Assembly (NCBI GenBank): GCA_963666205.1
Contig: OY762654.1
Location: 768,001 to 832,000, forward strand
From: Synergistales bacterium
Lineage (GTDB): Bacteria; Synergistota; Synergistia; Synergistales; JAFGMB01
DNA length: 64,000 nucleotides
Direction: 5' to 3'
Within the stretch, counting starts at the first letter, position 1. Each line of letters starts with the position of its first letter. The notes under the pieces are model-generated. The model was not told where the DNA came from, ran no database searches, and saw nothing but the letters and a program-made list of their open reading frames with translations. Of this stretch, positions 1-64,000 are shown piece by piece. Made by a program: the position numbers and the translations under genes.

Positions 1-2
1 TC

Positions 3-1511
3 TCCGCCATTTCTCAGAGCAGTACTGCCGCCAGTTCCTTCGCCGTCGGTCTTGTAGATGTTGGCATGCTTCCTCTTGAGAGTGCAATTTTAGTTACCAT
101 GGGCGCAAGTTTGGGAACAACCTTTGTCACCCTGCTCATAAGTATGGACCTGATACTCTGGGCTCCCCTCCTTCTTGTTTTCAGTACTATCATGGCAAGA
201 TTAGGTAAGGGAAATACCATGAAGACAGGCCTTTTATTGCAAGGATTATCATTACTCCTGACTGGAATGCTGATCCTTAAGATAGGCATAGACCCTCTTG
301 TTTCGGAAAATTATATAAAGGACTTTATGATCATGGCATCAGGGAACCCGCTTTACCTTGGTATGGCATCCTTTGCTCTTGTATCCATAATTCAAAGCAG
401 CCCCGCAGTCATGGCCATTGCAATTGCCCTGGCTTCAGCAGGTATTCTTACCCTGCCTTCGATCGTAGCAGTTGTTCTGGGAAGCCATGTAGGAAGTTCC
501 AGCATAGTCCTTCTTGCAGGTTTGGGGTCAAGAGTCAATGCAAGAAGACTCGCATGGAGCAACTTTATTTTCAGGATTGCCGGAACCCTGATAATTATCC
601 CTCTCTCAGGATATCTTACAACATTCACATCTTATCTGACCCCCTCCATGTCGACACAGGTAGCTCTGATCCACATTGCAGTCGCAGCTTTCAATGTCCT
701 TGTATTTGTACCATTTACTTCGATATTGGCACGAACAGTACAGTTCCTGTTTCATCCTTCCCCTGAGGAGGCCCTCGGAGAACCGGTTTTTCTCAACAAC
801 TCCATGCAGGAATTCCCCATAATGGGTTTAAATCTCCTGGCGAAAGAGATGGTAAGGCTTGGAAACCTCTGTGAGGAACTCTTCTACATTATTATGGATA
901 GAACACAATTCCAGGAAAGGATCCCATCATTGAGGGAGGGAACAACCAGGCTTCTGTCATCATGCATAGACTTCCTTTCCGGAATACAGCCCCCCCGTAC
1001 TGACGAATACTGGAAACGTGAATACAGCTGTATTTCATATTCTCTTGCTGCTCTGAAAGACATGACTAACACTATTTCAGAAAATATGTATTTTCTTTTT
1101 GAAGAAAAAGAAAATGAAATCCTGGGTGCTATGGATAGGGAACATGAATTTAAAGCTCTGATAACACTGCTTTCAAGACTAATAACCCAATCTGTGGGGG
1201 CATTCGCTCTTGGCGGCAAAGAAATGTCAAAAACAGCTAAAAAAACATGGGGGAAATATCTTGATAAAGACAAGGAGATCAGAAAAGCTCTATTAGGAAG
1301 GAATTATCCTTTTCATCCCGGGGAAGAATTGTCCCTTTGGGAATATTTGTCAGTAGGCAATAAAATAGCCCGGGCTTCCTTTGAACTGGCAAGAGGATCA
1401 CTTGTTGAAACCTGTTCTGATAATATTGATCCTTTGAAAATTCAGAAGGGCCTTCAAGGAAATTCAGGAATAGATAAGGAGGAAGAGCAATATGATACTG
1501 AGAAGAAATGA
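3..1511 (+). CDS. Na/Pi cotransporter family protein (5' end outside window)
   Basis: Frame is open from nt 3 (SAISQSSTAASSFAVGLVDVGM...). Two QSS repeats (SQSSTA, IQSSPA) each followed by GAxLGT/GSHVGS motifs, hydrophobic N-half, helical C-half; overlaps phoU. Confidence 0.85.
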   Translation, partial: SAISQSSTAASSFAVGLVDVGMLPLESAILVTMGASLGTTFVTLLISMDLILWAPLLLVFSTIMARLGKGNTMKTGLLLQGLSLLLTGMLILKIGIDPLVSENYIKDFMIMASGNPLYLGMASFALVSIIQSSPAVMAIAIALASAGILTLPSIVAVVLGSHVGSSSIVLLAGLGSRVNARRLAWSNFIFRIAGTLIIIPLSGYLTTFTSYLTPSMSTQVALIHIAVAAFNVLVFVPFTSILARTVQFLFHPSPEEALGEPVFLNNSMQEFPIMGLNLLAKEMVRLGNLCEELFYIIMDRTQFQERIPSLREGTTRLLSSCIDFLSGIQPPRTDEYWKREYSCISYSLAALKDMTNTISENMYFLFEEKENEILGAMDREHEFKALITLLSRLITQSVGAFALGGKEMSKTAKKTWGKYLDKDKEIRKALLGRNYPFHPGEELSLWEYLSVGNKIARASFELARGSLVETCSDNIDPLKIQKGLQGNSGIDKEEEQYDTEKK

Positions 1512-2193
1512 AGATACAAAGAGTTTTCTTCTTGGCAAAGACAGGGAGATCATTATTGAAATGCTTGATCAGATGGGGCAGGCAGTTGAAAACATGATCG
1601 TCATGTCTGTAAGTGCTCTTGAAGCAAGAAGTGATTCTCTTGCTCAACAAGTGATCGATAATGATGAAATAGTTGACGAACATGAGATCGAAATAGAACA
1701 GGAATGCCTCCGAATAATTGCTGTAAGACAGCCAGTAAGGGAAGAACTAAGATTTTTCTTTTCAGTTCTGAAGATAATCACGGACCTTGAAAGAGTTGGA
1801 GATGAAGCATGCAATATAGCCAGACATGCCTTGCAGCTTAACCAGGAACCCTTGTTGAAACCGCTGATAGACATCCCCCGCATGGCTTCAATTTGTGTAG
1901 AAATGTTAAAGGATGCATTGAAATCCTTTAACGATAATGATCCGGAACTGGCAAAGAAAGTCTTTATCCAGGACGATGAAATAGATGGACTGTTCAAGCA
2001 GATCATGGATGAACTTTTTATTATTATGGGAAAGGAAAACTCCGGTGACAGCAACAGATCGAGAAGAGCCATTCTCCTGCAGATTGTGGCAAGACATCTG
2101 GAACGTATGGGAGATCACGCTGCAAATATCTCGGAAAGATCCTTTTACATGTCTACAGGTAAGCGAATAAAAAAGGAACTTCCCTTGAAATAA
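1492..2193 (+). CDS. phoU: Phosphate signalling/transport regulator PhoU
   Basis: Two PhoU repeats: KIITDLERVGDEACNIA and ARHLERMGDHAANISE. Confidence 0.95.
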   Translation: MILRRNEDTKSFLLGKDREIIIEMLDQMGQAVENMIVMSVSALEARSDSLAQQVIDNDEIVDEHEIEIEQECLRIIAVRQPVREELRFFFSVLKIITDLERVGDEACNIARHALQLNQEPLLKPLIDIPRMASICVEMLKDALKSFNDNDPELAKKVFIQDDEIDGLFKQIMDELFIIMGKENSGDSNRSRRAILLQIVARHLERMGDHAANISERSFYMSTGKRIKKELPLK

Positions 2194-2256
2194 CCCTCCA
2201 CGTGGCATACCCCCAGGTCCTTATGCTCTAGAGTAAAGAGGTCTTTCAACAGAGTA

Positions 2257-2286
2257 TTGCATAAAGAACAGACTTGTGCATATAAT
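2257..2286 (+). promoter_or_regulatory. Putative sigma70 promoter of the ferritin-like gene
   Basis: TTGCAT (2257-2262), 18 nt spacer, TATAAT (2281-2286); RBS AGGAGG at 2315-2320. Confidence 0.55.
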
Positions 2287-2328
2287 AAACATGAACAAAA
2301 TAACTCATTAACAAAGGAGGCCTTTGAC

Positions 2329-2799
2329 ATGGCAGAGTGTTTTGAAATGCAAAAGGCACTTACTTATGGGATCCAGGCAGAGATCGAGGCAAAGGAATTC
2401 TACAAGATGTGGGCCGATAACGTCGATGAAGAGCACTACAAAAAAGAACTCATGGAACTCTCCGCATGGGAAATGGAACATGAGAAGGGTCTGAAAGATT
2501 ATTACTTGGAACTTTACAATGAGGATCCTGTTATAGACCCGAATCTTGTTGTGGCACCAGAACTCAAAGTTCAGACAAAAGACTTTAAGGACAGCACTTC
2601 GATTCTCCGAATTGCTGCTGCCGCTTATTTGTCGGAAATGAGGGCCCATGAATTCTATACAAAACTGGCCAAAGAAGCAGGAGGGGAAGCAGCAGTAATG
2701 TTCGAGAAACTTGCAGAAATGGAAAAAGGCCATATGGATACCACAAAGAAACGTTACATGAAGATCAGGGAAGACGTTGTCGGCTTCCACGCTTTCTAG
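2329..2799 (+). CDS. Ferritin-like / rubrerythrin-family di-iron protein
   Basis: ATG after AGGAGG. Two E...FY / ExxH repeats (AEIEAKEFY...EMEH; SEMRAHEFY...EKGH). Confidence 0.85.
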   Translation: MAECFEMQKALTYGIQAEIEAKEFYKMWADNVDEEHYKKELMELSAWEMEHEKGLKDYYLELYNEDPVIDPNLVVAPELKVQTKDFKDSTSILRIAAAAYLSEMRAHEFYTKLAKEAGGEAAVMFEKLAEMEKGHMDTTKKRYMKIREDVVGFHAF

Positions 2800-2811
2800 G
2801 AAAGAGTTTTA

Positions 2812-2863
2812 CTTGATTAAACAAGAAGAAGGGGATATATCCCCTTCTTCTTGTTTAATCAAG
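2812..2863. terminator. 52-bp perfect palindrome between convergent genes (likely bidirectional terminator)
   Basis: cttgattaaacaagaagaaggggata|tatccccttcttcttgtttaatcaag: 26-nt arms, no spacer. Confidence 0.75.
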
Positions 2864-2868
2864 GACCT

Positions 2869-4350
2869 TTACTTCAACTCCCTCAGCTTGCGTCTTAATA
2901 TTTTACCCGTAGGCGAAAGGGGAAAACTATCAAGAAATTCAACTTTTCTGGGAACCTTGAAGTGGGCAAGTTCCTTTTTACAGTAATCAATTATATCTCT
3001 CTGCGTCAGGCTTGATCCCTCTTCCCTCATCACAAACACCTTGACTACCTCGCCGTTTACGGGATGCGGCATTCCGACTGCAATTGCAGCACTAATACCC
3101 GGATGACCGTTAAGGATACCTTCAACTTCCTGGGGATAGACATTAAAACCACCAACAATAATAATATCAGTTGCGCGGTCAAGGATTGTAAGATAACCCT
3201 CCTGGTCAACTTTTACAACATCTCCGGTATTGAACCATCCATCAACAAATCGTTCGGAACTTATATCCTGAGCCTTGAAATAGGAACCACCTACAGAAGG
3301 GCCTCTGACCCATAGGATACCCTCTTTGTCCTTTTGAAGGATAGTACCCTCGGAGCTTCTTAACTGCCATTCGTAACCTGGGATAAAAGTACCTACCGTA
3401 CCCAGTTTTCTCCCGGAGTATGATGGATTCACTGCCACAACAGGAGAACACTCTGTAAGACCATATCCTTCAAGTACACCTATTCCCATTGTATTCTTCA
3501 CCTTCTGGTCTATCTGAACATTGAGTTTATCTCCACCTGTTATAATCACTTTCAATCCGGAAGGAGTCTTTATTCCTGTATTTTTCATCGTAACCAGAAG
3601 AAAAGATAACATGGCCGGGACCATGACAAGATCAGTTACACCGGAGGTGTTCATAGCTTCAAGTGTAGCCCTTGGAGGCATAAAGGAAGGAAGGATGGTC
3701 TGGGACATTCCGCAAAGTAAAGGTAGTATGCCGGAAACAGTGTACCCGAAGGAATGGAAATTGGGCAGAACATTTATCATCACATCCCCTTCCTGTAATT
3801 CATCAACATGGTCAAAGACTTTTAAGGCATTGTCTATGAGGTTTCCATGGGTTAGGGGAACTGCTTTTGGTAGTCCTGTAGTACCTGAAGTTGCGAAAAT
3901 AATCGCCAGATCAGGATCCCCGGCTTCGCATTCTCGTCCGATGAAAGGCTGAAGGGCCTTATCCGGATCAACCTGGATAACTGGAAAACCGGACTTCTGG
4001 AGATGTTCCCCAAGGTCTGCTATTTCCTCTGAAATTATCACTCCAAAAGCATCGATCAGTTCGAGAGTTCTGGACAGGGATGTGAAACCAGCTCTTGCAT
4101 TGAGGGTAGAGATGGTACCCCCCAGGCTCCATACTGCTATCGAGAGGGCCAGGACCATTGGAGAATTAGGGAGTAATACAGCAAGCCTGTAACCTTCCTT
4201 GAATCCTGATCTTTCAAGGTTTTCTCGACAACTGACAACAAGGCGATCAAGATCTCCGGCATTCCACCAATTCCCTTTCCACCAGAGAATCCGGCGGGAT
4301 GGGTTGAGACCAAAATCTGTAAGTAATAGCTTTTCAAGTCTTTCTTTCAC
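2869..4350 (-). CDS. Long-chain acyl-CoA ligase / AMP-binding enzyme
   Basis: TSGTTGLPK P-loop, YGLTE, TGD and PTGKILR adenylation motifs. Confidence 0.9.
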   Translation of the reverse strand: MKERLEKLLLTDFGLNPSRRILWWKGNWWNAGDLDRLVVSCRENLERSGFKEGYRLAVLLPNSPMVLALSIAVWSLGGTISTLNARAGFTSLSRTLELIDAFGVIISEEIADLGEHLQKSGFPVIQVDPDKALQPFIGRECEAGDPDLAIIFATSGTTGLPKAVPLTHGNLIDNALKVFDHVDELQEGDVMINVLPNFHSFGYTVSGILPLLCGMSQTILPSFMPPRATLEAMNTSGVTDLVMVPAMLSFLLVTMKNTGIKTPSGLKVIITGGDKLNVQIDQKVKNTMGIGVLEGYGLTECSPVVAVNPSYSGRKLGTVGTFIPGYEWQLRSSEGTILQKDKEGILWVRGPSVGGSYFKAQDISSERFVDGWFNTGDVVKVDQEGYLTILDRATDIIIVGGFNVYPQEVEGILNGHPGISAAIAVGMPHPVNGEVVKVFVMREEGSSLTQRDIIDYCKKELAHFKVPRKVEFLDSFPLSPTGKILRRKLRELK

Positions 4351-4585
4351 TCTTATTCCCCCTTAAATAATAACTCCAACATGATAGTTCAGAAGAAGCA
4401 TTTTATTACAAAAGACCTCCTGGAACAAATTACAGGAACTGAACTCTCCAGTTACCTTATCACTCATTTCGTCTCTAATAGGCACATTATTGGTAATTTA
4501 TCTGATTTTCTGCATTTCTTTCATTGTAAGTAATATGACTTATTAGTACAACAACACGTTGCATGGTTTTTAAGGAGGTATATAT

Positions 4586-5062
4586 ATGAGAAAAAACGGT
4601 CCTTATATGAAACAGGTTCCGAAATACGGTATTCAGGCAGAAACTGAAGCGAAAGAGTTTTACATGGAATGGGCTGAAAATGTGGAAGATGAAACTTAAA
4701 AAATGGAGCTTCTGCCCCATTCGGAAATGGAGCAGGACCACTAAGAACAGCTAAAAAAATACTGTAAGGAACTTTATGACCAGGAATGCTCAAGAGATCC
4801 GGATCTTACCGTGGCCCCGGAACTCAAGATACAGACCAAAGATTTTTACGATATTACATCCAGGATAAGGATTGCAGCCTCCTCTTACGCCTCTGAGATC
4901 AGGGCTGCAGAATACTATAAAAACATGATAAACCAGATGGGGAAATGTGAAGCAAGGGTGATGTCCGAAAAACTGTTACAGGTAGAAAAACAACAAATGG
5001 AAGAAGCAAAGAGAAGATACCTTCACATTAAGGCTGATATATCCGGGTTTCACGTTTTTTGA
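4586..5062 (+). pseudogene. Pseudogene paralog of the ferritin-like gene at 2329-2799
   Basis: ATG after AAGGAGG. One frame aligns to the paralog throughout (YGIQAETEAKEFY; VAPELKIQTKDF; GFHVF) but has in-frame TAA at 4697-4699 and 4742-4744. Confidence 0.85.
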
Positions 5063-5069
5063 CAGGTCA

Positions 5070-5492
5070 TCAAAGAAACCCGGCTATGTCAAAGGGAAGG
5101 CTGGGTATTTCTCCCTGCCTGATATTAAAAACACCTTCAGGTTTATCCAGGTTAAGGCACCTGAAGGGGAACAGTGGGTTTCCAGCATCATCCGTACATT
5201 TTATGGGAATGGGATATTCTTTTGCCATCACTTCTATTTTTATCCTCTCATGCATATAATCCCTGAAAAGATTTAATTCGGCGAGGGCAAAGAATTCATC
5301 ACAATAACCTTTTGCAATGGAACTTCCAACGGCATCAAGACTTGCCATATTTTCGATTAGTATATGGTAGGGAGCAACCCTTATTCTTTCTGCTCTAAGG
5401 GGAATCCAGAATATTTTCGCATTTTTTATGGACCTGAATTCTTCAAAGACTGAATAAGCACGGTAGATGGATGTTGTAATCTGGCTTTTCAC
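5070..5492 (-). CDS. Hypothetical protein (about 140 aa, start uncertain)
   Basis: Non-overlapping part of ORF 5070-5777, directly downstream of the amidohydrolase; first usable start is GTG at 5492. Confidence 0.5.
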   Translation of the reverse strand: MKSQITTSIYRAYSVFEEFRSIKNAKIFWIPLRAERIRVAPYHILIENMASLDAVGSSIAKGYCDEFFALAELNLFRDYMHERIKIEVMAKEYPIPIKCTDDAGNPLFPFRCLNLDKPEGVFNIRQGEIPSLPFDIAGFL

Positions 5493-5511
5493 CCCTTTAC
5501 ATAAAATTGGA

Positions 5512-6705
5512 TCAGAATGATTTTTTACTCTCCAGACATAAAAGACATATTCGGGCAAGGAGGGCTGAAGCAGGAGCAAGGGCTCTTTCATCAATCTGAA
5601 AGAAAGGATTGTGAAGGGGATAGTTGACTTGCCCTTCCGGATCACCAACTCCAAGCATAAAATAGCACCCTGATATCCTCTCCAGAAAATATGCAAAATC
5701 ATCAACACCCATACTTGGACGTTCAAGATGCTGAACACTTTTTCTTCCCATGATTTCCAGAGACGCCCTTTCGACAATATCAGTCATTTCAGGGTCATTG
5801 TTCAGACAGGGATATCCCTCTGTAAAAAGGACTTCTCCCTCCCCTCCCATAGAGGTACAGATGGAATCCACCACCTGCCTGACAGCGGACAAAAGGGTTC
5901 GTCGTGTGGAAGGATCAACGGTTCTTATAACACCAGATAATGTTACAGATTGGGCAACAATATTTCTAGCCATGCCACCCTGGATCTGGCCTACTGTAAT
6001 AACAGCAGAATCAAGAGGAGATACACTTCTGCTTATGAGAGTCTGCAGAATATCAACTATTTTTGAAGCAATGATTATTGGATCTATTCCCCTTTCCGGT
6101 TCTGCACCATGGCAGGATATTCCCTTTACAGTAATATCAAACATGTCTGAGGCTGCTCTCATCTTCCCCGAACGGACACCCACCTTACCTCTCTCAAGTT
6201 CAGGCATTACGTGGAGCGAAAAGATATTTTCCACTGCCGGGCCTTTCAGGACCCCTTCCTTTATCATGGGAAGAGCTCCACCGGAAGTTTCTTCCGCTGG
6301 CTGAAATATGAATTTGACATTTCCATGCAGATCTTTCTGAAAGCATGAAAGGATCATAGCAGCTCCCAGAGCTATGGCTATATGAGCATCATGCCCGCAG
6401 GCATGCATTTTACCTTCTATCTCAGACTTATAGGATAAAAGATTCTCTTCCTGAATGGGCAGTGCATCCATGTCTGCCCTTATTGCAACAGTCCCTCGTG
6501 AACCATTCCCTTCCAGGAGAGAAACAACACCCGTCCCGGCAAACCGTTCAGATGATAATCCGAGAGAAGTCAAAACAGTTTCGATAGTCTCAGCTGTTTC
6601 CCCAAGATCAAAATCCAGTTCAGGTCTGGAGTGGATCTTTCTGCGAATCCTGATTATTTCATAACTATATTTCTTTGATAACTCTATTATTTTTTGCGGG
6701 ATCAT
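5512..6705 (-). CDS. M20D amidohydrolase (candidate N-acetyl-diaminopimelate deacetylase)
   Basis: RADMDALP, MHACGHD, FQPAEE and LHNPFF motifs. Confidence 0.85.
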   Translation of the reverse strand: MIPQKIIELSKKYSYEIIRIRRKIHSRPELDFDLGETAETIETVLTSLGLSSERFAGTGVVSLLEGNGSRGTVAIRADMDALPIQEENLLSYKSEIEGKMHACGHDAHIAIALGAAMILSCFQKDLHGNVKFIFQPAEETSGGALPMIKEGVLKGPAVENIFSLHVMPELERGKVGVRSGKMRAASDMFDITVKGISCHGAEPERGIDPIIIASKIVDILQTLISRSVSPLDSAVITVGQIQGGMARNIVAQSVTLSGVIRTVDPSTRRTLLSAVRQVVDSICTSMGGEGEVLFTEGYPCLNNDPEMTDIVERASLEIMGRKSVQHLERPSMGVDDFAYFLERISGCYFMLGVGDPEGQVNYPLHNPFFQIDERALAPASALLARICLLCLESKKSF

Positions 6706-7066
6706 ATAAGAACCTCCGAAAACATTTCCCGTATTTTATCAATTATTAAAAAAATATGTAATATTTACCCATTAACTGACCAATTACTCAAGAGCATTAT
6801 GACACTATCCTTGCCGATCCTGTACGGACAAAGGATACAATACTGGTGAAACCAGACCTGTTACCATAGGATAATTATTGCTTAAGATACTTGATCAAGG
6901 CAAGTATTCATAATTATTGCCCGGTAAGAAAAGAGGTGAATGATAATCAGCTATCAGACATTTGCGGATAAGATAAATTCTGCATAGTAAACAGTTATCT
7001 GGATATATATGCCTTGACGGTATATTATATAATAGTTATGCATGGTAGAGAAAAGGAGGAAAGAGC

Positions 7067-7477
7067 ATGGGGAAAATGCGTAAAATCATAATTCTATCAA
7101 TTCTTGGAATAGCAATAATAGCAACGTTTATGCTCAAAAACAGCAACGAGGTGGAACAAATGGTAGTGGTCAATGGCAAACTTCCGATCCTCCTTGATAT
7201 GTCAACCGCAACCTGACCTGCCTGTAAGGAAATGAAAGGAATTCTGGAAGAATTCCAGGAAAGATACACGGGAAGTGTGGAAATCAATATTATAGACCTC
7301 TGGAAACAACCTGAAGAGGCAGAAAAATACTCTATACGAGTTGTTCCTACTTTGATATTTCTGGATCCGGAGCAGAATGAACTTTACAGACATGAAGGTG
7401 TAATGACCGAAGAAATGCTTCTGAAGAAATGGAAGGAGCTGGGATTTGAACTTAAAAACGAAGGGAAACAGCCCTAA
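7067..7477 (+). CDS. Membrane-anchored thioredoxin-family selenoprotein (UxxC)
   Basis: AGGAGG RBS, ATG 7067, hydrophobic N-terminal anchor. In-frame TGA at 7214-7216 gives ...LLDMSTAT-U-PAC-KEM; the frame continues to VVPTLIF (cis-Pro motif). Stop overlaps the ccdA start. Confidence 0.85.
7238..7256 (+). promoter_or_regulatory. Putative bacterial SECIS hairpin of the thioredoxin
   Basis: GGAATTCT-GGA-AGAATTCC perfect stem with a G-starting loop about 30 nt after the TGA. Confidence 0.6.
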
Positions 7478-8178
7478 TGATAGAGCTCGTAAGTAAAGTA
7501 TATACGACATTACAGGGGGCTGATTTTTTAGCCCTCCTTGCAGCCTATATCTGGGGGATTTTCGGTATGCTGCTTAGCCCCTGCAGCCTTGTGACAATAC
7601 CCCTTGTGGTGGGATACATAGAATCCCAGGAAACCAGAGGCATGAAAAATGCTTTCGTTATATCCTCATGGTTCTCCCTGGGTATTTTTGTAAATGTAGC
7701 CCTTGTAGGCATAGTTATAGCTTCCGCAGGAAGCCTTTTATCAGAGGTTGGCAGATACTCCAATTATTTTGTAGCGACTGTCTTTTTCCTCTTCGGTCTT
7801 CACCTTCTCGAAGTGATAGATATGCCCTGGTTCAAACAGGTCGGGATGAAGGAATACAAACATAAAGGCCCTCTTGGGGCTCTTCTGCTTGGGGCTCTTT
7901 CCGGGATGGCCATTGGTCCATGCGCATTTGCATACCTGGCACCCATGCTGGTGATAGCGATGAAAGCCGCTACGATCAATCCCTATTTTGGTCTATTGCT
8001 GGTTTTGATGTATGCTCTTGGAAACTGCACCGTTCTGGTTACAGCCGGAACTTCTGTCGGTTTTGTATCAGGATTCATGGAGCTTGATGAAAAATCCAGG
8101 TTTACCCTCGTAATGAATTACGTTTTTGGAGTGATCCTTCTTGTCACTGGTTTACTCCTTATCTACAAAGCCCCATGA
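7477..8178 (+). CDS. ccdA: CcdA / DsbD transmembrane electron transporter
   Basis: About six TM helices with two PC motifs (LLSPCSL, IGPCAF). Confidence 0.85.
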   Translation: MIELVSKVYTTLQGADFLALLAAYIWGIFGMLLSPCSLVTIPLVVGYIESQETRGMKNAFVISSWFSLGIFVNVALVGIVIASAGSLLSEVGRYSNYFVATVFFLFGLHLLEVIDMPWFKQVGMKEYKHKGPLGALLLGALSGMAIGPCAFAYLAPMLVIAMKAATINPYFGLLLVLMYALGNCTVLVTAGTSVGFVSGFMELDEKSRFTLVMNYVFGVILLVTGLLLIYKAP

Positions 8179-8196
8179 TAAGGATCGGATGAAATA

Positions 8197-8733
8197 ATGG
8201 ATTTCACGAATCTGGTTAAACATAGATACAGCGTCCGAAAATACATCCACAGAGAAGTACCCAAAGAAATGATTGAGAAATGCATAGAAGCAGCACAGCT
8301 TGCACCTTCTGCCTGTAATTCCCAACCGTGGTTCTTTATGATATCCATGGGATTCGAAAAAAGCATACCCCTGGCAGAAAGAGCATTTTCCGGAGCTTTT
8401 TCCATGAACTCCTTTGCCAGAACAGCACCGGTGATAATCACAGTTATAACTGAACCATCAAAATATACGGCAAAACTTGGAGGCCTTTTCAGAGGAGTCC
8501 AGTTCAGTCTTCTGGATATAGGGATCGCATGTGAACATATTTCTCTTCAGGCAACAGAAATGGGTTTGGGTACATGCTGGTTTGGCTGGTTCAATGAAGG
8601 GGCAGTAAAAAAACAGCTGGGACTCAAAGGGGACATAAAGATCGATCTTATGATAAGCCTGGGATATCCGGCTTCTGACAATATTCCGCCAAAGTACAGA
8701 AAAGAACTGGATATGATAAGGAAATACGTATAG
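8197..8733 (+). CDS. Nitroreductase family flavoprotein
   Basis: RYSVRKY, APSACNSQPWFF, GLGTCW and LGYP motifs. Confidence 0.9.
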   Translation: MDFTNLVKHRYSVRKYIHREVPKEMIEKCIEAAQLAPSACNSQPWFFMISMGFEKSIPLAERAFSGAFSMNSFARTAPVIITVITEPSKYTAKLGGLFRGVQFSLLDIGIACEHISLQATEMGLGTCWFGWFNEGAVKKQLGLKGDIKIDLMISLGYPASDNIPPKYRKELDMIRKYV

Positions 8734-8775
8734 GTATGAAGAATAAAGCTTTTCCTGAAAAACATCGCAAATAAG

Positions 8776-8804
8776 TTGACAAAAAGAAGTAACTCTTTTA
8801 TAAT
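8776..8804 (+). promoter_or_regulatory. Consensus sigma70 promoter of the tandem T-box / asd operon
   Basis: TTGACA (8776-8781), 17 nt spacer, TATAAT (8799-8804). Confidence 0.85.
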
Positions 8805-8849
8805 TTCCGGAAATTGAATTATGTATCTTGTCAGTTATTAAAGACTACC

Positions 8850-9111
8850 AAAAGCGAAGAAGCAGGGCGCTTGAAAGAGAATAAACATCGACAGAGAGGG
8901 ATGCTCACCGGCTGAAAGGTATTCCCGATGTTATCTGAAGGCCTAAAACCTGTGGAGCTGGTTCTGAAAGGGATTCCAGAGTCCCGGAGTAAGATCCCGG
9001 TTCAGCCTCCGTTAAAGGGCTCAAAGCGGAATTTCTGATCCTTCGGAAATTCAAGTCGGGTGGTACCGCGAGTTTATCCAGGCTCGTCCCTTCACAGGGA
9101 CGAGCCTTTTT
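8850..9111 (+). ncRNA. T-box leader 1, Lys (AAA) specifier
   Basis: Stem I AGAGA and GGCTGAAAG motifs, AAA at 8945-8947 before the closing helix, AGTA and CCGTTA elements, GGGTGGTACCGCG at 9058-9070, terminator hairpin 9080-9107 with U-tract. Confidence 0.92.
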
Positions 9112-9123
9112 AGTAATAATAGG

Positions 9124-9389
9124 AAAAGCGAAGAAGCAGGGCGCTTGAAAGAGAATAAACATCGACAGAGAGGGATGCTCACCGGCTGAAAGGTATTCCC
9201 GATGTTATCTGAAGGCCTAAAACCTGTGGAGCTGGTTCTGAAAGGGATTCCAGAGTCCCGGAGTAAGATCCCGGTTCAGCCTCCGTTAAAGGGCTCAAAG
9301 CGGAATTTCTGATCCTTCGGAAATTCAAGTCGGGTGGTACCGCGAGTTTTTCCAGGCTCGTCCCTTCACAGGGACGGGCCTTTATTTTT
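9124..9389 (+). ncRNA. T-box leader 2, Lys (AAA) specifier; near-identical tandem copy
   Basis: 258 of 260 nt identical to 8850-9109. Specifier 9219-9221, T-box motif 9332-9344, terminator just before the asd RBS. Confidence 0.92.
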
Positions 9390-9407
9390 ATAAGGAGCTG
9401 ATGAATT

Positions 9408-10382
9408 ATGAGAATAGCAGTGGCAGGTGCAACGGGAGAAGTGGGCAGGATGATGTCGCAGGTTCTTCAGGAGATGGACATAATCCCTTCACAAATTGAT
9501 TTCCTGGCCTCAGCCCGCTCTGAAGGAAAGGAAATCCTCTTTAATAACAAGAATTACCGGGTTAAGGAATTGACGGAAGAGATCCTGAGGGAAGGTTTTG
9601 ACTATGTACTCTTTTCAGCCGGAGGATCAGCATCAAGTAGATTTGCACCGATTGCAGCGAGAGCCGGGGCTGTAGTCATCGATAATTCCTCCGCTTTTAG
9701 AATGGATCAGAATATTCCCCTGGTAGTTCCTGAAATAAACGGGAATCTGCTTGGGGGATACAGGGGGATTGTTGCAAATCCTAACTGCTCCACCATACAG
9801 ATGGTCCTTTCTCTTTACAGGATCCATGAAAGATTCGGTATAAGAACAGTAGTCGTAAGCACCTATCAGGCAGTTTCCGGAGCGGGAAGAAAGGGAATAA
9901 ATGAGCTGGAATTACAGGAAAAGGGTAATATAGAACCATCTGCATTCATTAAGCAGATCCATAGAAACCTTGTGCCACAGATAGGAGACATCACGACAGA
10001 CGGTTTCAGCACAGAAGAAATGAAAATGGTAGATGAAACACGCAAGATCCTTGATGACAGTAACATTTCAATATGGCCCACTACTATAAGGGTTCCCGTT
10101 GAATATGGACATTCAGAATCGATCTTTGTAGAAACCCGTGAACCCTTTGGACTTGGAGAAATACATGAGGCCTTAAGAGATAGTGAAGATGTTGTCCTTT
10201 CCGAAGAAATGATAACTCCTCTGGAGGTAGCGGGAACAGATATGACCTACGTATCAAGGGTAAGAACATTTGACGACAGAAGGTTCCTGATGTGGAATAT
10301 TGCTGATAACATAAGAGTAGGTGCGGCTACCAATGCAGTCAGGATACTAAAAGAACATCTTCGACTCAATAATCCTGCATAG
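9408..10382 (+). CDS. asd: Aspartate-semialdehyde dehydrogenase
   Basis: GATGEVG, DNSSAFRM, ANPNCST, YQAVSGAG, DNIRVGAA. Confidence 0.97.
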   Translation: MRIAVAGATGEVGRMMSQVLQEMDIIPSQIDFLASARSEGKEILFNNKNYRVKELTEEILREGFDYVLFSAGGSASSRFAPIAARAGAVVIDNSSAFRMDQNIPLVVPEINGNLLGGYRGIVANPNCSTIQMVLSLYRIHERFGIRTVVVSTYQAVSGAGRKGINELELQEKGNIEPSAFIKQIHRNLVPQIGDITTDGFSTEEMKMVDETRKILDDSNISIWPTTIRVPVEYGHSESIFVETREPFGLGEIHEALRDSEDVVLSEEMITPLEVAGTDMTYVSRVRTFDDRRFLMWNIADNIRVGAATNAVRILKEHLRLNNPA

Positions 10383-10436
10383 CTGAATGTCCCATCAGGA
10401 AATTACTGGTTAAATTGAGAAAAGGAGGAAAAATCA

Positions 10437-11321
10437 ATGTTCAGAGGAACAGGAACTGCTATCGTAACTCCCTTCAAGGGGTCAGAAGTTGATTTTGCAA
10501 ACATGGAGAGATTCATTAATTTCCAGATCGGAAATGGTGTAAATGCACTTATCGTTCTTGGTACAACAGGCGAAGCTCCCTCAATTACCACATCAGAGAG
10601 AACGGATATAATCTCCTTTGCAGTTAAAACAGCCGCAAAAAGAGTTCCCGTTATAGTGGGAACTGGATCTAATTCGACAAATCATACCATCGAAATGTCC
10701 GGACAGGCCCTGGATCTGGGTGCAGATGGAGTGCTGGTAGTCACTCCCTATTATAATAAGCCCACCCAGGAAGGCCTTTTCCAGCATTACAGGGAAGTAG
10801 CAAAAAACATAAAGGGCCCTCTCATCATTTATAACGTCCCCGGAAGGACCGGCAGTAATATCCTTCCGGATACAGTGGTCAGATGCTCGGAGATCGATAA
10901 TATTGTTGCAGTAAAGGAAGCTTCCGGGGATATGATCCAGGTAGATCTCCTGATACGGAAGGTCAGAAAGATCAGACCTGATTTCCGGATTTTTTCAGGG
11001 AATGACGATCAGGCATTCCACCTGGTCTGCAGCGGAGGTGACGGAGTAATATCAGTCCTTTCAAATGTTATGCCCGCTGAAACTTCCGCAATGATAAACG
11101 CGACCCTTGAAGGTGACATTAAAACAGGAAGAGAACTGCATATGGAACTCTTCCCGCTGATGAGAGATCTTTTTGTTGAAACAAACCCTATACCTGTCAA
11201 ATATGCAGTGAGCCGTCTTGGATTCTGTGAAAATATACTGAGACTCCCCCTTGTTCCTGCATCTGGGACAGCTATGGAAAAAATCGAAACAGCTATGACC
11301 GAGTGTGGTGTTTCAAGGTGA
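10437..11321 (+). CDS. dapA: 4-hydroxy-tetrahydrodipicolinate synthase
   Basis: [31 protein letters not shown]. Confidence 0.97.
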
Positions 11322-11968
11322 AATACGGCCTGATAGGTTCATCGGGAAGGATGGGACTTGAAATTCAGTCTGTTTTTACAAAACATGTGTTAAGCCTTAC
11401 ATTGGATGAAGAAAAAGAATGGCTGGGCGGACCACCAGATGTTATTGTAGATTTTTCTTCTTCTAATGTAACGCCGAGAACAATTGAGCTATGCCGCGAA
11501 CACAATTCAGGACTGGTTATTGGAACCACGGCCCTTTCCGGAGAACAAATTGAAATGCTGAGGGAATTGGGGGAAACAGTCCCTGTGGTTCAGAGCTTCA
11601 ATTTTTCCATGGGTATCAATATTTTAAAGATGATCATCCGGGAATTTTCCCCTTATCTCCAGAATTGGGACATTGAAATGATAGAAAGTCATCATGTAAA
11701 GAAAAAGGATGCACCCTCGGGAACAGCTATTCTTCTCAGGGATGCAACAGGCAGAGATTGCAATATTTCTTCCCTCAGACTTGGGGGGGTCCCGGGAGAT
11801 CACTCTCTCCTTTTTGCCAATGAGGGTGAGGTTATTGAATTCTCTCACAGGGCTATCTCCAGGAGAGTTTTTGCCCTTGGAGCACTTAAAGCCGCAGAAT
11901 TCGTAAGCGAGAGAGAACGGGGATTCTATTCTTTTGAGGAGGTTCTTTCATGCGAGCTGAAGAAATAA
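11318..11968 (+). CDS. dapB: 4-hydroxy-tetrahydrodipicolinate reductase
   Basis: GTG start overlaps the dapA stop; [22 protein letters not shown]. Confidence 0.96.
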
Positions 11969-12648
11969 TCAGGATGATAAGCGAAGCAGAAAAAAAGACA
12001 CCTGCAAGGGCCTTCATCCAGGGAAACCTGAAAGAAATAGACTGGAATGAACTGAATTTTCTGGGTACGGAGAAATTCGGCCTTCTGACCGGCGATTATC
12101 AGGAAATATCATCCTTTCTGGTAAAATTTTCTGATTTCATCGATAAAGTGGACATCCAGGTGCAAGCCAGGAATTCAGCTCTTCCCCTTGCCGATCTGAC
12201 TAGGTATGAGGCCCGCATTGAACCGGGTGCGATCATAAGAGATATGGTAGAAATAGGTAAGGGTGCTGTAATAATGATGGGAGCAGTCATAAATATCGGG
12301 TGCGTCATTGGGGAAGGTACCATGATCGACATGAATGCTGTCCTGGGCGGTAGAGCAATAATAGGCAGCAACTGTCACATAGGTGCCGGTGCTGTTGTGG
12401 CAGGCGTAATAGAGCCTCCCAGCGCTCAGCCTGCGGTGATAGAAGATAATGTTCTCGTTGGGGCCAATGCCGTGATACTTGAGGGTATCAGGGTTAAAAG
12501 GGGTTCTGTCGTTGCTGCCGGAGCCATAGTAACAAGAGATGTTCCGGAATACAGTGTGGTGGCAGGTTCACCGGCAAAAGTAATCAAAGAGGTCGATGCA
12601 AAGACTTCAGATAAAACACAGATAGTCAAAGACCTTAGAAATCTTTAA
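11950..12648 (+). CDS. dapH: Tetrahydrodipicolinate N-acetyltransferase
   Basis: DapH-type N-terminus ([16 protein letters not shown]), [18 protein letters not shown], hexapeptide repeats, GVIEPPSA. Confidence 0.93.
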
Positions 12649-12663
12649 TCTCAATATCGCTTC

Positions 12664-12689
12664 GCTGGAGGCCGGATACGGCCTCCAGC
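12664..12689 (+). other. Intra-operonic 11-bp GC-rich hairpin between dapH and lysC
   Basis: gctggaggccg-gata-cggcctccagc with no U-tract on the + strand. Confidence 0.5.
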
Positions 12690-12710
12690 AAACAGACCAA
12701 GAGGTGGTTC

Positions 12711-13925
12711 TTGTTGATTGTCCAGAAGTATGGCGGATCTTCAATGGCAACTCCTGATAAGATCCGTAATATAGCAGAAAAGATAAAAGTAAGGGTTCAA
12801 CAGGGAGAAAAACTTGTAGTTGTTGTATCAGCAATGGGTAAGACAACTAATCAGCTGATCGATCTTGCATATTCCATATCAGGAAACCCCAAGGAAAGAG
12901 AGATGGACATGCTGCTATCCACTGGAGAGCAGGTTTCTGCTTCTCTTTTATCAATGGCTCTGAACGGGACTGGCGTCCCTGCCATATCATATAATGCTTT
13001 TCAACTTGAAATGGTCACTACTAAAACCCATAATAACGCCAGGATCAAAGATCTTAAGCTCTCAAAGCTACAACGGGAACTTGAAATACACGACGTTGTA
13101 GTAGTCACAGGATTCCAGGGTATTACTGACGAAGGCCAGATAACAACTCTCGGCAGGGGGGGGTCTGATACCTCGGCTGTAGCAATTGCAGCAAAAATGG
13201 GCTCTTCATGCGAGATCTACAGTGATGTAGCTGGAGTATACAGCTGTGACCCACGGGTTGAGCCCTCAGCTCGCAAACTTGAATATATAACCTATGATGA
13301 AATGCTGGAACTGGCTTCATCCGGAGCCAGAGTCCTCCATTCCAGGGCTGTAGAGATAGCGAAGAAATATTCCGTGAAAACGTATTGTGCATCAACATTT
13401 TCAGAAGAAAGGGGGACTTACCTGGTGAACAATATACCAGAATGGCTAGAGCAACCCGTTGTTACAGGAATAACTACAGACCCCAACCAGATGAAGGTGA
13501 CCCTGAGTAATATTCCCAACGATACCGGCCTTATCAGCCGGATATTTATCGATCTTGCTGCGAATGAAGTCAATGTGGATATGATATCGGCAGTCAACGA
13601 TAACGGGCATTCTCACCTGACCTTCACCTTTGTTTCCGGTAACTACGAAATTGTCCGAAAAACTCTCAATGAGACCCTTAGAGGTATAGAAGGATGGAAA
13701 TTCGGTACAAATGAGGATGTAGTGAAACTAGCCGTCGTAGGGGTTGGAATGCAGTCAACACCGGGTGTAGCCGGTAGATTCTTTGGAGCCCTCAGTAAAC
13801 ACAGAATAAAAATGCTTGCAACTACTACCTCGGAAATCAAAATATCCGTTCTGCTTCATAAGGATGAATCAGAAAAAGCAGTGAAAGTTCTTGCAGAAGA
13901 ATTCGGTTTACTGGAGGCAGATTGA
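12711..13925 (+). CDS. lysC: Aspartate kinase
   Basis: VQKYGGSS, VVSAMG, TLGRGGSDTSA, two ACT domains (TSEIKIS). Confidence 0.96.
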   Translation: MLIVQKYGGSSMATPDKIRNIAEKIKVRVQQGEKLVVVVSAMGKTTNQLIDLAYSISGNPKEREMDMLLSTGEQVSASLLSMALNGTGVPAISYNAFQLEMVTTKTHNNARIKDLKLSKLQRELEIHDVVVVTGFQGITDEGQITTLGRGGSDTSAVAIAAKMGSSCEIYSDVAGVYSCDPRVEPSARKLEYITYDEMLELASSGARVLHSRAVEIAKKYSVKTYCASTFSEERGTYLVNNIPEWLEQPVVTGITTDPNQMKVTLSNIPNDTGLISRIFIDLAANEVNVDMISAVNDNGHSHLTFTFVSGNYEIVRKTLNETLRGIEGWKFGTNEDVVKLAVVGVGMQSTPGVAGRFFGALSKHRIKMLATTTSEIKISVLLHKDESEKAVKVLAEEFGLLEAD

Positions 13926-15019
13926 TGGAGGCAAAGATATACTCTCCCTATGATCTTACCGTGGAAAAAGCCCAGGGAATACAGATCTACACCGATAAAG
14001 GAATATTTCTCGATACCTTCGCTGGTATTGGTGTATTGAACCTGGGACACTCATACCCGGAAGTAGTGGAGGCAATAGTTTCCAAGGTTAGGAAATACTC
14101 TCATCTTTCAAATTACTTTCTCGACCCTGATGTTCCAGTAATGGCTCAGACCCTTCTGAATTTAAGCGGAGGACATGGTTGTGTATATTTTTCAAACTCC
14201 GGAACTGAAGCAACGGAAGCAGCATTAAAGGCCATAAAAAAGTGCAGAAAGAAGGGGAAAATAGTATCCTTTGAGGGTAATTTCCACGGGAGAACCACAG
14301 GTGCTTTATCCATAACCCATAGTGAAAAGATAAGGTTACCCTTTGAACCCCTCCTAGCCGATACAGTATTTCTTCCTCTTGACGGAAATTCCTTACGTAA
14401 ATTTGCATCAGAAAATGCTATTTCCGGTCTCTTCCTTGAGTGTATCCAGGGTAACAGTGGAGTCCTTCCGATTCCCAATGACCTCGCCCAAACGGTCATG
14501 GAACTCCATAAAGAAAAGAAATTTGTCCTTGTAGCAGACGAAATCCAGGCCGGACTGGGACGAACAGGAAACTATTTCTCCTACCAGGGTTATGGCCTGA
14601 AACCCGATATTATTACTATAGGTAAGTCTATTGGAGGGGGCCTGCCTCTTGGAGCAACTATTTTCCTGGATTTTGCCCCTTTTGATATGGGAGACCATGG
14701 ATCAACCTTTGCACCCAACCCGATCGCAGTATCAGCTGGCATGGTTTTTCTTTCAAAACTTACCTCTGCCTTTCTGGAGAAAGTTCGGGAAAAGGGTAAA
14801 TATTTCTCAGAGGGCCTTTCGAAACTTAAGTGGGTCACGGAGGTAAGGGAAAGAGGTCTCATTATAGGAGCCGGTACGGAAGACCCTGATATGATTAAGA
14901 AAAGAGCCTTCGAAGAAAAAGTTCTTCTTAATGTCACAAGTGGGGGAATAAGATTTCTCCCTCCACTTAATATAACCTTCCAGGAAATTGACGAAATCCT
15001 TTCAAGGATAGATTTTTAA
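13925..15019 (+). CDS. Class III PLP aminotransferase (ArgD-like)
   Basis: NSGTEATEAA, FHGRT, DEIQAGLGRTG, GKSIGGG, HGSTF; start overlaps the lysC stop. Confidence 0.85.
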   Translation: MEAKIYSPYDLTVEKAQGIQIYTDKGIFLDTFAGIGVLNLGHSYPEVVEAIVSKVRKYSHLSNYFLDPDVPVMAQTLLNLSGGHGCVYFSNSGTEATEAALKAIKKCRKKGKIVSFEGNFHGRTTGALSITHSEKIRLPFEPLLADTVFLPLDGNSLRKFASENAISGLFLECIQGNSGVLPIPNDLAQTVMELHKEKKFVLVADEIQAGLGRTGNYFSYQGYGLKPDIITIGKSIGGGLPLGATIFLDFAPFDMGDHGSTFAPNPIAVSAGMVFLSKLTSAFLEKVREKGKYFSEGLSKLKWVTEVRERGLIIGAGTEDPDMIKKRAFEEKVLLNVTSGGIRFLPPLNITFQEIDEILSRIDF

Positions 15020-15135
15020 GGGATGTCTCCGGACCTCCCTTTTTATTTCTCCCCATTCACATCATATGGATAGTATTGACTACAAAAAAATATATTGTAG
15101 ACTATGTGTAAATATAAATATTTTCCGTATGGGTT

Positions 15136-15468
15136 GTGTTCAAAATGATAACAAGCGGATTCCCTTCTCCAGCAAACGATTTCAGAGAGAAAAAACTCGA
15201 TCTTGACGATCTTCTTATAAGCAATCCTTCTGCTACCTTTTTTCTGAAGGCTGTTGGTGAATACAGTGATATTACTGGTATTCACGAAGGAGATATTCTG
15301 ATAGTAGACCGGAGTCTTACACCGAGAGAAGGAGATCTTGTAGTTTCCTGTTCCAGAGAGAAACTGACAATAGAGTTATTTTCCCGACCATCTGCCGATC
15401 CTGCAGAATATCATATAGACTCTCTATGGGGGGTAATAGCATGGATAATACATCCCTCAAAAAGATAA
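15136..15468 (+). CDS. umuD: UmuD-like (S24 family) protein, N-terminally short and lacking the catalytic dyad
   Basis: GFPSPA, NPSATFFLK, GDILIVDR and WGV motifs; overlaps umuC. Confidence 0.85.
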   Translation: MFKMITSGFPSPANDFREKKLDLDDLLISNPSATFFLKAVGEYSDITGIHEGDILIVDRSLTPREGDLVVSCSREKLTIELFSRPSADPAEYHIDSLWGVIAWIIHPSKR

Positions 15469-16751
15469 AGGAATCCAGAAATGAAATATTTGCGCTGGTA
15501 GACTGCAATAATTTTTATGTATCCTGCGAAAGGGTTTTCAACCCAGCCATAGAAAGAAAAGCCGTAGTCGTACTCTCCAACAATGATGGCTGTGTTATAG
15601 CGCGATCCGAAGAAGCCAAGGCTCTAGGTATAAAGATGGGAGAACCTGCTTTCAGATGCAGGGGTTTCTTTGAGAAAAACGATGTTACAACCTATTCCTC
15701 CAACTACGCCCTATACGACAACATGTCTCAACGGATCATGGACATCCTGGCTGAAAGATGTCCGGAGGTGGAAGTATATTCCATCGATGAGGCTTTTCTG
15801 CGTCTTAGTACCATGTCCCGATTCAATCTTGATAAATATGCCCGGGATATCCGACAGAAGGTAAAAAGATGGACAGGAATTCCCGTTTCCATAGGAATAG
15901 GACCAACAAAAACCCTTGCTAAAGGAGCAAACGGATTGGCAAAGAGATATTCCACTTTCAATGGAGTCTGCGATCTTAGCACCCATCCGGATATAGATAA
16001 AATGCTGGAAAGAATAAACGTGGAACATATATGGGGAGTAGGTAAAACCTATTCCAGGAAACTTCTTTTTAATGGAATTTCAGATGCATGTAAACTTAAA
16101 TACGCTTCTGATGATTGGGTAAGAAAACATATGACCATAGAAGGATTGAGGACTGTATGGGAATTGAGAGGGATTTCCTGTATATCTATCAAGGACACCT
16201 TATCTCCCAGAAAACAGATCATTGTTTCGAGATCCTTTGGTAGACAGGTAAAAAAAATTGAAGAACTTGTGGAAGCGGTAACAGAATATGCCAGCAGGGC
16301 CGCCGAAAAGCTGAGAGAACAGAGATCGTATACAACACGGATATCCGTTTTCCTGCAGACAAATCCCTTCGGGAATGATCCTCAATATCATAATATTGCC
16401 ACAATAAATCTAGTAACTCCTACATCCTACACTCCCCATATAGTTACAAGATCCTGCGAAATCCTGAGCAGAATATACCGTACCGGGTACACTTATAAAA
16501 AATCAGGAGTTATCCTTTCAGGCATTATTCAGGATGACAAACTCCAGCTTGGACTCTTTGAAGAGGGCCATTCGAATGAAAAACATGAAAGACTCATGTA
16601 TGCAACTGACAAGATAAATAGAAAATACGGAAAAAACAGCATAAGACTTGCTTCAGCAGGAATTCAGCAGAATTGGACAATGCAAAGTGCTTTCAGATCC
16701 CCCTTCTACACCACAAGATGGGAAGATATACCAGTCGCCATTCTGGACTGA
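15441..16751 (+). CDS. umuC: Y-family DNA polymerase V catalytic subunit
   Basis: VDCNNFYVSCE, LSNNDGC, YSIDEAF, SRSFG, C-terminal SPFYTTRW. Confidence 0.93.
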   Translation: MDNTSLKKIKESRNEIFALVDCNNFYVSCERVFNPAIERKAVVVLSNNDGCVIARSEEAKALGIKMGEPAFRCRGFFEKNDVTTYSSNYALYDNMSQRIMDILAERCPEVEVYSIDEAFLRLSTMSRFNLDKYARDIRQKVKRWTGIPVSIGIGPTKTLAKGANGLAKRYSTFNGVCDLSTHPDIDKMLERINVEHIWGVGKTYSRKLLFNGISDACKLKYASDDWVRKHMTIEGLRTVWELRGISCISIKDTLSPRKQIIVSRSFGRQVKKIEELVEAVTEYASRAAEKLREQRSYTTRISVFLQTNPFGNDPQYHNIATINLVTPTSYTPHIVTRSCEILSRIYRTGYTYKKSGVILSGIIQDDKLQLGLFEEGHSNEKHERLMYATDKINRKYGKNSIRLASAGIQQNWTMQSAFRSPFYTTRWEDIPVAILD

Positions 16752-16766
16752 TGGCTCCAAAAAGCG

Positions 16767-16791
16767 GGGCCTGCCCATAACTGGCAGGCCC
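16767..16791. terminator. Hairpin between convergent umuC and ilvD
   Basis: gggcctgcc-cataact-ggcaggccc, with an A-tract on the left (U-tract for the minus strand). Confidence 0.6.
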
Positions 16792-16843
16792 ATGGCAAAC
16801 AAGGAAGGGATTTTCTCTTTACTTGCTATTGAAACAGATGAGC

Positions 16844-18508
16844 TCAGTCTTTGAACACCGCTCCTCTGGCGCCGGAAGTGACAAATTCTCGATACCTGGT
16901 GAGGAAGGGGCTTTCCATATTGTTCTGATAGGGCTCCCATTCTGACCTTCTCCTGGCAAGTTCTTCTTCAGAGACAAGCACGTTCAGTTTTCCAGCCGGG
17001 ATATCGATCTCTACGATATCTCCCTCTTCAATAAGGGCAATATCGCCGCCTGCGGCTGCTTCCGGAGAAACATGTCCTATCGCCGCACCCTTTGTAGCCC
17101 CGGAAAATCTGCCATCCGTTATCAGTGCAACTGTCTTGTCCATTCCCATACCGGCCAGAGAGGATGTGGGAGAAAGCATCTCCCTCATTCCAGGTCCGCC
17201 TTTTGGCCCTTCATAACGGATAACGATAACGTCACCTTCCCTGATATCCTTTCCGAGAATAGCCCTGCTCGCATCTTCTTCACTATTGAAAACCCGGGCA
17301 GGCCCCTTATGAACAAGCATTTCAGGAGCAACAGCTGTCTGTTTTACAACTGAGCCCTCAATGGCAATATTCCCTTTGAGAACTGCTATACCTCCTGTTT
17401 GGTGATAGGGATTGTTAAGGGGTCGAATAACCTCATCGTCCCTTACTCTTGCTTTTTCGAGGTTGGTTCCTACACTTTCTCCCGTTACAGTAGGAATATC
17501 CATATGGATAAGACCATTTCCGGAAAGACGTTTCATAACCGCCTGTACCCCTCCGGCAAAGTAAAGATCCTGAATATGGTAAGGACCACCTGGACTCATG
17601 CTGCAGAGATGGGGTGTCTTCTTACTTATTTCATCAAGCTTTTCAAGAGTCAGATCCACTCCTGCCATATGGGCAATTGCAGGGAGATGAAGAGCTGTAT
17701 TTGTAGAACCACCCAGGGCCATATCTACTGCAACTGCATTTTCAAACGCTTTTTTTGTAAGAATATCCCTCGGTTTGATATTGTTTTCCACCAGATACAT
17801 GATCTTTCTTCCCGCATCTTTTGCCAATCTTTCCCTTTCTGCAAAAACGGCAGGAATTGTTCCATTTCCAGGGAGGGCAAAACCCAGGGCTTCCATCATG
17901 CAATTCATTGTATTAGCTGTAAACATACCTGAACATGAACCACAGGTGGGACAGGCACAATTCTCCACTTCCTTCAGCTCTTCTTCCGATATGGTTCCAA
18001 CTACCCTTCGTCCAACAGCTTCAAATACCGTACTGAGATCAATATCCCTCTTGCCGTGAATACCAGCAAGCATTGGCCCGCCGCTGATTATTATGGCCGG
18101 AATGTTCAACATGGCAGCCGCCATGGCCATACCTGGAATTATTTTATCGCAGTTTGTAACAAGAACCAGAGCATCAAGGGCATGACCCCTTGCCATTACC
18201 TCTATAGAATCCATGATAAGCTCTCGGCTGGGAAGGGAAAACTTCATTCCCTCATGATTCATTGCGATACCGTCACAAATACCTATCACTGGAAATTCGA
18301 GAGGAAGACCTCCGCTGGCATAGACCCCTGATTTGACAGCTTCAGTTATTCTGTTCAGATGGGTATGACCTGGAATGATAGAATTGTAGGCATTGACCAC
18401 ACCAATCCATGGACGTTCTATCTCCCAATCCGTATATCCCCCTGCTTTCATAAGGGATCTGTGCGGTGCTCTCTCTGGACCTTTCTTTGCATTGTCACTT
18501 TTCATCAT
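16844..18508 (-). CDS. ilvD: Dihydroxy-acid dehydratase (IlvD/Edd family)
   Basis: [49 protein letters not shown]; start placed after a GGAGG RBS. Confidence 0.9.
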
Positions 18509-18545
18509 AGATTCAACCTCCATTCAGGATATTTCGAGAAAAAGG

Positions 18546-19835
18546 CTAGACTCCCGCAGCTCCCCAGAAAAGTTTTGGAAGGAACAGCGCTATAGACGGG
18601 AAATATGTAACAAGGAGCAGTACTGCTATCAGGACAAGGACCATGGGAATTATGGGTTTACTGATCTCTTCCATGGATAGACCCGTTATAGCACTGGCAA
18701 CATATATATCTATAGCAACAGGTGGGGTCGCCATTCCAATTGCAAGACCTATGGCTATAAGAACTCCGAAATGGATAAGGTTACCTCCCAACTGAGTTAT
18801 TGTGGGCAGAAATATGGGTGTGAGAATAATGAGAGCGGAAGCAGTTTCCATGAACATTCCAGCCAGAAGGACTATTATGGTTATCATAAGGTATACAAGG
18901 AACCGGTTTCCTCCTGCAACTCCAAGAAATGCACTGGCGACAGCTTCGGGCACTTCATAAAAGGCAAGTCCCCATCCAAACAGCTTTGCTGTCGCGATTA
19001 TAAACATGATAAGTGCAGAAGTTACACCTGCATTGACAACAAGCTTGTAAAGTTTTTTAAGATCCATGGTCTTGTATATAAAGAAAGCCACCAGGAGAGA
19101 ATAATCAACTGCTATGGCAGCGGCTTCTGAAGGAGTAAAGACTCCGGAGAATATACCTCCAAGTATTATTACAGGTGTCATAAGCCCCCAGAGTGAATTT
19201 ACAAAGCGGTTCCATTTCTCTTTGCCGCTAACCTTCTCACTGGCTGGATAACCCCTTTTCCGGGCAACATATATAGCAAGACATATAAGCCCAAGTCCCA
19301 TCAGGATTCCGGGAACAACTCCTCCCATGAAAAGTTTAGCCACTGATTCCCCCGCTATTACTGCATAAAGAACCATGGGAACACTGGGAGGAATAACCAC
19401 ACCTATGGTTCCCGATGCCGCAATTAGAGCGGCAGAAAAATCAACATCATACCCCATCTCTTCAAGATCCGGGAGCAGGGCTGTCCCTACAGCAGCAGTG
19501 GTAGCAGCACCTGATCCTGAGATGGCGGCGATAAACATGGAAGCTACTGTAGAAACGATGGAAAGGCCTCCCCGTATTCTCCCAAGAGTCGCTTCTGCAA
19601 ATGCTACGATCCTCTCGGATATACCTCCCTTTGCAAGAATATCTCCCGCAAGGATAAAGAAAGGAACAGCAACAAGGGCAAAAGAATTATTTCCCGCAAA
19701 CATGGTTTGCGGAACCATTTCCAGAGGTATGTCACTGATAATAAGTACCGTTACTGCGGAAACCCCTATGGAAAGACCAATAGGAACTCCAAGTAATAGA
19801 AAAAAGAAAAACGAACCTGCTAGAATCCAGCCCAT
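18546..19835 (-). CDS. dctM: TRAP transporter large permease
   Basis: AVPFFILAG, SGSGAA, IPPSVPM, TPSEAA, TPPV. Confidence 0.93.
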   Translation of the reverse strand: MGWILAGSFFFFLLLGVPIGLSIGVSAVTVLIISDIPLEMVPQTMFAGNNSFALVAVPFFILAGDILAKGGISERIVAFAEATLGRIRGGLSIVSTVASMFIAAISGSGAATTAAVGTALLPDLEEMGYDVDFSAALIAASGTIGVVIPPSVPMVLYAVIAGESVAKLFMGGVVPGILMGLGLICLAIYVARKRGYPASEKVSGKEKWNRFVNSLWGLMTPVIILGGIFSGVFTPSEAAAIAVDYSLLVAFFIYKTMDLKKLYKLVVNAGVTSALIMFIIATAKLFGWGLAFYEVPEAVASAFLGVAGGNRFLVYLMITIIVLLAGMFMETASALIILTPIFLPTITQLGGNLIHFGVLIAIGLAIGMATPPVAIDIYVASAITGLSMEEISKPIIPMVLVLIAVLLLVTYFPSIALFLPKLFWGAAGV

Positions 19836-19841
19836 GTTCCT

Positions 19842-20345
19842 CTACCTCCTGAGGATTTCCCTGATGCCGGATATTAAATGGATCAGAGTAATCCCGCCGA
19901 TCAGCGGATACATCATATATACCCATTTCATGGAGATACCCATGGCAGGAGTAGTCTGATAAGACTCACTATTCATCAGGATCGCCCCGTAATAGGCGAC
20001 AATAATGAAAAAAGCTATTCCAATTAACTGAACCAGCAGAGCAACAAGCTTACGGATCGGAGCAGGAAGCTTCATAACCATAAAGGTCACAGCAATGTGA
20101 GACCCCCTTTTAAAGGCTATAGCTGCTCCCAGAAGAGAGGCACCCACAAGCATAAATCGTGTAAGTTCTTCGGACCATATAAGGGCGTCCAGAAAAAACC
20201 TGCAGAATATCTGAAGTGTAGTAACCCCTATCATACCCACCATGAGGAAGAACAGGATCACTTCACTGATATGATTCAGTTTGTCGCTTAATTCAAGAAG
20301 AGGCGAGCCTTTCAACTCGCCTCTGTCCATTCCTTTCTCTTTCAT
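19842..20345 (-). CDS. dctQ: TRAP transporter small permease
   Basis: WSEELTRF, GSHIAV, four TM segments. Confidence 0.92.
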   Translation of the reverse strand: MKEKGMDRGELKGSPLLELSDKLNHISEVILFFLMVGMIGVTTLQIFCRFFLDALIWSEELTRFMLVGASLLGAAIAFKRGSHIAVTFMVMKLPAPIRKLVALLVQLIGIAFFIIVAYYGAILMNSESYQTTPAMGISMKWVYMMYPLIGGITLIHLISGIREILRR

Positions 20346-20362
20346 GTTTATTCTATAACCCT

Positions 20363-21349
20363 TTACTTTGTATTGAGTATCGAATCGATCAGGTCTTTAC
20401 CGAACTTATCCTGATATTTTTCATAAACTGGCTTGACGGCCTCTCTGAAGGCGGCAAGATCTGGCTGGGTAACCACCATTCCCTTATCCTTAAGGAACTG
20501 GAGCCATTCTGCCGCATTGTCATTATCGAGTTTCCGGTTGTACTCAGCTGCAGCATGGGCAGATTTCTGAACCAGGTTCTGCTGTTCAGGAGAAAGTTTA
20601 TTCCAGGTTTTCATACCTACCATGATGACATTGGGTGCATAAGCATGCCTTGTGATGGAGAGGTACTTCTGGGTTTCATAGAGTTTGAAGGCAACAATAA
20701 CATTGAGGGGATTTTCCTGGCCATCAACTGTACCCTGCTGAAGGGCTGTGAGTACTTCTGTCCAGGCCATGGGAACCGCATTTGCACCAAGGGCCTTGAA
20801 GGAATCAACGTAAACCGGGTTCTGCATAAGGCGTATCTTGAGTCCTTTAATATCTTCAGGGGTCTTGACTTCCCTCTTGCTGTTGGTCAGATTGCGAAAA
20901 CCTCTTTCCCCGTATGCCAGCCCCTTCCAGCCAAACTGTTCCATATCATTGAGCATCTGCTGCCCCACTGGGCCGTCCAGGACCTTATAAGCATGCTCCG
21001 GACTGCTGAAAATGAAGGGTAGATCAAAGACACCGAAACTGGGCATGAAATTGATAATCGGACCACCGGTGATGATTCCGGCATCTACAACTCCCAGTTT
21101 CATTCTTTCAAGAAGGGTTCTCTCGTCTCCAAGTTTTGCATTGGGGAAAATGGTAACCTTCAGTTCACCATCACTACCGGCTTCCACCAGCTCCTTGAAC
21201 TTTAATGCGCACTGATGGAAGGCATCCTTTTCATTTACGACATGGGCAAGCCTGATAGTAGTAACAGCAAATGCCATCGAACTGAATAAAGACACAACAA
21301 GAGCACTGAGCAAGATCGTACTTATTACTTTTTTCATTATCCGAATCAT
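20363..21349 (-). CDS. dctP: TRAP transporter substrate-binding protein
   Basis: Signal peptide; GFRNLTN, GLKIR, GTVDGQENP. Confidence 0.93.
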   Translation of the reverse strand: MIRIMKKVISTILLSALVVSLFSSMAFAVTTIRLAHVVNEKDAFHQCALKFKELVEAGSDGELKVTIFPNAKLGDERTLLERMKLGVVDAGIITGGPIINFMPSFGVFDLPFIFSSPEHAYKVLDGPVGQQMLNDMEQFGWKGLAYGERGFRNLTNSKREVKTPEDIKGLKIRLMQNPVYVDSFKALGANAVPMAWTEVLTALQQGTVDGQENPLNVIVAFKLYETQKYLSITRHAYAPNVIMVGMKTWNKLSPEQQNLVQKSAHAAAEYNRKLDNDNAAEWLQFLKDKGMVVTQPDLAAFREAVKPVYEKYQDKFGKDLIDSILNTK

Positions 21350-21359
21350 CCTCCTTTTA

Positions 21360-21422
21360 TTGGTCCTACCAAGGTACTACCAACTTAAACTAGATTATAG
21401 TATGATATAAAAAAATTGACAA
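21360..21422 (-). promoter_or_regulatory. dctP promoter with tandem FadR-type operators
   Basis: Minus-strand TTGTCA (21422-21417), 17 nt spacer, TATAAT (21399-21394). TTGGT-CCT-ACCAA (21360-21372) and GGT-ACT-ACCAA (21373-21383) lie between the promoter and the RBS. Confidence 0.7.
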
Positions 21423-21450
21423 GGATCCTTTCATCCTGCAGGAGGCAGAC

Positions 21451-22146
21451 ATGGAAACCAAGAGAGCAATACTTGTTGAAAAAATCACAGAACTGATCCG
21501 GGAGGGCCATTTAATCAAGGAAAACAAACTCCCTCCAGAAAGGGAATTTGCAAAAATGCTGGGGGTAAGCAGAAATCTTCTGAGGGAGGCACTTGTGACC
21601 CTTGAATGTCTTGGATACATTGAAATGCATGGAAGAGAAGGCATCTTTATTAAGGAAATAGATCTTGCAGATCTTGACAGCGGTTTAAGGAACATCAGCA
21701 TCTGGCCTGAAGACATGATGCAGCAGCTAATGGAAATGCGCCTCCTTACGGAGATCCCTGCTTCAGGTCTTGCCGCTGAACGAAGAACACCAGAGCAACT
21801 GGACAGGCTCATAGAATGCATCCATCAGCTTGAAAGGATCCACATTAACGGAGAAGATCATGAGGGAGAAGGTGCACACTGGGATTCTCTTCTACACACT
21901 CTCATAATTGATTCCGCTAACAATAAATTATTATCCCGTGTATATGAAGGACTTTCTGCGGTTATGGAAAAATATATCGGAAACAGCAGGAGGAGGCTTT
22001 TCCCTTACCTGGAATGGCCAGAAAAGATCCTTAGACAGCACCAGCAGATGGTCGTTGCAATTGTTGAAAGGGATAGTGAAAGAGCAAAAGGTCTTGCCCG
22101 GGAACATATCTTTGAAGCAATGAAACAGTTGAAAGTATTTCATTGA
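21451..22146 (+). CDS. GntR/FadR family transcriptional regulator
   Basis: LPPEREFAKMLGVSRNLLREAL wHTH plus FCD domain; divergent from dctP. Confidence 0.93.
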   Translation: METKRAILVEKITELIREGHLIKENKLPPEREFAKMLGVSRNLLREALVTLECLGYIEMHGREGIFIKEIDLADLDSGLRNISIWPEDMMQQLMEMRLLTEIPASGLAAERRTPEQLDRLIECIHQLERIHINGEDHEGEGAHWDSLLHTLIIDSANNKLLSRVYEGLSAVMEKYIGNSRRRLFPYLEWPEKILRQHQQMVVAIVERDSERAKGLAREHIFEAMKQLKVFH

Positions 22147-22354
22147 CCCACCGCAAGAATTCAGCCCAGAATCTAACTGCGAAAGGGATATTCATTCCTG
22201 TATAGCCGGCAACATTCCGCAATGAGTGATAATTTATCGCCGTCTAACCTGGTATAAAATCCCGACAGGAAATCTGTAATAGCTAAAAGACAACGTTAAC
22301 TGTTTTCAGTTGTTTATGGGGAACGATGGCAAATAGAGCAATCATTCCTGTGTA

Positions 22355-22873
22355 TCACAACAACCCCTGAATTCCCATCGTTCTTATAAGCCATGGATAA
22401 ACCGGTGCCATCATATAAGGATTGAGAGAAAACATTACGAACATTCCCATTGCCATTGCAGAATGCAGGATGGAGAGAATACCCCTGTATGTTTCCCTGT
22501 GAGCAATCACACCTAATGCACCTTCACAGATAAAAAATGCGAGCACATGCATGATCCATTTATGCTCTGCCCCTGGGAGATGCGTATATCGGATAACCCT
22601 TAAAACACAGTAACCGGACCATATTCCAAGAACATAAATCTGTGACAGGGAAAGCACCACCCTAAGGGACCCTGCCGCTATTCCTGGAAGAGGTCCCCGT
22701 AAATCCTCTTCAGCATGCCTTTTTTCAAGGCTTTCAGCAAGATCATGAACAGACTGCACCCGTGGTAAGACATATCGGGAATAAGAACTCGACAGGATCC
22801 AGGCCCATAGAAGCATGGGGAAAAGACATTTCAGTATCAGAACCAAAACAGGCACCTCCATAATATGTGACAA
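22355..22873 (-). CDS. Hypothetical membrane protein
   Basis: 172-aa ORF with about four hydrophobic segments; no recognised motif. Confidence 0.6.
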   Translation of the reverse strand: MSHIMEVPVLVLILKCLFPMLLWAWILSSSYSRYVLPRVQSVHDLAESLEKRHAEEDLRGPLPGIAAGSLRVVLSLSQIYVLGIWSGYCVLRVIRYTHLPGAEHKWIMHVLAFFICEGALGVIAHRETYRGILSILHSAMAMGMFVMFSLNPYMMAPVYPWLIRTMGIQGLL

Positions 22874-22968
22874 TTCTTATTACCGGCACTAATTTTACCA
22901 GAGATATTATATAAAGACTCTGAACACAACCTGTTTCATGAATGAATGACCGTCCTGTTGACCAGAGC

Positions 22969-24549
22969 TTACTCCGACTCCTGGTTTACAAGGATCTTAA
23001 GAAAAGAATCATGAAGGGATTCTCCCCTGGCAATAAAAGAATCCACATTTCCCAAAGATTCCCTGAACTCGTTAATGCCTTTGCCGATCCTGTCATCCTG
23101 CATTATAGGTCTCATCTTTTTTGATATTTCCATAAGCTCTTCTTCAATCCTTCTAACAGAAAGGGCGAATATGCCATAACTCTCTCCCCTCATAAATCTA
23201 CTCATATTTTCCGGAATTTCCAGGGAAACCGAGAGCTGTTGAGGATCAATAACTCCTGCCAGAAGCTGTTTGTTTCGGCAAGCAATGGTAAGGCCCATTA
23301 CAGAATCAATGCCATAAACCCTCTCCCATTCGGGAATTTCGATCTGTTTTAAAGGGAAGGGTAAATTAAGCAAAGGGACAATTGACATGAATTTTTCGGT
23401 AATACCCTCCTTTTCAGGCTGAAACATTACGTAACACCCGGGGATTTCACCTAAAGGACTGAAGGATTTTCCGCCAATGACAAGGGAAAAACTGCCTCCA
23501 AAGAGATCAACAATGTCCTCCAGGGTAATACCGTAGAGTTTATGGAAATATTCCAACCCAAGCCTTGCTTCTGAAGCCCTGGGATCATTCAGCATTTTTT
23601 CTATCCTCGAACGGTCAAGACTGGAAGTCCTCCCATGTATAAAACCTATAACCTGCCCTCCTCCCGGAAATTCTGGAATATCCCTTATAGGCCTGCAGGA
23701 CTTGCGCTGTTCTTCAGACATGAATATATCAGCAGCATTTGAATGTGATCTGATCGTCCATCCTTCATTATCCTTCTGGAAAGAGACCTCTAAAATCACC
23801 GGCTTTTCAGAAAAAATATTCACACCCTCTGATTCCAGCAATTCTTTGAACATCGAAGTATCCATGGATAAATAAATACTGTTCATTTCCGTCAGTTTCT
23901 GTTGAATCTCCAATTTCCCGGAAGGATCAGCTGCTGCTGTAATCATATCCCTGAGTCCTTCAGTTCCAGAGGAAAAAAGAAGAAATACCGGACCAGTCCC
24001 GAAAAGAGCTACAGATATGGTCATTCCAGTAGTTTTATCAAAGATCTGATAGAGGGGGAGAACATCCTCGCCCAGGTCTGCATTATATGGGATTACAGTA
24101 AGATCATCAGTCTTCGAGGATATCTGATCAAAAAAAGACTTCAGGAGCAACTCTGGTTCCTTCTCCTTTATTACGGAAACTCCGTAAAGACTGATCCCCG
24201 GCATCTGATCTCCCGTTCTGACTGAAAAAAAGATCCTGGATTCACCCAGAAAAGGGAAATATTCTTTTATACACTCTCCCAGGAATCCAGGATCCTGAAC
24301 TGCTTCTGGAGATGTGGAATTCGCGGTCTCCGTCATCTTCTCTGCGAAATAGTCTGTAACATGGACTAAAGGACCGGTAAAAGCTTCTGAGTCAAACATT
24401 TTTACCAGTAGAAAAGTATTATCTTCCTCTACTCTGGAAGGAATGAAATCTCCCGTAACAAGTGTAACGGGTAGGGGCTTGGACAACATGTAGTAAGCTC
24501 CAGTACATAAAAACACGAGAATCGCCAGTAACGTAAGGATCTTTTTCAT
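22969..24549 (-). CDS. Hypothetical exported / membrane-anchored protein
   Basis: 526 aa, N-terminal MKK plus hydrophobic segment; family not recognised. Confidence 0.75.
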   Translation of the reverse strand: MKKILTLLAILVFLCTGAYYMLSKPLPVTLVTGDFIPSRVEEDNTFLLVKMFDSEAFTGPLVHVTDYFAEKMTETANSTSPEAVQDPGFLGECIKEYFPFLGESRIFFSVRTGDQMPGISLYGVSVIKEKEPELLLKSFFDQISSKTDDLTVIPYNADLGEDVLPLYQIFDKTTGMTISVALFGTGPVFLLFSSGTEGLRDMITAAADPSGKLEIQQKLTEMNSIYLSMDTSMFKELLESEGVNIFSEKPVILEVSFQKDNEGWTIRSHSNAADIFMSEEQRKSCRPIRDIPEFPGGGQVIGFIHGRTSSLDRSRIEKMLNDPRASEARLGLEYFHKLYGITLEDIVDLFGGSFSLVIGGKSFSPLGEIPGCYVMFQPEKEGITEKFMSIVPLLNLPFPLKQIEIPEWERVYGIDSVMGLTIACRNKQLLAGVIDPQQLSVSLEIPENMSRFMRGESYGIFALSVRRIEEELMEISKKMRPIMQDDRIGKGINEFRESLGNVDSFIARGESLHDSFLKILVNQESE

Positions 24550-24662
24550 CCCTTCAGTACGCCCCTTTCGGAAAATAACGTGAGTTGTCGTTAAAAAAAA
24601 GAAATATAAATTTATATTTTAATGGTAACATGTACTGCATTATTTTATCCTAACTACAAAAG

Positions 24663-24690
24663 GAAAAGAGGGCCCATGGACCCTCTTTTC
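24663..24690 (-). terminator. Intrinsic terminator
   Basis: gaaaagaggg-N8-ccctcttttc downstream of the minus-strand gene ending at 24730. Confidence 0.6.
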
Positions 24691-24729
24691 TTAATCACTT
24701 CGAACCACATCGGGAAATACTACTTTGAA

Positions 24730-25086
24730 CTAGACCAGTTTAAGGGTTCTCTGTTTCTGTTCATCATCAATAAAATAAGCGAGCATAACCCCATGGTCAT
24801 CTGCTTTAAGTTCCTCGAAATGGGGACACTTGCCCTCTATCTTGTATTCCTTTGCAGCTTCCCGGACACAGGCATCCAGCTGTTCATTACAGATAGGACA
24901 GTTGAAGGATAAACATCTGTCTCCGACGGCGCTTAGATCTACCGGCAATTCTTCTCCGAAATCATTCACAAAGAAAACTACAGAGTCTTTCTCATCAACC
25001 CTTTCAAAATGGTCGCATCCCTGGTGAAATTGCCCATGTTCCCTCCCATAAGTTATCTTTCCGCAAATCGGACATTCCACCTTCAT
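24730..25086 (-). CDS. Small protein with a duplicated CxxC...CxH putative metal-binding module
   Basis: CPIC...CDHFE and CPIC...CPHFE repeats; G-rich RBS upstream; start is 25086 or 25098. Confidence 0.7.
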   Translation of the reverse strand: MKVECPICGKITYGREHGQFHQGCDHFERVDEKDSVVFFVNDFGEELPVDLSAVGDRCLSFNCPICNEQLDACVREAAKEYKIEGKCPHFEELKADDHGVMLAYFIDDEQKQRTLKLV

Positions 25087-25321
25087 ATAATGTTTCAATT
25101 TCCTCCCCCCCTTATCCAGGTTAACAATAACCTCGGTACATTTAGCAGGATTTAAAAGCATATCTGGAAGAATAACCCCGTCTCCGCTTTTTTAGTATAT
25201 CATGTCAACACGGTATCTGGCTAACCTGGAAGATTGTATGGCATCAGGATCTGTGCTAGACTGTTTCCTCGTCGATCTGAGATCAATCATTTCTGTTGAA
25301 ATAACACAGGGGGAAAAGAAT

Positions 25322-26026
25322 TTGCAGGACTATTTTTTAGATATACCGGCCTTCGGGACTCTGCTTAACACGGCTGCAGCTACTTTTGGAGGCTTGTTCG
25401 GACTGGCCGTTCACTCACGATTATCCGAAAGGTTTAACACCATATGCTTTCAGGCCCTGGGATTATTTACCCTTGTAGCAGGTATTTCGATGGCCCTGTC
25501 AAGCAATAACATGCTTATCATGGTGTTCAGCATTGTTGCTGGTTCTGTTATAGGGGAAACATTAAGAATAGATGATAGAATTACCGGCCTTTCAGTGGGA
25601 AATACAGACCCTGTAAAGGGAAAAACCAGATTCCGGGAGGGTTTTATTACAGCTTCTCTCTTGTATTGCACAGGGTCTCTGGGGGTCCTTGGGGCCATCG
25701 AAGAGGGTCTGGGAGGTATTCCCAACCTTTTGATAGCCAAATCCCTCCTTGATGGGATCGCATCTTTAACCCTGGCGTCTTCACTCGGAGGGGGAGTTGT
25801 ACTGGCGGCCCTGCCTCTTCTGATATACCAGGGAAGCATTACGCTCTTTGCATTCTATTTAAAGGATATACTTTCAGAGGCCGTATTACACGAGATAAGT
25901 GGTGTCGGAGGAATAATCCTGATTGGTATTGCCATGAATATCCTGGAGATTAAAAAACTGAGAATAATGAACATGCTTCCAGCTCTTGTCGTTTCTTTCA
26001 TCCTGGCCCTCTACTTTATCAGATAA
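25322..26026 (+). CDS. DUF554 family membrane protein
   Basis: GTLLN, EGFITASLLYCTGS, KSLLDG, YQG and NMLPAL motifs; TTG start after AGGGGG. Confidence 0.85.
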   Translation: MQDYFLDIPAFGTLLNTAAATFGGLFGLAVHSRLSERFNTICFQALGLFTLVAGISMALSSNNMLIMVFSIVAGSVIGETLRIDDRITGLSVGNTDPVKGKTRFREGFITASLLYCTGSLGVLGAIEEGLGGIPNLLIAKSLLDGIASLTLASSLGGGVVLAALPLLIYQGSITLFAFYLKDILSEAVLHEISGVGGIILIGIAMNILEIKKLRIMNMLPALVVSFILALYFIR

Positions 26027-26042
26027 ATTCATATCACCAGGA

Positions 26043-27002
26043 TCAGTGTATATAAGATTTCCGAAGAAAAAGAGATTCCTCCACCAGGAATCTCAGGAAA
26101 TCCGGGAAGCTTGATCCCGCAGCCCTTGCTGCCTTTGGGACAAGGCTGGTTGATGTCATCCCTGGCACTGTGTTCACTTCAAGGACCCGCGGTTCTCCGC
26201 TATGGGTAAGTCGTATATCTATTCTTGCATATACCCTGCATCCAAGGGCACGAAAAGCATTCCTTGCTGCCTCGACCACAGACTGCAGGACCCATCCTTC
26301 CAGGGGAGCCGGAACAAGATACTCACTTTTTCCACTGCTGTATTTAGCCTCATAGGTGTAGAATTTTTCTTTGGGAACAATTTCTACAACAGGAAGGACC
26401 TCTATAATTCCTTTTCTTTCTATTACAGTTATAGCAAGTTCCCTTCCAGCTATAAACTCTTCCACAATAACATTCCTGGAAAACCTGGAAGCAAAATTAA
26501 CCGCTTCGATCATATCTTCTCCATGATCCAGGATGCTTACCCCCACTGTACTGCCACATGAGTTTGGCTTGACTACGACCTTTCCGGGAAAAGGCGAAGG
26601 GCAAACACAAGAAGGAAGGGGATTTTCTCTGGAGTAAAAATTTGCAGGAATAATACATCCATCCGGAACGGGTACTCCGCTTATTCTGAAGATGCTTTTA
26701 CTCACCCATTTATCCATAGAAAGAGCACAGGCTTCGTAACCGGGCCCGGTATAGGGTATATTCATAAGATCAAGCAGAGCCTGGACCTGACCGTTCTCTC
26801 CCCAGCACCCGTGAAGGGCTATAAAAAAAAGATCAGGCTTTTCATCATCTGGCAATTTGATCAATTCTGCTGGTTTACTTATCAGGAAAGGCCTGACATC
26901 AAAACCGGCCTGGGAAAGGCCGCATATAACAGATTCTCCGCTTTTAAGAGAAACTTCTTTCTCAAAACCTTCTCCGCCATAGAGCACACCAATCTTTTTC
27001 AA
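26043..27002 (-). CDS. ddl: D-alanine--D-alanine ligase
   Basis: EVSLKSG, LHGCWGENG, MDK, GSTVG, FYTYEAKY, EVNTVPGMT. Confidence 0.94.
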   Translation of the reverse strand: MKKIGVLYGGEGFEKEVSLKSGESVICGLSQAGFDVRPFLISKPAELIKLPDDEKPDLFFIALHGCWGENGQVQALLDLMNIPYTGPGYEACALSMDKWVSKSIFRISGVPVPDGCIIPANFYSRENPLPSCVCPSPFPGKVVVKPNSCGSTVGVSILDHGEDMIEAVNFASRFSRNVIVEEFIAGRELAITVIERKGIIEVLPVVEIVPKEKFYTYEAKYSSGKSEYLVPAPLEGWVLQSVVEAARNAFRALGCRVYARIDIRLTHSGEPRVLEVNTVPGMTSTSLVPKAARAAGSSFPDFLRFLVEESLFLRKSYIH

Positions 27003-27122
27003 AACAGTCTTTCACCTGAACCTTCCATCGGGAGGATAGCTAATTGCAGAAAATAATAAATTCTGTCTTTATGAGACTCTTTCGGAAAGAACCTGATCGG
27101 ACTATTATAACAGGCATGAAGA

Positions 27123-27160
27123 AAGGGGAAAGGATGATCTTTCACTCATCCTTTCCCCTT
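27123..27160 (-). terminator. 15-bp hairpin after the dipeptidase gene
   Basis: aaggggaaaggatga-N8-tcatcctttcccctt. Confidence 0.65.
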
Positions 27161-27184
27161 AAGAATCGGACCTTTAAAGATCTG

Positions 27185-27967
27185 CTATTGAAAATCTCCT
27201 TTCCATCTCATTTCAGGATAGATCTTTCCGTAGATAGCGGGTGAGTCCATATCGATAACCCATGCCCAGTTCTGATTACCATAGTCATAATGCCACCATT
27301 CATCGGAATAATTAGTAAATCCAACACCTGTCATAAGGTTGAAAAGAAAGCGCCTGTTCCGGAGAATTTCATTTTCATCCCGTGATAATTCTCTTTTTCC
27401 CCCGGCAAGCTTCTCAAAGTAAGCTGTTTGAGAAAGAATTGAAGTATCGTCAAATCCGGATCCCATATTGAGCAGCAGACCCTGTTCATTGACAATACTA
27501 AGGTCTACAGCTCCCCCTGTTATATGGGGAGATGGGCTATCCGGACATACCGAAGGCAGAGCAACATACTGACACACCCTTGAGTTGAGATCCTCATCGG
27601 GAAGGTCAGGGTAAACACCTGCTATCTCTTCTTTCAGTATATGGAAAAGGTTTTTTTGAAGATATGGGGGTCTCCATCCATCAAATACAACAAACCGATA
27701 ACCTGAGGGCAGTTTTTCCGATGCCTCCGCCAACTTCAGGAACACACCTCTGCGAAGGAAACACTCCGGCATCGCTCCACGAAGACCCTGAATAAAATAC
27801 TCACTCCTTACAAGGATCTTTTCCGGTAATAAACTTACCGGGACCAGTTCCTCCCCATTGTCATCTATAGGGATACGGCGAGCGGCATCCCAATTCCACT
27901 CCGGCATTTGGGGAATGGGACGTGAAAACAGATGCTCCACCTTCTCCACAGTTACACCTTCTTTCAT
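27185..27967 (-). CDS. D-alanyl-D-alanine dipeptidase (M15D, VanX/DdpX family)
   Basis: FDGWRP, SPHITGGAVD, MGSGFDD and EWWHY zinc-peptidase motifs. Confidence 0.88.
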   Translation of the reverse strand: MKEGVTVEKVEHLFSRPIPQMPEWNWDAARRIPIDDNGEELVPVSLLPEKILVRSEYFIQGLRGAMPECFLRRGVFLKLAEASEKLPSGYRFVVFDGWRPPYLQKNLFHILKEEIAGVYPDLPDEDLNSRVCQYVALPSVCPDSPSPHITGGAVDLSIVNEQGLLLNMGSGFDDTSILSQTAYFEKLAGGKRELSRDENEILRNRRFLFNLMTGVGFTNYSDEWWHYDYGNQNWAWVIDMDSPAIYGKIYPEMRWKGDFQ

Positions 27968-27970
27968 TCT

Positions 27971-29260
27971 TCATAGATTCAGCAATTTCGGAATAATGGT
28001 CGTTATCGGTGGAAAGGTTATTATAACCAGCAGGACGAGCATTGCTACACCAATAAAGGGCCATATAACCTTAAAGACATCGCCAAGTTTTACCCTCCCG
28101 ACCGCCGCAACAATATAATTACATGCACCCATTGGAGGTGTGATAAGAGCAATCGTTACATTCAGGGTCATAACGATACCAAAATGCAGGGGGTCAATAC
28201 CTGCCTTTACAGCAAGAGGGGCAAATATCGGGGTCAGTAGAGTAAGGGTAGAGACTTCCTCCATGAACATTCCTACAGGAAAGATCACAGCACTCAGCAC
28301 TATCATCAATAGCCAGGGATTATGTATGAGTCCCGAACTTATGATAATGGACGCAAACTTCTGGGGTATCTGTTCCCACTTCAGTAACCACCCTATTACG
28401 GTAGCAGCCCCCATAATAAGGAATATGGAACTGGTAAGTCTTACAGTTTCATATATTGAATGACCAAGGTTTACAAGATCCAGTTTTTTGGTGTAGAAAA
28501 AACCTGCAACAAGACAATATGCAACTCCCAGGGCACCTGACTCGGTAGGAGTTACTATCCCCGTTACAATACCTCCAATTATTATAACTGGAGCGATAAG
28601 CGCAACTGCGGATCGGACAAGAATCTGCCTCGCCTGCTTGCGTACTTCACCAAAATCAGAGATGGGGACTTCATATTTACGGGAGTAATACCAGTTCATG
28701 CCCATAAAGGCAAGTCCAAGAACCAGTCCGGGAAGCATCCCTGCAGCAAACAGACCCCCTATGGATGTATTCGTCATAGTCGCATAGATGATCATGAAAA
28801 TACTGGGAGGAATTATAGGGCCGATAAGGGAACTGCTGGCTGTAAGACCCGCTGAATATGCAGGAGAGAATCCGTCCTTAACCATAGCTGGGATCAATAT
28901 TGATCCCAGGGCTGAAGCATCAGCCGCAGCAGAACCGTTCACTCCTGCAAGGATAATGCCGCCAACCACATTAACGTAACCCAGACCTCCCCTGACAGAA
29001 CCCACAAGAAGCCGGCTGAAATCGAGAAGCCGGTCGGTCAGGCCGGATCTGTTCATAAGGATACCCGCAAGTATGAAGAAGGGTATGGCCATAAGAGAAA
29101 AGATATCCATTCCTCCATAAAACTGCTGAGACATTATCCGCAAAAGAGACCAGTCGCCGAGATAGGCAATACCCGCAAAAGCCGCTGAAAGGAGAGAAAG
29201 ATAAAGGGGTACCCCTGCAACCATAAGCATGAAGAATAATACCAGCATTAAAAGAGCCAT
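27971..29260 (-). CDS. dctM: TRAP transporter large permease
   Basis: AIPFFILAG, GSAAAD, IIPPS, TPTES, ITPPMG. Confidence 0.93.
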   Translation of the reverse strand: MALLMLVLFFMLMVAGVPLYLSLLSAAFAGIAYLGDWSLLRIMSQQFYGGMDIFSLMAIPFFILAGILMNRSGLTDRLLDFSRLLVGSVRGGLGYVNVVGGIILAGVNGSAAADASALGSILIPAMVKDGFSPAYSAGLTASSSLIGPIIPPSIFMIIYATMTNTSIGGLFAAGMLPGLVLGLAFMGMNWYYSRKYEVPISDFGEVRKQARQILVRSAVALIAPVIIIGGIVTGIVTPTESGALGVAYCLVAGFFYTKKLDLVNLGHSIYETVRLTSSIFLIMGAATVIGWLLKWEQIPQKFASIIISSGLIHNPWLLMIVLSAVIFPVGMFMEEVSTLTLLTPIFAPLAVKAGIDPLHFGIVMTLNVTIALITPPMGACNYIVAAVGRVKLGDVFKVIWPFIGVAMLVLLVIITFPPITTIIPKLLNL

Positions 29261-29751
29261 TATTCTGATATCCCCGCTTTCCGTGATCTGAATTGCAGAA
29301 GAAGAAACATTACAAGGAGAAGGGCAAGACCTGCCGGAACAGACATGAGGGGTATGGTCTTGGGAATACCAAGAGCCATGGTCTTCATGTGCCAGATCTT
29401 AACTGCATTCATCAGACCGAGCCAGATCATAAGTCCAAGGATAAAGATAGAAAGAGCAAGTTTGAAATAATCTATTATTTTCTGTAACAGAGGAGGAAGT
29501 CTAGGAACAACAAAATCAATTACCATGTGATCACCATGATAATAGGCCCCTCCCGCAGCCATAAGTACAAGCCATACCAGGGAAAACCGTGCAACCTCCT
29601 CCGTCCAGATAATGGAACTTTTCAAAACATATCGGCAGAAGATGCCCAGCAGTATGTCCCCCACATTGATAACAAGGAGCGCCCCAGCGCTCCAGGCGCT
29701 GAGGCGTTCCAGTCTTCTGATCCAGAGATCGACAGCAGTCTTTTTACCCAT
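29260..29751 (-). CDS. dctQ: TRAP transporter small permease
   Basis: WTEEVARF, GDHMVID, four TM segments. Confidence 0.9.
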   Translation of the reverse strand: MGKKTAVDLWIRRLERLSAWSAGALLVINVGDILLGIFCRYVLKSSIIWTEEVARFSLVWLVLMAAGGAYYHGDHMVIDFVVPRLPPLLQKIIDYFKLALSIFILGLMIWLGLMNAVKIWHMKTMALGIPKTIPLMSVPAGLALLLVMFLLLQFRSRKAGISE

Positions 29752-29756
29752 ACCGG

Positions 29757-30812
29757 CTATTTGCCTTCTCCTGCCTTTTTGTTTGCGGTAACAGCACATT
29801 CCAGGGAAAGTTCAACCCAATCCTCGCCTACTTTATCCTTCAGCCACTCAAGATAGGCAGGCTGGCCCTGTTCTCTGAAGGCATTCATTTCATCCTTATT
29901 CGGAGAATATGCCAACATTCCGTTATCCACAAGGAACTGTATATCTTTAGAATCCTGAGTTTCCATGGTAGTCCTGTTTATGGCATTGGCCTTTCTCGAG
30001 GCGTCCCTGACAACCTCTTTCTGGGAATCCGTCAATGAATCCAGTACTGCACCGTTTATGACCAGGAACTGGTCTGAATACTGGATATTGGCAAGGGTTA
30101 GAAATTTCTGAACTTCAAAAAGGCTTCCCATCTTGATGTACATTGCCGGGTTCATCTGTCCATCAACAACTCCCGTTTTCAAAGCCATGTAAAGTTCTGT
30201 CCAGGGAATGGGGGTACCACTGGCTCCAAATGCTTTATACAGGGCTACCTGATCTTCTGCCATACCTCTGAATTTCAACCCTTTGAAATCAGCAGGAGAT
30301 CTTATCTCTTTCTTTGAATTCGTAAAGGCAAGGAATCCTCCTTCTTCAATAACCTCCAGAAGATATGCACCTGTTCTCTTATGGAATTCATCCTTTGCCT
30401 TTGCCATAAAGGCACTCTCGTCAAAGAAAATATGGGCAGCCTTGTAGCTGTTGAAAAGGAAAGGCACGTTCGTAGCATACATCTCGGGAAAAACAGGAGC
30501 TATTCCACCATATGAAGCGACATTTATGATAGGCTGGTTCATTCCCGACTCCATCAGCAATTCCATTCTCTCTTCTTCGTTGCCCAACTGACTGTCAGGG
30601 AAAAGTTTTATTTCAACTTCACCGCCTGTACCTTCTTCCACAAATTTCTTGAAATTACTTGCAAAAAGGTGTACAGCATTGTTCTCGGCATCGGCAGGAC
30701 CATTATAGGACATCTTGAGTTCCATAGGTGCTGCCCATACTGCCGCTGTGGAGATCGCAACCAGAAATACCACAAGACCTACCATAGAAACACTTTTCCT
30801 GAATAGCAACAT
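29757..30812 (-). CDS. dctP: TRAP transporter substrate-binding protein
   Basis: Signal peptide; FPDSQLG, GLKFR, GVVDGQMNP; start after an AAAGGAG RBS. Confidence 0.9.
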   Translation of the reverse strand: MLLFRKSVSMVGLVVFLVAISTAAVWAAPMELKMSYNGPADAENNAVHLFASNFKKFVEEGTGGEVEIKLFPDSQLGNEEERMELLMESGMNQPIINVASYGGIAPVFPEMYATNVPFLFNSYKAAHIFFDESAFMAKAKDEFHKRTGAYLLEVIEEGGFLAFTNSKKEIRSPADFKGLKFRGMAEDQVALYKAFGASGTPIPWTELYMALKTGVVDGQMNPAMYIKMGSLFEVQKFLTLANIQYSDQFLVINGAVLDSLTDSQKEVVRDASRKANAINRTTMETQDSKDIQFLVDNGMLAYSPNKDEMNAFREQGQPAYLEWLKDKVGEDWVELSLECAVTANKKAGEGK

Positions 30813-31502
30813 ACATACCACTCCTTTCAATAATACCGGGCATTTTCTCTGATAATACCCGGTCCCCCCAAAAAAGAAATCAGCCAGGAATCTGGGAATA
30901 TCCTTCCTGAGTAATCCGGAATTAATTCTACTCTTTAAATACGAATCAATAAAGACCTCTTTACTGCAATATTACGATGGATAAACATACTAGAAGTACC
31001 TCCACCTGGAACAGGGAGAAATAAAATGTATAAACAAACGGGAAATTACGGCGTTGTTGGAGATCTTCATAATCCAGCCCCTATTGGGTCCTCCCGGATT
31101 GGATCTATTGACTGATTCTGTCTCCCCCCTCTTCGATTCTCCATGTGTTCTCAGGGCAATCCCGGATGACCGGAAAGAGGGGAATGATCCTCTCTCCATC
31201 CCTTTGAAGACCAGGACTCATGCTTTTAAATATATAACTCAGAACAACATCCTGACAACAACTTTTCAGAAAGGATCCGGAACAGCTGGAATTATCGATT
31301 TCATATCCTTTTCTTACGGAGGATAACTGATCGTTGGGAAATATCCCCGAACTTCAAAAAAAGGTCACAGATTATTTTAAAAGAAAGAAATACCTTATAT
31401 GCCTGCTTGATACTCACGGGGCAGTGTATATATTCAACAAAATCAATGAGCTAAACAGGTTTTTTTCATATAACATTTTGGATCATATAATTAATTAAAC
31501 CT

Positions 31503-31532
31503 AAAAAAGGGAAAGGGCCAAAGCCCTTCCCC
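31503..31532 (-). terminator. Intrinsic terminator of the small ORF
   Basis: Minus strand ggggaagggc-tttg-gccctttccc followed by a T run. Confidence 0.75.
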
Positions 31533-31566
31533 TCCAATCATGATCAAATTGCAAAGAACTTAAAGA

Positions 31567-31731
31567 CTAGAAATTCCCTAGAGAGAGTTCGCTCGTTCTT
31601 TTCTCTTCCCTGTTGAGTTCTACAAGCACCTTAATATACATGGCTTCCCATTCGGAACTGTTCATTTCCAGTGCCTTTTCCGAGGCTTCCAGAAATCTTT
31701 TCTGCCTTAGCAAATCTCTTATCTTTTCCAT
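31567..31731 (-). CDS. Small hypothetical helical protein (54 aa)
   Basis: GGGAGGAG RBS before ATG 31731 and its own terminator downstream. Confidence 0.55.
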   Translation of the reverse strand: MEKIRDLLRQKRFLEASEKALEMNSSEWEAMYIKVLVELNREEKRTSELSLGNF

Positions 31732-32086
31732 TCTGTTCAGCTCCTCCCTCATAAAAGAATCTCTCACCGATCATGTGTTCAGAACAGTAATACCTCCTGG
31801 AAATATTATGTTAGAGGAAAAGACTTCCGTGTCGCAATGATACAGAAGAAAGAAAAGTGTTCTTACCCAGAAGTAACATATAACCAGATCCCGATGTTTC
31901 GAGAAAGGCATTTTCCAAATTCACGTAAAAGGTGGTGGATTTTCAGTATACTTTCACACTTAACAGTATGAAATCGGGGAAAATCTGAATAGGTAAGTAA
32001 AAAAACCTTATTATTTATGTTCAAAGACTTCAATTAAAATAAAAAATATTTTATCTGGACAACTGCTATCTCCAGAGAGAGCTCAA

Positions 32087-32746
32087 CTACTCACAAAGTG
32101 AAGTTAATCCTTCTCTGATGGCAAATTTTGTCAGCTCTGCGATGGAATTAACATTGACCTTCTGCATGATATGGTAACGGTGCGTTTCTACAGTTTTCAT
32201 GCTGACATTTATTGAATTGGCAATTTCTCTCGTGCTTCTGCCCTCAGCTATCAGCTGAAGGATCTCTCTTTCTCTTGAGGTAAGGGTAGAGACGGTTTCT
32301 TCTCCATCATCATTTTCAAGCATTTTGATATATTCTTCTATCACCATCCCCGATATGGAAGGACTCAGGTAGAATTGACCCTCAGCTACAGTACGTATCG
32401 CCCCGGAAAGCTCTTTGAAGGCACAGTCCTTGAGAAGATATCCCGAAGCACCTGCCCGAAGCATTTCTGCAACATAATGACGATCATCGTACATGGAAAG
32501 GGCAAGAATCCTTATGGTTTCAAATTCTGAACGGATCCTTCTGGCAGCTTCTATACCATTCATATCAGGCATCATAACATCCATCAGTATTATGTCTGGT
32601 CTATGTTTTTTTGATATGGAAAGAGCTTCTCTTCCGTTATCGGCTTCGGCAACAACCTTCATATCCTTTTCAGAATCTATAAGTATGCGAAGACCCTCTC
32701 TCATAACCCTGTGATTATCTACAAGCATTATCTTTAATGCAACCAT
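32087..32746 (-). CDS. NarL/LuxR family response regulator
   Basis: REC domain (ILMDVMMPDMNG, GYLLK) plus LTSREREILQLIAEG HTH. Confidence 0.95.
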   Translation of the reverse strand: MVALKIMLVDNHRVMREGLRILIDSEKDMKVVAEADNGREALSISKKHRPDIILMDVMMPDMNGIEAARRIRSEFETIRILALSMYDDRHYVAEMLRAGASGYLLKDCAFKELSGAIRTVAEGQFYLSPSISGMVIEEYIKMLENDDGEETVSTLTSREREILQLIAEGRSTREIANSINVSMKTVETHRYHIMQKVNVNSIAELTKFAIREGLTSLCE

Positions 32747-32747
32747 A

Positions 32748-34403
32748 TTATTGTTCCCTCGTTCCTGAAGCCAAAGGAAGAGAAATGGAGACTCTAGCTC
32801 CCCCATTTCTGTTACGTCCAATACTCAAAAAACCTCCCAGGGTTCGGGCCTGTTCTCTTAGACTGAAGAGGCCGAAACTGTGATTTTTCTCTGAATATTC
32901 ATGATCAGATAATCTGCGGATCCCCTTTCCATTATCCGTGACAGATATACGCAGATCACCTTTGGTAAAAGACGCGGAAACATCAGCTACTGTAGCATCT
33001 GCATGTTTGATAACGTTTGTCAGCAATTCACGAACTGCCCTGAAAAGAAAGGATTTTATATCATCAGACATTTCTGAAGGGATATTCTTAAATTGACAGG
33101 AAATCTTGATGTCAGACTGTCTCCCCAGTTTTTCGACCAGCCATTCTACTGCAGGAGAGAAGCCCAGTTCATAGAGAACAGGAGGGCTCAATTCAAAGGT
33201 AATGTTCCTGACACAGGATATGGCATTTTCAAGATTACGGCAAGCTTCATCCAGATGGGAACATGTTTCGGGATCACTGAGACCCTTCCGGGCCATTTCT
33301 AGTCTTAATTTCGAGAGAAGGAGATCCTGACCTATATTGTCATGGAGCTGATGGGCTAATGATCTTTTGGTCTTTTCCTCCAGATAAGTCATTCTATATG
33401 ACAGCCCCTGGAGCTGGCGCTGATATTTGTGGAATTTTACCTCCTGTTCCTTTCTTTCTGAAATATCTCGAGATATAAAGAGCATCAATAGCTCACCTCT
33501 AAGATGGAAAACATGAGCACTGATCTCCACATTAATACTTGACCCATCTTTTCTCACGTGGACTGCCTCAAAAATCATCCTTCTCTTTTTTCTGAGCATT
33601 CTCATGATCTTTTCCATATTTGCAGAACCGGCTATTCCATCAATATCCTGCAACTCCATAGATAAAAGTTCTTTTCTGGAATAACCCAGGGAACGGCATG
33701 CAGAGTCGTTAACTTCCACAAAACGACCGGGGAGACCATCATCACGAATTTTCAGCAGGAATATCTTGTCCGTAGCATTCTGGAAAAGATAACGGTACTT
33801 ATTCTCACTTTCCTTTAACTCTCTCTGGATGAGTTTCAGGGAAGAGATATCCCTCGCAATTGTTGCTGTAGCAATAACCTGACCCTCCGGGTCAAACATG
33901 GGAAACTTGCGACTCAGATAAAATTTTTCCACTCCGTCGGGATAAACAATATTTCGTTCTCTTTCAATAAAATTCCCCTTCGGGAGGGTCTGGGCAAGAG
34001 TTTCATCCAATGAATATTGCCTTATAGTCTCCATATCAAGATGGGGGCAATAGATCTCTTCATGCGTTTTTCCGACGACATCTGTAATATCATGTTTCCA
34101 GACAGCCTTTACAAAAGCCCTGTTAGCTGTTATCAGCTTAAGGTCAAGATCAAACATTGTTACTATATCTTCTGTTTCTTCGACTATGGTAGAAAGATAA
34201 CTTCTATCAAGGAGCTCATCATAAAACCGAAGTATCTGACCCCGAAAAGAGAAGGAATTATCATAAGAGACAGTACTGGAAAGAGGAAGAAGCAATTCAA
34301 TAACCTCTCCTCGAAAATCGGAGGTATCCTTCAAATTGAAGAGGTTATCAAAATAAGTGAGAAAATTGGACGATCCCTTCTCTGACCCCATTTCATCTAC
34401 CAT
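32748..34403 (-). CDS. Cytoplasmic two-PAS sensor histidine kinase (HisKA_3 type)
   Basis: Two PAS/PAC domains, LHDNIGQ H-box, ELLTNVIKHA, DNGKG; no TM segment seen. Confidence 0.92.
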   Translation of the reverse strand: MVDEMGSEKGSSNFLTYFDNLFNLKDTSDFRGEVIELLLPLSSTVSYDNSFSFRGQILRFYDELLDRSYLSTIVEETEDIVTMFDLDLKLITANRAFVKAVWKHDITDVVGKTHEEIYCPHLDMETIRQYSLDETLAQTLPKGNFIERERNIVYPDGVEKFYLSRKFPMFDPEGQVIATATIARDISSLKLIQRELKESENKYRYLFQNATDKIFLLKIRDDGLPGRFVEVNDSACRSLGYSRKELLSMELQDIDGIAGSANMEKIMRMLRKKRRMIFEAVHVRKDGSSINVEISAHVFHLRGELLMLFISRDISERKEQEVKFHKYQRQLQGLSYRMTYLEEKTKRSLAHQLHDNIGQDLLLSKLRLEMARKGLSDPETCSHLDEACRNLENAISCVRNITFELSPPVLYELGFSPAVEWLVEKLGRQSDIKISCQFKNIPSEMSDDIKSFLFRAVRELLTNVIKHADATVADVSASFTKGDLRISVTDNGKGIRRLSDHEYSEKNHSFGLFSLREQARTLGGFLSIGRNRNGGARVSISLPLASGTREQ

Positions 34404-34428
34404 TGGATACCTCCCTTGCTCCTTAGGC

Positions 34429-34480
34429 AACCTCAAAATGAAAAGACAAGGTTAAAACCTTGTCTTTTCATTTTGAGGTT
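34429..34480. terminator. 52-bp inverted repeat directly after the msrA stop
   Basis: aacctcaaaatgaaaagacaaggtt-aa-aaccttgtcttttcattttgaggtt: 25-nt perfect arms. Confidence 0.65.
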
Positions 34481-34481
34481 T

Positions 34482-35252
34482 CTATTCAGAAGCAGATACC
34501 ATCTTTCTGAGTTTATCCTGAGCCGCTGGAGATAGACCCAGGAGGTCTATCTCAGTTTCAAGCTGTAAAAGGTCACCCATCCCTGAAACATATCCATTCA
34601 GTCTTGCTGCAGCCGTTGAATCAGTAAGTTCTCTATCACTTAAGAAAATTTTTGAATAGTCATCCATAAATTCCCTGAACCTCTTCAAGCGGTATTTCTG
34701 GTGATATTCTTCAGCCAGATAAAATTCACGGAAAGGGATCACTTCTGTTAAAATGACTATTCCACGTTTTTTCTCTTCTTCTGATATACTTTCGATGATC
34801 TTTTGTTTCTGAGATTCATTATGATAGAAAAGAATAGAAATATACTGACGGGATGAAGTCTTTTGTGCAGGATCATGACTTGACCAGAAAACTTCAAGTA
34901 ATTCAGAAAAGGAAATCTTTTCGGGGTCGAAATCTATCTGAATACTTTCAGTATGGTCACCCAGATCATGGTAGGTGGGATCCTTTAAAGTACCTCCAGA
35001 ATAACCCACCCGTGTACGTATAACTCCTGGAATTATCCCGAACCGGGAATCAGGTCCCCAGAATCAACCTAAGGCAAATGTTGCAGTTTCAACCTTTAAT
35101 GGCAGTTCCCCATCTATAAGGGGTTTCTTTGCAAGAACACTCTCATCAGTTCTCATAGCTGTTGCCTCCCTTGAGCAGATAAACAAGAATGAAAATATCA
35201 GAAGGAAGAAGATAACTTTCCATGCTTTCACAGGCATGGAATAAGGATACAT
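34482..35252 (-). CDS. msrA: Exported selenocysteine-containing methionine-S-sulfoxide reductase
   Basis: ORFs 35064-35252 and 34482-35009 are one frame: ...ETATFALG-TGA-FWGPDSRFG...TRVGYSGG...AEEYHQKY. TGA (35066-35064) replaces the Cys of GCFWG. AAGGAGG RBS and N-terminal signal-like segment. Confidence 0.9.
35025..35063 (-). promoter_or_regulatory. Putative bacterial SECIS element of msrA
   Basis: Directly after UGA: lower stem UUCUGGGG/UUCCAGGA and upper stem UCCCG-GUU-CGGGA with a G-starting loop. Confidence 0.7.
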
Positions 35253-35467
35253 GATTATTCCTCCTTACACAGGGCCTGAATAGTGTTATCAGGCTATATT
35301 TTTATCCTGCTAGCTAATGATACAGGCACAGACATTTTACCCCATAAGTTCCACCATCCACAAGCAGTATGTAAATAAGTAAACTTAACCCCTAAAGACG
35401 ACAGTTTTAAATTATAATCATGTATGTTCAAACAAATTATTTTTCAGATAAAACCGGAGGATATGAT

Positions 35468-35857
35468 ATGCCGATCGATGAATCTTCTATTCGAGGACAA
35501 ATATTGAAATTAAAGGATTTTCGAAGATGGTCGAACAAGAATGAACTGACTTTTTTGCCCCAGCTTATGGTTGAGGAGGAAATCATAAAGGGCCTGACCT
35601 CCGTCCTGTACAATGAAAGAAAGTGGCTTATGGTCTTAACTGATAGAAAGGTTATATTTCTTTACAGAAAGATGATCGATGGTATTCAGGAAAGCATTCC
35701 CCTGTCTGACATAGTTTCTGTTTCCTGTGAAACCGGCCTGATGTTTGCACGGTTGATTTTACAGACAGATAAAAAAGAAATGAACCTGGACTCTATCCTT
35801 AAAAAGGATGCCCTTGTAATCAAAGAACTCCTTTCAGATATGCTTATAGAAAAATGA
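35468..35857 (+). CDS. Bacterial PH-domain protein
   Basis: GGAGG RBS; LMVLTDRKVIF...IPLSDIVSV...GLMFARL pattern. Confidence 0.7.
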   Translation: MPIDESSIRGQILKLKDFRRWSNKNELTFLPQLMVEEEIIKGLTSVLYNERKWLMVLTDRKVIFLYRKMIDGIQESIPLSDIVSVSCETGLMFARLILQTDKKEMNLDSILKKDALVIKELLSDMLIEK

Positions 35858-36320
35858 AAACATCAGGGAGCTCCTGCTGATACGGGCTAAAAAGATCTGA
35901 TTTGAACCGGAAATACAATCCTATCTTGAGTGGAGATGGCAGATGGAACCAGGGGGATTCATCTCTTTCAGACCCCTGTGTCATAAATATTCATTACATA
36001 AAACGAAAAGCCGTGGGGACATCTTATTCCAGGTCTTGTAATGTTTATAGAACTAATAGATCCCGTTACTCCGGAATCAGGCCTTAATGCAAGATTACGG
36101 ATTTGCTGACAGACCCCTTTCGCAACCGCCTGCCAGGACAAAAAAGGAAAACCACTGATATCCAATTCATTACCATACGGAGAAATATGACTATACAAGG
36201 AACTCTGAAGAAAGTCTGTTCAGAATATAAGGACAAGGAGCAGGAGAAATTTATATAAAAAGACAGAATATACCTCAAAAACACTTGTAGCAGTTCTCCT
36301 GAATGCATAAAAGCAGCAAC

Positions 36321-38741
36321 TCAGATCAATACTTGTAAAAGGCGGCCCAGTTCCTCAAAATGGATCTTCCATTCTCCGTTAACCCCCTCAACATCCTTGA
36401 CCGAAAGCCCAGTATAACCACAATCAGTTTTTATTCTGAAAAATATGTTCTGACTGAACCAGAAATCCGGCTTCAAACCGATTTCATCAATCACTTTCAG
36501 AAAAGCCGCTAAATTTTTCAAAACAGGGATATCATGATAATTTTGTTCAAGATCCTTCATCCGGCTATTAATCCACCTGGAAGCAGAAAGTTCAAATACA
36601 TCCGTATCCAGGGGTATCTTCCATCGTTTTGCGGTATCGAAGAAATTTCTGATATTCTCGAGATCAGGTAAATCCTTGTCAAATTCTTCCCTGATCCCGG
36701 AGTTAAGGACAACCTCTGCAGCTTTAAGAAACTGTGGAGGCACTGGCATCTGTACTGAAGAGATAAAATTCATTAACAGATAATCATCTTCAATTATCTC
36801 CCTTAGAAAAGATTCAAGACGGAAAAGATCCTCTCGAATTATGGAATTAAAGATCTTCTGCTGTTCATTCCGGAAAATATGTCTCAGATCATAATCATGA
36901 GTACCGAAAAAGTCGTCTATGGTATTGATAATACCAGGTATATCTCCCTCGCTGAAGGATGACCGAACCACCTCAATGAATCTGTTGAAAGCATCTTCAC
37001 CAAGATCAGGAGAAAGGGAACATAGTACATTGTGCCCGCCAAGACCAAGAGAAGCATACCAGATACGACAAGATCCAAGGGTAATATCTGATTCAATGTT
37101 CAGGCATCCTCCGCAAAATCTGGTTTTACCTGCATTAAGAGAAAATTCTTTAAGTGGAATAACTCTGTAACAATACATGGATATGTTAGAAGGTTCATCC
37201 GTAAACAATGAAAGAATACCGTAATGTGCTCCCAACCTGGAAAGGTCAAAGCTGAATGGCTTCACAGAATTGCTGTAGATTTCCACCCCTGTTCCCTGAT
37301 CCGGAATGTTGCTTTTCGCCCTTCCAAGAAAATCGAGGAAAGCTGGTTCCAGGTTATTTCCAGATATCTCCAGGGCATATTGAATGGCATGAGCAGCATA
37401 ACGAAGTATCTGAAGAGATTCTATGCCCGAAATATCATCAAAGAACCATCCGCAACTGGTAAACATAAGCATAGCCGAGCGCTGCATCTCCAGAGATTTC
37501 ATTACCAGTTCCCTGTCTACAGCTGAAAGGTCATTTTCTGAATGATATTTTATAAAGTTATCCATATTCTCCTTTGATCTTTCAAGGATTAAATGTATAT
37601 ACTCATCTCTTGCGAACCATGGATCCCTGATCTTTCCTTTCAGGGACTCTGAAAAGATGGATTCGAGTTCCCCATGTAACCAGTCAAGTCCTTCCCTGAG
37701 GGGCTTACGCCAGGACTGGTTCCAATCGTGGTTCATTCCAGTACAGCAGCCACAATTGTCTCTCCATCTCTCCACTCCATGCACACAGCTCCAGGAACTG
37801 TTCTCTATTATCTCTACTTCCCTTGTGACGGGGTGTTTCTCCAGGAACTCGCCGAATATGGTAAGCTCTGTTCCCATTTCTCCTTCTATCCGGTCAAGAC
37901 AGTATGCAAGGGCCATGTCTCCATATTTTTGATGATGTCCATACGTTTCACCATCAGTCGCAACTGAAATAATTCTTCCTTCACCTGTTTTTCTGTCCCA
38001 TCTGGAAAGGAATCGCTGAGCAAACATCTCACCATTTCTGAGCAATCCGCCGAAAGCAATATCCTGTGAGATTCTTCCATCGTAGAAAAAAAGGGCTATA
38101 GTCCTTCCAGAAGGAAGCTGGCAACGATAAGGAGTGGACGGATCTATTTTCCCCCCCCTTACGCCTGTCCAGGGAACACCTTCTGAAAGACGTATCCTGG
38201 AAGCCTGAAATGGTGAAAGGATGGTGAACAATATGCCTTCTTCCGAGAGAAATTCCAGGGTTTTCAGATCCACTGCAGTTTCCGGAAGCCACATGCCTTC
38301 CGGAAAACGTTTAAATCTCTTTTCAAAATCAGCGATTCCCCATAATATCTGGGTTCTTTTATCCCTGTCCGAAGCAAGGGGAAGGATCATATGATTATAG
38401 GCCTGGGCGATAGCGGGACCATGGCCGGAAAATCTCTTCCGACCATCAGTATCAGCCCTCAATATATTTTCATAGGTATGAGGGGAATGCTCTTCCAGCC
38501 ATGATAGGAGGGTCGGCCCGAAGTTGAAGCTCATCCTGGAATAATTGTTCTGGATTGCGGTTATCAAACCTTTTTCGCCAAGAATACGGGCAGCTCCGTT
38601 AGGAGAATAGCATTCTGCCGTAATTCTTTCATTCCAGTTCTCATATGGGGCAGCAGTTCTCTGGATCTCGACTTCTTCCAGCCAGGGATTCTCCCTCGGC
38701 GGCTGGTAGAAGTGACCGTGAACACATACATAAATTGTCAT
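36321..38741 (-). CDS. GH57-family glycoside hydrolase with DUF3536-like domain
   Basis: HGHFYQPPRENPW, GMWLPETA, ATDGETYGHH, SSWSCVHGVERW, MFTSCGWFFD. Confidence 0.88.
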   Translation of the reverse strand: MTIYVCVHGHFYQPPRENPWLEEVEIQRTAAPYENWNERITAECYSPNGAARILGEKGLITAIQNNYSRMSFNFGPTLLSWLEEHSPHTYENILRADTDGRKRFSGHGPAIAQAYNHMILPLASDRDKRTQILWGIADFEKRFKRFPEGMWLPETAVDLKTLEFLSEEGILFTILSPFQASRIRLSEGVPWTGVRGGKIDPSTPYRCQLPSGRTIALFFYDGRISQDIAFGGLLRNGEMFAQRFLSRWDRKTGEGRIISVATDGETYGHHQKYGDMALAYCLDRIEGEMGTELTIFGEFLEKHPVTREVEIIENSSWSCVHGVERWRDNCGCCTGMNHDWNQSWRKPLREGLDWLHGELESIFSESLKGKIRDPWFARDEYIHLILERSKENMDNFIKYHSENDLSAVDRELVMKSLEMQRSAMLMFTSCGWFFDDISGIESLQILRYAAHAIQYALEISGNNLEPAFLDFLGRAKSNIPDQGTGVEIYSNSVKPFSFDLSRLGAHYGILSLFTDEPSNISMYCYRVIPLKEFSLNAGKTRFCGGCLNIESDITLGSCRIWYASLGLGGHNVLCSLSPDLGEDAFNRFIEVVRSSFSEGDIPGIINTIDDFFGTHDYDLRHIFRNEQQKIFNSIIREDLFRLESFLREIIEDDYLLMNFISSVQMPVPPQFLKAAEVVLNSGIREEFDKDLPDLENIRNFFDTAKRWKIPLDTDVFELSASRWINSRMKDLEQNYHDIPVLKNLAAFLKVIDEIGLKPDFWFSQNIFFRIKTDCGYTGLSVKDVEGVNGEWKIHFEELGRLLQVLI

Positions 38742-38743
38742 TA

Positions 38744-40669
38744 CTACACCTCTGAAAGTTTAAAAATGATACAGCAGAGAGGGGGTAATGTAACCATAAG
38801 AGAGAAGGGACGTCCATGGTGTTGAATCTTCTCTGCTTCTATACCACCAAAATTTCCATGACCGGTCCCACCATATATATGGGAATCACTGTTCAGGATT
38901 TCACACCAGTATCCTGAATAAGGGACCCCTATCCTGTATTCATATCTGGGCTCAGGTGTAAAGTTACAGACAGTAAGGATAAGGGATTTACCATCTGATC
39001 TTAAAAAAGCAATTATACTTTTTTCTGCATCGCCAAAATCGATCCATTCAAATCCCTTTGGATCATCATCTGTGGAAAAAAGAGCTCTTTCATTTCGGTA
39101 CATACTGTTCAGGTCCCTTACCCATAAAGATACACCCTGGTGAGGGAGGTGATCCAGCAGATCCCAGTGCAGGTATCCGTCATGATTCCATTCAGACATC
39201 TGTCCCATCTCGACACCCATAAAAAGGAGTTTCTTTCCAGGGTGGGCATACATATAACCTAAAAAAGCTCTCATATTTGCAAATTTTCTCCACGTATCCC
39301 CCGGCATCTTGTTAAGAAGGGATCCCTTGCCATAAACTACTTCATCATGGGATATAGGTAACAGGAAGTTCTCGGTAAAAGCATACCAGATACTGAAGGT
39401 GAGTTTATCGTGATGATATTTCCTGAAGATGGGATCAGTGCTCATATATTCCAGGATGTCATGCATCCATCCCATGTTCCATTTCATTGAGAAACCAAGA
39501 CCTCCAACATGAACCGGTCTGGTAACCATGGGCCAGGATGTTGATTCTTCCGCGATCATCTGAACATGGGGGAATCGCTCAAAAACAGCTGTATTAAGTT
39601 TTCTCAGTAAATCAATGGCATCAAGGTTTTCCCTTCCGCCATACCTGTTGGGTATCCATTGTCCCTCCTCCCTGGAATAATCCAGGTACAGCATTGATGC
39701 AACTCCATCTATCCTCAGACCATCTGCATGGTAACGATCGATCCAGAACATGGCGCTGCTTATAAGGAACGCATGCACCTCTTTTCTCCCGTAATTGAAG
39801 ATACTGCTTTTCCAGTCAGGATGGAAACCCTGCCGGGGATCTTCATGTTCAAAAAGGGCCGTACCATCAAATCTGGCAAGTCCATATTCATCACTAGGGA
39901 AATGTGAGGGAACCCAATCCAGTATGACCCCGATACCCTGCTGATGAAGATGATCGATAAGGTACATAAGTTCCTGAGGAGTCCCGTAGCGGCTTGTCGG
40001 AGCAAAATAACCCACTGTCTGGTATCCCCATGAACCATAAAAGGGATGTTCCATAAGGGGAAGAAATTCCACGTGGGTAAAGCCAAGTTTTTTCACATGT
40101 TCTGAAAGAAGTGGGGCTATCTCCCTGTAAGTAAGAGGATCGGAACCATTGCCCCCGGCTCTCCAGGATCCCATGTGGATTTCATATATTGAGATTGGAG
40201 AGGTTGACAGGTTCATCACTTCACGCCGGGATATCCAGTCCTCATCACCCCATTCATATTCAAGGTCCCATACAACAGAAGCTGTTCTTGGAGACACTTC
40301 CCATAAAAAAGAGAAGGGGTCTCCCTTGTCAACAGAATAGTTATGATATCTGGAACAGATATGGTACTTATAAAGGGAACCTTTCCCTATGCCAGGGATA
40401 AAGCATTCCCATATACCCGATCCGTCATTTCGCAAGGAAAGCAGATTCTCTCCCTGTTTCCATTGATTAAAATCACCGATAAGAGACACTTCTACCGCAT
40501 TCGGAGCCCAGACTGCAAAATACGTACCCTTTGAACCAGAATTTACTAATTCATGGGAGCCAAGCTTTTCAAAAAGGTTACAGTGGGTTCCTTCCCTGAA
40601 AAGAAAAACATCAAGGTCTGAAAACAGGCTGACCTTTCCAATACTATCCTCTGATAAAGAATGATCCAT
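38744..40669 (-). CDS. glgB: 1,4-alpha-glucan branching enzyme
   Basis: VWAPNA, SWGYQ, DGLRIDGVASMLY, IAEEST, SHDEVV. Confidence 0.96.
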   Translation of the reverse strand: MDHSLSEDSIGKVSLFSDLDVFLFREGTHCNLFEKLGSHELVNSGSKGTYFAVWAPNAVEVSLIGDFNQWKQGENLLSLRNDGSGIWECFIPGIGKGSLYKYHICSRYHNYSVDKGDPFSFLWEVSPRTASVVWDLEYEWGDEDWISRREVMNLSTSPISIYEIHMGSWRAGGNGSDPLTYREIAPLLSEHVKKLGFTHVEFLPLMEHPFYGSWGYQTVGYFAPTSRYGTPQELMYLIDHLHQQGIGVILDWVPSHFPSDEYGLARFDGTALFEHEDPRQGFHPDWKSSIFNYGRKEVHAFLISSAMFWIDRYHADGLRIDGVASMLYLDYSREEGQWIPNRYGGRENLDAIDLLRKLNTAVFERFPHVQMIAEESTSWPMVTRPVHVGGLGFSMKWNMGWMHDILEYMSTDPIFRKYHHDKLTFSIWYAFTENFLLPISHDEVVYGKGSLLNKMPGDTWRKFANMRAFLGYMYAHPGKKLLFMGVEMGQMSEWNHDGYLHWDLLDHLPHQGVSLWVRDLNSMYRNERALFSTDDDPKGFEWIDFGDAEKSIIAFLRSDGKSLILTVCNFTPEPRYEYRIGVPYSGYWCEILNSDSHIYGGTGHGNFGGIEAEKIQHHGRPFSLMVTLPPLCCIIFKLSEV

Positions 40670-40840
40670 TTATTCATTCCTCCCTCTTGAGGAAGCATTA
40701 CCCGCTGTCCCCAAAAGAATTATATCAGTCTGGATCCATACTCTGTAGATCAGGAAAAACTGAAAGCATTCCAGTCTAGTTGTTATATTTATTTTAAAGT
40801 GTTAACCTTTTAATATAAGGATAAAAGGAGGGAGTTTACG

Positions 40841-42358
40841 GTGATTCATAACGAAAGAAGAAGTGGTATTCTCATGCCCCTATTCTCCCTGCCTTCAAGG
40901 TTTGGAATCGGAGATATGGGACCCGGGTCAAGGTGTTTCTGTGACTTTCTTTCTAAATCAGGCCAATCAATCTGGCAGATCCTCCCTCTTTCCATGACAC
41001 AGCAGGCTACGGGCAATTCTCCATACAGCTCGGTTTCGGCCTTTGCAGGAAATCCTCTCTATATTAGTCCCCAGATGCTTTTTGAAAATGGACTGCTCAA
41101 CAAAGCAAGTCTCCTGGATACACCAGACTTTGGAAATGACAGGGTCCATTATGATCTCGTAGAAAAATTTAAAACAAAGATCCTTATAGAAGCATTTCAG
41201 AGATCACCAGAAATGGATCACACAAAGAGCTATAGCAGTTTCTGCAGAGGTAACAGTTATTGGCTTGATGATTTTGTTCTTTTTAAAGCATTAAAAGGAT
41301 ATTTCCGGGAAAAACCCTGGTATGAATGGCCAGAAGATCTCCGGGACAGGAATCCGGAATCTCTTTCCAGAGCCAGGGTTACACTGGAAAGGGAACTGGA
41401 TTATCTGAAATTCGTCCAGTACCTCTTTTTTCAACAGTGGACAGACCTTCATGAGTACTGCAGGCATAAAAAGATCGATATACTTGGTGATATGCCCATA
41501 TATGTTGATCTCGACAGTGCTGATGTATGGGCCAACAGAAAATACTTCCAGCTTGACGGATCCGGGCATCCTCAAGCTGTAGCGGGAGTTCCTCCCGATT
41601 ATTTCAGTGAAAGTGGACAACTTTGGGGTAACCCTCTTTACCTGTGGGATAAACTTGAAGAAGACGGTTTTTCATGGTGGTATAACAGGATCGGTCATGC
41701 TGGGCGGATCTGTGACCTTCTTCGTATAGATCATTTTCGGGGCTTCCTGTCATACTGGTCAATTCCCTCCGGTGAAAAAACCGCAGTAAAAGGTCACTGG
41801 GAAAGAGGCCCTTCAAATGCCTTTTTTGAAGGACTCGCTGAACAATTCACCGAATTTGCCATCATAGCTGAAAACCTGGGTGTAATAACTCCTGACGTGG
41901 AACAGGCCATGAAAAAACTCGGTCTGCCGGGAATGCTTGTACTCCAGTTCGCATTCGACGGGGACATGAACAACAACCCTTATCTTCCCCATAACCACAC
42001 ACCAAACAATATAGTTTACACAGGAACCCATGATAACAACACCACAAAGGGATGGTTTGAAGAGGAACTCTCTCAAAAGCAGAAACAAATCCTTAACCTG
42101 TATAATGGTTTTCTAGCCGATGGCGATAATGTATCATGGGAACTGATAAGAATGGCCATGGGGTCAGTTGCAAAAACATGTATTATTCCAATGCAGGATC
42201 TGCTGACACTTGGAAGCTGGGCCAGGACAAACAGACCTTCTTTCTCCAGAGGTAACTGGGAATGGAGGATAGATCCTTCCTATCCGGAAGGTTCTCTTGC
42301 TGAAAGATTTTATGAAATAACTGCAATATTCGGAAGGTTGAATATAGAGAGTTCCTGA
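40841..42358 (+). CDS. malQ: 4-alpha-glucanotransferase (amylomaltase)
   Basis: GVPPDYFSESGQLWGNP, RIDHFRG, IAENLG, YTGTHDN. Confidence 0.96.
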   Translation: MIHNERRSGILMPLFSLPSRFGIGDMGPGSRCFCDFLSKSGQSIWQILPLSMTQQATGNSPYSSVSAFAGNPLYISPQMLFENGLLNKASLLDTPDFGNDRVHYDLVEKFKTKILIEAFQRSPEMDHTKSYSSFCRGNSYWLDDFVLFKALKGYFREKPWYEWPEDLRDRNPESLSRARVTLERELDYLKFVQYLFFQQWTDLHEYCRHKKIDILGDMPIYVDLDSADVWANRKYFQLDGSGHPQAVAGVPPDYFSESGQLWGNPLYLWDKLEEDGFSWWYNRIGHAGRICDLLRIDHFRGFLSYWSIPSGEKTAVKGHWERGPSNAFFEGLAEQFTEFAIIAENLGVITPDVEQAMKKLGLPGMLVLQFAFDGDMNNNPYLPHNHTPNNIVYTGTHDNNTTKGWFEEELSQKQKQILNLYNGFLADGDNVSWELIRMAMGSVAKTCIIPMQDLLTLGSWARTNRPSFSRGNWEWRIDPSYPEGSLAERFYEITAIFGRLNIESS

Positions 42359-42430
42359 TCAGGAGTATCAGATCTTACGCTTTTCTACAGGAAAATACTG
42401 GAGAGAAAAGGTAACAGGAGGTAGTAGATA

Positions 42431-44167
42431 ATGACACTTATAAAGTGTGGTGTTAACACGACAAAATCGCTTAAGGGTATCATGGACTTTGATCCGATTT
42501 TCAGGACCGTTGCATATTTTTCAATGGAAATAGGGATCAAGGCAAACATGCCCACTTACGCAGGAGGACTAGGGATACTGGCAGGAGACATATTGAAAAG
42601 TGCTGCAGATCTGGCAGTACCCATGGTGGGTGTTACCCTGCTCTACAGAAAGGGCTACTTTACACAGGAACTGGATGGAAATGGACGTCAGGTTGAAAAA
42701 CCTGCCGAATGGGATCCTTCTGAAGAGATGGAGCTCCTTCCCAACGAAATAATCATAACCCTCGAACAGAGGAAAATCATTATCAGGGTCTGGGTACATG
42801 AGATTACAGGAAATACTGGTTACACCATACCAGTTTATTTTCTGGATACTGATATTGAAGGAAATGATCCAAAGGACCGAGCCCTTACCGGCAGCCTCTA
42901 TGGAGGTGATGAAAGATATCGCCTCTGTCAGGAACTGATCCTGGGACTTGGCGGCTTGAGGATGCTCCGTTCCATAGGATTTAACAATCTGAGAAAATTT
43001 CACCTTAATGAAGGACATGCAGCATTCCTTGTTTTGGAAATGTTACGTGAGGAAGGTTTTGAAAATTTCCAGAAAATCCGGGAAAGGGGGGTATTCACTA
43101 CCCACACACCGGTTCCTGCTGGACATGACCACTTTTCTTATGAACTGGTTGAAAAGGTAATGAGCGTTAACATTGTAAACCAGTTAAGAAAGATGCTTTC
43201 CCAGGAAGGTGTTTCCATGACTGAGTTAGGAATGCGCTACTGCTCATTTGTTAATGGAGTATCAAAAAAACATGCTGAGGTCAGTAGAAAGATGTTCCAA
43301 AAAGAGGATATTTATTCAATAACCAACGGGGTCCACCCTGGAACGTGGGTCAGCCCTGAAATGAAACTCATCTTTGATTCATCCATTCCTGGTTGGATAA
43401 ACGCACCGGCGAGGATGGTACAGTCCGTCAATATACCCGGTAGCGAGATATGGAAGGCTCATATGTCCGCCAAATCAAGACTGATCTCATATATTAAGGA
43501 TACACAGGGCATCAGACTTGATGAAAACATTCTTACCATAGGCTTCGGAAGAAGAGCCACCCCTTACAAGAGGGCTGATCTTATTTTTTCCGACCTTCAT
43601 AAACTGCTGGATATAGCCTCGGGGAAAGTTCAGCTCGTATTTGCAGGGAAAGCGCATCCCCGGGACGAAGGCGGCAAAGGGATCATTCAGAAGATAATAG
43701 GCCTTTCCGAGGTTCTCGGAGACAATATTCCTCTTGTTTTCCTTGAAGATTACGATATGGAAACAGGTGCACTATTGACACAGGGAGTTGATCTCTGGCT
43801 TAACACTCCCCGCAGACCCAGGGAGGCATCAGGAACAAGCGGCATGAAATGTGCCTTGAATGGGGTCCCCAATTTTTCGATCCTGGACGGCTGGTGGATC
43901 GAGGGTTGCATCGAAGGAGTAACAGGATGGGCGATCGGGCCTGAGGCGATGGAAGATTTTCTGTCAAGTTACGATGAGACAAAAGATGCAGACGACCTCT
44001 ACAGAAAACTCGAAGAAAAGGTGATACCCCTTTATTACAAAAACAGGGAAGGCTGGATCGGGATGATGAAAAATATCATTGCCCTTAATGCCAGTTATTT
44101 CAACACTCACAGGGTTGTCCGTGAGTATTGTGAGCAGGCCTACGGTATCGAATTCCTGGGAATGTAA
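42431..44167 (+). CDS. glgP: Alpha-glucan phosphorylase (short form)
   Basis: AYFSME, YAGGLG, HLNEGH, EASGTSGMK. Confidence 0.94.
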   Translation: MTLIKCGVNTTKSLKGIMDFDPIFRTVAYFSMEIGIKANMPTYAGGLGILAGDILKSAADLAVPMVGVTLLYRKGYFTQELDGNGRQVEKPAEWDPSEEMELLPNEIIITLEQRKIIIRVWVHEITGNTGYTIPVYFLDTDIEGNDPKDRALTGSLYGGDERYRLCQELILGLGGLRMLRSIGFNNLRKFHLNEGHAAFLVLEMLREEGFENFQKIRERGVFTTHTPVPAGHDHFSYELVEKVMSVNIVNQLRKMLSQEGVSMTELGMRYCSFVNGVSKKHAEVSRKMFQKEDIYSITNGVHPGTWVSPEMKLIFDSSIPGWINAPARMVQSVNIPGSEIWKAHMSAKSRLISYIKDTQGIRLDENILTIGFGRRATPYKRADLIFSDLHKLLDIASGKVQLVFAGKAHPRDEGGKGIIQKIIGLSEVLGDNIPLVFLEDYDMETGALLTQGVDLWLNTPRRPREASGTSGMKCALNGVPNFSILDGWWIEGCIEGVTGWAIGPEAMEDFLSSYDETKDADDLYRKLEEKVIPLYYKNREGWIGMMKNIIALNASYFNTHRVVREYCEQAYGIEFLGM

Positions 44168-44199
44168 AATCAGAGAAGAGCTTCCCATCCGGAACAGAG

Positions 44200-45681
44200 G
44201 TGATCTTTTTGTCTGACCATTTAGAAAGAAGATTCAAGGTCCTCCATGTGGCTCCTGAAATGGCTCCTTTTTCAAAGGTTGGGGGACTTGCAGATGTTAT
44301 ATCTTCTCTACCTGGAGCACTTAACAGAATTGGGACCGATGCCAGGGTCCTGATCCCTGCATTTCCAGGTGTTTTCGAAGAAGCAGAAAAAATGGATTAC
44401 AGAGTCAGCAGGATCAGGCGGAACATAGACCTTTCAATAAACTGGCGGGTCTACTCATCCAGGCTCTGGAAAATACAGTATGGAACTACTCCTGTTTATG
44501 TCCTTGATAACCCTGATATTTTCAATTCTCCAGGGATATACCCTGGAGAATTGGACCAGACAACTGCTCTACCCTTCATCTTCCTTTCCCTCGCTGCATT
44601 TGAGATCTCCAATGCTATCCCCTGGACACCGGATATATTTCATTTACATGACTGGTCTACTTCCATAGTTCCTATAGCAATGAAATGGCATCCCTACTTC
44701 AGGCGTTATCAGAACCAATACCGGACAGTACTCACTATCCATAATCTGGCTCACCAGGGAATTCTAAAACCGGAAGTGCTTGAAGGATGGGGATTGAATA
44801 AAGCTTTTCACATGGAGGGCCTTGAGTATTATGACTCTGTCAATCTTCTGAAAGGAGCCATTATCACGTCTGATGCAGTAGTAACCGTCAGTCCCCGTTA
44901 CGCATCAGAGATAACTCATGAATCCATGGGAATGGGCCTTGAAGGGGTAGTAAAGGAAAACATATCAAAAGTTTCCGGAATCCTTAATGGTCTTGATACA
45001 GATTACTGGAATCCGGCAAGTGACAGTTTTCTTCCTTCCAATTATGACAGGAAGAACATGTCTGGAAAAAAGATCTGTCGATCAGCACTCTTTGAAAAAA
45101 CAGGCTGGGAAGAAAACGGCAGTCCGCTGATCACTATGGTGGGTAGACTTTACAAACAGAAAGGCATAGAACTGATGCTCGAAGGCCTTGAACAGATCTT
45201 CAACTGGGGAGGCAGGATATTCATCCTGGGAAGCGGCGAAAAAACGTATGAAGAAGCTCTTTTCAAAAAGACAAGGGAATATCCTGATAAAATCTCGTTT
45301 GTTAGAGGATACGATGAGTCTCTGGCACATCTTGTTTATGGTGCAGGAGATATTTTTCTGATGCCATCCCTTTTCGAACCATGCGGTCTTTCCCAGCTGA
45401 TTTCCCTCAGATACGGGACAGTCCCCGTTGTCAGGGCTGTAGGCGGACTTGCCGACACTGTTCTTGATGCTGACAGTAATAGTGAAGGTTATGGATTCGT
45501 TTTTTCTGAGTTTTCATCTCATGCAATGCTGTTATCTCTTCAAAGGGCTTTCATATCCTTTAAAAATAAGGAAATATGGAATAGTATAAAGGATAGAGGA
45601 ATGAAGATGGATTTCTCCTGGAACCATTCAGCCCCAGAATACCAGGCTGTTTATTCCCGGATATTCAATTCAGAAGCTTGA
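44200..45681 (+). CDS. glgA: Glycogen synthase
   Basis: KVGGLADV, HDW, TIHNL, PSLFEPCGL. Confidence 0.95.
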   Translation: MIFLSDHLERRFKVLHVAPEMAPFSKVGGLADVISSLPGALNRIGTDARVLIPAFPGVFEEAEKMDYRVSRIRRNIDLSINWRVYSSRLWKIQYGTTPVYVLDNPDIFNSPGIYPGELDQTTALPFIFLSLAAFEISNAIPWTPDIFHLHDWSTSIVPIAMKWHPYFRRYQNQYRTVLTIHNLAHQGILKPEVLEGWGLNKAFHMEGLEYYDSVNLLKGAIITSDAVVTVSPRYASEITHESMGMGLEGVVKENISKVSGILNGLDTDYWNPASDSFLPSNYDRKNMSGKKICRSALFEKTGWEENGSPLITMVGRLYKQKGIELMLEGLEQIFNWGGRIFILGSGEKTYEEALFKKTREYPDKISFVRGYDESLAHLVYGAGDIFLMPSLFEPCGLSQLISLRYGTVPVVRAVGGLADTVLDADSNSEGYGFVFSEFSSHAMLLSLQRAFISFKNKEIWNSIKDRGMKMDFSWNHSAPEYQAVYSRIFNSEA

Positions 45682-45735
45682 GGTAAAGTAACCCCAATTA
45701 CACATTTTCGACAAGATCAGAATGGAGGGGGAAAT

Positions 45736-47016
45736 ATGAAGGCAAAAAAACATGGACGAGTTCTTGGGATAGTACTGGCAGGAGGGAAAGGTACCAGACT
45801 GATGCCTCTTACAAAATACCGTGCAAAACCTGCAGTTCATTTTGCCGGCAAGTACAGGATAATTGATTTCGCCCTTTCAAACCTTATCAACAGTGGAATT
45901 TATTCTGTTTATGTCCTTATCCAGTTCAAAAGCCAGTCCCTGACGGAGCACATTGAACGCAGCTGGCAGTTCGGTGGTGCAATGAGAGGCAGGGATCTTT
46001 TTGTAACCCTTGCTCCAGCCCAGATGTGGAGTGGAGAACACTGGTTTCAGGGTACAGCCGATGCTGTTTTTCAGAACATACACCTTATTACAAAATACGA
46101 TGCAGACAGGTTATGTATTTTTGCTGCGGATCACATATATAAAATGGATGTTCGACAAGTCCTGGATTATCACATGGAAAAAGAAGCAGATATTACAGTA
46201 ACTGCCAATGTTGTTCCAAAAAAAGAAGCATCCCAGTTCGGATGCATAGCTGTAGATGAAAGTGGGCAGATTACGGGTTTCGTTGAAAAACCTGCTGACC
46301 CTCCGGAAATACCCGGTAGGCCCGGTTTTTGCTACGTTTCCATGGGAAATTATATTTTTGAAAGAGAGATACTCGAAAGGACAGTCATCGGAGATGCCCA
46401 TGACCCTTCGAGCAGCCACGATTTTGGGAGGGACATTTTCCCCAAATGGCATGATAAATGCAGAATTTTTGCATATGATTTTTCATCAAACCAGTTACCC
46501 GGAAGAGATGAGCCATACTGGAGAGATGTGGGGACCCTGAAGGCCTACTGGCAAACGCACATGGATCTTCTCCAGCATAATTCCAAAATGACTTTATACA
46601 ACCCGGATTGGCCCATAAGAACCGTTTCTTATGCGGACCCACCTTCATATTTCTATCCTGTCAAGGGCCAGACCTGTTCTGTTATGGGAAGTCTTGCTTC
46701 CGAGGGAAGCCGTGTCTTCGGAGCAGTAGTTCACAGATCAGTCCTTTCAAGAAACTGCGTAATACATCCAAAATCGGTGGTTGAAGAATGCATTATAGGA
46801 CATGATGTTATTATCAACGAGGGATGCCAGCTTCGCAGAGTGATTGTAGATTCAAATAATGAAATCCCGGCAAACACCGTAATAGGTTATGACAGGCAAT
46901 ATGACAGAGAGAGATATCACCTGGATGAAGACTCGGGAATAGTAGTAATATCAAAACCGGCTATCAGATTACGTTGTGATCTGGATCCGTCCCTTGTTGG
47001 TGAAAAGGGTAGCTGA
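45736..47016 (+). CDS. glgC: Glucose-1-phosphate adenylyltransferase
   Basis: LAGGKGTRL, RAKPAV, GTADAV, FVEKP, YWRDVGT. Confidence 0.96.
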   Translation: MKAKKHGRVLGIVLAGGKGTRLMPLTKYRAKPAVHFAGKYRIIDFALSNLINSGIYSVYVLIQFKSQSLTEHIERSWQFGGAMRGRDLFVTLAPAQMWSGEHWFQGTADAVFQNIHLITKYDADRLCIFAADHIYKMDVRQVLDYHMEKEADITVTANVVPKKEASQFGCIAVDESGQITGFVEKPADPPEIPGRPGFCYVSMGNYIFEREILERTVIGDAHDPSSSHDFGRDIFPKWHDKCRIFAYDFSSNQLPGRDEPYWRDVGTLKAYWQTHMDLLQHNSKMTLYNPDWPIRTVSYADPPSYFYPVKGQTCSVMGSLASEGSRVFGAVVHRSVLSRNCVIHPKSVVEECIIGHDVIINEGCQLRRVIVDSNNEIPANTVIGYDRQYDRERYHLDEDSGIVVISKPAIRLRCDLDPSLVGEKGS

Positions 47017-47032
47017 TAAATAACCGATACCT

Positions 47033-47086
47033 CAGTAACGAAAGAAGAGGCCCTTCCAGCTGGAAGGGCCTCTTCTTTCGTTACTG
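47033..47086. terminator. 54-bp perfect palindrome between convergent genes
   Basis: cagtaacgaaagaagaggcccttccag|ctggaagggcctcttctttcgttactg: 27-nt arms, no spacer. Confidence 0.75.
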
Positions 47087-47088
47087 TT

Positions 47089-50000
47089 TCACTGCTTGAA
47101 TATCTGTTTAAGGATCTCCTCTTTAATCTGTTCTTCAACATTCTTCTTATCTCCCACGTCAGGACTCTGTCCAGGCTGTTCCGGCATAACTTCCTGGGGT
47201 TTCTGAATTATATCTGCAGGTACAGACTGTTCCTGCTGCACCTGCTGTTGAGACTCGACCTCCGCAGGAGACTCGATTTTTAATGCGGAGACCTTTGGCT
47301 TCGTGAAGGTACCACCTACCTTGAAGGTAGCATCCCTGAAATCATTCTTGCCCGTCTGCTCTCCAGCACCCTGTATAACTCCTTTAAGTAAACCTTCTAT
47401 GGATTTATCCGCAGCAAGACCACCAGTTGCCCCTCCAAGCAATATATTAAGCAACTGAATATTAAAATTCCCTTTACATGAAAGGTCCAGCCTGGATTCG
47501 GGGCCTACTGGCCCCTCCGCCTTGAAATACCTGTAAAGGGGATCCCCATCGAATGCTTTAACCTCTGTATCTGTTTTAAGGATCAGTTTTCCGGTTCCCA
47601 GATCAAAGGGGGCATATACAGATCTGTAACGGAGTGATTTCATACCATGAAGGGCCGCTACAAGACTTATCCCCTTGAACCCGGATATATCCCCTTCCCC
47701 CACTTTTAACAATCCATTGCCCTTATAGGAAAATCCCCCGGCAAAGTCACCTTCAACCTTGGCAAACAACTGGGCTTTACCCGTAATATGGCCTTTGATA
47801 CCAAAGGCATCCCTCAGCATAACATCTAAATCGGTTCCTGTTATATCAATGCTCTCCCTGAATTTTAATTTCTGAATATCCAGAGAACCTTCTCCTTTTA
47901 CAGAACCACCATAAAGGTTAGCTCTACCCTCAGTAGCGGTCAGAATGTTTCCTTCAAGGGATATGGGATATTCGACTTCTGTAAATCTGATGCCCATGCC
48001 AGCTATCTGTGGAGAAGAGAGACTGCCAGAACCGGAATTACCGCCTTCTTCAAAATGTCCCTTGAAGTCAAGATCTATTTCCCCTGTAATGTTAAAATCC
48101 TTTACCTGGGGGAAACCGGCTGTAAGCACTGAAAGGTCCAGCTTCGACCCTTTTATGACAATATCTGCATTTGAGGCTTTTGGCTTTAACTGGCCGGATA
48201 TATCTACAGTACCTCCACCGGCGCGGGCCTGGAGTTTCTCTATCTTGACAAGAGACATATTCCCCGCAAGAGATGCAGAAATATCCTGCATTTTCATACC
48301 TCTCGCAGCAAAGGATGACGAACTGCCTGTAACTTTAAAGGATGGATCGGAGAGGGGCCCCTTAACCGTGACTTCTCCGGTCAGAACACCATCCAGTGGC
48401 ATCATATCCTTCATAGCGGAGGTGACTTCCTTCAGATCAATAGCAGAAGCCTTTATAATCAGATCCAGATCAGGATCCTTGTCCTTTGATGCAAGATTGA
48501 TAAGACCCGAAGCATTCAGGCTGCCATCACCAATAAAAGCCTTACTATCATTAATATTGACAACATTTCCTTTTTTCTCCAGGTTAAGGATAATATTGTT
48601 TACAGGTACATCGGCTAATCTGGCGGAAGAAGCGGAAAGAGAAATTTTGAGATCTTCCGGAATCTTTTTCGGAATCCGGGACAATGTAGTCTCTAAACTC
48701 AGGTTAGAGAAACTGTGCTTTTTCATTACGCCAAGAGAACTGGAAAAAAGATCTACGCTCATACCAGGATCAGGAAGAACGCCTTTAAACCTGACTTTAC
48801 CTGATATATTCCCCTTAAGGTCATATCGGGATACCACGGGGACGAATTTTTCGAAGAAACTGCTATCCATACCATCTGATCGAATCTCCAGATCTATTCC
48901 TCTTGACTTTGTTGAAAGTCCAGATATTTTTCCGCCCCCCGAAAGGGAAGCACCCCTCCATCCAGCTTTAATTTCAGAAAAACTCAGAGTGTCGTTACTG
49001 AATCTGAAGACAGTTAAAGGATTGGCCAATTCCTCTTTCTTCACCATTAACTTCCTGGACCAGATCTTTCCTGAAATTTCCGGATTGTCACTTTTGCCCG
49101 AAATTCTCAAGTCTCCATCCAGCATACCTTCCGCCTGAACCACTTCGAGAACGGGAACTATTGGCTGAAGGTTTTTTAAATTAAAAGACCGAAGGTTACC
49201 CCTGATATCAAGCACAGGAGAAGTCATAAAAGAGGCAACAGAACCCGAAAAATCAAGGGGTGCCTTGTCATATTCACTCTTACCCCTGATCTGCATATTT
49301 CCCCTGGAGATATTTATACCCAGATCGGAGTTATCAATTGAATATCCCATAAATTTGAGCTGACGGGACTGGATCTGGATCTGGCCATCAGGGGCGGAAA
49401 CCTTCCCTTGAAGTTTAATCTTTACCCTGTCAATCATCCCTTCCATACTCTCAAGCCGGGGAGAAAAATCCTTAAGGGATGTAAGATTTACTGAAGTGGC
49501 CTCAAGATCAACAAACATGTCGGGAGCTGCTTCTCTGAATACAAAGGCAAGATTTCCCTTCAGAGGAATCCCCATGGGATTGGCAACAAGGTCTGCTATA
49601 TCAAGCCTGTTTTCCCGGAAACGCCACCTGGAAGAAGCTTCGCTGACGGGGAAACCTGCAAGTTTTTTACCCTGGAAGTTCAGTTCACCGCTAAGATCAG
49701 GTTTTTGCCAGGATCCGATGCCCTTAATGGATGTTGATAAAGAACCTTCATAGGATGAAACATCCCCTTCAGGCCAGAAAGCCAGGATCTTTGCAACATC
49801 CAGTTCGCTCACCTGCCCCTGTACATCAAGAACGGGAAGGATCTTTCCCTCGGCTTTAACTCTGCCCTGACCAACATGGATATCAAGTTTGCCCAGATCT
49901 AGATCATTATCTTCCTTGAGAATCTCCACATTACCCTTGACCGGGAGATCATCAAGCATAAGGTCAAGCTCACTCCTGATCTGCCTGCTCGTGAAATCCA

Positions 50001-50466
50001 GAAGAATATTTTTTATTGTTCCCATGGCCCAGGGAGAACTGACAGTACTGTCAGCTATCTCAAGCTTCTCCAGCGGACTTTCTCCATCTCCCTCCCCAAG
50101 CTCCAGAAAATTAATTATTCTGTTGATCTTTTCAACATCTGAATCAAAACCCTCTATTCTCACCATGGATAGTTTGGGTTTCCTGGAAATAAGGGAGAGA
50201 ACCTTCGGCTTTACCGAGATCTGGCGGGACGAAAGGAGAGTTTCCCCATCTCTGACAAGTGTTATTCCACTTATGGCATAACCCCGAAAGGGATTTCCCT
50301 TGACTTCGTCGATCTTCAGATCGGCCTTCAGCATCTGGTTAACAGCTTTTCGAGCCTGTTCCCTTACTATATCCACTCCTATATCAACACTTGAAAGGAT
50401 CAGGGCAAAACCTGTAATGGCGATCAAAGCAAAGATAATATACAAATTCCGTTTATTTATAGACAT
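47089..50466 (-). CDS. AsmA/TamB-like large periplasmic beta-rich protein
   Basis: 1125 aa, N-terminal TM anchor, repeated Gly-rich beta segments, C-terminal VGGTFTKPKV. Confidence 0.75.
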   Translation of the reverse strand: MSINKRNLYIIFALIAITGFALILSSVDIGVDIVREQARKAVNQMLKADLKIDEVKGNPFRGYAISGITLVRDGETLLSSRQISVKPKVLSLISRKPKLSMVRIEGFDSDVEKINRIINFLELGEGDGESPLEKLEIADSTVSSPWAMGTIKNILLDFTSRQIRSELDLMLDDLPVKGNVEILKEDNDLDLGKLDIHVGQGRVKAEGKILPVLDVQGQVSELDVAKILAFWPEGDVSSYEGSLSTSIKGIGSWQKPDLSGELNFQGKKLAGFPVSEASSRWRFRENRLDIADLVANPMGIPLKGNLAFVFREAAPDMFVDLEATSVNLTSLKDFSPRLESMEGMIDRVKIKLQGKVSAPDGQIQIQSRQLKFMGYSIDNSDLGINISRGNMQIRGKSEYDKAPLDFSGSVASFMTSPVLDIRGNLRSFNLKNLQPIVPVLEVVQAEGMLDGDLRISGKSDNPEISGKIWSRKLMVKKEELANPLTVFRFSNDTLSFSEIKAGWRGASLSGGGKISGLSTKSRGIDLEIRSDGMDSSFFEKFVPVVSRYDLKGNISGKVRFKGVLPDPGMSVDLFSSSLGVMKKHSFSNLSLETTLSRIPKKIPEDLKISLSASSARLADVPVNNIILNLEKKGNVVNINDSKAFIGDGSLNASGLINLASKDKDPDLDLIIKASAIDLKEVTSAMKDMMPLDGVLTGEVTVKGPLSDPSFKVTGSSSSFAARGMKMQDISASLAGNMSLVKIEKLQARAGGGTVDISGQLKPKASNADIVIKGSKLDLSVLTAGFPQVKDFNITGEIDLDFKGHFEEGGNSGSGSLSSPQIAGMGIRFTEVEYPISLEGNILTATEGRANLYGGSVKGEGSLDIQKLKFRESIDITGTDLDVMLRDAFGIKGHITGKAQLFAKVEGDFAGGFSYKGNGLLKVGEGDISGFKGISLVAALHGMKSLRYRSVYAPFDLGTGKLILKTDTEVKAFDGDPLYRYFKAEGPVGPESRLDLSCKGNFNIQLLNILLGGATGGLAADKSIEGLLKGVIQGAGEQTGKNDFRDATFKVGGTFTKPKVSALKIESPAEVESQQQVQQEQSVPADIIQKPQEVMPEQPGQSPDVGDKKNVEEQIKEEILKQIFKQ

Positions 50467-50570
50467 ATTATCACCTTCCTGACGTGTTAAAGTAATCTAT
50501 ATGTTGCTATTTTATCACTTGAGCTCAGATTTACAAACCTCCCCCGGGTATCTCACGGATTGAACTATTT

Positions 50571-51032
50571 TCACGACACCGGCCATACATATGGAAGATC
50601 ATCAGGCTCGGCCCATCCAAATTGTCCATACCAGACAGGGTCTTTTCTAAGAAGATTCGAGCGATGGGAAGAATGAAAGGGTTCATTGCCGAACCATGGG
50701 GGAAGGAAAAGCCTACTCCTTTTGGCGAATGATATTTCAAGGTCAGATCTGGAAATATCTGTTTGAAGTTTTAAGAATATCTTTTCGTAGCATGTATCTT
50801 TATATCCTTTTTTAATCCATGCATCACACACCACGAGACCATAAAGGATAAGGGCAGTTTCATAACTCCGCCACATTTTTACAGCAGGATGGTTATTCCA
50901 GCCTTTCCGGGAATAGAGGGGATCCAGACAATTAAGGATCTGAAGAACTTCAACCCTCTGTTTGCCAAGTCGTTTTATATCAAGTACAGCAGCGGATCTT
51001 CTGAAATCAGCATAGGGCAAAAAGGTCTGCAT
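50571..51032 (-). CDS. MSMEG_6728-like protein (pyrimidine-dimer glycosylase-related family)
   Basis: MQTFLPY, RLGKQRVE, HPAVKMW, HSSHRSNLLRKDP, PYVWP. Confidence 0.8.
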   Translation of the reverse strand: MQTFLPYADFRRSAAVLDIKRLGKQRVEVLQILNCLDPLYSRKGWNNHPAVKMWRSYETALILYGLVVCDAWIKKGYKDTCYEKIFLKLQTDISRSDLEISFAKRSRLFLPPWFGNEPFHSSHRSNLLRKDPVWYGQFGWAEPDDLPYVWPVS

Positions 51033-51043
51033 CTTTTACAGGA

Positions 51044-51874
51044 TCACACCAGGGCTTCCTGTGTGATATCACCTTTTGCTATGATAACTGTCCTGCCTTT
51101 GAGACCGGCATTACAGCAATTCTCTTCAGCCTGAAAATCGAGAAATACTTCGTTTATTCCACCAGGATTATGAACTTTCACAGGGCTGGTTAAACCAAAG
51201 AGATGACACGATACTATAGCACTGGCTGTGGAACCGGTTCCACATGATTCTGTAAGTTCTTCCACGCCTCTTTCATATGTTACGACATTAATATCTCCTG
51301 GACCGGCAAGTTCTGCAAAATTCACGTTCGTACCCTGGGGAAAGATGTCCTGGTTATTTCTTATGGATCGCCCAAGAGTCACAAGATATTCCCTGGAACT
51401 CTCACCAAGAGTTTCCGTCCAGATAACACAATGGGGAACACCCACATTGAGAAATGAATATTTCAGACTGCCGTTACAGGTTTTAATTGTCCCATCCCAT
51501 ACAGCCCCGGATAGATCTATCCGGCCCATATCGAGAGTCACATAGGGCTCATCCACCGTTGCACCCATCACTCCTGCGAGGGTTTCAAAAGACATTACTG
51601 AAGGAGCTATTCCTTGTTGAAAGGCATATCTGGCTATACACCTGGCTCCATTACCACACATTTCTCCTTCAGACCCGTCGCTGTTGAAGAGGCGCATGGT
51701 AAAATCCGCCCTTTGTGAACCTTCCAGGACCAGAATGCCGTCAGCTCCGAGGGATTGACGTCTTCTGCATATCTTCATGGCCATTTCTGACAGCTGGGAA
51801 GAAGTATGTCTGGACTGAAAGTTTTCTATAACAATAAAATCATTTCCGTTACCCTGTATTTTGCAGAATTTCAT
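51044..51874 (-). CDS. dapF: Diaminopimelate epimerase
   Basis: GNGNDF, EMCGNG, GTNVNF, ERGVEELTESCGTG. Confidence 0.94.
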   Translation of the reverse strand: MKFCKIQGNGNDFIVIENFQSRHTSSQLSEMAMKICRRRQSLGADGILVLEGSQRADFTMRLFNSDGSEGEMCGNGARCIARYAFQQGIAPSVMSFETLAGVMGATVDEPYVTLDMGRIDLSGAVWDGTIKTCNGSLKYSFLNVGVPHCVIWTETLGESSREYLVTLGRSIRNNQDIFPQGTNVNFAELAGPGDINVVTYERGVEELTESCGTGSTASAIVSCHLFGLTSPVKVHNPGGINEVFLDFQAEENCCNAGLKGRTVIIAKGDITQEALV

Positions 51875-52012
51875 AAATTATCACTCCCTGACATGCTGTT
51901 TAGGATGTAAATACACTGGAGAACTGAAATATAATTATATCAAGTTCAGGAAGAAAACATCTTCCATCCCGTTGTTTTAAGCTCTACCCGGTGACATAAT
52001 TATATCGAGGAG

Positions 52013-53020
52013 GTGGTGAAATTGCTTTCTCTACTTCGGCAGGGTGCAAGAAGCCTTATCATCAGAACCGGGAAAATTGATTTAACTGCAGAATGGCTGA
52101 AAACCAATTTGCCTTTAACAGAATATCAACTCAAGGAGAGCATTAACAGAGCAGAACCCGACCAGACCGTTGTTATTCTTTCCAGCACATGGAAAGTGGA
52201 GGACTCTTACTCCTCCTTTGTTGTTGACAGGTATGCGGAAGAGATGATTCAGATCCTTTTCAATTATCACCCGGACCTCCCTGTTGACATCAGTTTAAGG
52301 CTCCTTCCCCGTTTTATTCATTTCAGGGTAACCGGAAATCCTGAACCAATTATTGAACAGATCGAGAAGGATTTTAACGGAGTTCGGGGTAAGCTTGATG
52401 AATTGCTTTATGATACTTCGGATAAAGGTATCGCTGTTCTTTTCACAGATAAACCACTTAACAGGAATCTCTACCTGGAACATCATTTCAAAGATATACT
52501 CTATATTAACATGCCTGCCCACCTTCTTCTAAGGCATCTCCAATGGCGTGCCGTATCATACTTTAACGAAGGTCTCGATGAAAAGGAATGGAATCTTGTT
52601 GAAATAAGGATATATGACACCTACTCCAGATATCTGCTTCATTGCAGGCGCCTGAGACTTTTCCTTGAAGCATGCGAGATGGGACTTACCATTGGAGAAG
52701 GGTGGGGCAGGGATTACGCACACATACTGATGCCACTTCGGGTCTATACCATGAAAATACTTACATTTTATCCACCGAAGGTCCTTAAGAGAGCCCTCAT
52801 GGGTCTTGAATATTCAGAAGAAGGAGAACGCTTTGTTGACCTGGATCTTTATTTTAACCGGAGGAAAATAGGCTGGACAGAACTGACAGTGGACAGGAAT
52901 AAAAACAGGGAAGAAAATTCCATGGACTTCAGAAAAAGCGTCATGGATAATCTTACTGACCTTCACAAACAGGAAATACGCAGCATCGAAAAAGATATAT
53001 TAAAACAGCAGAGAGGATAG
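52013..53020 (+). CDS. Hypothetical protein
   Basis: 335-aa soluble-looking ORF with GAGGAGG RBS; family not recognised. Confidence 0.75.
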   Translation: MVKLLSLLRQGARSLIIRTGKIDLTAEWLKTNLPLTEYQLKESINRAEPDQTVVILSSTWKVEDSYSSFVVDRYAEEMIQILFNYHPDLPVDISLRLLPRFIHFRVTGNPEPIIEQIEKDFNGVRGKLDELLYDTSDKGIAVLFTDKPLNRNLYLEHHFKDILYINMPAHLLLRHLQWRAVSYFNEGLDEKEWNLVEIRIYDTYSRYLLHCRRLRLFLEACEMGLTIGEGWGRDYAHILMPLRVYTMKILTFYPPKVLKRALMGLEYSEEGERFVDLDLYFNRRKIGWTELTVDRNKNREENSMDFRKSVMDNLTDLHKQEIRSIEKDILKQQRG

Positions 53021-53083
53021 AAAGGACCGGGAAGCGAAAGAACGCCCCCCGGTTGAGATAGTGATTGTATTTTTATGAGCTCC

Positions 53084-54745
53084 TCAGGGTACAGAAACTT
53101 CGATGGGCCTGGATATGATCCTGAAGATAACACAGGCTACAAATGCTGATATGATAACGTTAGCAATGGCAGGGAATCCCATTGCTACCCCTGCATAGCC
53201 CACAAGAGCTCCTGCTGCTGCAGTAAGAGCATATGGTATCTGGCTGTTTACATGATCCATGTGGTCAGCTCCACTGAACATGGAAGACATAATGGTGGTA
53301 TCGGAAATCGGGCTGCAGTGATCCCCCCAGACAGCACCAGCAAAGACTGCTCCAATGGTGGGGATCATGAACATCATGGGGTCTATACCTGCACCCTGGG
53401 AAACCTTGTAAACCAACGGTACAACAATGGGCATAAGGATACCCATTGTTCCATAGGATGTACCTGTACAGAAGGATATTATCGCTCCGGTAATAAAGGT
53501 TATAACAGGTATCCAGCCAGGAGAAAGGATATCTCCTGCAATGCTCACGATGTATGATGCAGTACCCACCTGTTTTATGGATGATCCGATCCCCCAGGCA
53601 AAGACAAGTATTATGGTACCGACAAATATTGACATCATGCCTTCCATATACCCTTTAAACATTTTCTGGGTTGAAGCGAGCCCCTGTACACCATAAAGAG
53701 CTATGGTTAGAAATACAGAACCAAAAGCACCCCAGACAAGAGCCTTGGAACTGCTGCCTTCTCCTATTGCTGTGGATACAGGCACTTCTGGCCACCCTCC
53801 GGTAATGATAAGCATCAGGAAGATGAGTGAAACGAGAAATACTATTGGAAGAATAAAGTTGATACCTCTCCTGGGACAATTCTTATCTGCACTAGTTCCC
53901 TCCACGCTTGTATTGACAAGGGGTTGTGCCCCATCCCGAAGGACTTTACCAGTCTTCCTGGCCCGCCTTTCAGCGGTAAGCATGGGACCAAAATCCCTCT
54001 GGGAAAAGACAACGTAAGTTAGAAGAACAAGGGCTACGATGTTATAGAGAACGAAGGGGATGGATTTCAGATAAGCAACGTATGGAGAAACAGTTATGCC
54101 GAGTTCATTGAACTGGCTTCCAATCTGTCCCACCATGTAGGCTATCCATGAAGAAATACCCGCGATACATGCAATAGGCGCCGCAGTTGTATCAACTATA
54201 TAGGAAAGTTTTTCCTTTGATATTCTGTACCGGTCAGTAATAGGTGACATGGTTGTCCCTACAACTGCAGTGTTGACATAATCCTCGAAGAAAATTATAA
54301 AACCTGCAAGTTCTGTGAAGAACATGGCTCCCCTTGGACTTTTGACCCTTCCTGTTATCCACTGTATTGCGGCATCTATACCGCCCCCCACTTTCATGAC
54401 ACCCACAAGTCCACCCATGGTAAGACTCGTCAGTACGATCCTGGCGCCCCAGGGATCGCCAAGACTGTTCCAGAGGGATTCCACTGCTTTACCGAAGCCC
54501 AGGATCGGGTTCCAGCCTGCAAGCATGGTCCCTGCAATCCATATACCGACGAAAAGAGAGGGTATCACTTCCTTCGTAATGATACAGAGACCTATTGCAA
54601 GAAGTGGAGGCAGTAAAGAGAGAATCCCGAAATTCGGCATATCTCCTTCCGCTCCCAGACTCATTCCCGCAAAAGCTAGAACAATAGAGACAGCCAAAGA
54701 AAAAACAGTAACCCGATGATTAGTTTTTTCACTCATTATTTCCAT
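53084..54745 (-). CDS. NhaC-family transporter (candidate lysine permease)
   Basis: LSLLPP, FFEDY, EKLSYIVD, TGTSYGT, GDHCSPISDTT, HVNSQIPY; 44 nt downstream of lysA. Confidence 0.88.
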   Translation of the reverse strand: MEIMSEKTNHRVTVFSLAVSIVLAFAGMSLGAEGDMPNFGILSLLPPLLAIGLCIITKEVIPSLFVGIWIAGTMLAGWNPILGFGKAVESLWNSLGDPWGARIVLTSLTMGGLVGVMKVGGGIDAAIQWITGRVKSPRGAMFFTELAGFIIFFEDYVNTAVVGTTMSPITDRYRISKEKLSYIVDTTAAPIACIAGISSWIAYMVGQIGSQFNELGITVSPYVAYLKSIPFVLYNIVALVLLTYVVFSQRDFGPMLTAERRARKTGKVLRDGAQPLVNTSVEGTSADKNCPRRGINFILPIVFLVSLIFLMLIITGGWPEVPVSTAIGEGSSSKALVWGAFGSVFLTIALYGVQGLASTQKMFKGYMEGMMSIFVGTIILVFAWGIGSSIKQVGTASYIVSIAGDILSPGWIPVITFITGAIISFCTGTSYGTMGILMPIVVPLVYKVSQGAGIDPMMFMIPTIGAVFAGAVWGDHCSPISDTTIMSSMFSGADHMDHVNSQIPYALTAAAGALVGYAGVAMGFPAIANVIISAFVACVIFRIISRPIEVSVP

Positions 54746-54789
54746 TCCTCCCTGTTCTGGATGAAATAAATATTTAAAGCTCGATAAAT

Positions 54790-56079
54790 TTATTCAAGAT
54801 GTTCAGGAATGATTTCTCCTCTGAGGAGATCTTCATAGGTCTGTCTTTCCACTATGATATCAGCCTTTCCTTCACTGACCAGCACCACTCCCGGTCGAGG
54901 ATTTCTATTATAATTACTGGCCATGGAAAAATTATATGCTCCCGTGTTAAAAACAGCCAGAATATCCCCGGATCTGGTTGAAGGAATTTCAAGATCGCGG
55001 ATCAGCACATCCCCCGATTCACAACATTTCCCTACAACTGACACTTTCATGGAAGCTTCTGCATCCATTCTGTTGGCCACCACCCCATGATAAAGCGCTC
55101 CATAGAGTGCCGGCCTGGGGTTATCCGTCATCCCGCCGTCTACACTGACATAGGTAATGACACCAGGAATTTCCTTGAGTAAACCTATGGAATACAAGGT
55201 AATACCAGCTTCGGATACTATCCATCGTCCAGGCTCTATTATAATCCGGGGTATTTTCAGATCTCTATCCTGACATCCAGAGATGATCCTCTCCATTATG
55301 GGATCAGTAAAATCAGAAAGCTTTACCGGATCTTCACCAGGTAACTCGGGCACTCCAAAACCGCCTCCCACATTGAGTTCCTCAGTTAGAAAACCAGACC
55401 TGCCCCTCACATTGGAGATCAGATCCAGAAGGACATTAACCGCCATAAGATGGGACATATTATCTTTCAGTTGTGAACCTACATGAAAATGAAATCCCCT
55501 GAGATGGAAGAACCTTGATGTCATTGCTCTCTCGACGACCCTTGTTATTGAATCTCCCAGTACAGGCATGCCAAATTTGGAGGCGGTGTGTCCGGTAGCT
55601 ATGTATTTATGGGTATGGGCATCCACCCCAGGAGCAACCCGAAAAAGGATATCTGCCTCACCCCCCACTTCTGCTGCTATCCCTTCGAGGATGTCATATT
55701 CATTTTCACTGTCTACTACTATTCTGCCCACACCATTTTCAAGGGCTAACCTGAGTTCATCAGGTGATTTGTTATTCCCGTGGAAGATCACTTTTTCCAT
55801 GGGAAATCCTGCTTTTACTGCCGTATATATCTCTCCTCCCGAAACAACATCAAGCCCAATTCCCTCAGTTTCAAGAATGCGACACATGGCAAGGGTAAGA
55901 AAAGCCTTGCTGGCATAGACAGCATGGGTATTTTCATACTTTTTCAGAAAACATGACTGAATCTCCCTGCACCGGTTTCTTATCGCATCCTCTGAAAGGA
56001 CATAGAGAGGAGTCCCAAAACGGGAAGCCAGATCAACTACATCCCATCCTCCAAAGATCAGATTATTTTTTCTTTTCAT
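54790..56079 (-). CDS. lysA: Diaminopimelate decarboxylase
   Basis: GTPLYV, YASKA, HGNNK, HFHVGSQ, EPGR, CCESGD, GAYNFSMASNYN; true start after GGGAGG at 56079. Confidence 0.96.
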   Translation of the reverse strand: MKRKNNLIFGGWDVVDLASRFGTPLYVLSEDAIRNRCREIQSCFLKKYENTHAVYASKAFLTLAMCRILETEGIGLDVVSGGEIYTAVKAGFPMEKVIFHGNNKSPDELRLALENGVGRIVVDSENEYDILEGIAAEVGGEADILFRVAPGVDAHTHKYIATGHTASKFGMPVLGDSITRVVERAMTSRFFHLRGFHFHVGSQLKDNMSHLMAVNVLLDLISNVRGRSGFLTEELNVGGGFGVPELPGEDPVKLSDFTDPIMERIISGCQDRDLKIPRIIIEPGRWIVSEAGITLYSIGLLKEIPGVITYVSVDGGMTDNPRPALYGALYHGVVANRMDAEASMKVSVVGKCCESGDVLIRDLEIPSTRSGDILAVFNTGAYNFSMASNYNRNPRPGVVLVSEGKADIIVERQTYEDLLRGEIIPEHLE

Positions 56080-56129
56080 CCAGATACCTCCCGGCATGTT
56101 TATCTTTCCATCCTGTTTTCCGAACACAT

Positions 56130-56386
56130 AAAAAAGAGACTCATCCCACTGTAGGGACGAGTCTCTTATATATGATCTCGCGGTACCACCCTGCTTGGAC
56201 ATTCTACGAATATCCCGCTTATAAGCCCTTTTACGGAGGCCTGATCCGGGAAGCTTACTTCGAATAATCTCTTTCAGCCCCAGCTCCGCGGGCTTTATGC
56301 CTTAAGTGTTCGTTGAGGATATTTTTCAGCCGGTGAATATCCTTCTCTGTCAACGATTATCTCCTAAGACGTCCCGTTTCATAGCC
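56130..56386 (-). ncRNA. T-box leader 3, Lys (AAA) specifier, upstream of lysA
   Basis: Minus strand: CAGAGA...CACCGGCTGAAA stem I, AAA at 56296-56294, AGTA, GCCTCCGTAA, GGGTGGTACCGCG at 56191-56179, terminator aagagactcgtccc/gggatgagtctctt with U-tract. Confidence 0.92.
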
Positions 56387-56436
56387 TTTACAATATTCAC
56401 ACGGGAAAGACCTTAAAGTATCCCGGATTGCGGGTT

Positions 56437-56466
56437 ATTATACAAAGGGCCCAGACTCTATGTCAA
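56437..56466 (-). promoter_or_regulatory. Sigma70 promoter of the T-box-lysA unit
   Basis: TTGACA (56466-56461), 18 nt spacer, TATAAT (56442-56437). Confidence 0.8.
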
Positions 56467-56500
56467 TAAGCAATAATTAACAGTACCCGGGAATCTCCTC

Positions 56501-57163
56501 TCATAACAAGGGATTATCCTCAACAATCACTCCCTTTAACAGGGGGACAAACTGACAGTAATCATACCATGTATCCTTAAATTGAGAACCCCGTTTTATC
56601 CTTACAAGTAGCTGTTCCAGACCTGGTTTTACCCTGAGAGGTATTACGATCCTTCCTCCATTCGCCAACTGATTCATCCATGCATCCTCTATCCTGTCTG
56701 AAGCAGCTGTTACAATAATACCGTCATAGGGAGAATCTGGTTCATACCCTTTTCTTCCGTCAGATACCAGAACCTTAACAGAATAGCCAAGCTCCCTTAA
56801 CACGTTCTGTGCCCTTTTCCCCAGTTCTTCTATCCTCTCAATGGAATTCACTACCATCCCCATCTCAGAAAGGACAGCCGCCTGGTAACCGGATCCTGTT
56901 CCTATCTCAAGTATCTTTGTCCCCTCTTGAGGTGATGGAACCAGGAGGTCTGTCATTTTAGCCACCATATATGGCTGAGAAATGGTCTGGTCCAACCCTA
57001 TGGGTACAGCACAGTCCGAATAGGAAAGTCTCTGATATTCAGGTGGGACGAACATATGTCTTGGAATGTTTTTCATGGCCTCAAGAAGGCTGGTGTTCAA
57101 TATCCCTCTGGAGCAGATCTGTGCAGTAACCATTTCTCCGGCATAAATTCTCCAGCCTTCCAC
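56501..57163 (-). CDS. pcm: Protein-L-isoaspartate O-methyltransferase
   Basis: PRHMFVP, QTISQPYMVA, LEIGTGSGYQAA, PYDGIIVTAA, FVPL. Confidence 0.94.
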   Translation of the reverse strand: MEGWRIYAGEMVTAQICSRGILNTSLLEAMKNIPRHMFVPPEYQRLSYSDCAVPIGLDQTISQPYMVAKMTDLLVPSPQEGTKILEIGTGSGYQAAVLSEMGMVVNSIERIEELGKRAQNVLRELGYSVKVLVSDGRKGYEPDSPYDGIIVTAASDRIEDAWMNQLANGGRIVIPLRVKPGLEQLLVRIKRGSQFKDTWYDYCQFVPLLKGVIVEDNPLL

Positions 57164-57261
57164 GGATATCTCCTCTTTTCAGCATATAACATGACTATAT
57201 TATACATCTGAACAGGTGAATAGCCGATCGCAACCCTTTGATTAAAAGTCTAGTCGACTCT

Positions 57262-58476
57262 TTACCCTGTTGCCACAAAATTCTTCAAGGCTCTGTTGAG
57301 ACGAATAACACCCTCCCTGGACTGATCCTCAAGAACCTGGGCAAAGGAAAAACGCAGATAGTTCTCTCCTCCTGTTCCTACGAAAAAACCTTCTCCAGGT
57401 ATTACTCCTATCTTTTCATTGATAGCGGCATAACGTGAAAATTCCAGTCCTTTAAGTCCCTTCATACTTCCCCAAATAAAGAAACCGCCCTCCGGAGGTG
57501 AAAAACTGAACCCCAGGGGTGTTAACAGTTCATATACATTTTTCACCATACTATCCCGTCTTGACCTGTATGTACTTCTGATGTTATCAAGGTGCAGAGG
57601 AAAAAGAGGGTCATCGACCACATTTAAGACTGTTTTATGGATAATGGAAGGAAGATTGATCTCGAGGGCGACCCTTAGTTCTGCTGCTTTCTTCATAATG
57701 GAAAGGGGCAGTACCATATATCCACATCTCAGCCCGGGAGCAATGATCTTGGAAAAACTGCCAAGGTAAATGACCCTTTCGTCATCTCTGGAAAGGCTCA
57801 GGAATGTAGGAGGCGGAGAAGAATCAAACCATAGTTCCCGATAGGGATCATCTTCCACTATCAGGAAATCATATTTCTCTGCAAGATCGAGGATCTCTAC
57901 CTTTCTTTCTTTGGAAATACTTCTTCCGGAAGGATTCTGGAAGGTAGGGATTGAATAGAAAAAGGAAACCCTGTTCTTTTTCAGGAAATCTTCCATAACC
58001 TGAAGGTCTGGCCCTTCTTCCTTCAACGGTACAGGGAGGAAATTCACACCTTCCTTTCCAAAAGACATTATGGCCTCTGTATAGGAAGGATCTTCAACAA
58101 GTACATTATCCCCTTCTTTCAAAAACATAAGGGAGATAAAATTAAGACCTGCCTGAGAACCATTGGTCAGAAAGATCCGCTCCATTCCCGGATTGCCTGC
58201 GCAGTATTGATTTGTCTCCAGCCATGAGGAGATCCATGCCCGGAGGCCGGGGTCTCCGGAAGGTTCCGAATAAGCGAGTGTTCCCGGGTCATTCAGAAGA
58301 GTTTCATCAATGGCAGATCTGATCTTTTCCAGAGGGTGAAGATCCATTGAAGGTTCTCCAGCTGTAAAACTTATACAGCCGGGCCTTGAAACAAGAGTCA
58401 TCATCTCCTGAATAATCGAAGGTTTAAGCCTTTTCATTCTGATGTTGAATAAACTGCTCCAGGACAAAGGGACCAC
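57262..58476 (-). CDS. Class I/II PLP-dependent aminotransferase
   Basis: FQNPSG, EDDPY, GSFSKIIAPGLRCG, LRFSF. Confidence 0.9.
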   Translation of the reverse strand: MVPLSWSSLFNIRMKRLKPSIIQEMMTLVSRPGCISFTAGEPSMDLHPLEKIRSAIDETLLNDPGTLAYSEPSGDPGLRAWISSWLETNQYCAGNPGMERIFLTNGSQAGLNFISLMFLKEGDNVLVEDPSYTEAIMSFGKEGVNFLPVPLKEEGPDLQVMEDFLKKNRVSFFYSIPTFQNPSGRSISKERKVEILDLAEKYDFLIVEDDPYRELWFDSSPPPTFLSLSRDDERVIYLGSFSKIIAPGLRCGYMVLPLSIMKKAAELRVALEINLPSIIHKTVLNVVDDPLFPLHLDNIRSTYRSRRDSMVKNVYELLTPLGFSFSPPEGGFFIWGSMKGLKGLEFSRYAAINEKIGVIPGEGFFVGTGGENYLRFSFAQVLEDQSREGVIRLNRALKNFVATG

Positions 58477-58591
58477 CTCTTTTTTCTATATATACACTAG
58501 ATTAAATACCAGAAAGCGCTCAAGTTCTCAACATTGAGAAATCCGTAACCAGATAATTTGTATCTCTCTGTTGATTTTTCAGTTTACTCTA

Positions 58592-58620
58592 TTGACAAAA
58601 AGGACTTAACCCATTATTCT
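58592..58620 (+). promoter_or_regulatory. Sigma70 promoter of the amino-acid-binding protein gene
   Basis: TTGACA (58592-58597), 17 nt spacer, TATTCT (58615-58620). Confidence 0.6.
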
Positions 58621-58690
58621 TTCTGGAAAAGTATTATTGTTTATAAAAAGTACTAATACTTAACTTTAGTTTATATGGAGGAAATTTATA

Positions 58691-59446
58691 ATGAAGAAAT
58701 TATCTATGATAATTTTACTTGTTACTGCAGTTCTATCTGTCAGCGTTACTACTTGGGCAGGTGTTCTCGATAATGATGTCATAAAAGTCGGAACCGAGAG
58801 CACCTACCCCCCCTATGAATTCAGAGATGAAAATAATAACCTTAAGGGATTCGATATTGAGATGATGGAGGCTATTGCGGAAAAGATCGGGAAAAAGATT
58901 GAATGGGTGGATATGCCCTTTGACAGCCTGATACCCGCTCTTCTCTCGAAAAAGATCGATATTATAGCTGCTGGATTGAGCGCTACCGAGGAAAGGGCAA
59001 AAAAGGTCTCCTTTTCAACTCCCTACGAAATATCTCTAAGCACTTTCATAGTCAAGGCAGACAACAATTCAATCAAAAACATTGACGACTTGAAAGGTAA
59101 AGTGGTAACAGCCCAGCTCGGGACGGTCCAGGACGCTTACGCTAAAACCATCGAAGGAGTTTCGGTAAAACCCTTCCAGAAATTTGACGACTGCGTAAGG
59201 GAAGTTGCATTGGGAAGGGCTGACGCAACTCTGATGGACAGACCGGTTGCATTGAAATTCGTCGAACAGAAGGACTTCGAAGGCAAGGTCAAGATCGCCT
59301 TTGATCATGAAATAACTGGTTCTGGAAAGGCCCTGGCCATGAACCTCGATGAAGGAGATTTTACCGAAGCAGTAAACAAGGCCCTTGATGAAATGGTCAA
59401 ATCAGGTGAACTGGATAATATGAAGGCTAAATGGTTCACGGAATAA
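58691..59446 (+). CDS. Polar amino acid ABC transporter substrate-binding protein (stand-alone)
   Basis: Signal peptide; YPPYEF, GFDIE, FDSLIPAL, TEERAKKVSFS. Confidence 0.92.
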   Translation: MKKLSMIILLVTAVLSVSVTTWAGVLDNDVIKVGTESTYPPYEFRDENNNLKGFDIEMMEAIAEKIGKKIEWVDMPFDSLIPALLSKKIDIIAAGLSATEERAKKVSFSTPYEISLSTFIVKADNNSIKNIDDLKGKVVTAQLGTVQDAYAKTIEGVSVKPFQKFDDCVREVALGRADATLMDRPVALKFVEQKDFEGKVKIAFDHEITGSGKALAMNLDEGDFTEAVNKALDEMVKSGELDNMKAKWFTE

Positions 59447-59467
59447 AGTCAATATAAAACCTTTTTC

Positions 59468-59509
59468 AATAAATACGGAGGGATCCCTGAGGGTCCCTCC
59501 GTATTTATT
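59468..59509. terminator. Bidirectional terminator with 16-bp arms
   Basis: aataaatacggaggga-N10-tccctccgtatttatt between convergent genes, overlapping the LarA-family stop. Confidence 0.7.
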
Positions 59510-60752
59510 TTATCTTAAGGATAACGCAATTTCCTGCAGGAAGGATAATACCTCTCGTGGCCGATAAAGACATTTTCTCAAGACAATTCATAGCTTCTCC
59601 GATGGAATGATATACCTGACCGGGAAAGGGAACATCCTTTTGAGGAGTTACAAGTATGGCATGGTGTGACTGAAGATCCATGACCAGCTTTAAGGCACAA
59701 AATGCAGGGATAGTAAAATTGCTCTTCAGTTCATGCAGTATCCGGTGTGGATCTCTCATGCTGATTTCAAGGGCTTCACCATAGTTCCCGGGACCGGATC
59801 CATCGTAAAGATCTGCCACCATAATAATGGTGCCACCTTCCTTTAAAGCTCCCAGAACTGCACTGACTGATTTTGTAGCCTGGTACAGGTCTATGTCATA
59901 GGGATATCCCCCGGGCGACACAATTGCCCAGTCTGCCTTCTCTTCTACCAACAAAGTCTGAAGACCTTCAGCGATGGCAACACCTCGCAGCCAGGCAGCA
60001 GTGGGATCTCCAGCCACATATCTCCAGGGTAGACCCCTTTCATCCGGGATAACATTGAGGATAAATGTTTTTTTACCTCCTAAAGCAAGTTCCGCGTACT
60101 CCATCATATCCTCATGGACAGGATTACCTTTAAGTTTCCCGCATCCGATCGAAGGGGCTAAACGTCCTCTCTCAAGGCATAGGGAATGGTTCTTGATGAT
60201 CGATCCCCTTCCGCTCACACCTGGAATTATGGCCTTTCTGCCACCACTGAAACCAGCTAGCTCATGATAGGTTATACCGCCGATAAGTACTGCAAGTTCT
60301 GCCTCAAAGACTCGTCTATGAAGGGTTACAGCATTGCCCCATGAGGTAACCAGTCCCGTATCTACAGAGGAACTGGAATCATGGCAATAAAGGTGATCCG
60401 TTTCACGCCTGGCATTTCCCAGAAGAAGATCTATCTCCTCTTTCAATGGAGGACGATGCTGTCCACCTCCTATGATCCAGTCCACACTGACAGCATTTTC
60501 AAGAGAATTCCGAACAGCCTCAGCCATGGTCCTTACATTCTGCCAGGATCTTGTGGCGTCTGGAATTACTACAGCTATGCTGGAAACTCTTTCGGCCATT
60601 GTTACAAGTCCAGGAGAACCCAGTGGGTTTTTCAGCGCTTCTTCCGGCGTATTGGAATCAATCTTCACGACCGCCCCCCTTGGACAAATGACGGAGCTTT
60701 CAAGATCAAACTCAACATGGGACTTTCCGGATAAAAGGCTATGTCTCCCCAT
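59505..60752 (-). CDS. LarA-family nickel-pincer racemase/epimerase
   Basis: PDATR, GQHR, HELAGFSGGRK, KNH and GGYPYDIDLYQATK motifs. Confidence 0.85.
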   Translation of the reverse strand: MGRHSLLSGKSHVEFDLESSVICPRGAVVKIDSNTPEEALKNPLGSPGLVTMAERVSSIAVVIPDATRSWQNVRTMAEAVRNSLENAVSVDWIIGGGQHRPPLKEEIDLLLGNARRETDHLYCHDSSSSVDTGLVTSWGNAVTLHRRVFEAELAVLIGGITYHELAGFSGGRKAIIPGVSGRGSIIKNHSLCLERGRLAPSIGCGKLKGNPVHEDMMEYAELALGGKKTFILNVIPDERGLPWRYVAGDPTAAWLRGVAIAEGLQTLLVEEKADWAIVSPGGYPYDIDLYQATKSVSAVLGALKEGGTIIMVADLYDGSGPGNYGEALEISMRDPHRILHELKSNFTIPAFCALKLVMDLQSHHAILVTPQKDVPFPGQVYHSIGEAMNCLEKMSLSATRGIILPAGNCVILKIK

Positions 60753-60770
60753 AATATTTCCCCCTGAAAT

Positions 60771-61397
60771 TCATTTATCAATACACCATCGGTAGGATGA
60801 CCTGGGACGTCCCGGTCTCCCATCCTGTAAAATACTGGTTTTCACAACCAACCCCCGGTTAGAGAGATATTCCAGATATCTGTGGGCGGTAACATAGGAG
60901 AGATCACATTTACAGGATAAATCTTCACAGGTAACATCAGTTCCGCTATCCCTTACAAAGATAATTATTCGATGTAGAGTATCACTGCTTATTCCCTTCT
61001 TGCGTTCATCCCAGTTAAGGGATCTTCTCTGAAGAACAAGTTTTCCATGAAGTCTTATTCGCGCTTTAAAATCGGCAAGGTGTATGGGCTTGGTAATAAA
61101 ATCGTCAGCTCCTGCCAGCAGAAGTTCTGAAGCAAGTTTCTCATCATCTTCTATGGTAAGGGCTATGAGTACAATTTCTCTGGATAACTGTCTGGACTTC
61201 TCTATAACCTCAAGCCCGTTCATTACAGGCATATGAAAATCTACAAGGAGTATATCGATCTCTTTACCTGATATCCATTGGAAACAGGTGTTAGGATCCG
61301 TAGCTGTGATCATGTTCCATCCCTGGGTCGAGGCCATGGCCTCCAGAGTGTAGAGTATATAAGGGTCATCGTCTATTGCACCAATATAAAGAGACAT
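60771..61397 (-). CDS. Response regulator with C-terminal wHTH (CitB/DcuR-like)
   Basis: IDDD, LLVDFHMP, FITKP; SYVTAHRYLEYL and GRP. Confidence 0.9.
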   Translation of the reverse strand: MSLYIGAIDDDPYILYTLEAMASTQGWNMITATDPNTCFQWISGKEIDILLVDFHMPVMNGLEVIEKSRQLSREIVLIALTIEDDEKLASELLLAGADDFITKPIHLADFKARIRLHGKLVLQRRSLNWDERKKGISSDTLHRIIIFVRDSGTDVTCEDLSCKCDLSYVTAHRYLEYLSNRGLVVKTSILQDGRPGRPRSSYRWCIDK

Positions 61398-61430
61398 GAT
61401 ATTCCCCCCATCCTTTATTCAGTATCTGTT

Positions 61431-62783
61431 TTAACGTGGTAATCTGAGTGTGACGATCGCTCCTCCGTCAAAACCATCGGAAAGGGTCATCTGTCCTCCG
61501 TGATCATCAATGACCTGCTTGACAAATCCCAGACCGATACCTGTAGAATCCCAGCCAGAGCAATTATGAATATAGCCTTCAGGGCCAAATCCCGGACCAT
61601 TATCAATAACGATAATTGTAACTTGACAGTTATCCGCAGAAACTTTAATTTCTATCAGCGGATCCTTTTTCGAACTTACTGCCCTGCGGGAATTATCAAG
61701 AAGATTTACCAAAGCCCTTGATAAACGAACCAGGTTAATGGATATTTCAGTGGAAAGAACACCTTGATCTGCGGTAATAAAGACATTATCCTTCCAGCCG
61801 AAGGGACTGATCTGGTTCAGAGTATAGTCCAGAAATTCAGAAAAAAGTATGTTTCTCCTGGCATTCGCATGGAGAATTTCCGAGATCATATCGTTCATAT
61901 TCCCTGCAGCTTTTGAAATAACCCCTGTATGGCAGATCATTTTTCCGGGATCGTCCAGAGCAAGTATCACATCTGTAAGACCAGTTATTGTGGTGAGGGG
62001 TCTTTTCAGGTCATGAACAAGCTGCTGGAGTTCAACCGCACCCCTGTTTCTGATATTCTCTTCTCTCAGTCGAGCCAGATTTTTTTCATTTTCACTCAGG
62101 AGAGCCATCTGTTTTAGCTGGTAACTATATGCAACCAGAAGTTCTGAAGTTATTACTCCACCGAGAAAGAGGCTGCTGAAAATAATGAAACCTGAAATAT
62201 TAAGTACCATTTCCCTATCCATCAGTGTCGCAAGCTCCTTGAGCGACATGGATAGTTCTCCCCAGCCCGCACCATAGGGTGTTAAAAGAGGTATTATATC
62301 GAACCATTGAAAGGAAAAAATGAACAGGGCAAGAGCTATTGCCTTGTTGAACCAGCCTGAAACCTCCCTTGTCATGTAATGAAGGATCAGGACACTGGCA
62401 ACACTAAGGACGGCAGGAATACCGAAATGAGGAACTATTCCCCTTCCCAGGGATGATACCAGAAGATATGACAGTGGTATGGCAAAAAGTGGGATTAACC
62501 ACGAGGAAAAGGATCTCTTCGGGAAAAACCTTGCCATACCTTCACCAAAGAGGAACCAGCCAAGATAAAGGGAAATTGCCCTCGTTGAATTTATTATGAC
62601 AAGGACAACCCCTGAGGCAAGGATGTATCCACTATCCCAATGCTCCACTGCCATATCCATAAAATGGAAGACCTTCGAAGTTGGAACAGACTGGGACATT
62701 ACCCACAGAAAAAGAAACCCCATGCCTGAAAAAAGATATTGCGAAGGAGTGTTATCTTTCCGTATCCCGGAAATATCAGCCAT
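61431..62783 (-). CDS. Multi-TM sensor histidine kinase
   Basis: Hydrophobic N-half; HDLKRPL, NLLDNS, DNGPG, GIGL. Confidence 0.9.
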   Translation of the reverse strand: MADISGIRKDNTPSQYLFSGMGFLFLWVMSQSVPTSKVFHFMDMAVEHWDSGYILASGVVLVIINSTRAISLYLGWFLFGEGMARFFPKRSFSSWLIPLFAIPLSYLLVSSLGRGIVPHFGIPAVLSVASVLILHYMTREVSGWFNKAIALALFIFSFQWFDIIPLLTPYGAGWGELSMSLKELATLMDREMVLNISGFIIFSSLFLGGVITSELLVAYSYQLKQMALLSENEKNLARLREENIRNRGAVELQQLVHDLKRPLTTITGLTDVILALDDPGKMICHTGVISKAAGNMNDMISEILHANARRNILFSEFLDYTLNQISPFGWKDNVFITADQGVLSTEISINLVRLSRALVNLLDNSRRAVSSKKDPLIEIKVSADNCQVTIIVIDNGPGFGPEGYIHNCSGWDSTGIGLGFVKQVIDDHGGQMTLSDGFDGGAIVTLRLPR

Positions 62784-63843
62784 TACTGCAAGTGTCCTTC
62801 CCCCATCTTTGATATCTCGATACTGCCAACAGGAAAATAATTATACCGGCCAGTGAATACATAGGGCTCTCCCGTCTATTGATATCCTTTTCGGGCTCTG
62901 AATCAAAAGGAATGCCTACCCTTTCTCCAAGTAACTTCAGGTTCAGAAAATGTATAACGGGAATATGGGTAGATAAAGCTCCTGCTATAACACCATTACC
63001 AGCCTTCAGTTTCTCTGAAGGAAGGATCAGGCCTCCTGGTAGATTCAGAACTTTTTCATCAGTACCAAGTGCCGACGATGATCCACCGATATTTATCAGA
63101 AGCCGGACCTGCTCTGTCTTGAGAAGATCCAGTTTTAACCTTGTCATTTCTTCCAGGTCCTTTGTCTTGATTATTTCAACATTGGCATTTCCTGCTGCCT
63201 TTTCAAGTATATCGAGACCTTCAGGTGCTATCCCGCCACCGATCTCTTCCCCACCTCCAATGGTATAGAAGGATGAAACTGTCCTTATAAAACCACCCTT
63301 CCTCAAAAGGGTTTCCATCTCAGGCCAGGGCAGATCCGGTCTGTTAGCTCCCCACGTGGACGCTCCCAGAGAGACGGCAAGGAATACTTCCAGATTCCGC
63401 TGCTCCGCGGCACAGAGAACATTAAGGAGCATGCCCGGAAAGGATCCGGAAGAATATATGGCAACTTTGTCTCCTTCTGAAAGTCCCAACTCGTCAAACC
63501 ATCTGCCGGCAACAATTGACCATCGGGGATCTCCTGCAGTCCTTTTCGAGGGCAGGCTGCCCAGCGTGGTCGTGATGGAACTCCATTCAAGACCTATGAG
63601 GCCTGTTTTCCATGGATCATATTCCGGGGCAGTTTCCATAAGGTTGGAAACCCTCCATTCATAAATAAAATCCTCGGCTCTTCTGACCCTCTCCCATAAA
63701 CGGTCTTCATCAGAAGTCAGAATGGTTCGCCCTGGAATAAACCACAAGACAAGAAGGATAAGGGTAAGAATGTAAAGCAGCCAGGAATTGGTCTGAATAA
63801 ACAGATTGTTCTTATCAAGGTATGGTAATTTCGTCTTCTTCAT
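62776..63843 (-). CDS. Poly-gamma-glutamate system protein (PgsW-like)
   Basis: TGLIGLEWSSITTTLGSL, SGSFPG, SLGASTWGAN, INIGG motifs; follows pgsC. Confidence 0.75.
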   Translation of the reverse strand: MKKTKLPYLDKNNLFIQTNSWLLYILTLILLVLWFIPGRTILTSDEDRLWERVRRAEDFIYEWRVSNLMETAPEYDPWKTGLIGLEWSSITTTLGSLPSKRTAGDPRWSIVAGRWFDELGLSEGDKVAIYSSGSFPGMLLNVLCAAEQRNLEVFLAVSLGASTWGANRPDLPWPEMETLLRKGGFIRTVSSFYTIGGGEEIGGGIAPEGLDILEKAAGNANVEIIKTKDLEEMTRLKLDLLKTEQVRLLINIGGSSSALGTDEKVLNLPGGLILPSEKLKAGNGVIAGALSTHIPVIHFLNLKLLGERVGIPFDSEPEKDINRRESPMYSLAGIIIFLLAVSRYQRWGKDTCSNG

Positions 63844-63862
63844 GTTTTAAACCCTTTCAGGC

Positions 63863-64000
63863 TCAGAATACCATGATGAAATTCCGGACCAACTCCACAG
63901 ACATGAGGGAAACCATGCTGATGGAAAGGGTGCCGGAAAGAGTCCTGAACAGGCCCTGTTTCTGTATATCGGAAGCAATAAGAGCAGGAATGACCCATCC
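63863..64000 (-). CDS. pgsC: Poly-gamma-glutamate biosynthesis protein PgsC/CapC, 3' part only
   Basis: Manual translation GWVIPALIASDIQKQGLFRTL...MVF* matches the CapC C-terminal pattern; not in the ORF track. Confidence 0.7.
   Translation of the reverse strand, partial: GWVIPALIASDIQKQGLFRTLSGTLSISMVSLMSVELVRNFIMVF

Follow-up and report, generated by a model that had tools for sequence, protein, structure and literature searches.

An msrA selenoprotein gene of a Synergistales bacterium with an export-type leader and a candidate second start

The msrA gene described here lies on the minus strand of a 64,000-nucleotide stretch of Synergistales DNA (the window), and judged by its sequence it is an intact selenoprotein gene of the 1-Cys MsrA type of Clostridium oremlandii. 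An in-frame TGA stands at the catalytic position, the genome holds the machinery to decode it as selenocysteine (Sec), a hydrophobic leader opens the reading frame, and there are two start signals, one ahead of the leader and one behind it. The explanation put forward for these features, held with somewhat more confidence than doubt, is that of a 1-Sec MsrA that is exported, has a second, cytoplasmic form and depends on reductants outside the protein itself.

The msrA gene and its selenocysteine codon

The gene and its principal parts are as follows.

34482..35252, minus strand: full msrA frame, 256 codons plus a TAG stop, with TGA codon 63 read as selenocysteine
35064..35066, minus strand: UGA Sec codon (U63), occupying the catalytic Cys site of GCFWG
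34677..35087, minus strand: MsrA catalytic domain, residues 56-192 (Pfam PMSR, 8.5e-41)
34530..34643, minus strand: C-terminal helical domain typical of selenoprotein MsrA, residues 204-241 (PF20939, 4.2e-8)

Under translation table 11 the gene appears as two open reading frames, 35064..35252 (62 aa) and 34482..35009 (175 aa), which share one frame of the minus strand. The original prediction had joined them into a single 256-residue frame interrupted by TGA at codon 63, with the TGA in place of the catalytic Cys, and translation bears out both points: with TGA read as U, a single recoded codon gives 256 residues and the motif ALGUFWGP, in which U63 is part of a GUFWG nucleophile motif at residues 62-66. 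The one Cys of the protein is, as had also been noticed, inside the leader (C26, which ends the hydrophobic stretch), and this leaves MsrA without a resolving Cys. Family membership is clear from three models: PF01625 (PMSR; 140.2 bits, cut-off 23.7), TIGR00401 (123.7 bits, cut-off 108.1) and PF20939, the “Selenoprotein MsrA helical domain” (33.3 bits, cut-off 23.7). The closest PDB entries (E about 1e-56) are 4u66, 7c13 and 4lwj-4lwm, all titled “MsrA”, which we take to be the C. oremlandii enzyme (CoMsrA). Residues 53-249 align without a gap to chain residues 6-202 of 4u66, and in that alignment Y94, E102, Q136, Y137 and H184 correspond to CoMsrA Tyr47, Glu55, Gln89, Tyr90 and His137; these pocket residues are invariant or nearly so among 12 aligned sequences. 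A domain free of any other Cys is also seen in half of the TGA-form homologues (30 of 60). The assignment made at the outset, to Sec-MsrAs that lack a resolving Cys and have been described in clostridia, agrees with the top structural matches (4u66 and 4lwj, E 1.5e-56) and with the account of CoMsrA in PMC4333827, as far as the consulted part of that paper goes. No second copy was met: in this genome, a single contig that is 100% complete, the only PF01625 match is this msrA, and one MsrA match per genome is listed in each of 12 relatives with a TGA gene.

Several lines of evidence concern the decoding of the codon. First, a doubt attached to the prediction, that selABCD might be absent, is removed by the genome itself, in which selA (564.7 bits) adjoins selB (364 bits), selD is present (333.7 bits, itself with one in-frame TGA) and there is a tRNA-SeC with anticodon tca. 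Second, the TGA recurs. An MsrA protein search matched 20 of 40 relatives, 12 of which have exactly one in-frame TGA in the same motif. A larger set of 94 homologous msrA loci was collected, 80 of them in named public genomes and the rest (14) in the window's own genome and its relatives; a motif regular expression parsed 75 of the 94, the remaining 19 being dropped. Alignment at the TGA column, which had been proposed as a check, gave TGA in 60 and TGY in 15 of the parsed loci, a ratio that is no population estimate because the search pattern for the 80 public loci permitted TGN at this codon. Cys forms are also present among database MsrA proteins, and the W found at this column in 5 of 20 database proteins is read as TGA translated under another code. 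Third, codon 35064-35066 is bridged by contigs of three RNA libraries (X8, X10 and X11) and of one DNA run (X4), all from other samples, with no difference listed. Given that the TGA recurs both in relatives and in independent runs, a pseudogene is very unlikely, as is the sequencing error that had been raised as a possible objection.

It is correspondingly hard to maintain that the gene encodes no selenoprotein at all, with the TGA ending translation (as a pseudogene or as two products) or arising from misassembly, and this account is given next to no credence. It can point to the gene callers, which split the frame so that the database protein is a 175-aa fragment only (P0002), and to a local hairpin that is modest. 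Against it, a 175-aa fragment would be without the catalytic residue. The account would also have to explain why in 60 loci the TGA coincides exactly with the column of the catalytic Cys, why the frame is conserved on both sides of it, why a complete Sec machinery is present, why independent runs show an identical TGA, and why an RNA-level constraint is confined to the TGA forms. This last point comes from the following element.

35024..35063, minus strand: SECIS-type stem-loop, with an upper hairpin at 35033..35051 and a weakly supported lower helix

The upper hairpin of msrA has 5 bp (UCCCG-GUU-CGGGA, with loop GUU), begins about 15 nt past the UGA (about +16 to +34) and keeps five of six core pairs; in the lower helix (columns 4-11 with 36-43 after the T of TGA) seven of eight pairs are possible. 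The 86-nt stretch after the UGA folds no better than its shuffles (z -0.54), and Rfam at gathering thresholds gave no match anywhere in the 64-kb window. The SECIS reading derives from the comparison of TGA with Cys forms and not from the msrA sequence by itself. Minimum free energy over the 57 nt that follow the codon failed to distinguish the two forms (medians -20.8 and -22.2; p 0.41), and a pair count for the specific helix was used in its place. All six core pairs are found in 39 of 60 TGA forms versus 1 of 15 Cys forms, the loop-forming Arg codon (+7) is CGG in 44 of 60 versus 4 of 15, and the string GGTTC occurs in 43 of 60 versus 2 of 15. Among the 60 TGA forms, pairing reaches 80% in the upper helix, four of whose eight pairs show both-sided (compensatory) changes; in the lower helix it is 71%, and about half of the sequences break the central pairs there. 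By these comparisons the upper hairpin behaves as a SECIS element, with an apparent RNA-level constraint in TGA forms only. The two-part stem-loop described originally therefore survives in its upper hairpin, which the family constraint supports, while its lower stem, kept in about half of the family, is poorly supported.

Assembled RNA reads cover the locus. Contig X8 spans 34300..35318 (20 differences over 1019 nt), X11 spans 34957..35284 and ends in adapter, X10 spans 34875..35245, and the DNA contig X4 continues to 35500, past the ends of the RNA contigs. They offer a weak hint that the mRNAs include the first start codon (ATG1) and its Shine-Dalgarno (SD) site; contigs of this kind cannot map ends or prove transcription. 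A consensus sigma-70 scan found no minus-strand promoter upstream of msrA. At the other end of the gene, contig X8 crosses a further element.

34431..34478, no strand assigned: 20-bp palindromic hairpin, right after the msrA stop and before the downstream histidine kinase gene

No redox partner is found among the msrA neighbours, which are a PAS histidine kinase, a LuxR-type regulator, a bPH protein and glycogen genes. As to how far these surroundings are kept, the PAS histidine kinase is a neighbour within the genus only (L015, L016), and the divergent bPH gene stays beside msrA across family f1.

The leader and the two start signals

Three features at the 5′ end of the gene bear on where the protein goes.

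35157..35252, minus strand: signal peptide or signal anchor, codons 1-32 (K9 and K12; h-region 13-25; C26; A-T-A at 30-32), followed by M33
35260..35266, minus strand: SD site of the first start, AAGGAGG, with a 7-nt spacer to the ATG at 35252..35250; duplex -12.1 kcal/mol
35154..35171, minus strand: candidate second start, an internal SD (AGGGAGG, 35171..35165) with an 8-nt spacer to the ATG of codon 33 (35156..35154)

The N-terminus consists, in order, of MYPYSMPVKAWK, VIFFLLIFSFLFI (residues 13-25), CSREATA and MRTDES. Read by eye, Lys9 and Lys12 stand ahead of a 13-residue hydrophobic core, a net negative flank lies behind it, and A-T-A precedes Met33. This reading, together with the recurrence of a leader in the family, supports the earlier description of the N-terminus as resembling a signal peptide. 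The accompanying remark that export is the less usual condition fared differently: a hydrophobic leader is the majority state, found in 53 of the 75 parsed loci (45 TGA and 8 Cys forms) from several phyla, and within this parsed sample the exported form appears to be the common state of the Sec-MsrA family and not an oddity. Among the 12 relatives with a TGA gene, eight have the leader and the four without it all belong to family f6.

A lipobox-like motif closes the leader in 20 of the 53 leader-bearing loci. One further locus (L108), which falls outside the 53 by being barely below the hydrophobicity cut-off, has by eye an RRSFLK twin-arginine motif followed by a lipobox-like LAGC. The genome studied here contains an Omp85 protein, signal peptidase I and Lgt, and has no match to signal peptidase II (PF01252). 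Given this missing match and the context of Cys26 (F-I-C, a poor lipobox), the favoured reading is that the leader is either cleaved after A-T-A or kept as an uncleaved anchor, with the enzyme facing the periplasm. From the leader we infer that MsrA is exported.

Could the protein instead be cytoplasmic only, with its true start at ATG codon 33 and the 32 codons upstream untranslated or negligibly so? The internal SD is strong, CoMsrA is leaderless (its residue 6 aligns to residue 53 here) and leaderless forms do occur in the four f6 relatives. Set against this, the 32 upstream codons are open, in frame and placed behind AAGGAGG, and the RNA-library contigs reach upstream of ATG1. A hydrophobic segment has also been kept in most of the parsed loci, across phyla, despite little sequence identity, and the many lipobox-like motifs and the one twin-arginine motif would make no sense in untranslated DNA. 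A purely cytoplasmic enzyme is for these reasons quite improbable. The original prediction had regarded a cytoplasmic product from a downstream start as an argument against export; the part of that concern that stands is the internal ATG at codon 33, whose SD is about as good as that of ATG1, and the part that does not is the choice between products, as both together are likelier than one.

Use of the second start is predicted from the quality of the site and from its recurrence. The internal SD pairs with the 16S tail at -11.3 kcal/mol, against -12.1 for ATG1, and its AGGGAGG is made by codons 28-29 (AGG GAG). Of the 53 leader-bearing loci, 33 place an in-frame start (ATG or GTG, duplex -7 or stronger) in the stretch that separates the hydrophobic core from the catalytic domain, in most cases 26-34 codons ahead of the Sec/Cys codon. 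On the strength of this recurrence of a codon-33-like ATG with a strong SD, both an exported and a cytoplasmic isoform are probably made, a judgement that sits at or slightly above an even balance.

The account that competes most directly with two isoforms is export only, in which the long precursor is the sole product, AGGGAGG and ATG 33 are by-products of the Arg-Glu ... Met residues that they encode, and there is no cytoplasmic MsrA. It is less probable than the existence of both forms but deserves to be taken seriously. The SD of ATG1 is the stronger and the better spaced of the two, and 20 of the 53 leader-bearing loci are without a strong internal start. If a second start served to supply the cytoplasm, it might be expected where msrA has no second copy; among genomes whose exported gene has a strong internal start it is the sole msrA in 16 of 26, and among the others in 8 of 20, a trend that is not significant and comes from incomplete MAGs. 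The sole msrB of this genome, which lies outside the window, also has a leader; it starts at its ATG codon 19 (SD -10.1) and has only a weak internal ATG (-5.3). A strict anaerobe might conceivably confine its Msr system to the envelope.

Other observations are difficult to reconcile with a site that arises as a by-product. A strong SD accompanies 26 of 54 ATGs in the linker; past the Sec/Cys codon, 10 of 153 in-frame ATGs have one (Fisher 1e-10, a p value that is overstated because the loci are kin). The linker is otherwise poorly conserved in sequence. Codon choice, and not the residues alone, builds the site: synonymous recodings that follow each gene's own codon usage are weaker (mean duplex -5.8 versus -7.9 observed, the observed values being biased upward by the use of the best candidate per locus), and only 3% of the recodings of msrA itself reach its observed duplex (3rd percentile). 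Finally, natural homologues that have no leader begin at the corresponding point (L071 and L092 at -33, L095 at -31 and L085 at -28), which implies that a protein beginning there is viable. The preferred reading accordingly remains that of two isoforms, one with and one without the leader.

Candidate reductants and a proposed mechanism

It is reasonable to suppose that MsrA needs an external reductant, since a 1-Sec enzyme without a resolving Cys requires a partner. The window contains one candidate pair, encoded by overlapping genes.

7067..7477, plus strand: membrane-anchored Trx-like selenoprotein, 136 aa, with TGA at 7214..7216 (U50-P-A-C53 in T-U-P-A-C); candidate extracytoplasmic reductant
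7477..8178, plus strand: CcdA (DsbD_TM) transmembrane electron carrier, overlapping the stop of the Trx-like gene; the only one found in the genome

The Trx-like protein has an N-terminal anchor and matches Pfam Thioredoxin (8.9e-13). Its Sec column holds TGA or Cys in 11 relatives (8 Sec and 4 Cys among 12 aligned sequences), and the gene pair is conserved in L120-L130. Cytochrome c assembly is the usual client of CcdA. The genome has no match to the cytochrome c assembly family PF01578, and the usual client thus appears to be missing from it. Exported Msr enzymes are recycled by chains of a Trx-like protein and CcdA in S. gordonii, S. pneumoniae and H. influenzae, according to the parts consulted of PMC7034828 and PMC13488963. 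The anchored UPAC Trx-like protein and CcdA are in this light a putative reductant of envelope MsrA. The pair lies 27 kb from msrA, and tblastn for CcdA or the Trx-like protein found neither in the flanks of the 94 msrA loci; msrB adjoins msrA in 19 of the 94. Nor do the pair and exported MsrA track each other cleanly across relatives: two genomes (G010, G019) have the pair but no MsrA match, and two others (G012, G037) have MsrA but no Trx-like match at 1e-5. For the cytoplasmic isoform the candidate reductant would be a UPWC glutaredoxin-like selenoprotein, encoded elsewhere in the genome along with a CPWC paralogue.

These elements can be assembled into a mechanism. SelB and tRNA-Sec would decode UGA-63 as selenocysteine, aided by the hairpin some 13-30 nt downstream. 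Initiation at ATG1 would give a 256-residue precursor whose leader carries the catalytic domain across the inner membrane of an outer-membrane-bearing bacterium, after which the leader would be cleaved behind A-T-A or retained as an anchor, and the envelope enzyme would repair Met-S-sulfoxide in envelope proteins. Initiation at codon 33 would give a leaderless 224-residue cytoplasmic form, so that a single msrA could serve both compartments. In either place the selenenic acid formed on Sec63 could not be resolved within MsrA and a partner would have to reduce it: outside, the anchored UPAC Trx-like selenoprotein, fed by CcdA; inside, the UPWC glutaredoxin-like selenoprotein. A fuller version of this scheme can be imagined, in which one gene serves two compartments, each isoform has its own selenoprotein reductant (UPAC Trx-like plus CcdA outside, UPWC glutaredoxin inside), a “tandem selenocysteine” repair chain works beyond the cytoplasm of a bacterium in which the sole MsrA and the sole MsrB both have leaders, and the dual start is family-wide in the exported MsrA of anaerobes. 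Taken whole, this version is speculative and rather unlikely.

Novelty and comparison with known systems

What is known of selenoprotein MsrA comes, to our knowledge, from one cytoplasmic clostridial enzyme. The present protein belongs to a known enzyme family, the exported version of which is common but has seldom been described. Among the titles and abstract openings of the literature searched, a body in which subscription journals were mostly uncovered, none named an exported Sec-MsrA or a Sec-Trx/CcdA pair. Two reviews from 2026 were searched by term: one on selenoproteomes has no “signal peptide”, “periplasm” or “secreted” (PMC13188914), and one on sulfoxide reductases has no word beginning “seleno” (PMC13488963).

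If the exported form is real, Sec enzymes would be sent routinely, by the Sec or the lipoprotein route, into the envelope of anaerobes, and the question would arise of how a 1-Sec enzyme is reduced in that compartment. The second start, being conserved, makes dual targeting through alternative initiation open to test in a bacterial gene. There is also a practical side, in that truncation of msrA by gene callers is what leaves the database with a 175-aa fragment only; the Trx-like gene, selD and a glutaredoxin gene of this genome are cut short by them too.

The nearest known relative is CoMsrA of Clostridium (Alkaliphilus) oremlandii OhILAs (PDB 4LWJ, 4U66, 7C13; PMC4333827, PMC4479559). The two enzymes share GUFWG, the lack of a resolving Cys and PF20939; the named active-site residues are conserved, and recycling by a separate small redox protein would be a common feature. 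CoMsrA, of the “1-Cys type” with Sec as its only Cys-type residue, is 20-fold more active in its Sec than in its Cys version, depends on its C-terminal helical domain and is recycled by glutaredoxin, not thioredoxin (PMC4333827). The UPWC glutaredoxin in the present genome echoes the Sec-glutaredoxin of C. oremlandii cited in the same paper. The differences lie at the N-terminus and in the host: CoMsrA, with 209 aa, comes from a Gram-positive source and has no N-terminal leader (PMC4333827), whereas the protein described here has a 52-residue extension made up of leader, second start and a linker with P-x-I-D (P44 and D47 are invariant in 12 sequences), and its host has an Omp85 protein.

For the arrangement of two starts, the closest parallel is Neisseria PilB (Trx-MsrA-MsrB) with DsbD, again as far as the part of PMC6210582 consulted describes it. 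There, one gene gives a signal-bearing periplasmic form and, through an internal AUG, a cytoplasmic form; a Trx-fold module, itself supplied by a carrier of the DsbD/CcdA type, recycles the former. PilB, however, is a Cys enzyme with resolving Cys residues, fused to MsrB and to its own Trx, and its internal start removes a whole domain. In contrast, the MsrA described here is standalone and uses Sec, the Trx proposed for it is a selenoprotein of its own, encoded 27 kb away, and its two predicted forms would differ by the leader only.

For the reducing pathway, the parallels are the MsrAB-Etrx/SdbB-CcdA systems of S. pneumoniae and S. gordonii and the MsrAB/CcdA system of H. influenzae, in which the Msr is exported or anchored, the Trx-like protein is anchored, and CcdA reduces the Trx-like protein (PMC7034828, PMC13488963, each consulted in part). 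In the streptococcal and Haemophilus pathways, as described there, the proteins are Cys proteins and the genes stand in one operon or in adjacent ones. In the present genome Sec is found in the Msr and in the candidate Trx alike, their genes are not adjacent, and the functional link between them is a putative one.

Start region, linker and neighbours of msrA

Five features lie in or beside msrA, the Sec-MsrA gene.

35241..35218, minus strand: 8-bp hairpin just after ATG1, the first start
35090-35125, minus strand: P-x-I-D motif of the linker (MsrA residues 43-54), whose P44 and D47 do not vary across a 12-sequence alignment
34431-34478: 20-bp hairpin that follows the msrA stop and precedes the PAS histidine kinase gene downstream
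35420-35857, plus strand: gene for a bacterial PH-domain protein (bPH_3), oriented divergently to msrA
35195-35270, minus strand: region of the MFE fold that covers the first Shine-Dalgarno site

In this fold the first Shine-Dalgarno site of msrA (AAGGAGGAA) is base-paired to UUCUUCCUU, which lies in codons 15-18; the same-genus relative L016 shows this pairing too. Either the predicted pairing or the 8-bp hairpin could make translation start less often at ATG1 in comparison with ATG33, the candidate second in-frame start at codon 33. The P-x-I-D motif sits between the MsrA leader and the catalytic domain, and it is missing from CoMsrA (the leaderless selenoprotein MsrA of Clostridium oremlandii) and from the leaderless forms of family f6. 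On the downstream side, the PAS histidine kinase and a LuxR-type regulator are kept within the genus only. Despite the 20-bp hairpin after msrA, an RNA-library contig of X8, a run from another sample, continues across it. The bPH_3 gene is found beside msrA throughout family f1 (L015-L018, L020).

Other redox and selenium genes of the genome

Window 7067-8178, plus strand: thioredoxin-like gene (motif TUPAC) and CcdA
G000 contig C1:904717-905061 (L118 1489-2064, outside the window), minus strand: the sole MsrB of the genome
C1:2711604-2711783 (L143), plus strand: small gene for a glutaredoxin-like product; motif UPWC, TGA in frame
C1:2905894-2906826: selD, with one in-frame TGA

An in-frame TGA (7214-7216) splits the thioredoxin-like gene, whose product carries an N-terminal membrane anchor, and directly 3′ of it lies the only CcdA of G000, the window's genome. 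The pair is kept in relatives, where the TGA column is Sec or Cys. The UPWC gene has a near-identical Cys paralogue, L142 (CPWC). MsrB also has an N-terminal hydrophobic leader (MTRKYKPTVFFAIFLQIFLSASFF...), and its SGTGWPSF has Thr at the GCGWP-type position, often the site of the resolving Cys. Profile searches of G000, a 100% complete genome with Omp85, Lgt and signal peptidase I, did not find PF01578 (cytochrome c assembly) or PF01252 (signal peptidase II).

MsrB-MsrA arrangements and likeness to a second family

Among the 94 msrA loci from this genome, relatives and named public genomes, msrB lies directly upstream of Sec/Cys-MsrA in 19 (L039, L064, L089, L094 and 15 others). At the four named loci the upstream frame is open for >200 codons, through MsrB-like sequence into MsrA, and so these may be MsrB-MsrA fusions. 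MsrA residues 52-131 also match positions 143-208 of the NCBIfam model NF041383 (“VPGUxxT family thioredoxin-like (seleno)protein, type 2”) weakly, at E 4e-8 and far below the cut-off; the NF041383 family itself seems to include sequence that resembles MsrA.
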